The notes under the pieces: generated by a model
Seen by the model: only the letters and a program-made list of their open reading frames with translations
Databases searched by the model: none
What the model was told of the DNA's origin: nothing
Virus record (IMG/VR): IMGVR_UViG_3300044643_002008
Location: 1-64,000 of that record
Direction: 5' to 3' (one strand)
Length of the DNA stretch: 64,000 nucleotides
From: a virus
Made by a program: the position numbers and the translations under genes
Shown here: positions 1-64,000 of the stretch, in pieces
Layout of the letters: each line of letters starts with the position of its first letter
How positions within the stretch are numbered: position 1 is the first letter of the stretch

Positions 1-457
1 GGGCCTGGGGATGCTGCATCCTAAAACCCGATGTCCGGGGCTCCCGCCATGCGAAAAAAAATGACGGTGGTGGATGAGAGAAATTTTTTCTGCTTCCCTG
101 GCCGTGCGACCCACCCCGGTGCTACCTTGTCAATCCACAACTGACAGACGCATGGCCTCGTAGGGATTCTGACCCCTGCAGGTGTAACACACGGGGACGT
201 GGGCGTAGCCTCGCGTCCAAGCTCGTGAGATACATACGGAAGCGCGCCAAGTTGTAAGTCGAGGTTCAGCGCGAGAACGTAACTCGAAGCAAGGTGTCGG
301 TCCATCAATCAACGGCGACCTTTAGAAATTGTCTATAAACCGTGGGGGGCCTAAGACAACTCTGTCCAAAACCAAATCTCCTGTCGACTGACGCGGTCGA
401 GTACCAAGATTTTCTAGTCGGAACATAGAGCTGCTACAAACAAACGCCAGTTACTCG

Positions 458-486
458 TTGACCTCCCAAGCACCTGGGGGTAGGAT
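458..486 (+). promoter_or_regulatory. SigA/sigma70-type promoter
   Basis: TTGACC-N17-TAGGAT, followed by ATG at 500. Confidence 0.65.
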
Positions 487-499
487 GTCCTTACCACTT

Positions 500-898
500 A
501 TGCCAAAAGATGAAACACTTTTCGACTGGCCAGATGCGCCGAACCCCAAGAAGAGCTCCAAGTCGCGCCCGCAGAAAGCGGCCCTGGTGGCGGAAGAGCT
601 CATCGAGCAGGTCTTCCAGCACTGGGTACTGACCTGTCGGAGCGGTCGAGGACCAAAGCCGGCGATGTCGGACCAGCGGATAGTCGTCATCGGCGCTGCA
701 ATCCACGACTACGGGGTCAAGACATGCCTGGACGCCATCACTGGATGTAGCTTCAGCGACTGGCACATGGGCCAAAACCCACAGGGCAAGAAGTACAACG
801 ACGTCGAGCTGATATTCCGGAACGCCCAGAACATCGAGCGCTTCGCCGGCATGGCAATGGACAGGCAATCTGGAGGAGGATTCCTTGACGAAGACTGA
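500..898 (+). CDS. Putative replication initiator/replisome-organizer-like protein
   Basis: C-terminal SDWHMGQNPQGKKYNDVELIFRNAQNIERF resembles phage initiator C-termini, and it is coupled to a helicase-loader-like gene. Start moved to ATG 500 because a promoter overlaps the longer ORF start. Confidence 0.5.
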   Translation: MPKDETLFDWPDAPNPKKSSKSRPQKAALVAEELIEQVFQHWVLTCRSGRGPKPAMSDQRIVVIGAAIHDYGVKTCLDAITGCSFSDWHMGQNPQGKKYNDVELIFRNAQNIERFAGMAMDRQSGGGFLDED

Positions 899-1373
899 AC
901 TAGTTGAACTCGTAGACCGCGTCTATGCAACCTGGAACCAGGTAGTGCCTCAGTCGTCCGCCAAAGTCATCTACGAAGCTTGGTGGCGTCTACTCAGTGA
1001 CCTTCGTCTTGAGGACTGTCACCGTTCACTCGACTCTTTAGCAATTGCCGACAGCTACATGCCGCGTCCAGGCGCTCTACGGAAGTACGTAGTCCTCCAA
1101 GACCAGAACAAGCAATACGGGTTGGCCCCCCAGCCCGCGGAGGCATGGGCCACACTACAGGCAGTAGGGGCAGCTTCAGCTCGAGGCGAATATGTTCAGG
1201 TACGTCTTCACCCATGTGTACAGAAAGCAGTAGCTCTTCTGGGGGGCACTGCTGCCCTAGCGCTTCACACCAACGGGGACCGGAACTCATTCACAGAAGT
1301 ATACAAGGAAGTGCTCGAAGCCTGGGAGATTGAACTAGCTCAATTGCCTAGCAACGAAACATCCGGTAAATAA
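885..1373 (+). CDS. Putative helicase loader/inhibitor (SPP1 G39P-like N-terminus)
   Basis: MTKTELVELVDRVYATW...AWWRLLSDL...YMPRPGALR pattern; overlaps the upstream gene. Confidence 0.5.
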   Translation: MTKTELVELVDRVYATWNQVVPQSSAKVIYEAWWRLLSDLRLEDCHRSLDSLAIADSYMPRPGALRKYVVLQDQNKQYGLAPQPAEAWATLQAVGAASARGEYVQVRLHPCVQKAVALLGGTAALALHTNGDRNSFTEVYKEVLEAWEIELAQLPSNETSGK

Positions 1374-1415
1374 AACCAGGAACTAAACAACCGGAAGAAA
1401 ACATCCGGAAGAAAA
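1356..1415 (+). repeat. Four imperfect ~14-bp direct repeats (consensus AAACA[T/A]CCGGAAGA)
   Basis: AAACATCCGGTAAAT / AAAACCAGGAACT / AAACAACCGGAAGA / AAACATCCGGAAGA, ending just before ATG 1417. Confidence 0.7.
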
Positions 1416-1416
1416 G

Positions 1417-1611
1417 ATGGCCAACATGAAAACCCGAATGGGACGACCTCCCAAAATTGACGCGAACAAAACAACCACACTCACCGTCCGCCTCTCGCCA
1501 GCAGACAAGAAGCTCGTCTGCGAGCTAGCCGATGGCTACGACATGACACTGACTGAGTACCTGATGACACTGGTCCACCGAGATGCCTCGACAGCCTCAG
1601 CCGGCGAATAA
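1417..1611 (+). CDS. Ribbon-helix-helix DNA-binding protein
   Basis: GRPPK then TLTVRLSPADKKLVCELADGYDMTLTEYLMTLV, a typical RHH pattern. Confidence 0.7.
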   Translation: MANMKTRMGRPPKIDANKTTTLTVRLSPADKKLVCELADGYDMTLTEYLMTLVHRDASTASAGE

Positions 1612-1927
1612 CCCACAAGGGGACTACAACATGGTTGTACGAGTCCCCGGGTGGCTAAAGAACCAAATCATCGCCCACTGCAAGAAACACAAAATATCCC
1701 TCAACGAGTGGATGGCCTCCAGGCTCTACGCCGACCTACTAGCCGACAAGGGTGTGCCGGAACCACCCCAGGCAGCAACGCCGCTCCCTACGCCGGCCCA
1801 TCAGATACGCGCCTGGGCAACCGGGGAAAAGCTGCTCATGCCCTGCGGACGAACCGACTGCACCCCCGAGCTCGAACACGTCGCGAACATCCCATACTGC
1901 AAGGAGTGCAAAATCAGGGTCGGGTAA
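1583..1927 (+). CDS. Arc/RHH-like DNA-binding protein with C-terminal Cys (Zn) motif
   Basis: MVVRVPGWLKNQIIAHCKKHKISLNEWMASRL plus CGRTDC...CKEC. Confidence 0.6.
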   Translation: MPRQPQPANNPQGDYNMVVRVPGWLKNQIIAHCKKHKISLNEWMASRLYADLLADKGVPEPPQAATPLPTPAHQIRAWATGEKLLMPCGRTDCTPELEHVANIPYCKECKIRVG

Positions 1928-2005
1928 ATTGTCTTTTGTCAATTACAAAATCGCGGAAAGTTCTGACCGACGCGCGCCAGCTATCATTTTGACGGGTTTT
2001 AACCC

Positions 2006-2034
2006 TTGACTTTCGGTTCTTGCGGACATATTCT
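2006..2034 (+). promoter_or_regulatory. SigA-type promoter, leaderless
   Basis: TTGACT-N17-TATTCT, 6 nt before ATG 2041. Confidence 0.7.
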
Positions 2035-2040
2035 GCCTAC

Positions 2041-2259
2041 ATGAGCAAATTCACCCCTGAATCCCTAAAGAAGTACATCGGCAAATCAGTCGACATCAAG
2101 CAGTTTGGGGCTTACGTGTACATAAACGAGCGGGCTGTACGTATCGACGGTAACTCGCTCATCACTGAGTATTACCACCACATCAAAACCCGAGAAGACG
2201 GTTTGCTGCGCGACCACTGGATTGACATCAAAACCATCGAAGACATTAGGCTTCGTTAA
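2041..2259 (+). CDS. Hypothetical protein
   Basis: ORF directly after a consensus promoter; ATG 2041. Confidence 0.65.
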   Translation: MSKFTPESLKKYIGKSVDIKQFGAYVYINERAVRIDGNSLITEYYHHIKTREDGLLRDHWIDIKTIEDIRLR

Positions 2260-2269
2260 GGGGTCCCTT

Positions 2270-2422
2270 TTACTTCGTCATAATCAGGGCTAGGACGTAC
2301 AAAGGCACTACGACTCCCCAGAACAGTACGACGAACCCTTGAATTGTCGGTCCTGTCTTCCCATGCCCAATCGGTCCTATCCACCAGGATTTGTCCGTGA
2401 TTTTCAGCCGGCGATTCTTCAT
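2270..2422 (-). CDS. Small membrane protein (50 aa)
   Basis: ATG overlaps the TGA of the upstream gene (ATGA); C-terminal hydrophobic helix FVVLFWGVVVPLYVLALIM. Confidence 0.55.
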   Translation of the reverse strand: MKNRRLKITDKSWWIGPIGHGKTGPTIQGFVVLFWGVVVPLYVLALIMTK

Positions 2423-2967
2423 GCTTTTCCTGTTCCTCCACACTGGTAGCAGACGTACCCTGTGTGCATCCATTTGTCGGCTTTCCCAGCTCCCCCACAG
2501 CGCCAGCAGATTCCGTTGCTTTTGTACTCCACGAGCTCTTTCTTGCGGTTCTTCTGTCCGATGCGCTTGCGAAGCTCAGTCTGGACATGGAGAGCCTCAT
2601 ACAAATCGAGCTCTGCCAGAGTCTTGTCTCCTGCAATCTTAGTGATAACTGCCTGGAGTGAGCGAACGTTTGCTTTCTTGCCCAAGGCTTCAAGCTCCCC
2701 CCCTTCAATCAGACTCTTAAGAAGGTTCTCCCTACGGATGTTCTCTTCCTCCATAGCTTTGGCTTCCATCTCCGCGATGATGCACTCGGCAGTTTTGGTT
2801 GGGCCGTCATGCATACTGTTCCATTCACGTGCACAGATGTACCCCAGAGACGCGTTTGGCCACCGGATGAGCTCTCCACACCATGTGGCACCAAAGTCGT
2901 AGATGCCTTCTCCCGCTGGAACGAACCCGTCGCAGCTCTTGCAATAACCCTTGTAGCGATTAATCAT
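2419..2967 (-). CDS. Zn-finger protein (DnaJ-type CxxCxGxG repeats)
   Basis: CKSC at the N-terminus; CWRCGGAG and CYQCGGTG at the C-terminus. Start set at ATG 2967, downstream of the promoter. Confidence 0.7.
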   Translation of the reverse strand: MINRYKGYCKSCDGFVPAGEGIYDFGATWCGELIRWPNASLGYICAREWNSMHDGPTKTAECIIAEMEAKAMEEENIRRENLLKSLIEGGELEALGKKANVRSLQAVITKIAGDKTLAELDLYEALHVQTELRKRIGQKNRKKELVEYKSNGICWRCGGAGKADKWMHTGYVCYQCGGTGKA

Positions 2968-2974
2968 GTCTGTG

Positions 2975-3003
2975 ATTATAAACAGAGCTTTAGGGAATTG
3001 CAA
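2975..3003 (-). promoter_or_regulatory. SigA-type promoter, leaderless
   Basis: TTGCAA-N17-TATAAT on the minus strand, 7 nt before ATG 2967. Confidence 0.75.
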
Positions 3004-3006
3004 ATC

Positions 3007-3687
3007 CTACGCGTTGTCGATTTGCTGAGCTATCCACTTCGCCACAGGGCTGACGACCCCATTCCCGCACATCTTGTAGCGCTGGGTATCCGAAACGACG
3101 CTTCCATTCACCCGTAAGAGGGTATGCCCCATTGGCCACCCCATAACCATTTCCACCTCTGAAGGGGTAAGTTTGCGGATTCGCCCCACCCCATTGGCGT
3201 CAACCTGGGTCACCAGGGGGACATTGTTGCCGCCTGTGCCCATTCGAGCTTTGAGGGTTGGGTAGATGTATTCGTACACCCGGACGTTGGAAACCCGTGT
3301 TCCATCCACGATATAGGGGTGAACAGACTCAATCCGGTGGATAGTTCCGTTCTCTACAGACTCAAGGATGTCCCTGACCACCTGGGGAATTGTGCTGGAG
3401 TGAGCGCGACGAAGTATCCCGGCTGCGGCTTTCTGCGAGAGGAAGTACTTCGATGGGACTGTATTCACGTCCTGGAGTGTAAAGACGGGCCACAACGAAG
3501 ACTCGTCGCCGGTGCTGGGGTACTCCGAAGTATTCCGCATTGAGGATTCCCCATTCAATGTGATTCGCCCCCAGTTTTGCCATTTCGGCCAAGACTGCCT
3601 CAAAGTCGTCACCGTCTCGACTGCTAAGTGCTCCGACGACGTTTTCCCAGATAACCCATTGGGGGTATTGATTTCCTGTTGCATCAC
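3007..3687 (-). CDS. C5-cytosine DNA methyltransferase, C-terminal subunit (EcoHK31I-beta-like segment, TRD, motifs IX-X)
   Basis: NTSEYPS...SSL...VPSKYFLSQKAAAGILRRA; RKLTPSEVEMVMGWP (IX); RYKMCGNGV (X). AAGGAG lies just upstream of the GTG/ATG at 3687/3684. Confidence 0.8.
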   Translation of the reverse strand: MMQQEINTPNGLSGKTSSEHLAVETVTTLRQSWPKWQNWGRITLNGESSMRNTSEYPSTGDESSLWPVFTLQDVNTVPSKYFLSQKAAAGILRRAHSSTIPQVVRDILESVENGTIHRIESVHPYIVDGTRVSNVRVYEYIYPTLKARMGTGGNNVPLVTQVDANGVGRIRKLTPSEVEMVMGWPMGHTLLRVNGSVVSDTQRYKMCGNGVVSPVAKWIAQQIDNA

Positions 3688-3994
3688 GCATCTCCTTGAT
3701 TACTCGTGTGGCTTCGAAGAACATTGATGAACGGTCCCCGCCGAAGCCTTTGCGGGTGCCGGCGAGTGAAAGGTCCTGGCATGGACTACCGAAAGAGATG
3801 GCGTCTACCGGGGTGAGCTCATCTCCCTTAACGTTTGTAACGTCCAGGTACTTAGGGATGTCGGGCCAGTTCTTCTGGAGGACGTCTTGACAGTCCTTAT
3901 CCCATTCAACCTGCCAGCGGCATTCCCATCCTGCTAGTTCTAGTCCTATGTCGAACCCTCCGGCTCCGGAGAATATGCTTCCAAACGTGGTCAT
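3362..3994 (-). CDS. C5-cytosine DNA methyltransferase, N-terminal catalytic subunit (motifs I-VIII)
   Basis: FSGAGG (I), GSPCQDLS (IV), WENV (VI), QHRRRVF (VIII). The ORF stops before motifs IX and X. Confidence 0.9.
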   Translation of the reverse strand: MTTFGSIFSGAGGFDIGLELAGWECRWQVEWDKDCQDVLQKNWPDIPKYLDVTNVKGDELTPVDAISFGSPCQDLSLAGTRKGFGGDRSSMFFEATRVIKEMRDATGNQYPQWVIWENVVGALSSRDGDDFEAVLAEMAKLGANHIEWGILNAEYFGVPQHRRRVFVVARLYTPGREYSPIEVLPLAESRSRDTSSRSLQHNSPGGQGHP

Positions 3995-4002
3995 AGTTAG
4001 GC

Positions 4003-4046
4003 ATCTTATATGTCCCCTTGCGCTAATGCAAGTGGCTCGCTACGAT
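4003..4046. promoter_or_regulatory. Overlapping divergent promoter pair
   Basis: Minus strand: TTGCAT(4031-4026)-N17-TAAGAT(4008-4003), 8 nt to ATG 3994. Plus strand: TTGCGC(4018)-N17-TACGAT(4041), 6 nt to ATG 4053. Confidence 0.7.
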
Positions 4047-4052
4047 AAAGAC

Positions 4053-4502
4053 ATGCTTACTGAACTATCTAACACTGATGCCCTAAAAATCTCTTGCGAC
4101 GCCTTGGCTCATGGAGTAAATATGAAATCCGCTATGGCTGGTGGGATTGCCCGCGAAATCGCCAAGATGTACCCTCGAGCCGAACAGTTGTACAACCTTT
4201 GTTGCAACGAAGAACGTGCCCGTCTTGGTGGAGTCTTCGCCTGCGACATCAACTCCGGTGAAGAAGAAGGTCCATACCGTCTCTACAATCTCTTTACCCA
4301 GATTGAGCCAGGTCGAGATGCTCGCATTACAGCTCTTGAGGTTTCAGTTAATCGTATGCACGATATGGCTGTTGGTGCAGGCGTAGAGACCATTGCTATG
4401 CCTCGCATTGGTTGCGGTATCGGTGGGCTTGATTGGGAAGATGTGAAGCCCATTCTGACTGCCGCTTCTGGCAATCTGAACTTCATCGTCTGTACTCTTT
4501 AG
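4053..4502 (+). CDS. Macrodomain protein (TARG1/Poa1p-like ADP-ribose processing fold)
   Basis: LAHGVN..SAMAGGIA, YNLFTQ, IAMPRIGCGIGGLDWEDV. Confidence 0.85.
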   Translation: MLTELSNTDALKISCDALAHGVNMKSAMAGGIAREIAKMYPRAEQLYNLCCNEERARLGGVFACDINSGEEEGPYRLYNLFTQIEPGRDARITALEVSVNRMHDMAVGAGVETIAMPRIGCGIGGLDWEDVKPILTAASGNLNFIVCTL

Positions 4503-4849
4503 CCTTCGCCCCACATCTGGGCGAGCGTAGGTCTCGTAGGTCCAACGCCTCTTCTCTTCTGTTCGGCAGCTAGTTGTCTACTTGTCAACCCTGCCCAAAC
4601 TCCATGCATATCGGCTGCCGGAAACTCAAGTGCGTACTCTAAACACTCTTTGCTGACGGTGCACTCAGAACAGATGCTTCTTGCTGTCTGAATGTAGCTA
4701 ATGTCCTTGTGGCCATTGGGAAACATGAGGTTTGTTTTCCCTCGGCAATTAGCGTTGGCCATCCATGCTGAAGTTTGTATAGCAAGACCTTTAAGAAGGT
4801 TGGGTTGTTTTCTTCCGGTTAAATTATTCCGGTTGTTTTGTTCTGACAT
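4499..4849 (-). CDS. whiB: WhiB family Fe-S transcription factor
   Basis: WMANANC...ICSECTVSKECLEYAL...HGVWAG (four Cys plus the G[VI]W[GA]G motif). Confidence 0.92.
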   Translation of the reverse strand: MSEQNNRNNLTGRKQPNLLKGLAIQTSAWMANANCRGKTNLMFPNGHKDISYIQTARSICSECTVSKECLEYALEFPAADMHGVWAGLTSRQLAAEQKRRGVGPTRPTLAQMWGEG

Positions 4850-5450
4850 GATTCTCCTGAACGTAGGTTTGAAATGGACTCCCAGTACCTGGGTCGAACT
4901 TAGCCGCCACCCCCAGCGCCTTTAACAACATTTGCTTAGCCTGAGATATTGACATCTTCTTGGCACCGGCGAGAACCTGCATTGCTCCTAGTGCGTATGT
5001 GCAACCGGTACCCAATGCGTACACCCCAGAGCTGTCGTTCATCCATGAGTAATCAGAATCGATGACATAGACGCAGCCATTCACTATGACCATTAGCTGA
5101 CTGTCTTGTTCGGCCTTGTTAGGACCGGACTTATCTACTAGGACATATCCCTGCTCTTCGAAACAAGCTCTTAGTGCTGGAATAAATTTAGTGGTTATGA
5201 AGGAGTCCAGACGCTTTCCTTTAAGGGATGGTGCTGGAGCTGGGGGCTGGAATGCGTGATGAAGTATGTTTATCGCTCTTAAATCTCCGGCGGCCCCAAT
5301 CAAGTACTTGCCATTAGCTGCAATCTTGCTAGTGCCACCGCCGAGGGTTGCGATTTGATACGCGCTTCCGTCTTCGTTCAGTAGTGAGATTCTTGAGTCT
5401 GTTCCGACGACGGCAAACCCGTCCCCTTGAATTGCAACGATTGTTGTCAC
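4824..5450 (-). CDS. Proteasome beta/HslV-like Ntn threonine protease
   Basis: Start GTG 5450 (GTGA overlap) gives N-terminal TTIVAI...GTDSRIS; also KI, GAAG and ALGTG..YALGA. Confidence 0.85.
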   Translation of the reverse strand: MTTIVAIQGDGFAVVGTDSRISLLNEDGSAYQIATLGGGTSKIAANGKYLIGAAGDLRAINILHHAFQPPAPAPSLKGKRLDSFITTKFIPALRACFEEQGYVLVDKSGPNKAEQDSQLMVIVNGCVYVIDSDYSWMNDSSGVYALGTGCTYALGAMQVLAGAKKMSISQAKQMLLKALGVAAKFDPGTGSPFQTYVQENHVRTKQPE

Positions 5451-5671
5451 TGTGTGTCCCACCTGTCCGTTACGAAGCTGCGAACGACTTCTGTTATTCG
5501 GCGTTTGAAGAATGGGTCGACAATAGAGCCACGCATTTCTTCTGCAATATCAGGACGGATATCAAAGAGAAGGTTGAAGTAGACCTGTCCTATGCGCCAG
5601 TCTCCAGGGCTTGTCTTTTCATACTGGTCGAACTGTTCGTTGACGAGTTTTTCGAATTCCAGATATGTCAT
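5447..5671 (-). CDS. Hypothetical protein
   Basis: ORF coupled to the protease gene; WRIGQVYFNLL...DPF pattern. Confidence 0.7.
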   Translation of the reverse strand: MTYLEFEKLVNEQFDQYEKTSPGDWRIGQVYFNLLFDIRPDIAEEMRGSIVDPFFKRRITEVVRSFVTDRWDTQ

Positions 5672-5778
5672 TGCTCAAACCCTTATTTCATAAGCAAAAC
5701 ATAGGCAAATACAAAATACCAAGGAGTCAATGATGGCAATTTGGCGTAACTTTTCGAGCTTTGTTTCAATGATAGCAC

Positions 5779-6000
5779 TCACCATTTACCCCTGTTTACT
5801 GCCTCTAGGTGCTGTATTTCTGCAATCTTGCTGCTTACTTCTCTACTTAGACGTTCTATCTCTGCCTTGAGAGAGTCAATTTCAAGGCCTGCATCTATCA
5901 CTCTCTCTTCGAGCGTGTGCATATATTCGATTATCTTGGCTGGGTCGCCAAGGTTCTTTAGTCCTTTGACGCTAGATATACGATAAAGCCGGCCAAGCAT
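5779..6000 (-). CDS. Hypothetical coiled-coil protein
   Basis: Heptad pattern; same strand as neighbours. Confidence 0.55.
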   Translation of the reverse strand: MLGRLYRISSVKGLKNLGDPAKIIEYMHTLEERVIDAGLEIDSLKAEIERLSREVSSKIAEIQHLEAVNRGKW

Positions 6001-6031
6001 GACATTCCAATCAAATAAAGGGCGTTAACCA

Positions 6032-7282
6032 TTAGTCCAAAAGGTGGAGATTCCCCCACCCTTCCTCAGAGATGGTCATCGTTAGTGTTCCCGGACGTGT
6101 CTTTACTCCGTAGGCATCTTGGAAGTATTCGCCTACTGGGGTGAGACTTGGCGCAATAATTACCGCGCGGCCTTCTTGTTCCTTGACATTGAAGTGGTGG
6201 TAATGACCAACAACAAGAATGTCTGCATCGGCTACTCCGGCGTGTGCACGACCAAGAGTCTGGTCCTTCCACCAGTTCCATACAGCTTGTGCCGCGTTTG
6301 CCCCAGGCTTGGAAAGGTGACCGTGCGTAAATGCAACGTTCTTACCGGACAGATTTAGCGAAACGGTAAGACGCTCAAGAGGAAGCCTAAAACCTACGTG
6401 CCCATATGCATCAGGGTTTACGGAGAGGATTTCGGCTATCTGCTCGAAGATAGCAACATCGTCGTTGTCCCCAGTTGTGGTGAAAGCTTTGCCCTGGAGT
6501 CCACGGTTTTCGCCATGGTTGCCGCCCACCGCTGTCACAATCATCTTCTCGCAGTGAGGTGCTGTCGCCATGATGATATCACGGATGCCACGACGCACTA
6601 ATTTGAGCTGTTCGCGACGGTCAAGCTCTATGCGGAACTGCTGTGATGGGTAGTGCCCGCAGGTGCCTTCCATCAAATCGCCAAGGCCGGCGATAGCAAC
6701 CGTTCCGATGTTGTGCCCAGAACGGCGCAAATCCGCTAAACGCTGAGGAATTGAGTCGACCAATTGTGCTATCTTCTCAGCCTGGCGAGCTACTCCACCG
6801 CCATCACGGTTTCCGGTCTGCCAGTCAGAGAGCGTGACGAGGAAAGTTTCATCACCAGACTTAACAGCCTTTGTGGACTTCTTTGCCTTACGAGCTTCCT
6901 TGTAGAGCTCTTCAGGTATCTCAGACTTCTCGACCTTGCGCTTGAGGCGAATGTCAGCTTTGAACGAATAGCAGATTGCGCTATAGGCAGGCTCGTCTGG
7001 AGAGTCTTTGCGCCATCCGTCGTATGAGCACCAGCGGATTGTGTCGCCGGCGACTTCGTAGACGTCTGGGTCTAGTCCTCGGGCACGGAGAACGTCGTCC
7101 CACGACTTTGGCGTCTCATAGAGGGCGTCTGTGGTGACGCTTCCGGCTTTGCCATCCCAGACAACGCCTGGCTCCCATCCTGAAGGCTTTGGGCGAGACT
7201 TTATTGCGTCTTCGTGCTCAGCCTGGTGCTCGATTGCCGCCAGCCTATCTGCCAGCGACTTGCTCTTTTCATTTCGTGCCAT
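6032..7282 (-). CDS. Calcineurin-like metallophosphoesterase
   Basis: LSDWQ, GDLMEG, GNHGE, FTHGH and GHYH motifs. Confidence 0.85.
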   Translation of the reverse strand: MARNEKSKSLADRLAAIEHQAEHEDAIKSRPKPSGWEPGVVWDGKAGSVTTDALYETPKSWDDVLRARGLDPDVYEVAGDTIRWCSYDGWRKDSPDEPAYSAICYSFKADIRLKRKVEKSEIPEELYKEARKAKKSTKAVKSGDETFLVTLSDWQTGNRDGGGVARQAEKIAQLVDSIPQRLADLRRSGHNIGTVAIAGLGDLMEGTCGHYPSQQFRIELDRREQLKLVRRGIRDIIMATAPHCEKMIVTAVGGNHGENRGLQGKAFTTTGDNDDVAIFEQIAEILSVNPDAYGHVGFRLPLERLTVSLNLSGKNVAFTHGHLSKPGANAAQAVWNWWKDQTLGRAHAGVADADILVVGHYHHFNVKEQEGRAVIIAPSLTPVGEYFQDAYGVKTRPGTLTMTISEEGWGNLHLLD

Positions 7283-7526
7283 CGTCGTTATATCCTTTAC
7301 AGCGGCACCAGTTATTCCGGTGACTTCCGAGAGTGTCTCGGCCGATTTTGTATCCAGCTTTTGTCAGCTCGGAATGTATGTCTCTGGTTGATGCCGGCGA
7401 GGACAGAACGCGCGTAAACGCAGATTTTGTTTCTTCGTCGAACTTCGCCAGAAGTCGTCCTACAGGGCACAGGTCGCTTGACTCTTCGTCAGCCATCTTC
7501 GAAAATATTTCTCTAAGCTCTGTCAT
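7269..7526 (-). CDS. Small Cys/His-containing protein, possible HTH, coupled to the phosphoesterase
   Basis: CPVG...HRNNWCRC; overlaps the downstream gene start. Confidence 0.6.
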   Translation of the reverse strand: MTELREIFSKMADEESSDLCPVGRLLAKFDEETKSAFTRVLSSPASTRDIHSELTKAGYKIGRDTLGSHRNNWCRCKGYNDDGTK

Positions 7527-7609
7527 ATGACTCCCGACCAGTACGGTTCCACTGTTGTTCAGTGGTTTCCTGCAGTATACTCTAAGTCTTTTTGCTAGAG
7601 TCAAACATT

Positions 7610-8062
7610 ATGGGCACAAAAGATAGTAAAACTCGCGAGCACGTTCTTCGTCAGCCTTTGAGCGAGATGATAAAGACCGCGATGGCCGCAGGAGCAAACA
7701 ACGATGAACTCCTCGAGGGAATCATGCGCACTCTTGACCAGCAGAAAATGATTTCATATTGTTCGAAAGACGAGATATCAATACTTAGCCCTGCGGGTCG
7801 TGTGCTTGTGGCAATCATGGAAGACAGCTCGATAACACAAAGGGCGCTAGCTGTATATCTTGGAGTAACTGAATCAAATATTCAGAAGTCAATTAAGACT
7901 CTTATTGATGCAGGCCTTGTAACAAAGCAGAAAGAAAAAGGTCGCAACATCTACCGAGTCAACAAGGACCGGGCGTACAAGCATCCAGATGTTTCACGAT
8001 TCTATGACGGAATACATCAAATGTCTGTTTTGGCTTCTTCTGACGATGAGTCGCCATTCTGA
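7610..8062 (+). CDS. Winged-HTH (MarR-like) regulator
   Basis: ITQRALAVYLGVTESNIQKSIKTLIDAGLV..GRNIY. Confidence 0.8.
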   Translation: MGTKDSKTREHVLRQPLSEMIKTAMAAGANNDELLEGIMRTLDQQKMISYCSKDEISILSPAGRVLVAIMEDSSITQRALAVYLGVTESNIQKSIKTLIDAGLVTKQKEKGRNIYRVNKDRAYKHPDVSRFYDGIHQMSVLASSDDESPF

Positions 8063-8385
8063 GAATCAAGCCAGGCAGCAAAGACTTCATCGGATGTAGG
8101 TATTACCCAGACTTGCCATAGCTCTGGGTCATATGGTGATTCCGATACGAGCGCCCAAGCAATCTCCAACTCAGACGCGGCAGGAACCACACCAACGTTG
8201 CAGTCAAAGCCATAGCGCATTAGAAACCACTTAACTAGGCATCCATCGATGGATTCATGGCGACAATCGGCAGAATCTTCGATTGCAGGGCACACAACAT
8301 CATCTATGACGAAGTTTGACCGATTGAGAATAATCTTCACAATGTGATGGTCGTTATGCCATTCAATTATTGATTCTTCGCTCAT
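8017..8385 (-). CDS. Hypothetical protein
   Basis: ORF of 122 aa. Confidence 0.6.
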   Translation of the reverse strand: MSEESIIEWHNDHHIVKIILNRSNFVIDDVVCPAIEDSADCRHESIDGCLVKWFLMRYGFDCNVGVVPAASELEIAWALVSESPYDPELWQVWVIPTSDEVFAAWLDSQNGDSSSEEAKTDI

Positions 8386-8444
8386 TAGATAAATTCAGGT
8401 AAACGGGTACGTCTCAATTGACGAACACGGTCATCTTATACTAA

Positions 8445-8687
8445 TCAGGCCTCTACGGTGGGTTGCTGAGTAGCTTGCCAGTCGGCTTTTGCGCAGTTTG
8501 CAGAGCAGAAAAAAGACTCTTTTCTCATTCTTACCATTCCGCGAACAACTTGACGTCCACATTGCGTACAGGTGCAGGGGCTTTGCTTTGAGCCAATAAA
8601 CTTAACTAGGGAACCGTATATCTCTGGGTCCTGGACTTTTTGTTTCGCCTGTCCTGCCATTGGCTTTGCTGGTTTTTTACCGGCCAT
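8445..8687 (-). CDS. Small Zn-finger protein
   Basis: CTQCG...FCSANC. Confidence 0.65.
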   Translation of the reverse strand: MAGKKPAKPMAGQAKQKVQDPEIYGSLVKFIGSKQSPCTCTQCGRQVVRGMVRMRKESFFCSANCAKADWQATQQPTVEA

Positions 8688-8914
8688 TAGAGCTCTCCCT
8701 TTGCGTGGTCTCTAATGTGTTGGTCCAGCTTTGATTCGTTGCGAACAACGGTTGCTTCTACCCGGTCTATTGAACGACCAAGGTTTTTACCAATGATGTC
8801 GAGTTTTTCTGAGACAACCCCGTGGTCGGCTTTGTTTTCACGACGTCCCTTTTCAACAAGGACAGCAACAACAGCGCCTACTGCAGTGATGAGAGCAACT
8901 GTAATTGCTTCCAT
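8687..8914 (-). CDS. Single-TM coiled-coil protein (holin-like/lysis cassette)
   Basis: N-terminal TM helix then a coiled coil; directly after the endolysin-like gene. Confidence 0.6.
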   Translation of the reverse strand: MEAITVALITAVGAVVAVLVEKGRRENKADHGVVSEKLDIIGKNLGRSIDRVEATVVRNESKLDQHIRDHAKGEL

Positions 8915-8920
8915 TTAGAA

Positions 8921-9451
8921 TCAAGCACCGGGTTTAGGAAGTGCGCGCCATGCTGCTTCAAACTTTGCAGCGTCTTTTGCCATTTCTGGAGAAAGCTCTA
9001 AATGGAGCCACTTTCCTCCAAAACTTCCGGCATTGTCAGCCTCGGTAAAAATTTTTACCCCAGCTTCGCCTTCGCCGCGAGAGCACCTAAAACCTCTTCC
9101 ATACCCCTGGTTCTTGTCCTTGGGGTTTGCGTCAAATGCGTAGTCGTGAATCTCTTCAATACCAAGCTCTTTGGTGTACTTGATAAACCAGTTCCACATT
9201 TCAACGCCAACCTTGCGGTCCGTGTAACCAACGTCGCATGCCGCCCCAGTGGCGTGAACGCTTAGGAACTTCTCCATACCTGGGTCGCCAATCTTCTTGC
9301 CGGCAGTCTTGGAGTTTCTCATCAATCTTGGAGAATAAATCCCCAAGTTTTTTGTTTTCCATCTCTTGCCGCAAAGCTCAACCAGCTTCTCGGTTCCAGG
9401 CTGTGCGCCTTTTCCATCAAAACTTGGGTAATAGCTATATTTTCTTGGCAT
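8921..9451 (-). CDS. Putative endolysin, M15-type Zn peptidase
   Basis: SVHATGAACD (H-x6-D) and WLHLE Zn ligands; GGAGGT RBS; flanked by membrane proteins. Confidence 0.7.
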   Translation of the reverse strand: MPRKYSYYPSFDGKGAQPGTEKLVELCGKRWKTKNLGIYSPRLMRNSKTAGKKIGDPGMEKFLSVHATGAACDVGYTDRKVGVEMWNWFIKYTKELGIEEIHDYAFDANPKDKNQGYGRGFRCSRGEGEAGVKIFTEADNAGSFGGKWLHLELSPEMAKDAAKFEAAWRALPKPGA

Positions 9452-9512
9452 GGTGACCTCCGTGTTTGGGTATCTCTATTTTAGCAAGGCTTTTATTTAC
9501 CCAGCAGAAGGT

Positions 9513-9761
9513 TTATTTGCTAGACTTCCCAGGTTTTGGTGTACCACCAAAAGCTTCTGAAATCTCATTCTTGTCAAGAACCCCATCTTCGGCGTATGCG
9601 GCCATCAGGGATTCAAGAACTCGAGCGGCAGACATGACGCCTGCTATTGCAGCGCTTTTCCAAAGCTCAACGCCAAAAACAGCGCCACCAGCTATTGCGG
9701 CCAAAGCACTAGAACCGAATACCGCGGCGATTCTTCCGCATAGTGAAATAATTGTTTCCAT
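9513..9761 (-). CDS. Holin-like two-TM membrane protein
   Basis: Two hydrophobic segments, charged tail, DGVLDKNEI. Confidence 0.6.
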   Translation of the reverse strand: METIISLCGRIAAVFGSSALAAIAGGAVFGVELWKSAAIAGVMSAARVLESLMAAYAEDGVLDKNEISEAFGGTPKPGKSSK

Positions 9762-9778
9762 GTTTTTCCTTCTATTTT

Positions 9779-9949
9779 TTAATCTTCGTCGCTACTAACG
9801 AGCAACCCGAAAAAGTAGACAGTCAAAGCAACTGCCGATATCCATATGCCATATGTTCTTGTTTGACCGCTTAGTGTTATTAGGACAAGCGCTGTTCCAG
9901 CAAGAGTCCACGAGAGGTCACTTAATCCATCTTTAATTTTTTTAAACAT
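9779..9949 (-). CDS. Small two-TM membrane protein (56 aa, absent from the ORF track)
   Basis: MFKKIKDGLSDLSWTLAGTALVLITLSGQTRTYGIWISAVALTVYFFGLLVSSDED; ATG overlaps the TGA of the upstream gene. Confidence 0.75.
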   Translation of the reverse strand: MFKKIKDGLSDLSWTLAGTALVLITLSGQTRTYGIWISAVALTVYFFGLLVSSDED

Positions 9950-11640
9950 CAGTTTCTCCTAGATACGGGTACGGGCGCACTAAATATTGCAAGAGCACTA
10001 GCGCCAATGATTACTCTTCTTGTTCCGACAGGGACGCTTGAGCCAAGAGGAACGTAGGTGTCAATCGCCCCCTGGAACACGTTTATTTCAGACTCGAGCG
10101 CCTCTCTGACCTCGGTTGGCGCGTCCTGAACAGCTGCAACCAGTTGCGCGGCTTCTTCTGTTGTTACTGCGCTGATGTCGACCGTGGCAAAGATTTCTGT
10201 TGCTTGGTCACCATCGATGCTTTGCAAAACTTTTGCACTGGTAGCAAGTTCAGTGGCCTGGTCTTCAGTAACACCGTTCTCAATAATTGATTCAACAGCA
10301 CTGGCAACTTGCTCTTCAGTAACAGTGTCGCTTTCCAGAATGCTGACAACTTCAGCAAACTGTTCGTCAGAGAGTGGCTGGTCCAGGACTGCGTCAATTA
10401 CAGAGTCAAACTTTTCATCAGAAAGAGGTTCATCAAAAACAGCTTCAAGCACTGCGGAAAGTTCTTCTGTTGAAAGTGGTTCAGAAAGAACCTCATCAAT
10501 AACAGATTCAAACTGTTCATCAGTAAGCGGCTTATCAAGAATGTCGCTCACTACTGAGCCAAGTTCTTCGGCGCTTTCAATGCTAGAAAGAATGTTGGAG
10601 ACAACATTGGCAAGTTCAGTGGCTGAAACTTCTGTTGTATCAATCTCCGCTACAGCGGCTTCGGCAACAGACTCTACTGGTGTTTCTTCCGCTGGTTCCT
10701 CTTGTTCTTCGGCATATTGTGGTACCGAGGTGACGGGTTCATTGCTTTCGGTATCACCTTGGCTCGAGGGTGTCTCAACTGGTTCCTCCGTATCTACTGG
10801 GGGTAATGTCGGAAAAACGAAAACGCTTGTAGTCGTGGTTTCCGGAATAGTGCTAGTAGTACTTGTAGTAGTTGTAGTGCTTGTAGTCGTTGTAGTACTT
10901 GTAGTCGTCGTAGGTACCGGCAAAGTTGACCCAGATACCTCATTACTCCACCCCGAATACACGGGAATAGAATCATTATCTGCACGAACCTTGAACTGGT
11001 ATTCGGTGTTAGGCGTTAAGTCTTCAACAATTGCAGATGTCTGCGTTGAAGAAATTGCCCAGCCGGAAGACCAATTGTCGTTTGAGAAAAAAACAGCGTA
11101 TCTTTCTACCTGAGTATTGGATTGTTCTGGAGCGTCCCAGGCCAGATACACCTTGTTTTGATTGGTTGATGTAATGGTTAGGTTTTGAGGATTGTTTAGA
11201 TATGGTGCGATTGTCGTAGTAGTCGTACTGGTCGTAGTCGTACTGGTCGTAGCTGCTGGCTGATTGCTTGGGCCCATACTTGGCTCAATTAGATAGGAGT
11301 TTCCGTACCATCTTTCAGGGTCTCCACAACAAACTCCGGCGCGAAGCCTGTACTGCTCTTGGGGAATCATCTGAAAAGTAACGTAAGAGTCGAGACCAAA
11401 ATGGTCATCATTTGCAACAATCACGTTGTTTTGCTCGTCGTAGACCCACAACATTGAGTCAATTCCATACTGTTGGGCGTATGTGCGTATGGTTAAGGTT
11501 GCTGGCTCCTCAGAGGTAAAGTAAAAATCTCTGTTTTCTGACGATGCGGTATAGGTTTCGGCCTTGGCTGCGGGGACAAAGCAAAGCAAAACTACTGGTA
11601 AAAACAGTATTACTTTGGGTATTTTCGATAAGTTATGCAC
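9949..11640 (-). CDS. Secreted, C-terminally anchored surface protein (PPC-like domain, FN3, Thr-rich linkers, acidic repeats)
   Basis: Signal peptide ending AKA; IDSMLWVYD..VANDD; FN3 LAWDAP..LTPNTEYQFKVRA; 17-aa acidic repeats; hydrophobic C-terminus. Confidence 0.8.
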   Translation of the reverse strand: MHNLSKIPKVILFLPVVLLCFVPAAKAETYTASSENRDFYFTSEEPATLTIRTYAQQYGIDSMLWVYDEQNNVIVANDDHFGLDSYVTFQMIPQEQYRLRAGVCCGDPERWYGNSYLIEPSMGPSNQPAATTSTTTTSTTTTTIAPYLNNPQNLTITSTNQNKVYLAWDAPEQSNTQVERYAVFFSNDNWSSGWAISSTQTSAIVEDLTPNTEYQFKVRADNDSIPVYSGWSNEVSGSTLPVPTTTTSTTTTTSTTTTTSTTSTIPETTTTSVFVFPTLPPVDTEEPVETPSSQGDTESNEPVTSVPQYAEEQEEPAEETPVESVAEAAVAEIDTTEVSATELANVVSNILSSIESAEELGSVVSDILDKPLTDEQFESVIDEVLSEPLSTEELSAVLEAVFDEPLSDEKFDSVIDAVLDQPLSDEQFAEVVSILESDTVTEEQVASAVESIIENGVTEDQATELATSAKVLQSIDGDQATEIFATVDISAVTTEEAAQLVAAVQDAPTEVREALESEINVFQGAIDTYVPLGSSVPVGTRRVIIGASALAIFSAPVPVSRRN

Positions 11641-11664
11641 GCTACACCTCTTATAAAGTGTAGC
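11641..11664 (-). promoter_or_regulatory. Hairpin containing an extended -10 element and the RBS of the surface-protein gene
   Basis: Minus strand GCTACACTTT-ATAA-GAGGTGTAGC, directly before GTG 11640. Confidence 0.55.
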
Positions 11665-11670
11665 AAAATT

Positions 11671-12156
11671 TTAACTTAGCTTTTTACCAATTACGGTTCC
11701 ATCGAGATTAACGAGGCCTAGGTTTGAGTTCTTATTAGAACTAAGCGTTGCCCAAGCTGGCCAGGAATAACCATAACCAACTTGCGGTGTGAATGTTTCC
11801 ACAATTCGTCCTATCGAGACAGAAAACTCTTTACCTTCGTGGCCAAGCAGCGGAACAAAAACACGCATTTTTTTCTCAAGCTCATTTGGGCTCCAGTTCA
11901 TACTGTCGGCATAAAAGCTTGTGCTGCCATGAATATGAATATCTAAGTTGCTTAAAGAAGATATGGAGATTTTCATACGGTTGTTGTTTTTAACCGCTGC
12001 TGTTACTACCTCAAACCAGGAATCGTCTATTCCTCTTTGTAGGGAATAAACATGATAATTAGACTCAAATGTAGATGGGTCTGGAAGATTGCTTGATAAA
12101 CGTTGACATTCATCCTCTGTAAAAAGTTTGAATGCATTAACTATATTTACGTTCAT
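11671..12156 (-). CDS. Hypothetical protein, possibly a degenerate 2OG-Fe(II) oxygenase fold
   Basis: FTEDECQRL, KKMRVFVPL and GYGYSWPAW resemble the fold's scaffold; no HxD. Confidence 0.45.
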   Translation of the reverse strand: MNVNIVNAFKLFTEDECQRLSSNLPDPSTFESNYHVYSLQRGIDDSWFEVVTAAVKNNNRMKISISSLSNLDIHIHGSTSFYADSMNWSPNELEKKMRVFVPLLGHEGKEFSVSIGRIVETFTPQVGYGYSWPAWATLSSNKNSNLGLVNLDGTVIGKKLS

Positions 12157-12512
12157 TGTTCTTCCGGTGTTTCCCATTGTTGTGTTTGTTCATTCCAAAA
12201 CCATATTCCTTCTATAGGCCTTGGCTGTGGAGGTTCCCATTTACATGTTGACTCATTTAAAGTCCATGAGGGAAATTTTTGAGGTGATATAAAAGCGTCT
12301 CTAGCAAAATCATAGGCAAACCCTACACCAGCGTAATTCTTGCGAAAGGTTCCGTTGTATGACGTTTGAATCCATCTGCCGCCAAGTAGTGATGAGCAAA
12401 ACAGAGAACCCACTTCTTCGGACTCAACCCCGTTGTCAATGCAGTCTTCGTTAGCAATAAATACCACCTGTAAGACCATGTTGTTTTCGTCTAGTTCTGC
12501 AAAATGTGCCAT
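12153..12512 (-). CDS. Tail-fibre-associated protein (partner of Gly-rich fibre proteins)
   Basis: MAHFAELDENNMV...WIQTSYN..FRKNYAG..YD..DAFI.P.FPSW.L. Confidence 0.75.
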   Translation of the reverse strand: MAHFAELDENNMVLQVVFIANEDCIDNGVESEEVGSLFCSSLLGGRWIQTSYNGTFRKNYAGVGFAYDFARDAFISPQKFPSWTLNESTCKWEPPQPRPIEGIWFWNEQTQQWETPEEQ

Positions 12513-13474
12513 TACAGCCGATACCTTAGTGCCACATATCCAGAGCCTCCGGTAGCACCTCTTGAATAGCCACTTCCTCCGCCACCACCCGTATTTACGG
12601 CTCCGGCTCCGGCATATATTCCATATGACTCATAAACTGCACCAACACCAACGCCTCCCCCTCCATAGCCACCGGTTGAGATTTGGCCTTGCCCGCCTCC
12701 GCCTCCGCCTCCGCCTCCGCCTCTTGGTATTCCTTCAGCCATCCAGACGGGTATTTCATCTGTTACTGGGTCATAGGTTGCTGGCACCCCGCCTCCCATG
12801 CCCCCATTGCCTCCAGTTTCATTGGGTGACGAGTTTCCATTGGAACCGTTGCCACTAAACCCATATTCTGGAATACCTATTCCTCCGCCGCCTCCGCCGT
12901 TATAGAAACCAGATGACCCACCATTTCCGCCTTGAGAACCAGTTCCTCTGTAGCCACCTGCTCCTGCTCCACCTCCGCAACCTCCTGAAAGGCCTGTTAG
13001 ATAATCGCCTCCGCCTCCGCCTCCAAATGCGGTTAGAGAGAATGCAGAGCTATTGGAACCGTTTGTTCCTTCTTGGTAATTTCCTCCAGCTGCTCCTCCA
13101 GCACCAACAACGATTGAATACGTTCCCACTGTCATACCTCGCAATACGGTTTGAATTTTTCCTCCCGCTCCAGCGCCTCCAGCTCCGTTTCCGTCGCCAG
13201 CTCCACCCCCTCCTCCGCCAAGTATTACTACTTCTATTTCATCTATTCCCTGATGAATCACAAATGAAGTGGTAGAGGTAAATTCATGTATTCGATATCC
13301 GTTATAGTCGGTAACAGTTCCGCCACTAGCAGATATTCTGCTAAATGGAAATCCGTCGTTTAGCCACTGGCCAACGTATGGCTTATTTAAAATAGTTTTT
13401 TTGGAACCCAGCCAAACACCTGGTAAGGACACTTGCCTAGAGGGGTTGTTTCTTTGATTCCATCTAAGGACCAT
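12512..13474 (-). CDS. Glycine-rich tail fibre/adhesin protein
   Basis: ASGG...YRIHEFT, GGGGGG runs, NTGGGGG, GGSG.V..RY. Confidence 0.8.
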   Translation of the reverse strand: MVLRWNQRNNPSRQVSLPGVWLGSKKTILNKPYVGQWLNDGFPFSRISASGGTVTDYNGYRIHEFTSTTSFVIHQGIDEIEVVILGGGGGGAGDGNGAGGAGAGGKIQTVLRGMTVGTYSIVVGAGGAAGGNYQEGTNGSNSSAFSLTAFGGGGGGDYLTGLSGGCGGGAGAGGYRGTGSQGGNGGSSGFYNGGGGGGIGIPEYGFSGNGSNGNSSPNETGGNGGMGGGVPATYDPVTDEIPVWMAEGIPRGGGGGGGGGGQGQISTGGYGGGGVGVGAVYESYGIYAGAGAVNTGGGGGSGYSRGATGGSGYVALRYRL

Positions 13475-13475
13475 C

Positions 13476-13832
13476 TCAGCTCCGAATTGCGTTTACATAC
13501 CCAGTAAGAAGGATTACGTTCGCTGCACTGGCAAAAGCTCTTACAACATGTCCGCCATTCAGCAAAAGTCCAGGGATGACTAAAATAAGGCCGGACTCTG
13601 GCTGAACCGACAGTTCAATATTTCCGTCAGCAGCAGTCGGTGTCCCCCATTCGATTGTTAATTTTGATGCGGTTGAAGATGTGTTGTTTGCGTATAGCCA
13701 AATTTCATCAAAATTGGTTGAACCAGAAACAGCAGTATGGACCATCACTGATGACATAGTGCTTGTTCCGGTCACCTTTTCTGCAAGGCCGTTTACACTG
13801 CCACTAAGAATTTGTTTTGAATAAGTAGCCAT
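13476..13832 (-). CDS. Putative virion structural protein
   Basis: beta-rich; DEIWLYA.N; sits among fibre genes. Confidence 0.6.
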   Translation of the reverse strand: MATYSKQILSGSVNGLAEKVTGTSTMSSVMVHTAVSGSTNFDEIWLYANNTSSTASKLTIEWGTPTAADGNIELSVQPESGLILVIPGLLLNGGHVVRAFASAANVILLTGYVNAIRS

Positions 13833-13836
13833 CTAC

Positions 13837-14904
13837 CTATTCTACTTCCTTGAGCTCATACCAGCCTTTACCCCAAAGACTCTGTAGGCGAGTGAAGTAC
13901 TTCTCGTACATGAGACCCACCGCGTCTAATCCGTACCTATCTTTTGAGTATTTACTAATTAGCGCCCTATCCAAAGACTTGACATTTTCTGCCGCGTCTA
14001 CAAACTCTTGCAACGTATGGCATCTATAACCGGTAACCCCGTCAATCACTGTCTCAGTAAAAGCTCCCCAGTCTGTGGAAATAACCGGAGACCCGCAGGC
14101 CATTGCCTCGATAGCTACTGTGCCAAACGGCTCTACATAAATAGTCGGGGTAAAGGTGGCAATTGCCCCACCCATGAGCTTTGCCCGCTCTTCTGTCCCA
14201 ACTACCCCTACGTACTCCCCGTAGGAGGGCGGAGTACCCTGTCCAGCGACTACCAGACGCTTTCCTAGGGCCTTACAGACGTCTACGGCTATCTGATAGC
14301 CCTTCCGCTCTATAAGTCGTCCTATGTACAGGTAGTAGTCCTCTGGCTCCTCCTGGAAAGGAAAGTCGTCAACATCTATGTAGCTCGGGATTACGGTGTC
14401 GTAGAACTTGCCGTCGAGGGCGTGAGGGTCGGTCACCTTGGAGCCATAGCAGGAGTGCATCCAGGCATAGGACTCGAAAACCTTGTACTGAGCAAACGAG
14501 CCTCCGTAGCCAATCCCGAACTCAACGCTGAGCTCCTGCGGAAAAGCATCTGCAATTGGTTTTGAGGCATAGCCGGCGATAAGGCAGATAAAATCCTTGT
14601 GCTCTAAACGTTCCTGGATTCCCTTAATAACATTGTCATTGAATTTAACCCAGTGAGGGAGACTCCAATTAAACGACGCGGCGGAGTAGTGATTGCCCCC
14701 TACTGCTGCTAGACGCTCTTCCTCTGTAATGCACTGAACATGTTCGTCACAGGGAGCTTCGTTGAATTCGCCTCCATACAGAAAAACTGTATGACCGAGG
14801 TTTTTCATCATTATGCAGAACTTGCGGACCTTTTCCGTATAAGCACAGGCTGTGAAGTCTTCGGTCGTGTTTGTGTGAGGTAGTGAAACCACATGAAATC
14901 TCAT
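13837..14904 (-). CDS. Glycosyltransferase family 4 (GT-B)
   Basis: YIGRLIERKG and EPFGTVAIEAMACGSPVI (E-x7-E). Confidence 0.93.
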   Translation of the reverse strand: MRFHVVSLPHTNTTEDFTACAYTEKVRKFCIMMKNLGHTVFLYGGEFNEAPCDEHVQCITEEERLAAVGGNHYSAASFNWSLPHWVKFNDNVIKGIQERLEHKDFICLIAGYASKPIADAFPQELSVEFGIGYGGSFAQYKVFESYAWMHSCYGSKVTDPHALDGKFYDTVIPSYIDVDDFPFQEEPEDYYLYIGRLIERKGYQIAVDVCKALGKRLVVAGQGTPPSYGEYVGVVGTEERAKLMGGAIATFTPTIYVEPFGTVAIEAMACGSPVISTDWGAFTETVIDGVTGYRCHTLQEFVDAAENVKSLDRALISKYSKDRYGLDAVGLMYEKYFTRLQSLWGKGWYELKEVE

Positions 14905-15563
14905 GACTGGATGTTATCCTGGGCGACGCTTCCTACAGAGCCAATACGAGAATCTATTCTGTCGCTACTGCCAGGGTAGATGTTTCTCAACTTCTCACCG
15001 TCTGCCGTCGTTATAGCACCGCCATGAATTACTTTGCCAGGGCTAAATCCGTAACAAGCGTTAATCACGTCGCACACGCCAAACATTGCAATCGATAATC
15101 TTTTGCGACGCCACTTTTCAGCCGTAGTTATTTGCTGAATCATTGGGTCGCCTGCGCGCCAGTTAATCATTGAGGCCCATGTAGACATGTATTCTTTTTC
15201 AAGAACGCGAGAAGCCTCAGCGCCTTCTAGTACTGTTCCCCACGGATATCTGCCATCTGCAAAACCAAGCAATATAAAATGTGCTGGCTGAATATGTCTG
15301 CCATCAAGAAGAACAAACCACATTTTGGTCATTTCTTCTTCAGGGCCAAACACTTCCTCTCGGTAGTAATTCGCTATGAGGCGGCCATCTTCGTCAACTT
15401 CTCCCCAGCCCCAAAGGGTTTTTTTGCCAGGAAGTTCCTCGTCTGCGGTGTACCACCTCTTCGGTGGAAGCTCACCGTCAGTTGAAAGCCAACGGATATC
15501 GAGGAAACGGTCGTTAAGTTTTTTGCCTGTATCAACGGCATATGTAGAAGGTAGGTTTGCCAT
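14901..15563 (-). CDS. Hypothetical protein, possible GNAT-like acyltransferase
   Basis: IQQITTAEKWRRKRLSIAMF resembles GNAT motif A; HGGAITTADGEKL follows. Confidence 0.45.
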   Translation of the reverse strand: MANLPSTYAVDTGKKLNDRFLDIRWLSTDGELPPKRWYTADEELPGKKTLWGWGEVDEDGRLIANYYREEVFGPEEEMTKMWFVLLDGRHIQPAHFILLGFADGRYPWGTVLEGAEASRVLEKEYMSTWASMINWRAGDPMIQQITTAEKWRRKRLSIAMFGVCDVINACYGFSPGKVIHGGAITTADGEKLRNIYPGSSDRIDSRIGSVGSVAQDNIQS

Positions 15564-15575
15564 ACGGCAAGACTA

Positions 15576-16262
15576 TCAGTCGTCGGCGAACCAAGGCTCC
15601 CAAGGCTTAGCCGAGTCAACTTCAATGCTGTGAATACCAGTGTAGGCAACCGAGATTGTGACCTTTGCGTCGTCTTCGTAGCCAGTCCAATCACCCTCAG
15701 AGTTGTAAACCCACAACTGAAGGAATTCGTCGGTATTCATGATTGCCACATTTGCAAGGTAGGTCTGTGCGTCAAACTCTTCTTCGCTCCAACTGGTGTT
15801 GATTGCGCGAGCCTTGTCAATGAGTGGCTTAGCGGTGCTGCGAAGGCTTAATTCATTTCCGAAATACCCTGAACTTGTGGAGAACGCACCAAATCTGCCT
15901 TCAGCATCGTCTGGGTTTCCAAGCCACATTGTTGGCTTAAGAAGGTCGCTTGGCCCATCAGAGTAACCAACATCCTCAAAGCCATACATGTAATCGCTTG
16001 GGTTGTCGGTGTTGTCGTGTTGAGTCTTGGAGTTCTTTGTCTTGCTTGCTGCAAGCACCAAAGTTCTTTCAGTCGTCAAAAGGTCCACAGTTTCCCCGTC
16101 GCCCTGCCAAAGACCTGATGTATTACCAAACATCTGCTGTGTAGTAAACCAAATGGACTCAATCTTGACTGGGAATGGAAAAGACACATTCAGGAAAGAA
16201 GGGTTATTGATTTTTACGGTCCAGTCGTAATTGACAATCGATAATGGGATAATTCCAGACAT
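15576..16262 (-). CDS. Hypothetical acidic protein
   Basis: AGGAGA RBS; upstream TGTCATAAT element. Confidence 0.7.
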   Translation of the reverse strand: MSGIIPLSIVNYDWTVKINNPSFLNVSFPFPVKIESIWFTTQQMFGNTSGLWQGDGETVDLLTTERTLVLAASKTKNSKTQHDNTDNPSDYMYGFEDVGYSDGPSDLLKPTMWLGNPDDAEGRFGAFSTSSGYFGNELSLRSTAKPLIDKARAINTSWSEEEFDAQTYLANVAIMNTDEFLQLWVYNSEGDWTGYEDDAKVTISVAYTGIHSIEVDSAKPWEPWFADD

Positions 16263-16337
16263 TTGCTCTCCTATTGATTAATAGCTGGAGTAATTATGAC
16301 ATATTTTTGCCTGCTTCTAGGAAGAAACTAAGGGCTG

Positions 16338-16619
16338 TCAACCCCACCAGAAATGTTTCAATATGGAAAGACTGGCCAAGATGACCCATGCCACATTAAA
16401 TAAGATGATTGTTGGCAGCGTCTTGCGAGTCGATGTCCAGATGAGTGCCACGCTTGAAATAATGGCAAAGATGTACAGCCACCAAAACTGTTTGCCAAGA
16501 AGAAGGCCGGGGAAGATGATGGCAATCTTGGTTGCAAACCCCCAAGCCTCGACCGTATTGACGCGGTTCCAGTAGCTCTTTGAGCTCATCGTTTTTACAG
16601 CATTAAGAATCTTGTTCAT
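16338..16619 (-). CDS. Small multi-TM membrane protein
   Basis: Three hydrophobic segments. Confidence 0.7.
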   Translation of the reverse strand: MNKILNAVKTMSSKSYWNRVNTVEAWGFATKIAIIFPGLLLGKQFWWLYIFAIISSVALIWTSTRKTLPTIILFNVAWVILASLSILKHFWWG

Positions 16620-16797
16620 CTTTTATCCTTTTCCGCTCAAGCTGGTCAAGGTGCCAAAGAAGAACCATGGACTTTCCGCCAAGAAAATGAACTTTCCACA
16701 AGAACTCTTTCCAGCCCTCTTCCGTGTTGGGGAAGTACTTGTTGTCGGTTCTGTACCTATAGTTGTCTGCCTGGAAGGTGTAAGTGTCCTCAGTCAC
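16603..16797 (-). CDS. Hypothetical protein
   Basis: Likely GTG 16797, overlapping the end of the upstream gene. Confidence 0.55.
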   Translation of the reverse strand: MTEDTYTFQADNYRYRTDNKYFPNTEEGWKEFLWKVHFLGGKSMVLLWHLDQLERKRIKDEQDS

Positions 16798-17575
16798 GGT
16801 TAAACCATCCCTTTTTCTTCTCAAGAGAGGAGTCGACAAACTTTGAGGCCTTTCGGTACGCAACACCAGACCCACCGTTTGATGGAACGGTTCCGCCAGT
16901 CATATACATATTCGTAGAAGCATATTTAAAGAACGACTCGTCGACATATTCTATTTTACGTATGTCGTTTTTTCTCTGCACCGGGATTAGATGCACCAGG
17001 GGAGTGCCTTGCTTAATCACGAATTCAGAATCGGTTTTCACATTTAGCACAACGTTCGCCACCTGATAGAAGTCCGTATTTACTATCGAGGGGAGAACCG
17101 AGTAGTTTTCGTTTTCTTCGTAAAATGTGGGGATGAACAGACACGACCATCCTGGGGCGGTTTGTATTCTCCATGGCGTCAAAAGTTTTGGATAGGACAT
17201 CTTCTCTATTTTTCTAGATTCCGTCATTGGGCATGAGCCTGTTTGAGCAAAGTGAAAACCGGAAGCCATAGGGTGCTCAATACTCGGGTTGAACTCGTCG
17301 GCTGAAATTTCCCACACTCCGGCATTTACATTCGGCCTAAATCTGAAGGTTGTCCAAGCCCGAATTGTTACGCCAAATTCTAAAAAATCAGATATTCCGG
17401 AACACGAACGAATAGAACCTGGTCCTTTGTGAATTCTTCTAAACCAACCAGGAAGGCTTGTTTTAGAATTTATATAAGGAGCATCGTTGTAAAACCTATT
17501 GTCTACCGTTGTGATTCTAAGATGTCCAGGTTTAACTTTTTTAAGCTTGTTAATATTAAAACCTTTAATTTTCAT
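16790..17575 (-). CDS. Conserved phage protein often found with 2OG oxygenases (DUF6065-like, tentative)
   Basis: LPGWF, IRSC, PW.I.T.PGWS.LF, V.TD.Y, IKQGTPLVHLIP motifs recalled from such clusters. Confidence 0.55.
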   Translation of the reverse strand: MKIKGFNINKLKKVKPGHLRITTVDNRFYNDAPYINSKTSLPGWFRRIHKGPGSIRSCSGISDFLEFGVTIRAWTTFRFRPNVNAGVWEISADEFNPSIEHPMASGFHFAQTGSCPMTESRKIEKMSYPKLLTPWRIQTAPGWSCLFIPTFYEENENYSVLPSIVNTDFYQVANVVLNVKTDSEFVIKQGTPLVHLIPVQRKNDIRKIEYVDESFFKYASTNMYMTGGTVPSNGGSGVAYRKASKFVDSSLEKKKGWFNRD

Positions 17576-19046
17576 TAACTGTCTCCATTAGGGCCTGTTT
17601 GTGGTCAACAAGCTCTCGTGAATAGCGTGAAGTCCTGGCGTTATCAGACTTTTTTTCAACGACGCTGCGTATGTTAAACCTATCCATAGCTAGCGAGCTG
17701 GGGTAAGAATTTATCAATCCCTGCCCTTGGGCAACGTGAACAAAATGTCTGGTCAAAAACATAAGATTATTACTGTATGGGATGTCTAAATGACCTGGAG
17801 CTTTTTCTGACCATAGGTCGATAATGCTTTGCAACGAATCAGATACTGGAGCGGAAGCGGTGTCTTTCCAGAAATCTGTGTCCGTCCTGTCTGACATATA
17901 GTGAAGTCGAATCATGTCTCTTATGTTGAGCATCATTGACTCCATCTTGTTGTTGTAGCTGGCTACTAGTTTGTTTGCGCCTGGCACGAAAGACGAAGAG
18001 TACTGAGCTATATGCATGGCCTGGATTATCGTGCTACCAATGCTCGTAGCTTCTAGTGGTTCAACAAACGATGAAGCAAGACCGACACATACGCAGTTTG
18101 CTTTCCACTGCTCGGAGTAGTAACCAGGGTCAAACCTGAATGAACGCGCTGGCTCTATGTGGTATCCAGAAATTTTTCTAGCTTCTTCAACTGCTTGGTC
18201 ATCAGACAGGTGAGCGGAAGAATATACGTATCCATTTCCTCTGCGGCTTTGGGTTGGAATTTCCCACATCCATCCAGACGACGCTGCTCTTGCTCGTGTG
18301 TAGGGCCTGATTTTTCCATTAGGGTCTGCTTCTGTAGGAAATGCAATAGCCGAGTCAACAATTAGCTCATCAGAAAAAGACTTCCAGCTTTTGTTGTCAA
18401 GCATGCCCATGAGTTCTCGCTTGAATCCTGTCGCATCTATCCACATATCGGCGGCGAGTGTCATCCCAGAAACTAGAGTTGCTGACTCTATGTTGCCGTT
18501 GGTGTCTAGGTTTAGTGACCCTATTTCATCATCGACAAACTTAATCATTCTCTTAAAGCAAATACCTGTCAAGAAATCGTTAAGCATGAACGTATCAAAG
18601 TGATACTGGTTCGTGTTGTTGTGTAGGTGTTCTTTAATTATTTTGTCCTGAACCAAGCCTATAGAGCCGGTTTGGGTTGTAAGCATTTTTTCGTTTTCCA
18701 TAAAGCTTAAGTACTCGCCAATAAGTCCCCAGGCTTCAATTTCTTCTATTCCCGCAACACTGTGGAAATAGTCGGGAATTTTGTCTGTCCAGTTTTCAAA
18801 ACGTATTCCGTACTTGTGTGTTGCGCCGGTGTTCTTTATTAGCTCATCGACACCAATGTCGCAGCGTTCCATAAACATTTTCCAGTGCTCTGTACTGCCT
18901 TCGCCTACGCCAACAATGCCAATCTTGCTAGAGGAGATATTTGTTATCTCGGCATTCGGAAAAGATTGTCTTAAAACTATGGATGTAATAAGTCCGGCTG
19001 TACCGGAACCAACAACACAAAAACTTATCTGATTAGGATGTTGCAT
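17565..19046 (-). CDS. Flavin-dependent halogenase (tryptophan halogenase/PrnA family)
   Basis: GSGTAG, GVGEGS, ATHKYGIRFENW (catalytic Lys), WMWEIP (WxWxIP), FVEPLEATSI. Confidence 0.92.
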   Translation of the reverse strand: MQHPNQISFCVVGSGTAGLITSIVLRQSFPNAEITNISSSKIGIVGVGEGSTEHWKMFMERCDIGVDELIKNTGATHKYGIRFENWTDKIPDYFHSVAGIEEIEAWGLIGEYLSFMENEKMLTTQTGSIGLVQDKIIKEHLHNNTNQYHFDTFMLNDFLTGICFKRMIKFVDDEIGSLNLDTNGNIESATLVSGMTLAADMWIDATGFKRELMGMLDNKSWKSFSDELIVDSAIAFPTEADPNGKIRPYTRARAASSGWMWEIPTQSRRGNGYVYSSAHLSDDQAVEEARKISGYHIEPARSFRFDPGYYSEQWKANCVCVGLASSFVEPLEATSIGSTIIQAMHIAQYSSSFVPGANKLVASYNNKMESMMLNIRDMIRLHYMSDRTDTDFWKDTASAPVSDSLQSIIDLWSEKAPGHLDIPYSNNLMFLTRHFVHVAQGQGLINSYPSSLAMDRFNIRSVVEKKSDNARTSRYSRELVDHKQALMETVNEN

Positions 19047-20160
19047 CAAAAAACCTCGCTGCTTTAAAACCGTTACGTACGGTCTCTGTCTGATGACTAA
19101 AGCGGACAATCCCTAGGCTTTTGTATTTTCCCTGTGAGAAGCACGAATCGTATATATCTTGAGTTGTAACTTCATTTAATGGGGTTGTCGGTATTATTTC
19201 GTTTACGTAAATAGCAATGTTGTTTTGATTTATTTGTTTTTCTTCTGTTTTTAGGTCTTGCTCTATCTCTGGGTGAGCAGGATGTTGAGCTTCCAAAGAA
19301 GATAAAGTGTTGTAGAAAAGCTGTTTCTTTAGGTGGTTTTTTATAGATAAAGGTAAATTTCCTGTTTCAACAAAACCGTGGCGAGGGTTTCCATACCCCC
19401 TCATAAATCTTTCTGTTGGCATTATGACTTCTGATTCTTTTAGTTCTTGAATCATTTCTTCAGTGATACCTAGAGCCTCAATAAATAGATGAGCTTTTTC
19501 TGCGTAGTATTCTGAGGTTAATTCTGCTAAATATAGGTCTCGCCACTCGCACAACTGCCGCAGTATTCCAGAAAGAGTTTTTGCAGCCAAAGTTACACAA
19601 GGCCAGTTCCTCCAGGACATGTCGATTCCGTGTATGTGCTGCGAAGTTATGTGAGATACACCGTTTATGTTTATCATTGGAAGAAGAGAGAGACGTGAAA
19701 GCAGGGAGTAATCCATGGGTGTTGGTTTTATTCCATCAGTAACATCATGCATCCGCGGACCATACATGTTCCTGTCGCATCTTTCGCCTACAGGAACGGG
19801 CCATTTTGTATTTGGCCTATCTACCATTTCTACGGAATTTAAAAAACCCAAAAATTCATGAGCTCTAAGTGGTCTATTTTCCCAAAAATCATAGTTTTCT
19901 TCATATGAAGGTAAGTGAAGAACGTATTCCTCACCAGTGTCAAGAACAGCGGTCAGTCCCCATGTACTGGTTTGCTCTAAGTACATTTTTTCAATTCTTA
20001 TTATTGTTCCGGCAGAATGGGCAAACGCTTCAAAGTCTTGTCTTTCCCCAAATCCTTCGGGGTGTTCGTATTTAATTGTCAAGCTCGAGCATGGGCCAAC
20101 AAGGGCAAAACACCCATTAGGTGCAACTGTGAGTTCGGAAATGGGTCTTACTGAAACCAT
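19033..20160 (-). CDS. Hypothetical protein
   Basis: 375 aa; overlaps the oxygenase and halogenase genes at each end. Confidence 0.75.
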   Translation of the reverse strand: MVSVRPISELTVAPNGCFALVGPCSSLTIKYEHPEGFGERQDFEAFAHSAGTIIRIEKMYLEQTSTWGLTAVLDTGEEYVLHLPSYEENYDFWENRPLRAHEFLGFLNSVEMVDRPNTKWPVPVGERCDRNMYGPRMHDVTDGIKPTPMDYSLLSRLSLLPMININGVSHITSQHIHGIDMSWRNWPCVTLAAKTLSGILRQLCEWRDLYLAELTSEYYAEKAHLFIEALGITEEMIQELKESEVIMPTERFMRGYGNPRHGFVETGNLPLSIKNHLKKQLFYNTLSSLEAQHPAHPEIEQDLKTEEKQINQNNIAIYVNEIIPTTPLNEVTTQDIYDSCFSQGKYKSLGIVRFSHQTETVRNGFKAARFFDATS

Positions 20161-20714
20161 GTCACAAGACTACACTTTGTTCCGGACGTTACTGGGTGAG
20201 CTATATGGACATACGGAAAATTAGACGGAAAAATAACAACGTCGCCAACCTCTGGCTTTATCTTTACTCCAAAAAATGGGAACTCTAATTCTCCGCCAGA
20301 TTTAGGCTCTTCCAAAAAAGCAACAAGGCTAACTATTCTGCTGTTTGCAGGAGAATGGTCGTAATGGGAGTGATATTCCCCTCCTCCCGAGTACTTAAGA
20401 AGTCTCCACCCTTCGTATCCTGAAGTAACAACTAAGTGCTCTTTCCTGTAATCCGGCAGTATTTCATCAATAATGAGACTGGAAATCTTCTGAAATTTCT
20501 GTGCGGCAGGGGAGTCAGAAGACAAAAGTCCACTTATGTTTGCTTCAGAAGAAGTCCTGTAGCTATTTATAAATCCGTTACCAACCAGAGAGTTGGTCCA
20601 CTGAATTTCTGACCACTGATTGTTGATTTCTGAATTGACGTCATTCATGAATGCGGCAGCGTCTATGGCTTTTTTGTACACATTTATGCATACTGCTGGT
20701 TGCAGAATTTCCAT
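20148..20714 (-). CDS. 2OG-Fe(II) oxygenase (prolyl-4-hydroxylase-like)
   Basis: LLKY..GGEYHSHYD, GGEL.F, FPSNF.Y.H.A.PV.SG.K. Confidence 0.92.
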   Translation of the reverse strand: MEILQPAVCINVYKKAIDAAAFMNDVNSEINNQWSEIQWTNSLVGNGFINSYRTSSEANISGLLSSDSPAAQKFQKISSLIIDEILPDYRKEHLVVTSGYEGWRLLKYSGGGEYHSHYDHSPANSRIVSLVAFLEEPKSGGELEFPFFGVKIKPEVGDVVIFPSNFPYVHIAHPVTSGTKCSLVTWFQ

Positions 20715-20720
20715 TGTTTT

Positions 20721-21110
20721 TTACTTTTCGTGAATGCTGTTAGAAAAATATTCTTTTTCGTTAACGTAAACATAAAACCGTTTTTCTAAACAGTCTTTGT
20801 GTCTAATTCTGAATTTTACAATATGTTTTTCTTGTATTTTTGGATAGAAAATTTCGTCATCAATCTTTAAAAAACAGCTAGTGGACATATCTGTAAATTC
20901 ATCGTGGATATCTAGCGACCAGATTCTTCCGGAAACATAGTCTTCAGAGTATGAAATATCCCTAACCCTGGGCTTTGAAACTATTTGTATTTCAGTTGCC
21001 GCTTCTTCTACTCTAGTTTCGAGAGAAAAAGTTCTTGCCAGAATAATTGCTTCTTCAGGAATCAATTCATCTATGACAAGATTTTTAGGGATAGAAATAT
21101 ACCTGTCCAT
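20721..21110 (-). CDS. Hypothetical protein
   Basis: In operon. Confidence 0.65.
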   Translation of the reverse strand: MDRYISIPKNLVIDELIPEEAIILARTFSLETRVEEAATEIQIVSKPRVRDISYSEDYVSGRIWSLDIHDEFTDMSTSCFLKIDDEIFYPKIQEKHIVKFRIRHKDCLEKRFYVYVNEKEYFSNSIHEK

Positions 21111-21343
21111 TATTCCATTTCTGCTTTTTTGGCTTTCAATGATTCAATGAGGTTGATGTAGTGTCTGACTCTTCCGGTCGGAGTCTCCATGTCAAGCGGT
21201 TCACCCCATGTTGTTTCATCAAACTCGTCTGGGTCAACGCCTATCTGCATCAAAATAGAGTACAAACCTATTTGTGAATTGCTTATTTCAATATTGAGCA
21301 ATCTTATTTTGTCTGCAGTGCTTATTCCGTCAAATATTCCCAT
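21110..21343 (-). CDS. Small hypothetical protein (possible fibre chaperone)
   Basis: AGGAGA RBS; follows the His-rich fibre gene. Confidence 0.65.
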   Translation of the reverse strand: MGIFDGISTADKIRLLNIEISNSQIGLYSILMQIGVDPDEFDETTWGEPLDMETPTGRVRHYINLIESLKAKKAEME

Positions 21344-21352
21344 ATTTTTCTC

Positions 21353-22702
21353 CTATTGGTTAAGTATTATGTATGTTGAGCCATTAGATGCAGAAAAAGT
21401 ATCCGCTTCCGCGGTCGTTCCTGCGCGAACATCATAGTTTAACCCACTTGGGGTCTGTTCTGTAATTATGATGATTGCGCCTCCGCCACCTGCGCCGCCC
21501 CTTTTGCCAGTGCCTCCGGTAGCCGCAGGAGAGCCTGTGCCGCCTGCTCCACCCGCTCCTCCAGCACCACCAGCATAATGGGGGCCGGGAGTACAGCAAG
21601 GAGCATGGATAGTCGCTGAATGGTTGTGCGAAGTGTGGGGAGCATGAATTACGGCCGAGTGGTTATGAGTGTGCTGATGGTGAAAAGCTGGAACATGTTT
21701 GTTTCCAGGGTCATGGGCGTGTCCGCCGTGTGTGTGCGGTTCGTGAATAGTCGCAGAGTGATTATGTGATGTGTGGGGCGCGTGAATCACAGCCGAGTGG
21801 TGATGATGGTCCGTATACCCAGGGGCAGCAGCTCCGGTCGAGCCGGTCGAGCCGTTTGGTCCAGCTGGGGACGTGGTTCCAACCGAGCCAGTAGCGCCGA
21901 CCATACCAATAGACATAATCGTCCCTGTGCCAACAATATGCTTTGCGATTATTCCTACGGTTCCTCCGCCTGCGCCTCCCGCACCTCCAGCGCCTCCAGT
22001 TGCAGCAATTGGTGTGGTTGGAGCGGAGCCAGCACTTCCAGTATTACCCGTAGCGCCACGTCCTCCTGGAGTGCCAACGGATGTTGCGTTAGGAGGCCAT
22101 GCTCCGTTGCTTCCAGCAGAACCTGCGCTTCCTGCTTTGCCGGGCCACGTGCTCGTAAATCCTGGTGAGTCAGGGCCGTTTGTATACGAAGTAACTGCAG
22201 TTCCCGTAGAGCCCGTAGTCCCAGCAGAACCTCCGGCAATCATCACTGGAGTTATGTGTCCAAATGTTGCATCGAACGAAACACCTGTTAGGGACTCAAC
22301 TCTTCTGACCAAAAACTCTGGCAAAACCGTAATACCAGGACTTGTTGCTCCCCCGCCCTGTCCGCCTAGACGGTAGGCAATAGCTGAAGACATATTTCCA
22401 GCCAGCGTTCCAGTCGAAGACGCGGAGACATGAGAAGACATCGTTCCGTTAGTGGAGCCAGGAGTGTTTCCGGTAACGGCTCCGATTCCAACAACTCCGT
22501 TTATTGTCGCTGTGTCTTTAACAAAAATACGAAAACCGTTAGTCAGCAAGACGTTGCCAAGTGGGACATTTAGATTGTTGTAATACCTATCGGACGTAAG
22601 GGTGACTGTTCCGCTAATCGTGACGTCTCCATGCATTCCTGTTCCGTAGATAGCATCATTTCCAATACGGGATGCACTCGGTTCAATTCTTGAAACAGGC
22701 AT
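21353..22702 (-). CDS. Gly-rich tail fibre/adhesin with a His-rich repeat insert
   Basis: YGTG.G.V.I, GGxGG stretches, about 25 His in about 77 aa. Confidence 0.8.
   Translation of the reverse strand: MPVSRIEPSASRIGNDAIYGTGMHGDVTISGTVTLTSDRYYNNLNVPLGNVLLTNGFRIFVKDTATINGVVGIGAVTGNTPGSTNGTMSSHVSASSTGTLAGNMSSAIAYRLGGQGGGATSPGITVLPEFLVRRVESLTGVSFDATFGHITPVMIAGGSAGTTGSTGTAVTSYTNGPDSPGFTSTWPGKAGSAGSAGSNGAWPPNATSVGTPGGRGATGNTGSAGSAPTTPIAATGGAGGAGGAGGGTVGIIAKHIVGTGTIMSIGMVGATGSVGTTSPAGPNGSTGSTGAAAPGYTDHHHHSAVIHAPHTSHNHSATIHEPHTHGGHAHDPGNKHVPAFHHQHTHNHSAVIHAPHTSHNHSATIHAPCCTPGPHYAGGAGGAGGAGGTGSPAATGGTGKRGGAGGGGAIIIITEQTPSGLNYDVRAGTTAEADTFSASNGSTYIILNQ
21578..21808 (-). repeat. His-rich protein repeat: four copies of HxHSA[VT]IH[AE]P
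   Basis: HHHHSAVIHAPHTSHNHSATIHEP...HNHSAVIHAPHTSHNHSATIHAPCC. Confidence 0.9.
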
Positions 22703-22703
22703 A

Positions 22704-23468
22704 TCACACTCTCTGCATGTAGTAGTGGGTACCCGGGTTTTGGCCAGATACGTCCACAGAGATTCCTGCAGGAAGAGCGGCTGAGGATGAAATTACGAGA
22801 ACAACCCCGCCGCCTGCTGGTGCTATTGCAGGAGCTTTGATGTATGCGGTTCCAGATGCTGGTCCAGCAATGTAGCGAGCAGCGACTATAACTACTCCAC
22901 CGCCAACTTGGCCAACTCCACCTGCGCCTCCACGAAGAAACGTCGGTCCACCTGACGCGGTAATTGAATATCCGGTTATCGCTTGATGTGGAATTTGGAA
23001 ATACTCAGCTCCGCCCAACGCTGCTAGAGGAGCAGTTGCTGCATAGCCAGTTGCAGAACCACCAAGCGAGTGAGACACTACGCTAGTTAGTCCGCCACCC
23101 TGAGCTATTGAGCCTGCTGTTGAATATCCAGTATTAAACCCAATTGTTGAGTCCGTACCCATGAATCTCAAAGTTCCTTTAACAAAGATTCGATACCCAT
23201 TGGGCGCAAGACGACAGCTTGTGTTTATCGTTAAATCATTAAAGTTCATGTCGCGCGTCATGGAGTAAACGCTTGCAGATGGAGCCATGCCCAAAATAGT
23301 GGTGGTTCCGTCCAGTACTGCATTGCCGTCAGCGCCAGTTCCATAAACGGCATCAGCGCCTTCGTTGTAATAGGAGACCCAAACAACCCCATCCCACTGC
23401 CAGCTCTTAGAGCCAACAGTAAAGATTTGGTTTACATATGGAGAAGAAGGAAAAGTAATCGCCGTCAT
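22704..23468 (-). CDS. Gly-rich tail fibre protein, paralog of 21353-22702
   Basis: DAVYGTGADG vs DAIYGTGMHG; NGYRIFVKGT vs NGFRIFVKDT; N-terminal FPSSP..QIFT...WQWDG..W motif. Confidence 0.8.
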   Translation of the reverse strand: MTAITFPSSPYVNQIFTVGSKSWQWDGVVWVSYYNEGADAVYGTGADGNAVLDGTTTILGMAPSASVYSMTRDMNFNDLTINTSCRLAPNGYRIFVKGTLRFMGTDSTIGFNTGYSTAGSIAQGGGLTSVVSHSLGGSATGYAATAPLAALGGAEYFQIPHQAITGYSITASGGPTFLRGGAGGVGQVGGGVVIVAARYIAGPASGTAYIKAPAIAPAGGGVVLVISSSAALPAGISVDVSGQNPGTHYYMQRV

Positions 23469-23698
23469 TAAGAACCACCAATAATTGCGTTTATTTCTTC
23501 TTCTGTTAGACCCAGTGCGCTTAGTTTTTCTGAAGCAGACTCTCTTGCTTGTAAGCGTGATTGAGCCCGTTCTTCAATAGATTCATCACGATTTTCAAGT
23601 AACGCAGAAATTTCTTCTGCTGTTAATTCCCGTGTAATTGTTTCTCCCGTAATCGCATCATGAAATGAGCCATAGTATTTTTCTTGTTCATTGCTCAT
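23468..23698 (-). CDS. Small tail-fibre-associated protein
   Basis: DAITGETITRELTAEE...KLSALGLTEEEI. Confidence 0.7.
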   Translation of the reverse strand: MSNEQEKYYGSFHDAITGETITRELTAEEISALLENRDESIEERAQSRLQARESASEKLSALGLTEEEINAIIGGS

Positions 23699-23703
23699 TT
23701 TTA

Positions 23704-29601
<5,898 letters not shown>

Positions 29602-29614
29602 TCAGGGCTAGGCA

Positions 29615-29803
29615 TTAAGCCTTCTTGCCAAATGCTGTGTCTTTAGGATTCAAGTAGCGAAGGACAACTGGAAGAGCTGCTGCCCAAAGAGCGTTTGCTG
29701 CCAGCTTAATATCACCTGTAGCTGCATAGGTAGCAACTGCAGCGCCAAGAACGCTTCTTCCGTAAGATGCCAATAGTGCTTTTTGTTCTGCTGTAATTTT
29801 CAT
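29615..29803 (-). CDS. Holin-like small membrane protein
   Basis: SYGRSVLGAAVA..LWAAALPVVLRYLNPKD. Confidence 0.65.
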   Translation of the reverse strand: MKITAEQKALLASYGRSVLGAAVATYAATGDIKLAANALWAAALPVVLRYLNPKDTAFGKKA

Positions 29804-29810
29804 GTTATTC

Positions 29811-31100
29811 CTATCCTGTTACGACGATGTGGAAATCGCCAGCGGTGATTGTTCCGTTCATCGTCACTGTGACCGCGTCTACACTGGTGCGAACAACGTC
29901 GCAGATAATTGTTTCATAGGTCGAGACTTGGTAAACCTGAACAATTACGTTTCTTGTATTGAGGTTGTGCGTAACAGTTGTAGTAGAAACGCCATCCGAA
30001 GAAGCTGAGCAAGCCTGGTTAACGACTCTTGCAAGAACTGCAGTAGAGGTTGTTTGGCCGGATGTTGGCGTAAAACCAAGGGCTGTACGAGCGTCTGCGG
30101 CTGTTGAGGAGCCAGTACCACCGTCTGCAACAGCAACGTCTGTGCCGTTCCATGTACCGGTGGTGATTGTTCCAAGGGTTGTAATGCTTGATTGACCAGC
30201 ATACGTAGAGGCAATGTCCACGCTGTTTGCATTAGCGGTAATTCGGTCAGCTGTTCCGACAACATTGATTGTGTTTCCGTCTTTTGTAAGACCGTCACCA
30301 GCAGTAATTTGACCAGCACCAGAGAACTGAGCAAAGGTGAGTGCAGTTGTACCTAGCGTAATGGTGTCGTTGGTTGTAAGAACCCAGCCAGAATCAGCGT
30401 TTACGGTACCTTCTGCAACGAAAGTAAACATTCCAGCAGTAACTTCTGCGGAAGAGTCAGCGTCTGCTGCACGAGTCCACGGCGCGTCATCCACAACAAT
30501 ATAAATACCGTTATTCTGAGGATTACCTACTTGGTTTTTAACAAGAATGCGGTCACCTGCAACAACTTGCACACCGTCAACAGTTACTTCACCGACAGCA
30601 TAAGACCCAATAAGCATCATTTCGTTAGTCGTGGCTGCACGAACTGATGCTTTAACATCAAGACCTGCACGGGCAGCGTCTACATAGCCCTTGGTAGCGG
30701 CATGGGCATCGTCGGTAGGGGTAGCAACCTTGATGTTTCCGCTGCTATCTCTTTGTACGAGCGTTGAAACAGTTGCATTGGACGTTGCACCGTTAAGCAA
30801 TGCCCAGAATGTTGAAGAAAGAAGACCAGCAGAGTCAACATCTGCAAGATTCAGGGTAATAGTCACAGTTCCATTTGTGGAAGGGGTGATAGTAATTGCG
30901 TCAGTATGGTCACCGGTCTTGGTGATGGAACTGATTGCATTTACCCAGGCCGTACCGTTAAATAGGCGAACAACACCATTGTCGCTGTTGTAGTACATCC
31001 GACCCGCAAAACCAGCTGGGTCTGTGCCTAAAACCTCAAAGCGACCACTTAAAATTTGATTTTGATTTAGGTCAAGATTTGTTAGAAATTTAGTTGCCAT
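29811..31100 (-). CDS. Virion fibre/decoration protein
   Basis: DAHAATKGYVD, LDVKASVRAAT, GDRILVKNQ..NGIY, FAQFSGAG, THNLNT. Confidence 0.8.
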   Translation of the reverse strand: MATKFLTNLDLNQNQILSGRFEVLGTDPAGFAGRMYYNSDNGVVRLFNGTAWVNAISSITKTGDHTDAITITPSTNGTVTITLNLADVDSAGLLSSTFWALLNGATSNATVSTLVQRDSSGNIKVATPTDDAHAATKGYVDAARAGLDVKASVRAATTNEMMLIGSYAVGEVTVDGVQVVAGDRILVKNQVGNPQNNGIYIVVDDAPWTRAADADSSAEVTAGMFTFVAEGTVNADSGWVLTTNDTITLGTTALTFAQFSGAGQITAGDGLTKDGNTINVVGTADRITANANSVDIASTYAGQSSITTLGTITTGTWNGTDVAVADGGTGSSTAADARTALGFTPTSGQTTSTAVLARVVNQACSASSDGVSTTTVTHNLNTRNVIVQVYQVSTYETIICDVVRTSVDAVTVTMNGTITAGDFHIVVTG

Positions 31101-31111
31101 TTTGCCTCAAT

Positions 31112-31423
31112 CTAGGTCAGGTATGCGTATCCGGAGAACGCCGCAGTAAATGTGACAGTTATTTGCGTCGTACTGTCATATTTTACCTCACCAATTACCG
31201 CCGTACCTGCAGAATCAACAACAGTTACGGATGGGAACCCGCCAAGGGTGTGTTCGATAACCCATTCACTGGAGACTATTGGTTTCGCATATACAAATCT
31301 GCGAGTGTTTCCGCCACCCCCTCCAGAGCGTACGACGACAAGATTAGGGGCCTGCTCGTTTACGATGACCTGGTTGGGTGTGTCCTGGTAGACGTTGACG
31401 TTATTGGGGACGTTATTGCTCAC
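31112..31423 (-). CDS. Small virion structural protein
   Basis: WVIEHTLG.FPSVTVVDSAG..FSG.AYL. Confidence 0.75.
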   Translation of the reverse strand: MSNNVPNNVNVYQDTPNQVIVNEQAPNLVVVRSGGGGGNTRRFVYAKPIVSSEWVIEHTLGGFPSVTVVDSAGTAVIGEVKYDSTTQITVTFTAAFSGYAYLT

Positions 31424-31785
31424 CGTGTTACCTCGTAAGAGAGTATAAATTCGCCCTGGACAAGCCTTGAGACGTCTAAGGAGCCATTTATTAACTCGAT
31501 GTCATAAACACCACTGTTTGTTATTGACGAGGTCTGAGCTGCGGTCATCTGCACGGTTACTGCGCCATTTTCCTCGTCGATGTCTATTCCGCCATTTTCT
31601 GTAGTTAGGGTAATCATTGCCGAGGAGGACTCGATTGTGCGCCTAACTTGCATTCTGGCCTTATATCCACTCAGGTCCCAGGGGTGGTAAATCGTAGGGT
31701 CAGTTTCGTCCGGGTACTGAAGCTCAAATCTTCGGGAGTATGTGGTTCCCTGCTCGCAGACCATGTTGTAATTTCCAGCAAGCAT
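31420..31785 (-). CDS. Virion structural protein (BppU/LtfC-like adaptor)
   Basis: EQGTTY, DLSGYKARMQVR, GVYDIEL, RLVQG; AGGAGGTG RBS. Confidence 0.7.
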   Translation of the reverse strand: MLAGNYNMVCEQGTTYSRRFELQYPDETDPTIYHPWDLSGYKARMQVRRTIESSSAMITLTTENGGIDIDEENGAVTVQMTAAQTSSITNSGVYDIELINGSLDVSRLVQGEFILSYEVTR

Positions 31786-31836
31786 TTGCCCACCTCCTAA
31801 CTAATAAATTGTAGACCAATACTTGCTTTTCTAGAC

Positions 31837-32055
31837 TTATTCGTCTTCGTCTTCTGATGCAATCATGTCTATTGCGTATTCGAGCATCCCGTGAGCTAGC
31901 CAGGGAGACATGGTGTCGCTCACAAAAAGATTTAGCTGTGAACCTTTTTCGTCAGCAACTTCCGCGACTATTACGAAATTGACTATCAGTTTTTCGGGCA
32001 TTGACTTGTGAACTAATTCCCGAAATATTTCATTCATCTCTTCGTTGTTTGCCAT
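31837..32055 (-). CDS. Hypothetical protein
   Basis: 72-aa ORF. Confidence 0.65.
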   Translation of the reverse strand: MANNEEMNEIFRELVHKSMPEKLIVNFVIVAEVADEKGSQLNLFVSDTMSPWLAHGMLEYAIDMIASEDEDE

Positions 32056-32123
32056 AGTGTTTTCCAGTCTTGCAAAAGTTGGTTATTTTACGACCAACGA
32101 TGACATGAATAAATTTGTCTAGA

Positions 32124-34169
32124 TTAATATGAGTAGCTGCCTCGAGTGTCTGTTTTTGTCCATGTTTTTTTCTTCATCTTTATTATCATTCTTACGCGTA
32201 TTCTCTGGTCAGGGTTGGTTGACCATGTTCCAATTGAGCCATCGCCTCTAACTCGTATTCTTCCGCCTCCGCCGTTGTCGTAGCCTAAAGTAAATCCTGC
32301 GGACTCTTCTCTTACCACATCTTTACCGGCCTGATTAAATGGGGCTTGAAGGGCATTGTATGTATCTGCCTGCCCTGATGAAGGAAAACTTGTTGCGGCT
32401 CCAGACCAATCAACGCGGAAATATCTTGAATCTGTACATAGGGTAAGACTGGCAATAACAACGTAGGCTGTCACCACAACGTCGGTGACCTTATATGTTT
32501 CTTCTCCTTCGACCATTGGGGAGATAGTTAGATTTCGCGTTCTATATCCAGGCACAGAAAATACAGAGGAAACTTGCGTAAAGGTGTTTCCAGTTACCGT
32601 GAATTCTCCGGTTTGTTTGTCGTCAACGTTTGTTTCTGCACCCCAGTCGTAAGACAAAGAACCTGTCTGAACAGTAACCGTTGCTGTCGTAGACCTGGTT
32701 GTTGAACTACTGTTGGCTGTGCTGTTTGTTCCGCCATATATGTCAGTTGATTTTGCATATATGTAATAGTTTGTGCTTGATGCAAGGCTTCCAAACGTTC
32801 CGGTCAAAGCAGTTGTTCCCCATCCAGTGCCTTTTAATACCTCGGTAGTCCCTACTTGCGCTCCGTCCGAAGAACGAATGCAGTAAATATTTACTTTTTC
32901 GACTTCATCCGTCAGATAGCTAGAAGGAGAAGCAAAAGAGTAAGACAAAGACCTGACGACAGTAGTGTTTACACCAGGGTCGGCAGGGGTATTTGCTGTA
33001 ACAGTCGGGGCAGCCAATACTGGTGGCGTCCTATCGCCACCTGTGGTTATCTCTTGCCTTAACGAGTATTCGCTATACAAAGACGCGGTATTAAGTGTTC
33101 TGGCTCGAACGTAGTACTTCGTACCTGGATTTCGGCCCACATCAAAAGAACCGTTTGCCGTAAATGCAGATTGTGTATCTGTTACGTCAATAGCCTGTTC
33201 GCCAACATATACATCGTTTTCATTGTATAAATACCCATAAACATGAGTTATCGTCGTAAGTCCAGCGGGAACGCTAACCGTGTAGTTGATTCTTCTGTTG
33301 TGAAGAGTTAGGTCTGTTGAGCTAACAGCGGAAACAGATGGGGTCACCGGAGTTCTGCTAACAGTAAAAGTTGAAGAAGTCGCCGTAGTAGCCGGTCCAG
33401 TGTTACCGATAGCGTCTACGACTGAATCTTGGGGTATAGACAAAGTCAATGTTCCGTTGGTTGTTGAGCCCAAAGACGTTTCTGTCAAAACTATCGTGTA
33501 AAGACTTCCGGAACCGGAAAAAGAGCTTATTTGCCATCCTGTGGATGTTCCGCCAATAGTAAATTCTGATTGAATCAGGCCTGTTATTGACTCCGAAAAC
33601 CTCAGAGAAAAAGTAACAGTACGAGAAGCGCTTGCCGACGCGGAAGCAAACTCAGATACAGCAGGCCGAGTTACGTCTATGGAAAAAGACTCAGAAGCAG
33701 TAACCGAGCCAGCCCATGCATTGATTTCAGATTCATCAGTTATTCCGGATGGGTCAACCGAAAGAGTGACCGTTCCTGACGTTTGTGTTCCAGACTTACT
33801 TATCTCCACTACATACGAAGTATCGTCAGATGTTGTTATTGATTCTATTTCCCAAGCGTTTCCAGGATTTGATGAAATCGTAATCATGTCATCGTCCCAC
33901 CCGGTTACAGGCTCACTAAACTCAAGAATGTAAGACGCGGTTGTTTTTGATGAGCCATATGTCTGGCCAGAAACGGTGTCAGTAAGCGCAAACCGCAAAA
34001 TCGTAGGAGCTATTGTGTCGTATGCATAGACGCGCTTCCATGCCCCACCTTGATACAGGTAGGCTTGGTTTACCCTTTTCCAGGCGCTGCTTTTATATAC
34101 AAAAGCCTGCTCTATTACTTTCCAGCTAGAGCCAATTCGTAAATAGGAAGGTTGCTCAGGGTAGGCCAT
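32124..34169 (-). CDS. Tail protein with Ig-like/FN3-like repeats
   Basis: FSEPVTG / FSESITG repeated Ig-like units; TKYYVRA and TNYYIYA FN3-like motifs. Confidence 0.75.
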   Translation of the reverse strand: MAYPEQPSYLRIGSSWKVIEQAFVYKSSAWKRVNQAYLYQGGAWKRVYAYDTIAPTILRFALTDTVSGQTYGSSKTTASYILEFSEPVTGWDDDMITISSNPGNAWEIESITTSDDTSYVVEISKSGTQTSGTVTLSVDPSGITDESEINAWAGSVTASESFSIDVTRPAVSEFASASASASRTVTFSLRFSESITGLIQSEFTIGGTSTGWQISSFSGSGSLYTIVLTETSLGSTTNGTLTLSIPQDSVVDAIGNTGPATTATSSTFTVSRTPVTPSVSAVSSTDLTLHNRRINYTVSVPAGLTTITHVYGYLYNENDVYVGEQAIDVTDTQSAFTANGSFDVGRNPGTKYYVRARTLNTASLYSEYSLRQEITTGGDRTPPVLAAPTVTANTPADPGVNTTVVRSLSYSFASPSSYLTDEVEKVNIYCIRSSDGAQVGTTEVLKGTGWGTTALTGTFGSLASSTNYYIYAKSTDIYGGTNSTANSSSTTRSTTATVTVQTGSLSYDWGAETNVDDKQTGEFTVTGNTFTQVSSVFSVPGYRTRNLTISPMVEGEETYKVTDVVVTAYVVIASLTLCTDSRYFRVDWSGAATSFPSSGQADTYNALQAPFNQAGKDVVREESAGFTLGYDNGGGGRIRVRGDGSIGTWSTNPDQRIRVRMIIKMKKKTWTKTDTRGSYSY

Positions 34170-34176
34170 TTTGCGC

Positions 34177-34599
34177 CTACGCTAAATACCGAAGGTAAAT
34201 GTCGCCTTCGTTGGCTGTTCCGCTTGGCGCTGCTGTTCCATACGTTATTGCGCCACCGCCGGTTCCTGTTCCGTTGTAGTAAACGCCTGGCCCACCTGTT
34301 ACTGCGGTATCAACTCTTGTCTTGGCTATTTCGTTAATTTTTACCCAGCTGCCTGCAGTGAATACTCCACCAGAAGTGACCGAGCCGTCATAGAACCACA
34401 GAACGTCAGTTGCCGTATTGAAGAAAAAAGCTCCAACGTATTCAACAGCTCCAGTCGGAGGGTTGCCAGTTCCAACAAGAAATTTTGCAGCCGTGGCGTC
34501 TAGCCTTGCGTGGGTACTGTCAAACTGGAGTCGCGTAAGTTCGTCATCGTCTGTGCTCCATCTTGTAAGCAAAAATCTCGGTGTTTCTGTTATAGCCAT
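34177..34599 (-). CDS. Tail-associated protein
   Basis: YGTAAPSGTANEGDIYLRY motif. Confidence 0.65.
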   Translation of the reverse strand: MAITETPRFLLTRWSTDDDELTRLQFDSTHARLDATAAKFLVGTGNPPTGAVEYVGAFFFNTATDVLWFYDGSVTSGGVFTAGSWVKINEIAKTRVDTAVTGGPGVYYNGTGTGGGAITYGTAAPSGTANEGDIYLRYLA

Positions 34600-34600
34600 T

Positions 34601-36016
34601 TTATAAGTCCGCCAAAATTACGTGTTTAACCTCTATGCCTATTGGCTTAGATATTTCTATGGCGGCCCTGACTGATTCGCTCGTCCCTCCGACGCCCGTA
34701 GCATCAAGGGTATCGCCAAGATAAGTATACAATGTGACCGAGAATCGGTTAGCACCAGTTGGATTTTTGTCAATCCAGGCGACTTTGTTGTGTTCTAAGA
34801 AAAATTTAACTGTTTCAACTATGGCTTGTTCTGTCCCTGCACGAAACCCCACGAAGCCTGTAGTAAGCGTAAACCTCAGGTATGCAATTAACTGTGAAAA
34901 GCTAGGAGAGTACGTGTGCAGTTCTTCCCAGCTAACTATGATGTCGTCGTCCAGGGGGTCTTCAACAAGCTCTTCAATGGCAGTCCAAGTTGACGGAACA
35001 CCAGACCAGGCCGTAGAAGTAGGTCTTACCAGTTCCTTTTTTGAGCTAACGAATTGAGACAACCACATCAGATTATTAAGTGGGGCAACAGTAGGGTCGG
35101 TAAGAATGCTTTTTTGTGTGTCATCGTCGTCTGAGTATCCACCGGCAATATCTATGTATGACCATTTTTCAGCGAACTTGTCGACCAGGTCTGAGCCGTG
35201 AGTCAGAACGTCAACGAGTCTTGCAAGGGGCCTATTGAGGGTTGCGTCAAGAGAGTCATTTTCTGTAATGACATCAGGAAGCGAACGATACGTCAGTTCT
35301 ACGCCAGGAATATTGTTTCTATATCCAAATCTTGGAGTTAAAGAGGGATATGTAATATATGTGGAAGCATTTTCTGGAGATATTCCGTCAGTTTTATATA
35401 TGACTTCTATAAATACACCAATTTTTCTTGACAAAGTAACTTCAGGAAGTCTGTGCCATTCAGTCCTAACGACTTTCCATTTATTCTCTGTAAGAAAACC
35501 TTTTCCATCAATTTCATAAGGACTCTTATCAAAACTAAAGCTTGAAAATGTTCCTTGTATTTCGTGGTTGTCTACAAATGTTTTAAGGTCTATTTCTTCC
35601 GGAAGATGGTCCCAGCTGCCAAAATCTCCATTATGAGGAAAATCTGTAGTCCAGTTTGAATACCAGGATTCATTTGCTCCGGTCGTGTTGTGGTACTCGT
35701 CAGAAGCGGTGTTATATATAAAAACATTTACAGTTGCCGCATCGTTTATTTGCGCAAAAAATGTAAAACCTACTTGGTTGCCATCAAGAGTAGAATCATA
35801 GGAAATGGAGTTTGTCCCCATCCAAACCCTAGGCTCATAGCTTGAAGAGTAAGCGTATGACGGCCTAAGTCTTACAGTTCTGGGACCCCTTGTAAACAGG
35901 GTCAAATCAGAATCACCAAGGTCATGGGGTTCCGTGTCAGGGTTATCCCAGCCAATAAGATTGTCGCCATTAACTCTTAAGTTTTTTGAGCTAAGCGGAA
36001 GTAAATCAGGAACCAT
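34601..36016 (-). CDS. Baseplate wedge protein (P2 gpI-like C-terminus)
   Basis: LMWLSQFV, GT..AI, KPIG motifs; follows baseplate J. Confidence 0.65.
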   Translation of the reverse strand: MVPDLLPLSSKNLRVNGDNLIGWDNPDTEPHDLGDSDLTLFTRGPRTVRLRPSYAYSSSYEPRVWMGTNSISYDSTLDGNQVGFTFFAQINDAATVNVFIYNTASDEYHNTTGANESWYSNWTTDFPHNGDFGSWDHLPEEIDLKTFVDNHEIQGTFSSFSFDKSPYEIDGKGFLTENKWKVVRTEWHRLPEVTLSRKIGVFIEVIYKTDGISPENASTYITYPSLTPRFGYRNNIPGVELTYRSLPDVITENDSLDATLNRPLARLVDVLTHGSDLVDKFAEKWSYIDIAGGYSDDDDTQKSILTDPTVAPLNNLMWLSQFVSSKKELVRPTSTAWSGVPSTWTAIEELVEDPLDDDIIVSWEELHTYSPSFSQLIAYLRFTLTTGFVGFRAGTEQAIVETVKFFLEHNKVAWIDKNPTGANRFSVTLYTYLGDTLDATGVGGTSESVRAAIEISKPIGIEVKHVILADL

Positions 36017-37610
36017 AAACTGTAACCACTGATTTTACTTTAGGCATCGTTCCGGCATACGTGAACTGTATGAACTGAGGGTTTGACGGCGTTCCGGTGT
36101 CAAGAGTGGCCATACGCTGATTGTTTACATAAGAGCTTCCAGTCGTTGTACTCATATCGCCAGTTCCGTATGTTGGCAAATACATGACGCAGGAAACAAC
36201 TCTCTTAACTCCTGCAATTTCAGAAGCTTTGACTATAAATTCATTTCTGTAAACATATTCTGTCCATGATTCATAAAATTCAGGACTAAAATATGAATCT
36301 AAATAGTCTTGTACTTCGGCCGCAACGCTTGAGCCAACAGAGCCGTTCAATACTTCAATTTCAACTTCTACATAAATATCTACAGGCATTGCTGTATGAA
36401 TGAATGCATCTATGCCAACTGGTGTTCTTTCAGAGATATCTTCATATATTGAGTTTTTTTCCGCAAATGAAACTGGCATTCCGTCTACGCCCCATAAAAA
36501 AATTACGTACATTCCTCTTGCGTCTGGCGTTCTTAATGCCGGAGAAGTGGCAAGCGTTGAAAACTGAAGTCCACTAACGAGCTGAACCATTGATGGTCCA
36601 AAAGCTGCAGTAGTTTCAGTTACTGCAGGTATTCCATTAATTGTTACAACCTGCGTAGATAGGTTTATAGAGATTGTTTGTCCTCCGGCTGTTGAAACTA
36701 ATCCTGAGGGGCAAAGCTCTTTTGTTACTGACGCATCTCCCATCATCTCTTGAGTGGTTAGCCAGAGTGATTGTCCGCTTAACGTGAGTCCAAGACCGGT
36801 GTTAAAATCAAACATTTGACCATCTTCATCCGAGCAGTCAATCACAACGTTTATGTTTGTTCCGCTTACCGTTGCCTGAGTTGTAGTCGTTGACACAGGG
36901 GAAGTAGATGAGCCATAAGAAAGGTCGTAAACCTTGCATCTAGAAACTGACGGGTACGCGGTCAAAATATAGGACTCAATTTGTGTTGCTGTGCAGAGCG
37001 AGTTAGATAAAGAGTCAAGGTATGTTACACCGCGCCTTATGAATTCTTCATCTGTTTCTGGCGAGTTTACTGCCAGAGGACCCGATGATGTTGTGCACGA
37101 AATTAGCTCAGAAGACGGCTGTGTGATTGTAAGTTGCGTTCCTACTGGTATTGCTGGAAGTGGCCCTAAAACTATTGATTCAAGTGTTACAGGTACAGAG
37201 TATGAACCGGGAGCTGCTGATACAGTTTCACGCACGAAAAAAGCATACTGAACCGTGTTACCGTCTTGTTCTGTTAAGTATGCAACCGTTGTCCCTTGTT
37301 CGACAGTTCCACCTGACGAAAGAACAATGAAGTTTGCATTAAGGCCTGATACGCCAGCTTCTCTTCTTTCAAGACCTAAAAGTCTTAAAACACCCTCTAT
37401 TGTTCCGTTTGGAATTCTGTTTGCTGCTGCTATGTAAAGGGAGTTCATTAAAGCAAAAGCCTGCATTAAGGCGTCTTCGACCGAGCCTGGTCGCGGTTCA
37501 AACTCCGGAAGGGCTGTCCGTGCATAGTCTACTGCCGCTGCATATAATTCTGGAGGCTGAAGGTCGTTAACTGTCAGGTTTATGTATTCTGAAAAATCTG
37601 GTGATGCCAT
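36006..37610 (-). CDS. Baseplate J-like wedge protein
   Basis: PGSVEDAL, LLGLER, PETDEEFIRR, IAGVKRV. Confidence 0.85.
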   Translation of the reverse strand: MASPDFSEYINLTVNDLQPPELYAAAVDYARTALPEFEPRPGSVEDALMQAFALMNSLYIAAANRIPNGTIEGVLRLLGLERREAGVSGLNANFIVLSSGGTVEQGTTVAYLTEQDGNTVQYAFFVRETVSAAPGSYSVPVTLESIVLGPLPAIPVGTQLTITQPSSELISCTTSSGPLAVNSPETDEEFIRRGVTYLDSLSNSLCTATQIESYILTAYPSVSRCKVYDLSYGSSTSPVSTTTTQATVSGTNINVVIDCSDEDGQMFDFNTGLGLTLSGQSLWLTTQEMMGDASVTKELCPSGLVSTAGGQTISINLSTQVVTINGIPAVTETTAAFGPSMVQLVSGLQFSTLATSPALRTPDARGMYVIFLWGVDGMPVSFAEKNSIYEDISERTPVGIDAFIHTAMPVDIYVEVEIEVLNGSVGSSVAAEVQDYLDSYFSPEFYESWTEYVYRNEFIVKASEIAGVKRVVSCVMYLPTYGTGDMSTTTGSSYVNNQRMATLDTGTPSNPQFIQFTYAGTMPKVKSVVTVYGS

Positions 37611-37616
37611 GGCTTC

Positions 37617-37910
37617 CTAGTATGTATAAGACAATTCTATTGAAAAGTCTTCGGTTTCTGGGCTTGAAAAAATATTTACGTCACTGACGAATATTTCTGG
37701 AAAATAAAAGCTCAAAGTTTGTTTTATTCCAAAAACTGTAGGTTTTTCAAAAGTCATATTTCTCATTCCAAAGTCAACAGCAAGAGCCATTTCTCCAGGA
37801 GAAATTTGAAAAGCAAGCGAAATTAATTGATTGTAATACGCGTCAGTTTCTTCGGCATGCGAAACAATATGACCGTCTTTAAAACGTACAGGAAATGCCA
37901 GAGTATCCAT
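37617..37910 (-). CDS. Baseplate gp25/W-like sheath initiator
   Basis: LAFP, PGEM..DFG; position before J. Confidence 0.7.
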   Translation of the reverse strand: MDTLAFPVRFKDGHIVSHAEETDAYYNQLISLAFQISPGEMALAVDFGMRNMTFEKPTVFGIKQTLSFYFPEIFVSDVNIFSSPETEDFSIELSYTY

Positions 37911-38230
37911 TACCCAAACACCTGACTTTCTACGATTGTACTAACAGAAGTATTAGGTAAAGTCTTTTTAGCCAAAACAACTATATGGTCATATCTTCCA
38001 TCTATGTATGAACACAAAACATTCTCTCCAACTACTGGGAATTGACAGTAAACGTCGCATGGCCCAAATTCAGAGACAGCGTTGAGCTTTGGTATTTTTA
38101 ATATTACCTGAGAGCCAACCACGCGAGTAACAGTGCCAACATACACTGATTCTGGATTGGACATCTTTGAAGAACCCTTTGTAGGGTTTGTGTACTCTGT
38201 TGTTCCCATTGAGGCGTTAAATATTGACAT
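37910..38230 (-). CDS. Baseplate spike OB-fold-like protein
   Basis: YVGTV..IPKL..P.VGENVLC.YIDG. Confidence 0.65.
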   Translation of the reverse strand: MSIFNASMGTTEYTNPTKGSSKMSNPESVYVGTVTRVVGSQVILKIPKLNAVSEFGPCDVYCQFPVVGENVLCSYIDGRYDHIVVLAKKTLPNTSVSTIVESQVFG

Positions 38231-38235
38231 AATAC

Positions 38236-39897
38236 CTACGGCGTATCTGTTTGTGTTGCTGGTTTTTCTGGTGTTCTAAACGAAATCTGTACCGGCTCAT
38301 TGGTGCCTTCAGAAAAGGACACTTCAGTTACTAAGTACCCTCCCTGGAACAAACTTGGCTTTGGACCAATAATAACAGTGTATCCAGGTCTGATTATGCA
38401 CCCATTTGGCTTAAAGACCTGTATTGAGCCGTCACCCTCGAGGGGGTCGTTTTCAGACTGCCTTACGGTCGGGTATTGGGCTACCTGAAATTTCTGCGCA
38501 TCATTGGGAAGGGTTTTACCAGGGTCAAAATACAAGCGAGAATATTTTTTTACCGGAAGGTTCTGAACATTCGATACATAGTATTTTTCTTGCTGAGCAC
38601 TCAAAGCAACTGAATAGGCATCAGCGTCTTTTGTGCTAGAAAATTTTCCTAAGTGTTGACCCGTTTTTTTATAGTGCCTTATTGCCTCACTATCGCTTAC
38701 GATTGCACCGCTGCCATTCTGTTGCTTAATTACTGTAGGTATTACGACTACCAACCTGCCTTCAGTGATACTGATTGAGCGAACTGTGCTTATTGAGCCA
38801 TCGTTGTTTTTAACAATAGGCCTGTTGCTCAAATCAATATTTCCTTTAACTACAAGACCTTTCGCTGATGCTAGCTGGGTAGTTTTCATAGCTTTTGAGT
38901 CTGTCCCAAATTTCCACATAAGCCATTTTTGTGAACCATAAACCATTGTTCCGTCCATGACATAGAGAACAAACTCGTCAGCATTTGCTGCAGACTGAAG
39001 AACAGACCAAACACTCTCGTCTTTATTATTTCCACTTCCCTTATTTATTGTCTGTGTTTTTCCGTTTTTTTGCGCAATAAAATTGAGGCCGTATTTTTTT
39101 GCAGCATTAAATGCGTACTCATATGCAGAGCTTCCAGACAAGTTTTCTGGTTTTTTGTCGCGTTTCATTTTCTGTACAGCAGCATTCCATGCCGTGACTG
39201 TGACCTGGGGAGAACCGGCAGGCCCTTGGCCAACCTCGACCACTCCAATTTCGTACATTTCACCTCTGTACATAATCTGGCGGCGATTCATAAAAAAGTT
39301 TTTTTCCATCATTTCGTAGTCTTTGTCTATGACGGTAAATTGAATTTGATTAGCTGCCTCTATTGAATAGCTAACTTCAAAAGATGTTATATATGGCCCG
39401 AATGCCCTTGTTTCGGAAGACCCAGCTCTTGCCTTGAGCGAGGCGTCAAAATAAGAGTCAACGTACGTTTTGTATTTTTTTGCGTTTTGCTCATTGTTAA
39501 ATTTTCCAAGATGCTTAGAATCGCGTTTATATTTTTTTACAGCGTCTTCCTGAGAAATTTTTTTAGCTACTTTTTTGTCTGTCGTAATTACAGAAGGAAG
39601 CACGACCCATAGATTTTGGTCTTTAACTATGTAGCACGAAGCTGAAGTCAACCCCTTATTGTAATTGTAAGAAATCGCAAGAGAACTAAGTACTTCTGTT
39701 GAGTCGACAGTTGGTTTTACGTTTCCAGAATTAAAAACATCCGGTAATGCGTATAGTCGTATTATTGAGCCAAAACCATACTGGTTAAAAGCTTCGTTTT
39801 TTCTTAAAGTTTCCGTATCGTAAATACTCGAATCCCCTTGAGCAAAAGAAAGCTCAAAGTCAAGAAAAAAATCATCAATAGAAACAGAATACGCCAT
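38236..39897 (-). CDS. Baseplate hub (gpD/gp27-like) with an inserted domain
   Basis: ESVWSVLQSAA, IRPG, G.YLVTEV; insert GNIDLSNRP...HLGKF. Confidence 0.65.
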   Translation of the reverse strand: MAYSVSIDDFFLDFELSFAQGDSSIYDTETLRKNEAFNQYGFGSIIRLYALPDVFNSGNVKPTVDSTEVLSSLAISYNYNKGLTSASCYIVKDQNLWVVLPSVITTDKKVAKKISQEDAVKKYKRDSKHLGKFNNEQNAKKYKTYVDSYFDASLKARAGSSETRAFGPYITSFEVSYSIEAANQIQFTVIDKDYEMMEKNFFMNRRQIMYRGEMYEIGVVEVGQGPAGSPQVTVTAWNAAVQKMKRDKKPENLSGSSAYEYAFNAAKKYGLNFIAQKNGKTQTINKGSGNNKDESVWSVLQSAANADEFVLYVMDGTMVYGSQKWLMWKFGTDSKAMKTTQLASAKGLVVKGNIDLSNRPIVKNNDGSISTVRSISITEGRLVVVIPTVIKQQNGSGAIVSDSEAIRHYKKTGQHLGKFSSTKDADAYSVALSAQQEKYYVSNVQNLPVKKYSRLYFDPGKTLPNDAQKFQVAQYPTVRQSENDPLEGDGSIQVFKPNGCIIRPGYTVIIGPKPSLFQGGYLVTEVSFSEGTNEPVQISFRTPEKPATQTDTP

Positions 39898-39900
39898 TTT

Positions 39901-40947
39901 TTAATCAACAACCTCAAAATCGGCTTCCCTGCCAGGATATCGATTTAACAGGGCCCTCTCTCTGGCATCTGTATTGTTTATAGACCTCTCATATCTGGCT
40001 TTAGCATCGGTCATGGTTGGAGTGATTTTACTAGCTCCTTGAAGTTTTATTGTGCCCTCGTTGCCATATAAAGTTTTGTACGGAAAAGTGCTTGTTCTCG
40101 AGTAGAGAACCCATTGATTTTTGCCTTTTACTTTAATCCAAGAATTTTTATAAACTTCCGTGCTGCTGGGCTCTGTAGTCCTAAGCCATCTATACGCAGT
40201 GATTGTTTGCGCTTCGAAGGCTGCCGCCCTTTCTCGTGCTTCACGCTCAGATTTTTCAGCAGGGGTCTCCGAGCTTCCGTCAGCTCCCCCGGTTCCAGTT
40301 CCGCTTCCGCCTCCCCTGTTTCTGCTAGACGTAGGTGTGTAGTTAAGTTTTGGAAACTTTGCAAATTTATTTTCTGTTGGCTGATACTCAAGAAGACCCA
40401 TAGAACACTGAGCAGCAACTATTTTTCCGTTTGTATTTACTCTGCTTGTTTTTACAGCGAACTCAGCTATGTACCAAAATCCATTTGTTAAAAACGTGTC
40501 AAAGTTTTCAAAATAAACAGGCTCTCCGGTGTTTGCAAACCACTCAAGAGTTACGAGCTGTTGTTCGACGTTTGTACTTAAACCATCAAACTGCTCTGCA
40601 ACAAGAAATTCAAATACCGCTTTGTAATTTTTGCTGCCTCTTATATCGATGAGCGGTGCAAGCAAAGGGCGAGGTATTTCTTGAATATCAAGACCCATGC
40701 CTTCATATGCTATTTGTGTTGGCGGAAATGTAAATTCATAAAAATTAGCAGTGTTTACTTTTTGAATCATTTTTCTTGTTGCAGCTGTTTGTCCTACAGA
40801 AATGTTTGCAGTTACATAATCATAAGGACTTGGGTTTGCTAAAGTCGGAACTCTTGTTCTAATAATTACTCTTGAGGTGCTAGGGGTTGTTTTCCTAGTG
40901 ATACTCGTTATTGATTCCGGTGTATATCTTCCGTTTACTAGTGCCAT
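39901..40947 (-). CDS. Tail tube initiator-like baseplate protein
   Basis: Follows the tape measure gene; FPPTQI...EIPRP..PL. Confidence 0.55.
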   Translation of the reverse strand: MALVNGRYTPESITSITRKTTPSTSRVIIRTRVPTLANPSPYDYVTANISVGQTAATRKMIQKVNTANFYEFTFPPTQIAYEGMGLDIQEIPRPLLAPLIDIRGSKNYKAVFEFLVAEQFDGLSTNVEQQLVTLEWFANTGEPVYFENFDTFLTNGFWYIAEFAVKTSRVNTNGKIVAAQCSMGLLEYQPTENKFAKFPKLNYTPTSSRNRGGGSGTGTGGADGSSETPAEKSEREARERAAAFEAQTITAYRWLRTTEPSSTEVYKNSWIKVKGKNQWVLYSRTSTFPYKTLYGNEGTIKLQGASKITPTMTDAKARYERSINNTDARERALLNRYPGREADFEVVD

Positions 40948-43900
40948 TATCTTCTCTCCCTCCAGTTTCTTTGAGCTTTTGATATCTCGTTCATAACGAC
41001 TCTTGCTATTTCTTGCTCGCTTTGGCCTTCTGATGCGTACACGTTTATTGTTACAGCTCCGCCGCTTGGTTGCTGATTAGCAGTCGGTGCAACTTGGCCT
41101 ATTCTAGAAGTTCCAGAGTCTCCGACTGGCGAAGAAGGAGGCACAACATGTAGATGCCTTGAACCGCCCCCACCGTGAAATTCTGCAAAACCTCCGGCTT
41201 TATTGATTGTTGTTGCATATTGACCCAAGTTCTGGCCAGTTAAGTCATACGCATTTCCTGTTACGTGGTCAGAGCTAGGCGAGCCAAGTCCGTAGTTTCT
41301 CCATGCTGAAGTAACCGTGCGTTTGCCAGTCATTGTTGAATCAAAATAATTGTGTCGTGACATAGTACGACCAAGACGAGAAGACACGGTATCCCCAACA
41401 GCCGAAGCACGAGGAGAGGACGTGTCCTTCGGGTCCCACCATGTTGGTTTTTCGTTCCACCATTTTGGAGCCTGGTCAAAACCGGTGCCAATCGCGGCAA
41501 CAATGTCTGTCTTAAGCTTTTCCTGCTGTGTTGTTAGCTGGTCGGTAATTGTCCCCGCTGTGCTTTCTTTCAAACCACCAAGGGCAGAAATATCAACACC
41601 CATTCCAATAAGGTTTGCTGAAATTTCTTGCGAGTTACTGCCAAGGCCACTTCCGCTTTGCAAAAATGCTTCAATCTTTCTTGCATTTGCCTGGACAGCT
41701 GGGTCTGTCGATTTATACATTGTCTCAAGCTGGGACTGTATTCCGGCAAAACCTTCTGCACCTTTAGTAAACTCAAATCCACCCTGGTTCATTAACTGTG
41801 TCAGGGCTTGTGTTCTGTTTTGAGCAAGATTTGATGCCTGTGCATTAATTAGCTGGTCGTATTGAGGACCAGCATTTGCAATAAAATCTGCACGACCAAC
41901 GTTAGCTAAGTGTCCACCGGCTTGAAACTGAGTACCTCCTTCGCCATACATCCCCTGCAAGGTATACATCTGCGATAAAGGGTCTTCAGGGTTTGTGTTG
42001 GCCAGGTATTCAGAAGTTTTTTGAAGAAGCCCAATGTAGTCGTCTCTTGAGCCAGTACCAGCAGATGCAATACCTTGACCGGCTGCATTCATTGCGCTAG
42101 TTAGTTTTTCCGTTTCAAACATATCATCGAAAACACGGTTAGCCCTAAGAAGGGCGTCTGTTCCAGAGGCTGCCAGACCCTCCACCGTAAGGTCCATTTG
42201 CTGACCAAGTCCGCTAATAGCATCTGTCAATTTAAGCGTTGGCTCATAAAGGTTTACACCCATGCTTTGAGCTAGCTCCATTATCTCTTTTCTAGATTTG
42301 CCAGTAGAACCTTGTAGGCCATTCATCAGATTCTCAAAAGAACCAGACAGAGACTTTGTAACAACATCGGTATCTGTAGCGATTGTTTGAAGTTCGTCGC
42401 CAAATGTCCCCTTGTGCTGTCTTGCTCTCTGTGCCTGGGTGTTTGTAATTGTTCCTTTTCTCTCCAGGTCGGTTATGTAGGAATCTTGCTCTGATGCAGA
42501 CATGGATTTAAATCTTGACGCCCTGGTAAGCATTGCTCCAGCAACGCCTTTTGCTCCAGTTGTATCTCCAGTAATAAACTTAGATACAACGTCACCAAGG
42601 CTTTTGGCAGAAACTGATTTTGCTGCTTCTTTTGCAACATTTTTTTCAGCTTTTTTACCGCCAAAGAATCCAACGATTCCGCCAACAACCGTTCCAACGA
42701 GAGCTCCAACAGCGGTTCCGATTACTGGGACAAACGAGCCAACAGCAGCACCAAGGGCAGCACCAGAGGCCATACCTGTCAACGCTCCACCGCCTGCAGT
42801 TCTTGCTCCTGTACCTTTTGCAAGGTTTACAAGAGTTCCTGCACCCATCGCTCCAAGACCGAGCATTGGGTTTACAGCCATCAGGCCTGCACCCATATTT
42901 ATGGCTCCGGCGTTTTCCTTCATGAAAGAAGGGGCCATGCCCGAGTTGGTGAGAGCTGAAATAGCCATACCACCAACCATGCCCCCCATTCCAAATCCAC
43001 CTTTAAACCCTGCTTTTGCTCTTGCTATTTTTGCTTTTCTGCCGGTTAATTGGTTTGGGTTTGCTACATATCCACCCTTTGTTACATACGAACCAAGATT
43101 TTGGTCATATACGGCTCCAGGAGTTCCGGCCGCAACCCTATTTACCTTTTGGTCGTCGTATATGTTTTGATTGTGGAAATCCCACTCTGCTTTTGCTATT
43201 CTTCGAGATTCCGATGGGTTGAACTGTGAGCCAACGAAACTTGCAGCGCTCAGGAGCTTCGAGTTTCTTCCGCCGCGGAAAATTCTTCCGCCTAGCCGCC
43301 CTCCGCTTATTCTTGTTCTAGTGGCATCAACGTTTCTTCTTCCCGCAGATATTGGGTTTCCATTAGCGTCCAGCATTGCTTGCCCGGTAGTGGGGTCAAA
43401 ATCGTAAAGACCTTGCCCTGCATACATCGGTAGCCCCATCATCGACATGGCGGCATTACCCATGTGCTGATACTTGTTTTGAGCTTTGCCGCCGCCCATT
43501 CTGGCAGCTCTTTGAGCGCTTCTTCTTCCCTTAAAGGCGCCGTATCCTGCAATACCCATAAGCATTTCGCCACCAAAAGGTATTCTCGCAATTAGCTCAA
43601 CAACTTTTGTTACAGCGCTAATAATTTTGCTTACAACGTCAAGTATTTGATTTATCGTAGGAAGCGCGGCAACAAATGCTTCTTTAAACTTTTGAGCGAA
43701 AAGCATGAGCTGGTCGACGACCTTGCCCAAACCTTCACCAAAACCTATAAAGTCATCTTTATTTTCGACAGCAAGTTGAGCAAAAGCTTTTACGTTTTCG
43801 CCAATACCTTTAAACAATTCCTTAAGAGGTATTCCAAACATATCAATAACAATTGACCCACCTTCTCTTAGTTCGTTAAGGGTGTCTTTTGTTGACTGAA

Positions 43901-45140
43901 ATATACTTTTAAACTGGAGCCACCAGCCCTTTATCTGTCCAAGCATTCCTTCTGACTGAGGCAAATACTTGTCAAAAAGCTTTACGGTAAAGTCTGTAAT
44001 TTTCTCAACCGCCTTAACGATTGTCGGAAGGAAACTGCCCTCTCCAAACTTTGTTATTCCGGGGGCTATTCTTTGTATGCCGTTTCTTACAATGTTGAAT
44101 ATTTCAGCTAATGCTTTTTTTGCTGGCGCTAGGAGTGGTGTTCCGATATCCCCAAACAGGCCTACGAGAAGTGTCTTGTACTTCTTGAACAGCCCAACAA
44201 GTGTTCCTTCAACTGCGTCTGCAGCACCAGTAACACCTCCAGCTTTTGACATGTCGCCAGAAAGTATCGAGCTGAAGATTTCGTTTACTCCGCCACCGCT
44301 CTTCTTGATTTTCTTAAAAGCTTTTTCAAATTCTGGCCCGATAGCCTTAGCTGCTGCACTTACTTTGGCGGTAACTTTTCCTTCTTTTTGAAGAAGGCCT
44401 ACAAACTCACCTATTCCTGCAAGGTTTTTACCGGGGTCGCCACCTATTGCTGCAAAGTCTCTCAGGGCTCTAATTACCTGCTGTGACTTGCCGGTAAACT
44501 GACTGTTTTTACTTACTGCAGCAAACGCGGCATTGAGGTTTTCTACACCAAATACGGCAAGTTCAGTGTCGTTTGTAAGGTTTCTTAGTTGCGCCATGCT
44601 GTGGTTCATTGCGGAACCAAATAAGGGTGTTGCTTTTTGAGTGTGAGCAAACTGAGCTGCCGTATACTCTCTCTGCGCTGCTGCGGCTATAGCGAGGGCA
44701 GCTCCGACGGCAGCAGCGGCAGCAGCAACTCCACCCATCGACCATTTATATGCCTTCATTATTGCATTGCCAATAGTAAAAGCAGCATTGACTAGCATTA
44801 GTGAGCCAGCGGTTACGGCAAACTCTATGCCAAGACCGATAACCGCAAACATCAATACTCTTGCGACTTTGGCAAATTGTGAAAAGCCCCTAGTCCCTTT
44901 GCTCATGTACTGCTGAAGAACTTGCTGTTTTTGACCCAGGTTCGTTGTTGCTGCTGCGTTTTGTCTTAGCTGTTTAGTGGATGCAGACATTGAGCCACTA
45001 AGTTGTGTAAAGCCTTTTGACGTCCTGTTGACTCTTTTTTCCAGAGCCTTGGACTGAGCGCCAAGTGTCGCCATCTTTGCAGACAGCTTTTCAAAGCCCT
45101 GTCCGGCAACCCTGACAACTACGTTTTCAACTTCTGCCAT
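40947..45140 (-). CDS. Tape measure protein with a C-terminal M15-like peptidase domain
   Basis: 1397 aa, Ala/Gly helical; follows the chaperone genes; TS.WR..SDHVTGNAYD...HLHV. Confidence 0.9.
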   Translation of the reverse strand: MAEVENVVVRVAGQGFEKLSAKMATLGAQSKALEKRVNRTSKGFTQLSGSMSASTKQLRQNAAATTNLGQKQQVLQQYMSKGTRGFSQFAKVARVLMFAVIGLGIEFAVTAGSLMLVNAAFTIGNAIMKAYKWSMGGVAAAAAAVGAALAIAAAAQREYTAAQFAHTQKATPLFGSAMNHSMAQLRNLTNDTELAVFGVENLNAAFAAVSKNSQFTGKSQQVIRALRDFAAIGGDPGKNLAGIGEFVGLLQKEGKVTAKVSAAAKAIGPEFEKAFKKIKKSGGGVNEIFSSILSGDMSKAGGVTGAADAVEGTLVGLFKKYKTLLVGLFGDIGTPLLAPAKKALAEIFNIVRNGIQRIAPGITKFGEGSFLPTIVKAVEKITDFTVKLFDKYLPQSEGMLGQIKGWWLQFKSIFQSTKDTLNELREGGSIVIDMFGIPLKELFKGIGENVKAFAQLAVENKDDFIGFGEGLGKVVDQLMLFAQKFKEAFVAALPTINQILDVVSKIISAVTKVVELIARIPFGGEMLMGIAGYGAFKGRRSAQRAARMGGGKAQNKYQHMGNAAMSMMGLPMYAGQGLYDFDPTTGQAMLDANGNPISAGRRNVDATRTRISGGRLGGRIFRGGRNSKLLSAASFVGSQFNPSESRRIAKAEWDFHNQNIYDDQKVNRVAAGTPGAVYDQNLGSYVTKGGYVANPNQLTGRKAKIARAKAGFKGGFGMGGMVGGMAISALTNSGMAPSFMKENAGAINMGAGLMAVNPMLGLGAMGAGTLVNLAKGTGARTAGGGALTGMASGAALGAAVGSFVPVIGTAVGALVGTVVGGIVGFFGGKKAEKNVAKEAAKSVSAKSLGDVVSKFITGDTTGAKGVAGAMLTRASRFKSMSASEQDSYITDLERKGTITNTQAQRARQHKGTFGDELQTIATDTDVVTKSLSGSFENLMNGLQGSTGKSRKEIMELAQSMGVNLYEPTLKLTDAISGLGQQMDLTVEGLAASGTDALLRANRVFDDMFETEKLTSAMNAAGQGIASAGTGSRDDYIGLLQKTSEYLANTNPEDPLSQMYTLQGMYGEGGTQFQAGGHLANVGRADFIANAGPQYDQLINAQASNLAQNRTQALTQLMNQGGFEFTKGAEGFAGIQSQLETMYKSTDPAVQANARKIEAFLQSGSGLGSNSQEISANLIGMGVDISALGGLKESTAGTITDQLTTQQEKLKTDIVAAIGTGFDQAPKWWNEKPTWWDPKDTSSPRASAVGDTVSSRLGRTMSRHNYFDSTMTGKRTVTSAWRNYGLGSPSSDHVTGNAYDLTGQNLGQYATTINKAGGFAEFHGGGGSRHLHVVPPSSPVGDSGTSRIGQVAPTANQQPSGGAVTINVYASEGQSEQEIARVVMNEISKAQRNWRERR

Positions 45141-45155
45141 ACGACATCCTATTTA

Positions 45156-45344
45156 CTAAGTCGCAGCATTCTGCTCTTCGTTGTCGGCCTCAATAACTTT
45201 AGCACATGCGTGCCTAATTAGCCATTCTTCTTCAGAACAACGCAGTATTTCTACGGGGTCAGTGCCAAAGGCTTTTCCCATTCTCGCCGCGGAAATAATC
45301 CGCGAGTCCTTAACTAATTCGTCAAGGACTATTTCGTAGGGTTT
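45156..45344 (-). CDS. Tail assembly chaperone -1 frameshift extension (gpGT-like)
   Basis: The -1 frame is open for 62 codons from the heptamer (PYEIVLDELVKDSRIISAARMG...NAAT) and ends 15 nt before the tape measure ATG. Confidence 0.8.
   Translation of the reverse strand, partial: KPYEIVLDELVKDSRIISAARMGKAFGTDPVEILRCSEEEWLIRHACAKVIEADNEEQNAAT
45305..45344 (-). promoter_or_regulatory. Programmed -1 ribosomal frameshift signal
   Basis: A AAC CCT heptamer (45344-45338), 7-nt spacer, then stem AGTCCTTGAC/GTTAAGGACT with a 6-nt loop. Confidence 0.8.
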
Positions 45345-45835
45345 TCCTTTTCCGCCTCAATCGTGTCCCCATATCCAGCCGAGTCAATAATCGCAAGAGC
45401 GGCAGACTCGAGGTGTGGGTCGAGACCAAAGAATGTCTGAACGCAGTCAGGAATGGCTCGAGTTGCGCCCGTCATTGAAAGTACAGATGGTGAGGCAAAG
45501 CCAAGAGGCTTACCAGATTCGAAAACTTCCTGATTATTAAAATAGATGCCACGAGTGGTTTGTCCAATAACGGTACAGGCAAACTTGACCGCATCAAGAC
45601 CGTTCTTTGACTCTGAACCACAGCTTCGCTGCCATGCGCGGAGTTGGTTTTGGGAGATGTTTGGGCTAACAAGAAGCTTTACACCTGGGCGTTCAGGAAC
45701 ATCAATAAAGATTTCCGGACGAGATACCTTTTTAGATATAACGTCTTTTAGTTGGTCAAGAATGGTTTCCTCACTAGCGTCAAGGACACTTGTTGAGTTT
45801 TCTTCTTCTGGGATGAAATACAGTTCGTCTGTCAT
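45329..45835 (-). CDS. Tail assembly chaperone (gpG-like)
   Basis: Between the tube and tape measure genes; ends at the slippery site. Confidence 0.8.
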   Translation of the reverse strand: MTDELYFIPEEENSTSVLDASEETILDQLKDVISKKVSRPEIFIDVPERPGVKLLVSPNISQNQLRAWQRSCGSESKNGLDAVKFACTVIGQTTRGIYFNNQEVFESGKPLGFASPSVLSMTGATRAIPDCVQTFFGLDPHLESAALAIIDSAGYGDTIEAEKENPTK

Positions 45836-45882
45836 GGAGTGAACACTATCACGACATATCTGCTATGCAGTGAACGTATTAA

Positions 45883-46368
45883 CTATCGACCAGGAGTTGC
45901 GGTGCTTCCCTGAGAAGGTACACCGGATATTGCAAACGTAAGTGCGTACGTTGCTGGGGCACCTGAAGAAGAGTCACCTTCTGGCTCGGTTACACCAACA
46001 AGCAAAGCCTTTGAATAAATGCGCTCGGACTGGAAGTTAGCTATGTCGCAATCAGCATCGTAGATTTTGATTGTGTAGTAGGCACGGCCTACAACTTGAC
46101 GAGCCTCGTGCAGCTTCACTCTCTCAGCGTCTGAGTAGTGCTTCGTAACGGTGATGTCGCCAACTTCTGCTGGGGCACAAAGCGTTTCAGGGAAAGCCTG
46201 TCCGCCAAGGTAGATTTTTTCTACCGACGCGGTTATTTCTCCACCTGAAACCTGGGCAAAGAAGAGTCCAGCTTCAGTGTTGCTACCAATAGCTGGTCCT
46301 GCTGTACCAGCACTGGAGTCTGGCGTTATTTCGGCCAATACCTGGCGCTGTGAAATTCTTTTTGTCAT
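45883..46368 (-). CDS. Tail tube protein
   Basis: Follows the sheath gene; F.QVSGG, DITVTK, P.GDSSS. Confidence 0.8.
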   Translation of the reverse strand: MTKRISQRQVLAEITPDSSAGTAGPAIGSNTEAGLFFAQVSGGEITASVEKIYLGGQAFPETLCAPAEVGDITVTKHYSDAERVKLHEARQVVGRAYYTIKIYDADCDIANFQSERIYSKALLVGVTEPEGDSSSGAPATYALTFAISGVPSQGSTATPGR

Positions 46369-46380
46369 TTTTTACCTCAA

Positions 46381-47844
46381 TTAAACGAGCGAAGATGTAA
46401 GTGATGATTTTGTGACTTCGACCTCAATCTTGTCACCTATTCCAGTAACGCGTGCTCCGACTTTTGCAACAATCTTGCCTTCTGCAAGCTGTGTAACTGG
46501 GTTGAGTGCGTCTGAAACAACTACGGAATATCCTGCATCTATCTGATTTCCGTTTACATCAAAAGCTGGGAAAAGTCCGCCAGCTTTTGCGATGGGGTCA
46601 AGAATCCCCGTCAGAGTCGAGGCAACGCGAGCGAAAATTGTTCTACGGCCATCGATTGGCTGGAAGAGGAGGGTTTCAAGGTCTCGTTCTGCCAGGTAGA
46701 CGATGTAGTTAAGAACTTCTTGCCCGGTGATGAAGCGGAAGTTATCGACGTCTGTCGACATTGAACGAGCACCGTAGATACGAAGGCTTCCTTGCACGAT
46801 GCGGATGGCGTTTACGTTTCCTAGGTCAACCGTGTCTGTGTCTTCTTTTGATACGACGGTCTCAAGACCGACTACGTAAGAAGCTGCGCCTGCTTCGCCG
46901 GCATATGGGTACCAGACTCCACGAGAGTTTTGAGTTGCCGCTCTGCGACCAGCTACGAATCCTTCTGGTGGAATCGTCATGGTGAGTGCGCCGTTTGGCA
47001 CCTTAACCCAGGGCCAGTAGATGGCGAGGTGCTCTGAGTTTTCATCGCCTCGGTATCCAGAAGCAGATGTAACTGCGTTTGCTGCGCTGCTTCCGGCTGG
47101 AACGCTTGAGAGCGCAATTCTATGGTTGGTGTTTGCGTTTGCAACGAGAGCGTCAACCGTGACCGTGTCATAGTACCCAGGAGCCATCAGTGAACCAGGT
47201 CCAAGGTCGTATGTGAAGTATCCAAGTGCCGCAACTACGTTTGCTGCCGCAACTGTGGCTCCATCGTCTCCGGAGCTAAAGTTTTTACCATCAATAGCTA
47301 CAGGAATTGTTGTTCCAGTAGAAGCGGCTGTTACATAAAGTCCAGCAACTGGGCTGTTGTTGATTTCGTTAATAAAATCAGCTTTGGTTGCGGAGGTGTA
47401 TGTTCCAGAAGTGTAAACCTCTTCGCCGTCCAAAAGAATGACTACCTTAAAGGTTGTGAGTGAAGGGTTTGTTACAGTTGCTTCAAGAACACCATCATGA
47501 GCCCATTCACCAGTGCCTGCTGCTGTAAGTGTTATTGCAGTTGTTGGCTCAGTAGCGTTGTTTAAAAGAACACACGTTGCTGGTTCGGAACCGGTACCGA
47601 CAGCGCGAGATACGTAAATACGCGCTCCGCCTTCTTCAAAGAATGTCTTCACAGTCTGGTGAACGTATCCAGCAGAGGTGTAACCACCATAAAGTGCCTC
47701 ATACTGAGCAAAGCTAGAAATCAAGGTCGCAGAACCAGATGGGCCGCGACTTGTGACACCAGCAACAAAAGCAGTAGCTGTTGGAATGACTTGAACCGCT
47801 GTTGGCCCTGTTCTTACTGCTGTTGTAACGACTACACCTGGCAT
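46381..47844 (-). CDS. Tail sheath protein
   Basis: MPGVVV, FFEEGG..YVSR, YWPW, PP.G.VAG, VNAIR, IYGARS; GGAGG RBS. Confidence 0.93.
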   Translation of the reverse strand: MPGVVVTTAVRTGPTAVQVIPTATAFVAGVTSRGPSGSATLISSFAQYEALYGGYTSAGYVHQTVKTFFEEGGARIYVSRAVGTGSEPATCVLLNNATEPTTAITLTAAGTGEWAHDGVLEATVTNPSLTTFKVVILLDGEEVYTSGTYTSATKADFINEINNSPVAGLYVTAASTGTTIPVAIDGKNFSSGDDGATVAAANVVAALGYFTYDLGPGSLMAPGYYDTVTVDALVANANTNHRIALSSVPAGSSAANAVTSASGYRGDENSEHLAIYWPWVKVPNGALTMTIPPEGFVAGRRAATQNSRGVWYPYAGEAGAASYVVGLETVVSKEDTDTVDLGNVNAIRIVQGSLRIYGARSMSTDVDNFRFITGQEVLNYIVYLAERDLETLLFQPIDGRRTIFARVASTLTGILDPIAKAGGLFPAFDVNGNQIDAGYSVVVSDALNPVTQLAEGKIVAKVGARVTGIGDKIEVEVTKSSLTSSLV

Positions 47845-47897
47845 ACTGTTCCTCCGTCCCAAATGGAACTATTAAAATAAAACCTAACTGATTATAG

Positions 47898-48263
47898 TTA
47901 GATGTCTGTTGTTTCTATTGCAACTACTGAATCTTCTTGTTTTGTTTCTTCTGTAGCTACGGCTTCTATCAATTCTGATTCAGCAGTTTCGGCTGCTGTT
48001 TCTGCCTTTTTGTATTTTTTTCCACTTTTTGCATCGTTTTGTGCAACTTCTTTTTCAGAAGAGGAAAAATCATAAACAGCAAGAAATCCATTTCTGGCAG
48101 CTATTTCAATGTGCATGTTTTCGATAGCGATAACTGCCTCGCCTGGTCCGATGTAATCCCCTGTGAAGTTGACTTGAATCGGTCTGTCTGTCTCATTGAC
48201 ATACTGCGTCATTCCATTGCATCCGGATGGAATTGAAGTTTGCGGTGTTTTAAAAATTTTCAT
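47898..48263 (-). CDS. Hypothetical protein
   Basis: Low-complexity C-terminus; upstream of the sheath gene. Confidence 0.6.
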   Translation of the reverse strand: MKIFKTPQTSIPSGCNGMTQYVNETDRPIQVNFTGDYIGPGEAVIAIENMHIEIAARNGFLAVYDFSSSEKEVAQNDAKSGKKYKKAETAAETAESELIEAVATEETKQEDSVVAIETTDI

Positions 48264-48268
48264 AACTT

Positions 48269-48859
48269 TTAGGCCTCTAGCTGATTTATCGTCATTGCTG
48301 TAAAGTCTATTTCATCAAGCATTCCGTATGGTTCGCGCGTGATTACTTCTTCTAGCTCTATATCATAACCTAAATAAGCACCAGCCATTACACGGTCACC
48401 CTTTAATAGCGTTAATTCAGAAAACTCTTCTGTTAATGTTTCCTCTAGTATTTTTGCGCTTCTTGTTGTGTACGCCCTTGACAAACATGGGTGGTCAAGA
48501 AGGGCGGACCTCACAACCGTTGTTAGCTGGTCTCTCATCAGCGTTGCGGCCTCTGAGCCCTCTGTTCTAACCCAGACGTACGTACGCATTCCGTAAATGA
48601 CCGTGTACATCGGGTCGTTGTTTCCGACGTAGTTCTCTCGCTCAAATCTCTTTGTGGATATAGCGACAGTAATGATTGTTGGCCATTCATCAAGAGCTAG
48701 TGGCTCGTACGTTATGTACTTTTCCGGGGAAGGAAGCGCCGTTGAGTCAAGATTCCATGAGTTTCTGTATCTGATGATTCTTTGCGGAATATCTTTCTCC
48801 AGGTACCCGTTGACATATTGCTTAGCAAACTGAGCGCCAAACATTGTTTCTAGCGTCAT
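48269..48859 (-). CDS. Putative tail terminator/completion protein
   Basis: Synteny after the neck genes; WPTI. Confidence 0.55.
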   Translation of the reverse strand: MTLETMFGAQFAKQYVNGYLEKDIPQRIIRYRNSWNLDSTALPSPEKYITYEPLALDEWPTIITVAISTKRFERENYVGNNDPMYTVIYGMRTYVWVRTEGSEAATLMRDQLTTVVRSALLDHPCLSRAYTTRSAKILEETLTEEFSELTLLKGDRVMAGAYLGYDIELEEVITREPYGMLDEIDFTAMTINQLEA

Positions 48860-49320
48860 GTGACTTCTCCCTGCACAACCCAAGAGGCGTAAGATGAGCC
48901 AACCCATTCAGCAAACTTCCTAGGAACAAACACTATTTGACGCTTTGGCATCTTTTCTGTCCCCATCTGATGAAACTTTGCGTAAGAAACTGTAGTCCCA
49001 AATTCAAACTCGGTATTGGACATGCGGAGGGCGGTGTTGGAGAGGTTTGCAAGGCTTGAAAACAGCCGACCAGTTCTAACCATTGGCGGAGCGCCAGGGA
49101 ACGCAACTGCCTTCCATGAGCCATATTGGGCATCAAGTGGAGCCCATCCGCCCGCTAGAAGCCCATTAGATGCAAAGTTTGCAGCGTTTGACATTTCCAG
49201 ACGCGTCTTAGCCTCTGGAAGCAATGGAAGCATCGTCAGGGCCCGTGAGGACATCTTGAAAAGCTTTTTGTCAAGGTTCCCAATGTCTATGCTGACAGAC
49301 AGTTTTACCTTGTCGCTCAT
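48856..49320 (-). CDS. Virion morphogenesis (Mu gpG-like neck) protein
   Basis: WAPL, RTGRL.SL, FGT.V.YAKFHQ.GT.KMP.R. Confidence 0.85.
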   Translation of the reverse strand: MSDKVKLSVSIDIGNLDKKLFKMSSRALTMLPLLPEAKTRLEMSNAANFASNGLLAGGWAPLDAQYGSWKAVAFPGAPPMVRTGRLFSSLANLSNTALRMSNTEFEFGTTVSYAKFHQMGTEKMPKRQIVFVPRKFAEWVGSSYASWVVQGEVT

Positions 49321-49940
49321 GCGATACGACGCCTTCTCCATCGCTTGATGGCCATAAGCTCCTTTTCAAGAAACCCAGTCTCCATTGGGGCAACGCCGCG
49401 TGGATTAAGGTCCTTTACGCCTACAACGTCGTCATGCATGTTCTGCATTTCTCTTGTAGCTGCGCGAAGAATCATGAGTTTAAATACGTGGATTTGGTCT
49501 CCGTCTAGACCTGCTGTGTAGGTGACAGTTACTTCGTCATTAGGCATGGCCCGGTACATGTCAATTCCATAACGGTGAACTATGTAGTCTCTTTCGAACA
49601 TCTGAACAACAGCATCACCCTCTGGGGTTCTCAGGGAAACCTCAGAAACGGAGATTATTGGAGTGTTACGAAGATAAACAGTAGCTGGCGTCAGCATGTA
49701 GGGAAGCGTTGTTCCGGTTGTGTCTAGCGTGTAGTCATAGAAGAATGAGGCTTGAGGGACTGACCGGAATTCGCCGGCGATTATGTGAACTTCTTCAAAT
49801 TCGTCAACCTCTATAGGTCTACGCAAATAGCCCTCTAGTTCACTTTGAAGCCCAAGCAGGACCATCTCTGCGGCATCTCTTTGTCTGTTTGTTAAAGAGA
49901 TGTCCATATATGTAATTAGGTCACTTATGGACACAAGCAT
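49317..49940 (-). CDS. Head-tail adaptor (gp6/gp15-like)
   Basis: LVS.SDL.Y, E.YL.R, V.VTYTAG. Confidence 0.8.
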   Translation of the reverse strand: MLVSISDLITYMDISLTNRQRDAAEMVLLGLQSELEGYLRRPIEVDEFEEVHIIAGEFRSVPQASFFYDYTLDTTGTTLPYMLTPATVYLRNTPIISVSEVSLRTPEGDAVVQMFERDYIVHRYGIDMYRAMPNDEVTVTYTAGLDGDQIHVFKLMILRAATREMQNMHDDVVGVKDLNPRGVAPMETGFLEKELMAIKRWRRRRIA

Positions 49941-49955
49941 TATTGCCTCTTATCT

Positions 49956-50156
49956 CTATCTTCGTCCCAGGGCGATGTCTCGACCCTCTGAAGCCAGCGC
50001 ACGGCCCTGCCCGGCACTTGTACGCACGCGATTGCCTCTTCCGTACTGGAGGCGGTCTGCAAGTCTATTCAGGGTATACGAAACAGCACGACGCCACCAT
50101 GGTGGTCTTTGCTCGCCGGTAAGTTCTTCGTCGTCTACATCGTTGGGGGGTGGCAC
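49956..50156 (-). CDS. Small Arg-rich hypothetical protein
   Basis: GGAGGT RBS before the GTG. Confidence 0.6.
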   Translation of the reverse strand: MPPPNDVDDEELTGEQRPPWWRRAVSYTLNRLADRLQYGRGNRVRTSAGQGRALASEGRDIALGRR

Positions 50157-50214
50157 TAGAAACCTCCGTAAAAGCCATTTGTTTCTAGGTTACCACTTTA
50201 AAAAGCCACGAAAG

Positions 50215-50763
50215 TTATCTATCGGGATTCGGCGGTTTCTCTATCTCGGCCATTTCTTCAGCTGAGCCTTTTGGTGCCTCGATAGGAACCCAAGCCCTGG
50301 AGTAGGTGTGTTCAGATATTTTGCGCTGCTTTATCACGGAGCTGTCCATCATTAATCCAATTTCAGCGTAGCTCATGTTAAATATTTCTTTTAGCTCGTC
50401 GATGTTGTATTTACCCGAATGGAACACATCCCGAACTATGACGGACATGTATTTTGCAACAATCTGTCCTCGACCCCTATTGAGCGAGATGTGCATAACC
50501 ATTGCGTCTATCGCGTCAACGTCCTGAAAGATGACTGGAATTTCCTTCTTGTCCCTCTTCATTATTCGCTTGTCGGACTGGGCGCAAACCCATCGGTGAA
50601 AACCGTCGATGATAAATCCTGTGGACTTCTGGACAATTATCGGTGAAACCCACCCGTAATCATGAAGAGAGTCGGCTAATACCTGGAGGTCTGGCTTTAG
50701 TACGTGAGTAGCTCGCCATGGCGCAGGCTTTATGGAGTCGAACTTTACGTTAGAGATTTGCAT
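50215..50763 (-). CDS. ParB/Srx N-terminal domain protein, IbrB-like
   Basis: L.DSL.YGW..PII, IIDGFHR, NRGRG. Confidence 0.85.
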   Translation of the reverse strand: MQISNVKFDSIKPAPWRATHVLKPDLQVLADSLHDYGWVSPIIVQKSTGFIIDGFHRWVCAQSDKRIMKRDKKEIPVIFQDVDAIDAMVMHISLNRGRGQIVAKYMSVIVRDVFHSGKYNIDELKEIFNMSYAEIGLMMDSSVIKQRKISEHTYSRAWVPIEAPKGSAEEMAEIEKPPNPDR

Positions 50764-51889
50764 TTATTTCCTCTGCCTCTATGGCTTCTTGAACGGTATA
50801 CGCTCTGGTTCCTGGCCCAATTGGGTTTACTGAAGTTGCGCTTATCTCATTCATAAGCAAATTTCTAATAAGCCAATGAAGTGGATATGCCCTAGGGTCT
50901 TTGGCGTGTTTTTTCCTAAACTCAGACGCATAGGACATAGCTCGCTTTTTTAATCCGGGCGTTAAAACGTTTTCTTCAATGCATCGTTTAACCCCATCCC
51001 ATCCGTCTGAGGAGTATCGCATGATGACTGCCTCAATATTGAATTCTGGCCACCAGCGGCGCTGGGCGTCTATCTGAGGGAAACAGGTTACAAGCCGGTC
51101 GTAGAATTCTGGCTCAGTAACAACTACGTCTCCTATTCGGCGTATGGCGACAGAGTGAAGAGGAATACCAACCCGGGCATTGCTTCCAGTTAACGCGGCA
51201 TAGTCGTAGTACTCGCAGTAGTTTGCACCATGCTCTTCTGCCACATACTTGAAGACGTCGTCCGCTGTCCAGTCATAAATAACCTTTGCAAAACGCAGGG
51301 GTATGTTTTTACGCATTTTATATGGCGTAACAATGTAATTCTCGTGCAGCTTTTGAACGCAAGAGCGATATCTAATCATTGACTCGTTTGCCCTGACGCC
51401 AGTCAAAAAGGCAACTTTGCCCTTCTTTCCCTGCATGGTGTAGTAGTCGATTGACTCTGGAATTTTCTTGTCAGGGTCGAGACCAAAGTGCTCTGCGGTT
51501 ATTGCCCACTCAGGTATGTCTCTAACAAGCCTGCCTTGCTTCTTTCGCATTCCAGACCACAGTAGACAGTACTCTCGCCTGCCAAGAACCCATACCTCTT
51601 GGCCAACAGGAAGGCAGTACCACTCCATGTCAACCCAGTCATAGTTTCTAACTTCTTCCATGAACTTAACAACAGAAGGGCTGACCATTTCTTCGTCGCG
51701 GAAAATTACCTTCACAGGCCCAAGTCCGCGTTCTTCGTGTATTTCTTTGGCAAGATACAAAACTGCAGTGCTGTCTTTTCCACCGGAAAACTGAACACAC
51801 ACTGTGTCAAAAGTGTCGTAAACGTGCCGAACTCGTTCCCTGGCAGCGTCTACGCACGAGATGTCCAAATAAAGTTTTTGTCTAGACAT
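50750..51889 (-). CDS. PAPS-reductase-like PP-loop protein, IbrA-like
   Basis: FSGGKDS, FRDEE, G.RA.ES.R, IYDW...DV.KY. Confidence 0.88.
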   Translation of the reverse strand: MSRQKLYLDISCVDAARERVRHVYDTFDTVCVQFSGGKDSTAVLYLAKEIHEERGLGPVKVIFRDEEMVSPSVVKFMEEVRNYDWVDMEWYCLPVGQEVWVLGRREYCLLWSGMRKKQGRLVRDIPEWAITAEHFGLDPDKKIPESIDYYTMQGKKGKVAFLTGVRANESMIRYRSCVQKLHENYIVTPYKMRKNIPLRFAKVIYDWTADDVFKYVAEEHGANYCEYYDYAALTGSNARVGIPLHSVAIRRIGDVVVTEPEFYDRLVTCFPQIDAQRRWWPEFNIEAVIMRYSSDGWDGVKRCIEENVLTPGLKKRAMSYASEFRKKHAKDPRAYPLHWLIRNLLMNEISATSVNPIGPGTRAYTVQEAIEAEEINANL

Positions 51890-52142
51890 TTTCTTCTTCT
51901 AGTTGTAATTGTTCTGTTTTAATCATCGACTTAATAATCCTATGAAGGTCCATGAGTGCAAGCGTTGGGCCTGTAAATAGTGCGGTTTCAATATCTACGA
52001 AAGACCGAAAACTACATGAAGCAGTCCATGCTGAAGGGTCTTTCATGTTTAATGAAAACATAACCCCATTAAGCGAGAACCATCTCGCATAAGAAATTAT
52101 GTCCGAAGGCTCAGCAAGAGGGTTAGTAGTCGGCGTGAGCAT
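51882..52142 (-). CDS. Hypothetical protein
   Basis: Overlaps both neighbours. Confidence 0.55.
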   Translation of the reverse strand: MLTPTTNPLAEPSDIISYARWFSLNGVMFSLNMKDPSAWTASCSFRSFVDIETALFTGPTLALMDLHRIIKSMIKTEQLQLEEENV

Positions 52143-52923
52143 CTATAAACTCCATCAATCGTTGTGCTGTTGTGTCGCCTTCATATACAGGTGAGGACTT
52201 TAAGAACCTAATGAACTCATACCATTGGCGCTGTTGTTCGGCGTCGTCAAAAACTAGAGTGTACTGAACAACCGCTTTCGCAGCCCTGGACAGACCCACA
52301 GCCGAGCTACCCAAAGAAACGGCATCTTCAATGTTGACGTTGTCTGTAGCCGTCAGTCTGGCTTCTCCAGATTCGTCAAATTTTGCTGTCACCTTCTCTG
52401 AAGAAGGGCGTTCTTCAAGCTTGTTTGGCATGGGCATAACCATTTCTGGCGCTATGTACCCAGTGCCGATGTCTGTATCCATTTTGGATGCGTAAGACGA
52501 AGTTTCGTCTAGTGCCGCCATCTCAAACTCATCCCAGCCGAGACCATCGAGAAGTTCAAAATACTCAGGTCGTATGTCGTCAAGAAGGTTAAAAAGTTCC
52601 GACTGCTCTGTATGTCCGAGCTCCATCGTTCGGTTGTCAGCGAGCGCAAATGCTATGGCTCTAGAATCGTCTACCGACATTTTTACAGCGGCAATATGTG
52701 TCCAGCCAAGCTTTTTTGCCGCCTGAAGCTGATGGTTTCCAGCAATTACAGTGGAAGTTCCATCTTCGTTTGGTCTAACCACTATTGGCTTGACTTGCCC
52801 AAACTCGGCATAGGACGAAGCGATGGCGTCAACATCACCACGACGGGGATTGTTTTCTAGCTGAACAAGAGTATCGACATCCATGAGAAGACTATTTAGT
52901 TCTTCGTTTACGTTGTGTTTCAT
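52123..52923 (-). CDS. ParB-like N-terminal domain protein
   Basis: NPRRGD, FGQVKPIVV, VIAGNHQ, ADNRT. Confidence 0.85.
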   Translation of the reverse strand: MKHNVNEELNSLLMDVDTLVQLENNPRRGDVDAIASSYAEFGQVKPIVVRPNEDGTSTVIAGNHQLQAAKKLGWTHIAAVKMSVDDSRAIAFALADNRTMELGHTEQSELFNLLDDIRPEYFELLDGLGWDEFEMAALDETSSYASKMDTDIGTGYIAPEMVMPMPNKLEERPSSEKVTAKFDESGEARLTATDNVNIEDAVSLGSSAVGLSRAAKAVVQYTLVFDDAEQQRQWYEFIRFLKSSPVYEGDTTAQRLMEFIDAHADY

Positions 52924-53267
52924 TACATCACCTGTGCCCTGACGTTTGCATTAAGTGTTCGAAGCGCATCAATGCTCGTGCGCAGTGAAGTCAGCTTCTC
53001 GCGCTTGGATTTTACTAGAGCCTCAGCAATTTTGTAGTCAAGCATTTCGTCACCAAGCTTGTAGTCCGACCAAGCTTCTCGCTCCTTAATCGAGCCCTTA
53101 GCGGAGAGGTATTCCTTTGCCCAGCTTGACTTATAGAAGGCTTCCTTCTTTGCCGAGTCTTGAGCAATCGTTTCAAAAGCTTCTGTTTCCTCTTCAAGCA
53201 TTCCCATTAAGCGAAGCAGCTCTTCTTCTATTTCTACTTGAGAGATTGGCTTATTGCGGTAGTTCAT
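52923..53267 (-). CDS. Coiled-coil protein, possibly UvsY-like recombination mediator
   Basis: All-helical; next to RuvC. Confidence 0.5.
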   Translation of the reverse strand: MNYRNKPISQVEIEEELLRLMGMLEEETEAFETIAQDSAKKEAFYKSSWAKEYLSAKGSIKEREAWSDYKLGDEMLDYKIAEALVKSKREKLTSLRTSIDALRTLNANVRAQVM

Positions 53268-53802
53268 TTATTCCTTCTAGCGGAGACCAGTCAATTGTTT
53301 GCAACGTTGACATGTTTACTTCTGGCCAAGTGTACTGACTTAACCCAAGATGCGCTAGACCCATTTGCTCCAAAATCCAGGCATCACACATGTCATCAGA
53401 ACCAGAACCGGCAAAGACAATTCCGGTCTTGGCAGAGATTGCGGACATAACGTCGTTCTTTGAGGAGTTGCCTTTCCCTGTAGCAAATTTTGCGCGACAA
53501 GTAGGCGGAACATCAACATATTTTATGTCGTTTTCCCATAGCTTCATCCTTACACACCCTCCAAGCTCTCCGATGCTGTGTGCACGAGAGACACGGGAAG
53601 CAAATGCGTAGCTTTCAATTATCGCACAGCTAATTTTTCTTTCTAGACACAAATCTAGAATAGTTGTAGAAATAAACGAAAGTCTTTCTGCTTCTTTAGA
53701 TTTTGTAGATATTACAAAAGTTTCGCCACCAATAGACACACCGGTAGAGGTGAGTGATAAATCGAGGCCGACCAAACTTTTTAATGACACGCCAGGAACC
53801 AT
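53251..53802 (-). CDS. ruvC: RuvC-like Holliday junction resolvase
   Basis: GLDLSLTSTG, IESY, K.ATGKGN..K, DDMCDA; start uncertain. Confidence 0.85.
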   Translation of the reverse strand: MVPGVSLKSLVGLDLSLTSTGVSIGGETFVISTKSKEAERLSFISTTILDLCLERKISCAIIESYAFASRVSRAHSIGELGGCVRMKLWENDIKYVDVPPTCRAKFATGKGNSSKNDVMSAISAKTGIVFAGSGSDDMCDAWILEQMGLAHLGLSQYTWPEVNMSTLQTIDWSPLEGINELPQ

Positions 53803-53896
53803 ACTATACATGGATGTAAAAATATCGTTAACAGCTACACGGATATAGATGATTATGATATATGATTTAATCGCAACCCTCAATCAAGGAGACACA

Positions 53897-54244
53897 ATGT
53901 CAACAGCAGTACTTGCACCCACAGTGGTAACACTTACAATCCCTGGAACGCTTGCAACAACTAGTCTTGTTTCTGTAGCTCTTCCATTTAATGGCAAAAT
54001 CACTGGCGCATACGTCGCTGTGACTGGAGCACCAGCAGGTTCTGCCCTCACCGCAGACCTTAAGGTTGGCTCTGACGTCGCAGCAGCCTTCTCAATCGCA
54101 GCAGGCGGTTTTGCAGACGCAGGAACGCTTACAGCAGTCAACTGCGACTTCGTCGCCGGCGACCTTATTCACCTCGACGTGTCGGCAGTTGGCTCTGGCA
54201 CTGCAGGCTCAAACATGACAGTGGCATTCACTGTTGTTCAATAG
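53897..54244 (+). CDS. Ala/Gly/Thr-rich beta protein, possible capsid decoration/cement protein
   Basis: AAGGAGA RBS, its own terminator, structural-protein-like composition. Confidence 0.55.
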   Translation: MSTAVLAPTVVTLTIPGTLATTSLVSVALPFNGKITGAYVAVTGAPAGSALTADLKVGSDVAAAFSIAAGGFADAGTLTAVNCDFVAGDLIHLDVSAVGSGTAGSNMTVAFTVVQ

Positions 54245-54260
54245 TCAAAACACAATTTAG

Positions 54261-54290
54261 AAAGAGCGCTCCTTCGGGGGCGCTTTTTTT
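54261..54290. terminator. Rho-independent terminator, likely bidirectional
   Basis: AAAGAGCGCTCC-TTCG-GGGGCGCTTTTTTT (C-UUCG-G loop) between convergent genes. Confidence 0.85.
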
Positions 54291-54294
54291 ATTT

Positions 54295-54597
54295 CTACTC
54301 GTCGTATGCGTGTTTTGCTAAACCGAGGTCAAACGCTAGTTGTGGGTAGTTGCCGATACGGGAATGGCAAGGTCTACATACGCACATCAAGTTTTCTTCA
54401 TCCAATATGGAGCCACCCTGAGAGCGTCTAACTATTTCGTGAACGTCAACCGACCGGTTTCTTTGGTACGTGACAAGACCGTCATTTTCCGCAAATACAG
54501 GACACGCCTCGCACATTGGTCGCTCTTCAAGCATCTTTTCCACAAGAGGCCGACGAAGTCTATATTCAGCTTCTTTTTTCTTTGACCTATGACGCAT
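54295..54597 (-). CDS. HNH-type endonuclease
   Basis: CEAC...DVHE..RSQGG...NL..CRPCH. Confidence 0.8.
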   Translation of the reverse strand: MRHRSKKKEAEYRLRRPLVEKMLEERPMCEACPVFAENDGLVTYQRNRSVDVHEIVRRSQGGSILDEENLMCVCRPCHSRIGNYPQLAFDLGLAKHAYDE

Positions 54598-55105
54598 ATG
54601 CGTTGTTCTCGGGTTTTTTGCTATTCCCAATAGCGTCAAATTCCCAGGAGTTGTTAACCGCTGCCCAAAGTGCTTTATCTATGTCTGTTGGCTCAAGGTC
54701 AAACCTATCCATCAGTTCGCGATGTTTTAAGATGGCAGCCTTTAAGAACTCGGCATACCCATCGGAACTGCTTTCGCCTGATTCAATCATCATCGTCACT
54801 TCATCAAGACGTTTTTCAACATGAAACTTAAAGCGACGTATCTTTGACTTCTTGGCCGCGTAGTGCTCAATTGACTGAGAAAGAAGAAATACGCCGTCTT
54901 TGCCCATATTGGTGTACCTAGAAGCGTCGGAGCTTTCATCATTCTCAATTAGAACAATTTGCTCCTCAAGGTTAGAAACCAGGGCGATTAAGCCTCGTTG
55001 CCACCTGTTGAGATTTGACTCCATACAGAGATATTCGCGCTGCGCCAGGGATGCATTGTTTTTAACATCCTCCGCTATAAGTCGTGCAAATGCATCGTCG
55101 TTCAC
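54587..55105 (-). CDS. Hypothetical helical protein
   Basis: GTGA-coupled to the exonuclease gene. Confidence 0.7.
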   Translation of the reverse strand: MNDDAFARLIAEDVKNNASLAQREYLCMESNLNRWQRGLIALVSNLEEQIVLIENDESSDASRYTNMGKDGVFLLSQSIEHYAAKKSKIRRFKFHVEKRLDEVTMMIESGESSSDGYAEFLKAAILKHRELMDRFDLEPTDIDKALWAAVNNSWEFDAIGNSKKPENNAYAS

Positions 55106-55908
55106 TTTTTACCGTTCCATTGAGGGCATATTGTGTTCTTGAATGTACACCAGTCGCACAGCCGATGAGGGATAGCCTCCCATTCGCCAGAATCGCATCG
55201 CTCAACAACGCCATCCCATACCTTGCGAACACGCTCGACTGTATTTGTTAAGTGTTCCGCCGTTGGCTTCATTGTCATTATTTTGTTGTCTTTTAAGTAA
55301 ATGAGTTGAAGCTCGTCGACCGGTTTGTCAACATCGTTGCTTAGCACCAGAGCATAAATAAGCAACTGCATAAACTTGTCGCCGGCGTATCGAGGGTTTG
55401 GCGATTTTCCGGTCTTGTAGTCGCTGATGACTAGGCCAGAAGGAGATTCTGACCACCTATCGATAAAGCCCTTTATCTGGACTCCATCAATCTGACCATT
55501 TAGCTCTGTTTCAATTCCAGCAGGAACAATCTCCAGAGGGTTCTCTACAAGAAAAACATTTTCAATACAAAACCATGATTTCCAACGAAAGTTGTTTATC
55601 TCTTTGTCTAAAGAATGTTTACCTGTTTTGACCTGAACTGACTTAACAAGTATTGGCTCAACTCGCTCCCGCCAATTACTGTTTTCCCAAACTTCCGCAC
55701 TAATGTTTTTTACGGAAAAAATAGTCCTATCTTCTGGCTCCAAAGCATAGAAGTTTTCAAGAACCTCATGAACGAAGTTTCCCATCAGGGTTGCCTCCGT
55801 TGGCGGCTCTGGCATCTTGTCAATACGTGTGTACTTGTATTTAAGAGGGCATTGCTCAAACGTGGAAATAGACGAAGGAGATAAATATGGAGGAAGAAGG
55901 TCAGTCAT
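55102..55908 (-). CDS. PD-(D/E)xK RecB/Cas4-like exonuclease
   Basis: SPSS..CP, G..H, E, GFIDR, DYKTGK, QL.IY, CDWC..C. Confidence 0.9.
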   Translation of the reverse strand: MTDLLPPYLSPSSISTFEQCPLKYKYTRIDKMPEPPTEATLMGNFVHEVLENFYALEPEDRTIFSVKNISAEVWENSNWRERVEPILVKSVQVKTGKHSLDKEINNFRWKSWFCIENVFLVENPLEIVPAGIETELNGQIDGVQIKGFIDRWSESPSGLVISDYKTGKSPNPRYAGDKFMQLLIYALVLSNDVDKPVDELQLIYLKDNKIMTMKPTAEHLTNTVERVRKVWDGVVERCDSGEWEAIPHRLCDWCTFKNTICPQWNGKK

Positions 55909-56560
55909 TTTCGCCGGTTTCAAAAGTGAGGAAGAGAGCCTTCTCCATTAACGCTTCAAGGTCTGGCTCTGTTGCGGTCACCTTTGTTGGCTTTGGTCGT
56001 CCGCCTGCGTATTCGGCCCAAAACGCATTCAGTTCTTTCTTCTGCGAATCATTGAGTGCTTTGGATACGGACACAAAATCATCCCAAAGCTCTGCAACCA
56101 CTGGGTCGATTGACTGAATGATTTGTTGCTCGCGTTCGGCGGCTACTTCTTCAAGCATTGCCTCTTCTGAGCGTGCAAGGTAAAGGCCAACGCCAATAGT
56201 TTGAGCGGCTTTCTTTAGTGCGTCAGATACTGCGCCCTTCATCTCGTCACCAAGGTCAACAATTTCTCCAGCCTTTGTGCGCTTGATTTTTTGACCACCG
56301 AACCCGTCGCGAGAGATGGGAAAAACAGCATCAGGGCAATACCACGTCATTCGCACGTGAGCGACGATGTAATCAGGGTCAAGTGCGTCGCGACCGCAAG
56401 AGATGATTTCAAAAGACCACTTGTCTACGCCAACAACCTTGTTCAGTCGAGTAATTACCTCGCTAACAGGAATGTACGTAAGGGAGGTTCCGCCCTTTTT
56501 GAGCTGACGCTCCATTTCGCGTGGAAATGGTTCACTGAGCATTGAATAGATATCGGACAT
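55901..56560 (-). CDS. Rad52/Rad22-like single-strand annealing protein
   Basis: PF, LTYI...V..RLN, W.FEI, KGA.SDALKKAA..G.GLYL. Confidence 0.88.
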   Translation of the reverse strand: MSDIYSMLSEPFPREMERQLKKGGTSLTYIPVSEVITRLNKVVGVDKWSFEIISCGRDALDPDYIVAHVRMTWYCPDAVFPISRDGFGGQKIKRTKAGEIVDLGDEMKGAVSDALKKAAQTIGVGLYLARSEEAMLEEVAAEREQQIIQSIDPVVAELWDDFVSVSKALNDSQKKELNAFWAEYAGGRPKPTKVTATEPDLEALMEKALFLTFETGEND

Positions 56561-57076
56561 TTATTTCACCTTTGGTTTACGGACGATAATGCTCGTCTTT
56601 GGTTCTAACACTTCACAGTAATTATCAGCATTTACGCCAATAGTAAAGAGCTCTTTTACTCGCCAGTAAGATGGCTGTACAAAACGAAGAACTTCACTTA
56701 TTAGTTCTTCTGTCGATTTTTGTGATTCGCCTGTTTCCATGTCAATGTTTGTCATAATTAAACGCCTGGCTATTTCTCCAGCGAGCTCGTTGTGTTTCCA
56801 CGCGCGCCTATCGCTAGCAACTTTTTTCTCAATGCGAATACCGTCACCAAGGTCTACCTCAGGAATATCGGCCATCTCCCTATCAAGCATGGCCGCGACC
56901 GTGTCGTACATTGCCCCAATGCTTGCTTTGGCTGTGTACATCGTGAAAAGCATTTGTGCCACTTCTCGATAATCTGGCGATTCAGAAGAAACTGCAGCAG
57001 AGATTGCCGAGTCAAGTTCAAGAATTGCATGGTCAAGAGCAGAGACCTTAGAGGCCACATCGCTAGAAAATGACAT
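56561..57076 (-). CDS. Hypothetical protein
   Basis: R.AW.H and YWRV.L..G...D.YCE; upstream of the SSAP gene. Confidence 0.7.
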   Translation of the reverse strand: MSFSSDVASKVSALDHAILELDSAISAAVSSESPDYREVAQMLFTMYTAKASIGAMYDTVAAMLDREMADIPEVDLGDGIRIEKKVASDRRAWKHNELAGEIARRLIMTNIDMETGESQKSTEELISEVLRFVQPSYWRVKELFTIGVNADNYCEVLEPKTSIIVRKPKVK

Positions 57077-57110
57077 TTTTTCCTTAATAGATAGATATTG
57101 CTAGTAGTTG

Positions 57111-58415
57111 TTAAACGAGGATAGCAACAGGGCGGCGATATGGCAAGCCCAATCCAGCTAAAAATGTAAAAGCTCCGACTGCGGAGTCGACCTGGTCGTC
57201 ATGGTTGCACGCTTCAGGAAATGATGAAAGTTCGTCTAACCAGTCGCTCAGCCATGAATTACGCACTATTCGTACGTTTCCATTTGCAACTGCTGCTGCG
57301 AAAGGACGAGCGCGAGTAATTTTGTCTCCAGTGGCCCTAATCCCACCAAAGTCATACCCGGCGAGGATGTATCTGGCGTACTGGTCAACCAGGGCTTTTC
57401 CGGATGAACCCGGTTCCTGCTCCATTCGAATCTGAACAGCTACGCCATCTTCGTTTGCGGTCTGGGCGATTAACTGCTCAACCTTGTCGCCCTTGACTCT
57501 GGCCCGCTTTACGTCGAGAATATAGGCAACCCCCTGGTCAAAAAGCATTAATGTACCAACGGTCCAGTCAGGGTCTGGATTTGAGTGGTTTGGCTCAGTG
57601 GCAGCCAAGTCCCAAAATCTGACCACTCTTGCCTGTGGTGTGACAATTGGCACTTCGTGGGGGTCAATAATAACAAAGGAAGTTCTGTCAAACAACGAAC
57701 CCAGGGTCGTAGCCCACCAGTCGCCCTCTTCAAGGCGACGACGCTCAATCGGGTCAAGGGAAGCCAGAGCCTGGCGGTATGAGTCGGCGTCGATTCCGGG
57801 GTTGTCTGTAAGGAGGGAGGGTACAAATATTCGGTTTGTAGTCTCGCCTTCCACGATAAACCTCTGTCTTACCCAGTTTGGCGCAGGGTTAGACGCGGCT
57901 CTCATTCGCAGAGGAACCTTGGCTAGCTCACCACTATTAGGGCGACGAAGACGAGAGAAAAGGTATCTGTAGTCAGATTCCCGGATTTCCGTAACTTCGT
58001 CCATGCCAATGAACTGGAATTCCGAACCCTTGTAGCGAAGGTAGTCATTTGTGTTGTTCAGGTATCCAAACGAGATTCTTGCCCCAGAAGGGAATGTAGC
58101 CACATAGCTATTAGCGTTCCAGTGGACATCGTCATAGTTTGCCATCCATGACCTAAAACGGTCCATGAGAGCTCCAGGAAGCGAAAGGTCAGCGAAGGTT
58201 CGACGGAAAAGAATTGCCGAGTACCCAGGAACGTCAACATACTGCAAGGCCGACATTAGAAGCGCAGAGCTCTTTCCTCCACCAGCAGCACCACCAAAAA
58301 GGGCCTCAAGAGTGTTTGTTCTCAAAAACACTTTCTGAGTGATTGATGGCTTTTCGGCACAGTATTCGGATATTTTGGGCTCCAAATATTCCAGTACTTT
58401 GTTCCAGTCGGTCAT
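57111..58415 (-). CDS. terL: Terminase large subunit
   Basis: GGAAGGGKS (Walker A), MDEVTE (Walker B), ASNP, WDLA, HDDQVDS. Confidence 0.95.
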   Translation of the reverse strand: MTDWNKVLEYLEPKISEYCAEKPSITQKVFLRTNTLEALFGGAAGGGKSSALLMSALQYVDVPGYSAILFRRTFADLSLPGALMDRFRSWMANYDDVHWNANSYVATFPSGARISFGYLNNTNDYLRYKGSEFQFIGMDEVTEIRESDYRYLFSRLRRPNSGELAKVPLRMRAASNPAPNWVRQRFIVEGETTNRIFVPSLLTDNPGIDADSYRQALASLDPIERRRLEEGDWWATTLGSLFDRTSFVIIDPHEVPIVTPQARVVRFWDLAATEPNHSNPDPDWTVGTLMLFDQGVAYILDVKRARVKGDKVEQLIAQTANEDGVAVQIRMEQEPGSSGKALVDQYARYILAGYDFGGIRATGDKITRARPFAAAVANGNVRIVRNSWLSDWLDELSSFPEACNHDDQVDSAVGAFTFLAGLGLPYRRPVAILV

Positions 58416-58482
58416 TGCTTGCCCTTCGAGGTGTATAGGTATAGATTAGTATGCAACAAGAGAGATTGAGGAGCAGTACCTA

Positions 58483-58698
58483 GTGTCCAGTGTAAAACAG
58501 TCGTACGTGTCAAGAAAAATTGAGCCGCTAATTAAAAAAATTAAAAAAGGCTTATCTAGACGGGCAACCGCCAATCTAATGATGGTTTCGTTTATACTGT
58601 TTACTGCTATTGGATGTTTTTTGGTGTACGTGCCCGCTGGCTTCATATGTGCCGGCATATCTTGTGGTTTGTTCGGTTTTCTTCTAGGACAGGAATAA
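58483..58698 (+). CDS. Small membrane protein upstream of the portal gene
   Basis: Basic N-terminus, two TM helices, GAGGAG RBS. Confidence 0.7.
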   Translation: MSSVKQSYVSRKIEPLIKKIKKGLSRRATANLMMVSFILFTAIGCFLVYVPAGFICAGISCGLFGFLLGQE

Positions 58699-58708
58699 AT
58701 ACTAAATC

Positions 58709-60943
58709 ATGGCCTGGAATATTGGTAATAAAGACCTCGGCGGATTCGAGAAAAAGGCTGGAAACATTGGTCCAGGCGCTCCCGTCGCATATAACCCATC
58801 AATGGCTGGTCGGCCATACAAAGACTCGTGGGATATTGAGCGCGCTTACAGAGAAGGCGTTCAGAAGGTCACATGGGTAAACCGCTGTATTGACGCGATT
58901 GCTGGCAACCAGGCGAGATTGCCAATGATTATCAGAAAAGACAATTCACCAGATGGTGAAATCGTTCGCAAGAAGAACCCGATTCTTGACATTCTTAACT
59001 CGACGGCAAACCAGGGAGAAAACTCCTTTATCTTTAGATATAGGCTTTCTTCACAGCTTTTGATGTCTAGCCGTGGTGCCTTTATCGAGAAAGTTCGTGG
59101 CAGAAATGGAGAGGTAGTAGCTCTTCACCTTCTCCCACCACAACACACCTCTCCAATACCAGACCCTAAGCGCTTTGTTTCCGGATTTGAAGTGGACATG
59201 CGAAATGGTACGAAAATAATCCTTCGTCCTGAAGATGTAATTTGGGTTCGTCGTCCGCACCCCTTGGACCCATATCTGTCAATGACGCCAATGGAAGCGG
59301 CTGGTATCGCAATTGAAATTGAAAACCTTGCAAAAATTTATAACCGTAACTTCCTTCTGAATGACGGTCGCCCAGGCGGCTTGATTGTTGTTCGTGGAGA
59401 AATTGACGACGACGACAAGGACGAGCTTAGAAGTAGATTCCGCGGCAACCTTTCAAAGACAGGTGCCGTAACGGTTCTTTCCTCTGACGAGGGTGTTGAC
59501 TTCGTTGATACCGGAGCCTCACCACGAGATGCCGCGTATATACAGATGCGTCAAATCACTAAGGAAGAAATTCTCTCCGCCTTCGGTGTACCTGAATCGG
59601 TTATCGGAAACGCTGCAGGACGCACATTCTCAAATGCCGGCGAAGAAATCCGTGTTTTCTGGGTCGAGACAATGATGCCCCACTTGATGCAGATGGCCAG
59701 AGCTCTCGACGCTCTTGACCCCGAGTACTACATCGACTTTGATACCTCGCAGGTTCCCGTTCTTGTTCTGTACAAGCAGGAGCGTGAACGCTATTTGCTC
59801 GACGAGCTTCAGGCTGGATTAATTAGCCCAAATGAATACCGTGCCGGAACAGGCAAAAAAGAAATTGATTCAGACTTGATGAACGCAATGCTCGCCAACC
59901 CGAACTTGACGCCAATTGGCTACACGGACAAACCGTTTGACTCAACACAGCAACAGCAACTTGACATGATGGGTGCTCAGCAGGGTGCTCCTGGAGCTCC
60001 TCAGATGCCAGGAATGCCGCCAATGCCCGGTGCGGTGCTTGGGCAGGAATCAGGAATGATTGGGGCACCAGAGGCTCCCCAAGAGGGAATGACGGCAGCT
60101 TTAGCTCAAGAGGCACAAGTAATCCCAACAGAGGTTGGACCGGTTCAAGGATTGTCAGAGAACTTAAACGAACTTCGCTTTAAGTCCATGAACGCGGCAA
60201 TCGATGAGTGGGACACAAAAGCTGAGCAGGATTCCGATAGATGGGTCGAAATTATGGATAGAAGCCTTGAGCGCCTATTCGACCGACAGAACCGCGTAGT
60301 CATCGAGAAGGCAAATGGAGCCAAGGCCAAGAAAAGCCTTGAGTCGGGCAAACTTGAGGGAAGCGCAATATTTGATACCGACGTTTGGAATAAGCAGTTG
60401 CAGGAAGACTTGCGACCTGTAATCAAAGCGATTATCGAAGATTCCGCTCGTCTTGCTTCTCAAAAAACCGGAATGCCTGTAGAAATAGACGAAGAAGAGC
60501 TTAATGAATACATTGAGCAACAGCTAAATAGGGCCCAGCAGGTCAACAATACGACAAAAGAAGAAATTCTTGCCGCGATATTGATAGCCCAGTCATTGCA
60601 AGATGATGAAGATAGGTCGGGAATGCTTAAGGCTGCTCTTGCGGCAATATTCCTTAATCTCCTTACGAAACGCCGTCGTCTTATAGCTGAGCACGAGTCG
60701 CAATCTGCCTACAATGCCGGAACATACTTTGCTAGCCGTCTTCTTGGCTCCCCAACAAAGACATGGGTTACCAGAAAAGATGCAAAAGTTAGAGCTGAGC
60801 ACCTGTTAATGCAGGGCAAGACAGTTGATGTTGGTCAGTCTTTTGATGTCGATGGCGTCAAGATGCGATTCCCTGGAGACCCTTCTGCTCCAGTGCATTT
60901 AACAATCAACTGTAGATGCCGCCTCAAGTTTGACACACTTTAA
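58709..60943 (+). CDS. Portal protein fused to a MuF-like minor head domain
   Basis: V.RCID.IA, F.N.GRPGG, AFGVP..IG; C-terminal KTW...D.KVR.EH...FPGDP...INCRC. Confidence 0.92.
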   Translation: MAWNIGNKDLGGFEKKAGNIGPGAPVAYNPSMAGRPYKDSWDIERAYREGVQKVTWVNRCIDAIAGNQARLPMIIRKDNSPDGEIVRKKNPILDILNSTANQGENSFIFRYRLSSQLLMSSRGAFIEKVRGRNGEVVALHLLPPQHTSPIPDPKRFVSGFEVDMRNGTKIILRPEDVIWVRRPHPLDPYLSMTPMEAAGIAIEIENLAKIYNRNFLLNDGRPGGLIVVRGEIDDDDKDELRSRFRGNLSKTGAVTVLSSDEGVDFVDTGASPRDAAYIQMRQITKEEILSAFGVPESVIGNAAGRTFSNAGEEIRVFWVETMMPHLMQMARALDALDPEYYIDFDTSQVPVLVLYKQERERYLLDELQAGLISPNEYRAGTGKKEIDSDLMNAMLANPNLTPIGYTDKPFDSTQQQQLDMMGAQQGAPGAPQMPGMPPMPGAVLGQESGMIGAPEAPQEGMTAALAQEAQVIPTEVGPVQGLSENLNELRFKSMNAAIDEWDTKAEQDSDRWVEIMDRSLERLFDRQNRVVIEKANGAKAKKSLESGKLEGSAIFDTDVWNKQLQEDLRPVIKAIIEDSARLASQKTGMPVEIDEEELNEYIEQQLNRAQQVNNTTKEEILAAILIAQSLQDDEDRSGMLKAALAAIFLNLLTKRRRLIAEHESQSAYNAGTYFASRLLGSPTKTWVTRKDAKVRAEHLLMQGKTVDVGQSFDVDGVKMRFPGDPSAPVHLTINCRCRLKFDTL

Positions 60944-60971
60944 GTAAACTCGCGGACTTTACTTAAAGTGT
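60935..60971. repeat. Perfect 14-bp inverted repeat with 9-nt spacer
   Basis: ACACTTTAAGTAAA-CTCGCGGAC-TTTACTTAAAGTGT. Confidence 0.9.
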
Positions 60972-61026
60972 TCCGCTAGACGACTGTTTAATTGTTTATT
61001 ATTGAACCTGTCGAAAGGTTTGCTAT

Positions 61027-63756
61027 ATGCCATCATCTTTTACAGATATGAATACGACAGAAGAAAAAGCTACAGAATACAAGGCCATTCCTGGTCAGTT
61101 CAATGTTGATGAAGCTCTTGGCATTGTTGAATGTTTCGTCGCCGGCATAGGAAACAAGGACTCCGTTGGAGATGTTTGCCTTCCTGGTGCTTTCTCTGGA
61201 AGCCTTAAGCGTCGTAAGCCACGTGTTGTATGGGGACACAACTGGAATGAGCCAATTGGCAAAGTTCTAGACATCTACGAAGTTGGTCCCAACGACCCAC
61301 GTCTACCCATGAAGATGAGACGTGCCGGTATAGGTGGTCTGTATGCTCGCGTTCAGTTCAACCTAAAATCCGAAAGAGGCAAGGAAGCATTTAATAGCGT
61401 TGTTTTCTTTGGAGAAGAGCAAGAGTGGTCAATTGGCTACAAGACTTTGGACGCTGTTTTTGACCCATCGCAACAGGCAAACATGCTTAAAGAAGTCGAG
61501 CTATACGAAGTATCTCCTGTTTTGCACGGTGCAAACCAGCTAACAGGAACGATATCCATCAAAGCTGACCAGCCATTAAAAGACCCAAAGGGTGGATTAA
61601 CCGCCGCTGGACGTAGGCACTTTAAGAATACTGAAGGCGCAGACCTCAAGCCCGGAGTTAAGGGCCCAGCAGACACCCCAGAGAAGATGCGCCGCAAAGG
61701 CTCATTCCTCACTCGCTTTTACACAAACCCTTCAGGTCCTCTTGTTGATGAAGATGGAGAGCCAACACGCCTAGCGCTTGCTGCAGTTGCATGGGGAGAG
61801 CCAGCACCAAAGAACCGTCAGGACGCGGCAGAACTCGCTGCAAAGGGCAGAAGAATGCTCGACAGATACGGTAAGTCTAAGACTAAGGCCGACCCAGCGC
61901 AGGGTGGCCAAAAGTGCCCAACTGCAACAAAAGAAGTTTCCGTCAATATAAAAAATAGACAGAAGGCAATCGATAGCGCCGGATATGGCCCACTTAACCC
62001 AAAGGAAGCAAACTCAGAGTTTTGGGACAAAAAGGCATCTCGATGGGATGTAACTGCCCAAGAAGCAAAAAAGCAGAAGTGCGGAAATTGCGCTGTGTTT
62101 ATAAAGACCTCAGCTATGGAAAAGTGCATTCAGAGCGGCCTTGCTGCCGGTGGAGAGCTTGGCGACAGCGCTTGGGACGTTATTGCTGCAGCAGACCTTG
62201 GTTACTGCGAAGCATTTGACTTCAAGTGTGCCGCGTCTCGTACTTGCGATGCATGGGTTGTTGGTGGACCGATTACTGACGAATCTTCGAACAGTCAAGA
62301 AGTTGCAGAAAAGAGTGCAATATATAAGTCGCCCGAGTACATGTCAAACACTTCAGTTGGACGTATGGCCGAACTCGCAAAAGCCTTGTCGGAAAGATTT
62401 AGCTCGCCAGTAAAAATCAGAACAGCAGACAGAGACATGGTTGTTTTCGACATCAGCAATGGTGGACAGTCAACAACAATGAGAATCACCTACTACTTTG
62501 ATGGCGAAGAATTTATGTTCGGTGAGCCACATCAGGTTCGTGCTGAAACCGTATATCTCCCGGTAAATACTCCTTCCGGAATAATGCCAGGACACGCTTT
62601 TCCAGATATGGAGGATGATGATGATTCAGGGGAATACGCTCATGGGGCTCGTGAAATGATTAGAAACGTATCTCAAAAGCCTCACGACGATTGTGGGTGT
62701 GGATGCTCTGGTGCGGGAACGTGTGGAGTTCCTGAGCCTTCTATTAGCTGGAGCAAGTTCAAGGAAAGAACCCCTGGGGCCCACCTTTTCGTAAGAGCAC
62801 TAGGTCAGGAAAAGTCAGACGCGCTAGAGCTAGTAAAGACAGTGTGCGATTATCACGGAATTGAAATGAAAGAACTGGAAGACGGAGTAGCTGTTCCGTT
62901 TATCGACTCTTTGTCTGATGACGGATATGAAGCCGTAATGACAGTCGCATCGAATATGTCAGAAGGATTTGACGCAAAGAGTGTTGGTGGGAAACTCCGC
63001 CGAGTAGGAAGAATGGCAAACAACTTTGACCGTTTCGACCCTAACGCTATTGACGCCGATGGTGACTCACAAGTTCAAGAAGGAACACGCTTCCAGCGCC
63101 CTGCGGCTCCTAGAAACATGCCAAAGGTTAAGCCAATCCAGGTTCCCCGCAGAGAAGATGTGCCACTAAAGCCTTCTGTTCCATCAACCCCAACACCAAC
63201 CCCCACAAGAGTTCCCGAAAAGCCAAGAGTTCCACAAAGAGCTGGGCGCTTGTCTGGCTCTATGAGCCTTGGTGATAATAGTCTTAGCTGGAGAAGCAGA
63301 GATTTCAAGAATCCAGGACCATCTAAGCTCGGTGAGGAAATGGACAAAATCATTGAAACCGTAGACGGTGATTCTGCATGGGACGCATGGGATGAGCTCG
63401 ATAACAAGCTCGGAGGAATGCTTGATGATATGTCACTTGGCGACCTAGAAGACGCTTTGGATGAAATGAAAGCAAAATTCCGCCAATGGGGAATTGGCAT
63501 GCAGAACGAATACAACGACGCACTAGCTGACAGGTTGATGTGGGGAGACGAAGAAGGAGTTATTAAACACCTGATGCGTTGGCAAGACATGACAAAACGG
63601 CAAGCACAAAAAGAAGCTCCGAGACTAATTGATGAATATGAAGCTGCAAGCCAAAAAGAACAAGCTTTTGAACAGGTTATCGATGCTTTGAAGTCGCGAA
63701 TTAAAGACATAGAAAAAGCAGAGGACGCATTAAGCGAGGATGATTTTTATGATTAG
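61027..63756 (+). CDS. HK97-type prohead protease fused to multiple accessory domains
   Basis: D..GD.C.PGAF, WGHNW..PIG, WSIGY, LYEVSPV..GAN in the first ~175 aa, then ~730 aa of extra modules. Confidence 0.9.
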   Translation: MPSSFTDMNTTEEKATEYKAIPGQFNVDEALGIVECFVAGIGNKDSVGDVCLPGAFSGSLKRRKPRVVWGHNWNEPIGKVLDIYEVGPNDPRLPMKMRRAGIGGLYARVQFNLKSERGKEAFNSVVFFGEEQEWSIGYKTLDAVFDPSQQANMLKEVELYEVSPVLHGANQLTGTISIKADQPLKDPKGGLTAAGRRHFKNTEGADLKPGVKGPADTPEKMRRKGSFLTRFYTNPSGPLVDEDGEPTRLALAAVAWGEPAPKNRQDAAELAAKGRRMLDRYGKSKTKADPAQGGQKCPTATKEVSVNIKNRQKAIDSAGYGPLNPKEANSEFWDKKASRWDVTAQEAKKQKCGNCAVFIKTSAMEKCIQSGLAAGGELGDSAWDVIAAADLGYCEAFDFKCAASRTCDAWVVGGPITDESSNSQEVAEKSAIYKSPEYMSNTSVGRMAELAKALSERFSSPVKIRTADRDMVVFDISNGGQSTTMRITYYFDGEEFMFGEPHQVRAETVYLPVNTPSGIMPGHAFPDMEDDDDSGEYAHGAREMIRNVSQKPHDDCGCGCSGAGTCGVPEPSISWSKFKERTPGAHLFVRALGQEKSDALELVKTVCDYHGIEMKELEDGVAVPFIDSLSDDGYEAVMTVASNMSEGFDAKSVGGKLRRVGRMANNFDRFDPNAIDADGDSQVQEGTRFQRPAAPRNMPKVKPIQVPRREDVPLKPSVPSTPTPTPTRVPEKPRVPQRAGRLSGSMSLGDNSLSWRSRDFKNPGPSKLGEEMDKIIETVDGDSAWDAWDELDNKLGGMLDDMSLGDLEDALDEMKAKFRQWGIGMQNEYNDALADRLMWGDEEGVIKHLMRWQDMTKRQAQKEAPRLIDEYEAASQKEQAFEQVIDALKSRIKDIEKAEDALSEDDFYD

Positions 63757-64000
63757 GTCATTTATTTCAGTAAATAAAGAAATTGATATAGATGTAAAGT
63801 CTGGCGAGTTTGTAATTAATTCAGGATTTGAAAAAATTGTACGACTTTTTGTCGAACCTGAAATAATTGATAACCAAGGTTCGGTGACTTCAGGTCAAAT
63901 ATCCATAAAGACAGCAATGCCATACATAGACGATGTTGTAGACACAATCTCTTCTGTGATGGAGTATCACGGCGTTGAGGGGTACCTTGACGGAAACACT
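63749..64000 (+). CDS. Partial hypothetical head-associated protein (runs off the window)
   Basis: ATG overlaps the end of the protease gene; open to base 64000; VMEYHGVE echoes VCDYHGIE in the protease fusion. Confidence 0.7.
   Translation, partial: MIRSFISVNKEIDIDVKSGEFVINSGFEKIVRLFVEPEIIDNQGSVTSGQISIKTAMPYIDDVVDTISSVMEYHGVEGYLDGNT

Follow-up and report, generated by a model that had tools for sequence, protein, structure and literature searches.

Two-chain DNA (cytosine-5) methyltransferases, hereafter C5 methyltransferases, are regarded as rare curiosities. Two cases have been characterised (PMC3404938). M.AquI, the two-subunit C5 enzyme of Agmenellum quadruplicatum (CYCGRG), is split between motifs VIII and IX, with the cut lying inside the variable region, part of which is retained by the alpha chain (PMC3404938). 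In the alpha/beta enzyme represented by M.EcoHK31I and M.EaeI (YGGCCR), beta is encoded in another reading frame, wholly inside the gene for alpha; the beta chain of M.EcoHK31I holds motif IX only, and alpha keeps motifs I-VIII, the target-recognition domain (TRD), and motif X (PMC2836561, PMC3404938). Full-text searches of the literature turned up no description of an overlapping gene that is widespread among C5 methyltransferases. A two-subunit methyltransferase of a Stx phage was also considered; it belongs to the MT-A70 family and is unrelated to the C5 enzyme that is the subject of this report (PMC10810198).

The locus described here lies in a window of 64,000 nucleotides (the whole stretch of DNA that was analysed) from an IMG/VR viral contig of 77 kb, which is about half complete, originates from lake-water metagenomes, and contains this locus as its sole match to the Pfam family DNA_methylase (PF00145). 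Two ORFs share the locus, namely ORF A (alpha) and ORF B (beta), with the frame of ORF B being +1 relative to that of ORF A (Table 1). ORF B starts within ORF A and ends 355 nt past its stop. Regarding their content, the PF00145 profile is matched over positions 2-161 by ORF A (E 5e-47) and over positions 221-322 by ORF B (E 5.5e-7). The motifs were also read directly from the sequence: those of ORF A include motifs IV, VI, and VIII, whose columns are invariant in a 60-sequence alignment, and ORF B carries the variable region followed by motifs IX and X, with the motif IX-X region aligning to residues 269-319 of M.HhaI. These results bear out the original prediction, made from the sequence alone, that ORF A has motifs I-VIII only, and that ORF B begins inside it in a shifted frame behind an AAGGAG, shares a dual-coding region of 326 nt with it, and carries the variable (TRD-like) region together with motifs IX and X. 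A megablast of the locus against a phage collection gave no match.

Table 1. Features of the methyltransferase locus and of the genes around it, in window coordinates
Feature	Position	Strand	Description
ORF A (alpha)	3994..3362	minus	210 aa; C5 cytosine methyltransferase large catalytic domain, motifs I-VIII
ORF B (beta)	3687..3007	minus	226 aa from GTG 3687; 225 aa from ATG 3684
ORF A/ORF B overlap	3362-3687		326 nt
Motif I, FSGAGGF	3953-3973	minus	AdoMet binding, FxGxG; ORF A residues 8-14, direct sequence reading
Motif IV, SPCQDLS	3767-3787	minus	PCQ, catalytic Cys; ORF A, direct sequence reading
Motif VI, ENV	3638-3646	minus	ORF A, direct sequence reading
Motif VIII, QHRRRVF	3497-3517	minus	QxRxR; ORF A, direct sequence reading
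Motif IX, RKLTPSEVEMVMGWP	3133-3177	minus	ORF B; aligns to motif IX of solved C5 methyltransferases
Motif X, RYKMCGNGVVSPV	3043-3081	minus	ORF B; includes RYKMCGNG
AAGGAG	3692-3697	minus	Shine-Dalgarno-like, for ORF B; inside ORF A (Lys-Glu codons); 7 nt before ATG 3682-3684
ORF A tail after motif VIII	3365..3478	minus	Residues 173-210; open in frame A, not selected in frame A
ORF B residues 1-62	3499..3684	minus	Over ORF A motifs VI-VIII; dual-coded, predicted disordered
ORF B residues 63-112	3349..3498	minus	First folded part of beta; KYFLS..GILRRA motif
HicB-like antitoxin-type domain	1583-1927	plus	Early region
194-aa protein	2419-3003	minus	Directly downstream of ORF B
Macro-domain protein	3948-4502	plus	Divergent from the methyltransferase
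WhiB-family regulator	4499-4849	minus	Adjoins the 212-aa protein
212-aa protein	4824-5462	minus	Weak proteasome/Ntn-hydrolase N-terminal match
MarR/winged-helix regulator	7592-8062	plus	Early region

At the level of the ORFs, the locus is like M.AquI in that motifs I-VIII are on one chain and motifs IX-X on a second, but the cut comes immediately behind motif VIII, with the entire variable region in beta. The cut is placed there, and not inside the variable region, because frame-A selection and the fold of ORF A both end after motif VIII and the alignment of ORF B starts from M.HhaI residue 183, as detailed below. In the window, moreover, the beginning of beta lies within alpha, in the +1 frame and 65 codons before the cut, from which the 326-nt overlap results. 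The likeness to M.EcoHK31I is that the second polypeptide comes from an alternative frame of the alpha gene; however, the beta of the window extends the full 355 nt beyond the alpha stop and holds the TRD, IX, and X, with alpha being left with I-VIII only. Judged from its sequence, the locus combines the split of M.AquI with the alternate frame of M.EcoHK31I, as the original prediction proposed, yet it has the defining layout of neither.

The split locus is not an assembly error and not a recent pseudogene. Contigs from four different studies, all of lake metagenomes, cover the junction with no letters inserted or missing; a relative that is 99% identical and comes from another sample (L003) has the same two frames, and a further relative, in which alpha is 76% identical (L084), has both ORFs in the same arrangement. 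Proteins of ORF B length cover 100% of ORF B at 92, 91, 65, 62, and 51% identity, and the two-frame layout is kept in the nearest relatives (L003, L084, P0001-4, and P0007) down to the last of these values, with the start Met of ORF B being conserved among relatives. In the variant X7, all of the substitutions in the B-only part (7/7) are at frame-B third positions. A second protein search, limited to residues 1-112 of ORF B, added almost nothing. The gene contains no homopolymer as long as 6 letters, nor does the junction have one of 5; phase variation was considered and rejected on this ground.

The frame that is under selection at each place can be told from the frame-A codon positions (1/2/3) at which the window and L084 differ. 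Within the clade of the window, such codon tests rest on L003 and L084, the two DNA relatives with the exact layout. Before the overlap (3994-3689), the three positions differ at 0.196/0.118/0.706, which is the pattern of ordinary frame-A selection. In the overlap up to motif VIII, the values are 0.279/0.087/0.435, and after motif VIII they become 0.487/0.205/0.179, which is a frame-B signature because position 1 of frame A is position 3 of frame B. In the B-only part, the third positions of frame B vary most (0.661 vs 0.274 and 0.248). Frame A is the selected frame until shortly past motif VIII, at about nt 3478, where frame B takes over, and both halves are under purifying selection. The same inversion is seen in 36 more distant relatives that form one clade, where the frame-A pattern resumes past the end of the +1 ORF.

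Synonymous sites add to this picture. Where frame-A residues are identical between the sequences, the codon is identical as well for 21 of 70 residues before the overlap and for 31 of 48 within it (p 3e-4), and in the 36-sequence clade the corresponding fraction is 0.57 before, 0.80 within, and 0.56 after the overlap. Frame-A synonymous variation is reduced over the stretch that encodes residues 1-62 of ORF B, which is the outcome of a check that the original prediction had proposed for the overlap; the constraint on this overlapped N-terminus of beta could have another cause, that part being predicted disordered. Of the second-frame strings that made both frames look meaningful in the original prediction, 'SKYFLSQKAAAGILRRA' lies downstream of motif VIII, where frame B is selected, but NTSEYPS gives no independent coding sign because it is only motif VIII read in the +1 frame.

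Predicted structures place the hand-over at the same point. The AF2 model of ORF A (60-sequence alignment; pLDDT 84, pTM 0.80) is folded to about residue 180, and its tail has pLDDT values of 34-62, with residues 188-210 below 50 and the lowest values at 34-36. In the AF2 model of ORF B (87-sequence alignment), residues 1-62 have pLDDT values of 30-39 and residues 70-225 are folded. Residues 63-112, which are the counterpart of the segment that comes just after motif VIII in monomeric enzymes, reach 83-95 and include helices at 84-96 and 101-112; for residues 70-135 the means of 10-residue blocks are 77-95, and the remainder of the model is mostly confident. Residues 58-225 of this model align with residues 183-321 of M.HhaI (Z 5.1, rmsd 3.9, 121 residues), and the model also aligns to other C5 enzymes over their post-motif-VIII halves. 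The structural Z values are modest, yet every top match to the ORF B model is a C5 methyltransferase, and a Foldseek search against the PDB returned weak matches only, again all C5 methyltransferases. In these models, the structured part of A (3994 to ~3479) and the structured part of B (~3498 to 3010) abut, because the fold of ORF A ends where that of ORF B begins, as judged from AF2 and from the alignment to M.HhaI, and either half of the overlap pairs a frame predicted to be structured with one predicted to be disordered. The locus is in this respect a clean case for long same-strand overlaps, with structured versus disordered pairing and a sharp hand-over.

The arrangement belongs to a much wider family. 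Related loci were fished with ORF B and, because the KYFLS peptide of ORF B could bias the outcome, separately with the N-terminal domain of ORF A alone in viral contigs and bacterial genomes; loci of related phages are not independent observations. Nearly all of the ~240 distinct related loci, the set found with ORF A only included, have a +1 ORF across motif VIII, and in these loci the +1 frame is open for 45-237 codons upstream and for 24-166 or more codons downstream of motif VIII, with the +2 frame open for only a few to ~40 codons. The exception is a small Sulfurovum-type clade (L314-L316 and L318, from Sulfurovum and related MAGs; 36-37% identity), which is the only related C5 clade without a +1 ORF across motif VIII and would serve well as a naturally occurring negative control when the nested gene is studied. 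When synonymous codons were shuffled, the +1 frames averaged 61-70 codons vs the 110-130 observed, with p <0.05 in 93 of 132 loci; the window alone is borderline (p 0.051), because the amino-acid make-up of the domain already gives long +1 frames.

The +1 product has a conserved first Met, after which many lineages have (I/F)Q.SLFGKTS, and it extends to SLS.ILE..VP.KY.LS.KAC.GILRRA..RGK.LP..L..AL. The window aligns with 55 members of this nested +1 ORF family, and residues 11-86 of ORF B match phrog_16143 (E 4e-7), PHROG 16143 being the same family. The start signal recurs too: among 75 loci with the start type of the window, AAGGAG followed after 7 nt by ATG is found in 35, and a further 15 have GGAG. 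A profile of the nested protein retrieves 6116 representative clusters at E 1e-3 or better, and many of these are proteins of 225-480 aa with the domain at the N-terminus, which is the type found in the window. In databases, such proteins nearly always go by the name "hypothetical protein", no NCBIfam family covers the nested protein, and a comparison by sequence of the profile with solved structures found none. The notion that KY.LS.KAC.GIL could be motif IX in disguise was unsupported, with hhalign of the profile against the motif IX-X region finding nothing; the profile likewise bears no resemblance to the motif IX region. The only link of beta to the beta chains of M.EcoHK31I and M.EaeI is a tentative one, an Atlas feature match of 0.87, below the counting level, to a cluster auto-named "EaeI methyltransferase beta subunit family protein".

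Unannotated +1 ORFs lie inside methyltransferases of other elements, such as the P1-like dmt (L324), a Brucella plasmid methyltransferase (L325), and mycobacteriophage Dallas (L001). These full-length enzymes have the same N-terminal domain family as the window, and their nested ORF, as in the window, has the conserved +1 start and crosses motif VIII into KY.LS.KA..GILRRA..RGK.LP, a segment that is selected in frame B. They differ from the window in that the +1 ORF ends ~50 codons past motif VIII and frame A carries the TRD, IX, and X, whereas in the window it is frame A that ends early and the remainder of the enzyme is read from the +1 ORF. On the E. coli P1-like plasmid NZ_AP018804, dmt codes for 763 aa, annotated as a Dam-family methyltransferase, with the C5 domain at the N-terminus, and its unannotated +1 ORF (163 codons, 2216-2707) ends in KAC.GILRRAEKR.K.LP. 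A tblastn search with a nested-type protein gave matches in 448 Escherichia plasmids, and those listed as Dam-family (dmt) are P1-like plasmids of ~90-100 kb. In Mycobacterium phage Dallas (MN062701), the methyltransferase is in three pieces (1655-2789): an unannotated +1 ORF of 159 codons (1842-2321) lies inside gene 118, and gene 119, which is 66 aa as annotated and in the +1 frame, is open from 2418 and has motifs IX-X. A three-part layout as in Dallas is also found in L005, L026, L036, L062, and L085.

When 213 distinct N-terminal domains were sorted by layout, 184 belonged to a full-length frame-A enzyme with a short nested +1 ORF and 12 to the type of the window, in which a stop closes frame A shortly past motif VIII and the +1 ORF extends through IX-X; another 12 were otherwise split, or cut by contig ends, and 5 had no +1 ORF. 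The window, L003, and L084 form a fully supported clade that is nested among clades of the nested-ORF type, and the fused type corresponds to 4 to 8 changes on the tree, with the C-terminal half carried by the +1 frame in the lineage of the window and in at least three others. It is therefore most likely that the reading frame changed at a point past the nested gene, and that the C-terminal half of the enzyme thereby came to be read in the nested frame. The original prediction had seen here a hybrid arrangement, with a beta-like frame taking over the C-terminal half, in preference to a pseudogene, and both parts are supported: the clade of the window, with its fused beta, lies among clades whose nested +1 ORF is short, and relatives down to 51% identity keep ORF B with both halves under purifying selection. 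A hidden indel, which it had named as a way to be wrong, is absent across the four independent assemblies, and the homologs are not uniformly single ORFs, the nearest being two-frame and the distant ones a full-length enzyme with a nested +1 ORF.

A bolder reading extends to the whole family. An old overprinted and mostly unannotated +1 gene may reside in thousands of phage, plasmid, and bacterial C5 genes, P1 dmt included, so that most of the enzymes taken for "monomeric orphans" would need a second chain, and the C-terminal half would have switched frames repeatedly, the tree needing at least 4 changes. We hold this view tentatively, as falling somewhat short of an even chance. If it is true, the family is a natural experiment in re-partitioning a protein between overlapping frames.

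The layout, its conservation, the selection acting on each frame, and the predicted folds come directly from the analyses above. On this basis of sequence and modelling, we consider it likely that the two ORFs code for the two polypeptides of a single DNA (cytosine-5) methyltransferase, with beta produced from its own start inside alpha. Alpha would be composed of the AdoMet-binding, catalytic large domain (motifs I-VIII) and of a disordered, unselected tail. Beta would be translated separately, from its own AAGGAG-ATG inside alpha and one base out of step with it; residues 1 to ~62 would form a disordered arm encoded over motifs VI-VIII of alpha, and the rest of the chain would supply all that follows motif VIII in a monomeric enzyme, from the beginning of the small domain through the target-recognition region to motifs IX and X. 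The two chains would then assemble, as those of M.AquI and M.EcoHK31I do, into an enzyme that is presumably active. The disordered arm perhaps aids the association of alpha with beta, and it is paralleled by the N-terminal association stretch of 41-50 residues in the beta chain of M.EcoHK31I. As for its origin, the wider family has an enzyme of full length in whose gene a short +1 gene (~115-160 aa) is nested, and in the lineage of the window a frame change past the nested gene would have put the C-terminal half of the enzyme in the frame of that gene.

The geometry of the two ORFs, taken alone, is also compatible with a single chain, in which a programmed +1 ribosomal frameshift after motif VIII (~nt 3478-3500) would lead from ORF A into ORF B, with the upstream part of ORF B left untranslated. 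The fold of ORF A ends (~172-180) where that of ORF B starts (~63-70), A and B cover residues ~1-180 and 183-321 of M.HhaI without gap or duplication, and one +1 shift at the junction would give a seamless monomer of ~330 aa; in the window, the junction even reads CTT-T, which we take to resemble the prfB slip codon. We nonetheless consider a frameshift unlikely. Comparison of two sequences of the clade reveals that the slip-like codon is not kept, CTT-TAC in the window being CTT-CAA in L084, and that no stop or other conserved stimulator accompanies the junction. The frame-A stop is at variable distances among relatives, and a frameshift leaves unexplained the conserved Shine-Dalgarno-ATG 65 codons upstream, the open +1 frame, and the reduced synonymous variation. 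Moreover, in most relatives the +1 ORF ends ~50 codons past motif VIII and the enzyme goes on in frame A, so that a shift would truncate the enzyme instead of completing it. Two subunits could also be made with a later beta start (e.g., at ORF B residues 49-70), in which case the upstream overlap would be an untranslated relic with little dual coding. Such a start is in keeping with the predicted disorder of ORF B residues 1-62, with the ATG found at codon 49 of ORF B in the window, and with the gene call of P0005, which begins right at the KYFLS segment; however, the internal Met is absent from L084 and P0003, the upstream Met and its Shine-Dalgarno sequence are conserved, and it is precisely over residues 1-62 that synonymous sites in frame A show constraint. 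An arm of this kind can matter, as the N-terminal 41-50 residues of M.EcoHK31I beta are required for association with alpha (PMC2836561), and a later start appears improbable beside the AAGGAG-ATG preferred here.

Split C5 genes are frequently annotated as pseudogenes, and the existence of single-ORF relatives (P0017, P0047, and P0051) would suit a decaying gene in which a frameshift mutation inactivated a monomeric methyltransferase. This is very unlikely for the present locus, whose catalytic motifs are all intact and whose two halves are under strong purifying selection between split-sharing lineages that are only 51-76% identical; besides, the fused layout occurs at at least 4 places on the tree and in many database proteins. 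As the window is part of a metagenome-assembled viral contig, an assembly or sequencing error, or a phase-variable slippage at a homopolymer, might be suspected as well, but the indel-free contigs of the four studies, the same frames in the 99% relative from the other sample, and the homopolymer counts given above make either of them extremely improbable.

With two subunits as the preferred reading, the locus would represent a third layout of the two-chain C5 methyltransferase, one kept under selection and placed in a very large family that maintains a second frame over the catalytic domain. Annotation pipelines will call such loci pseudogenes or overlook one of the proteins, and where the second frame is not taken into account, the prediction of phage methylomes and the heterologous expression of a single methyltransferase gene may fail.

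Some properties of the genes around the locus (Table 1) are worth recording. The 194-aa protein has no Pfam match, and it contains CxxC pairs, including two C-terminal CxxCGG(A/T)GK repeats, that give it the look of a DnaJ-type zinc finger; no more than a few bases separate its start from the stop of ORF B, with which it may be co-translated. On the other side, the macro-domain gene (Pfam PF01661, E 1.5e-8) shares its first 47 nt with the 5' end of ORF A, which is on the other strand. The WhiB gene and that for the 212-aa protein overlap by 26 nt, and the presence of the former hints at an actinobacterial host. The early region also encodes the HicB-like domain (E 9e-5) and the MarR/winged-helix regulator (E 2e-8).
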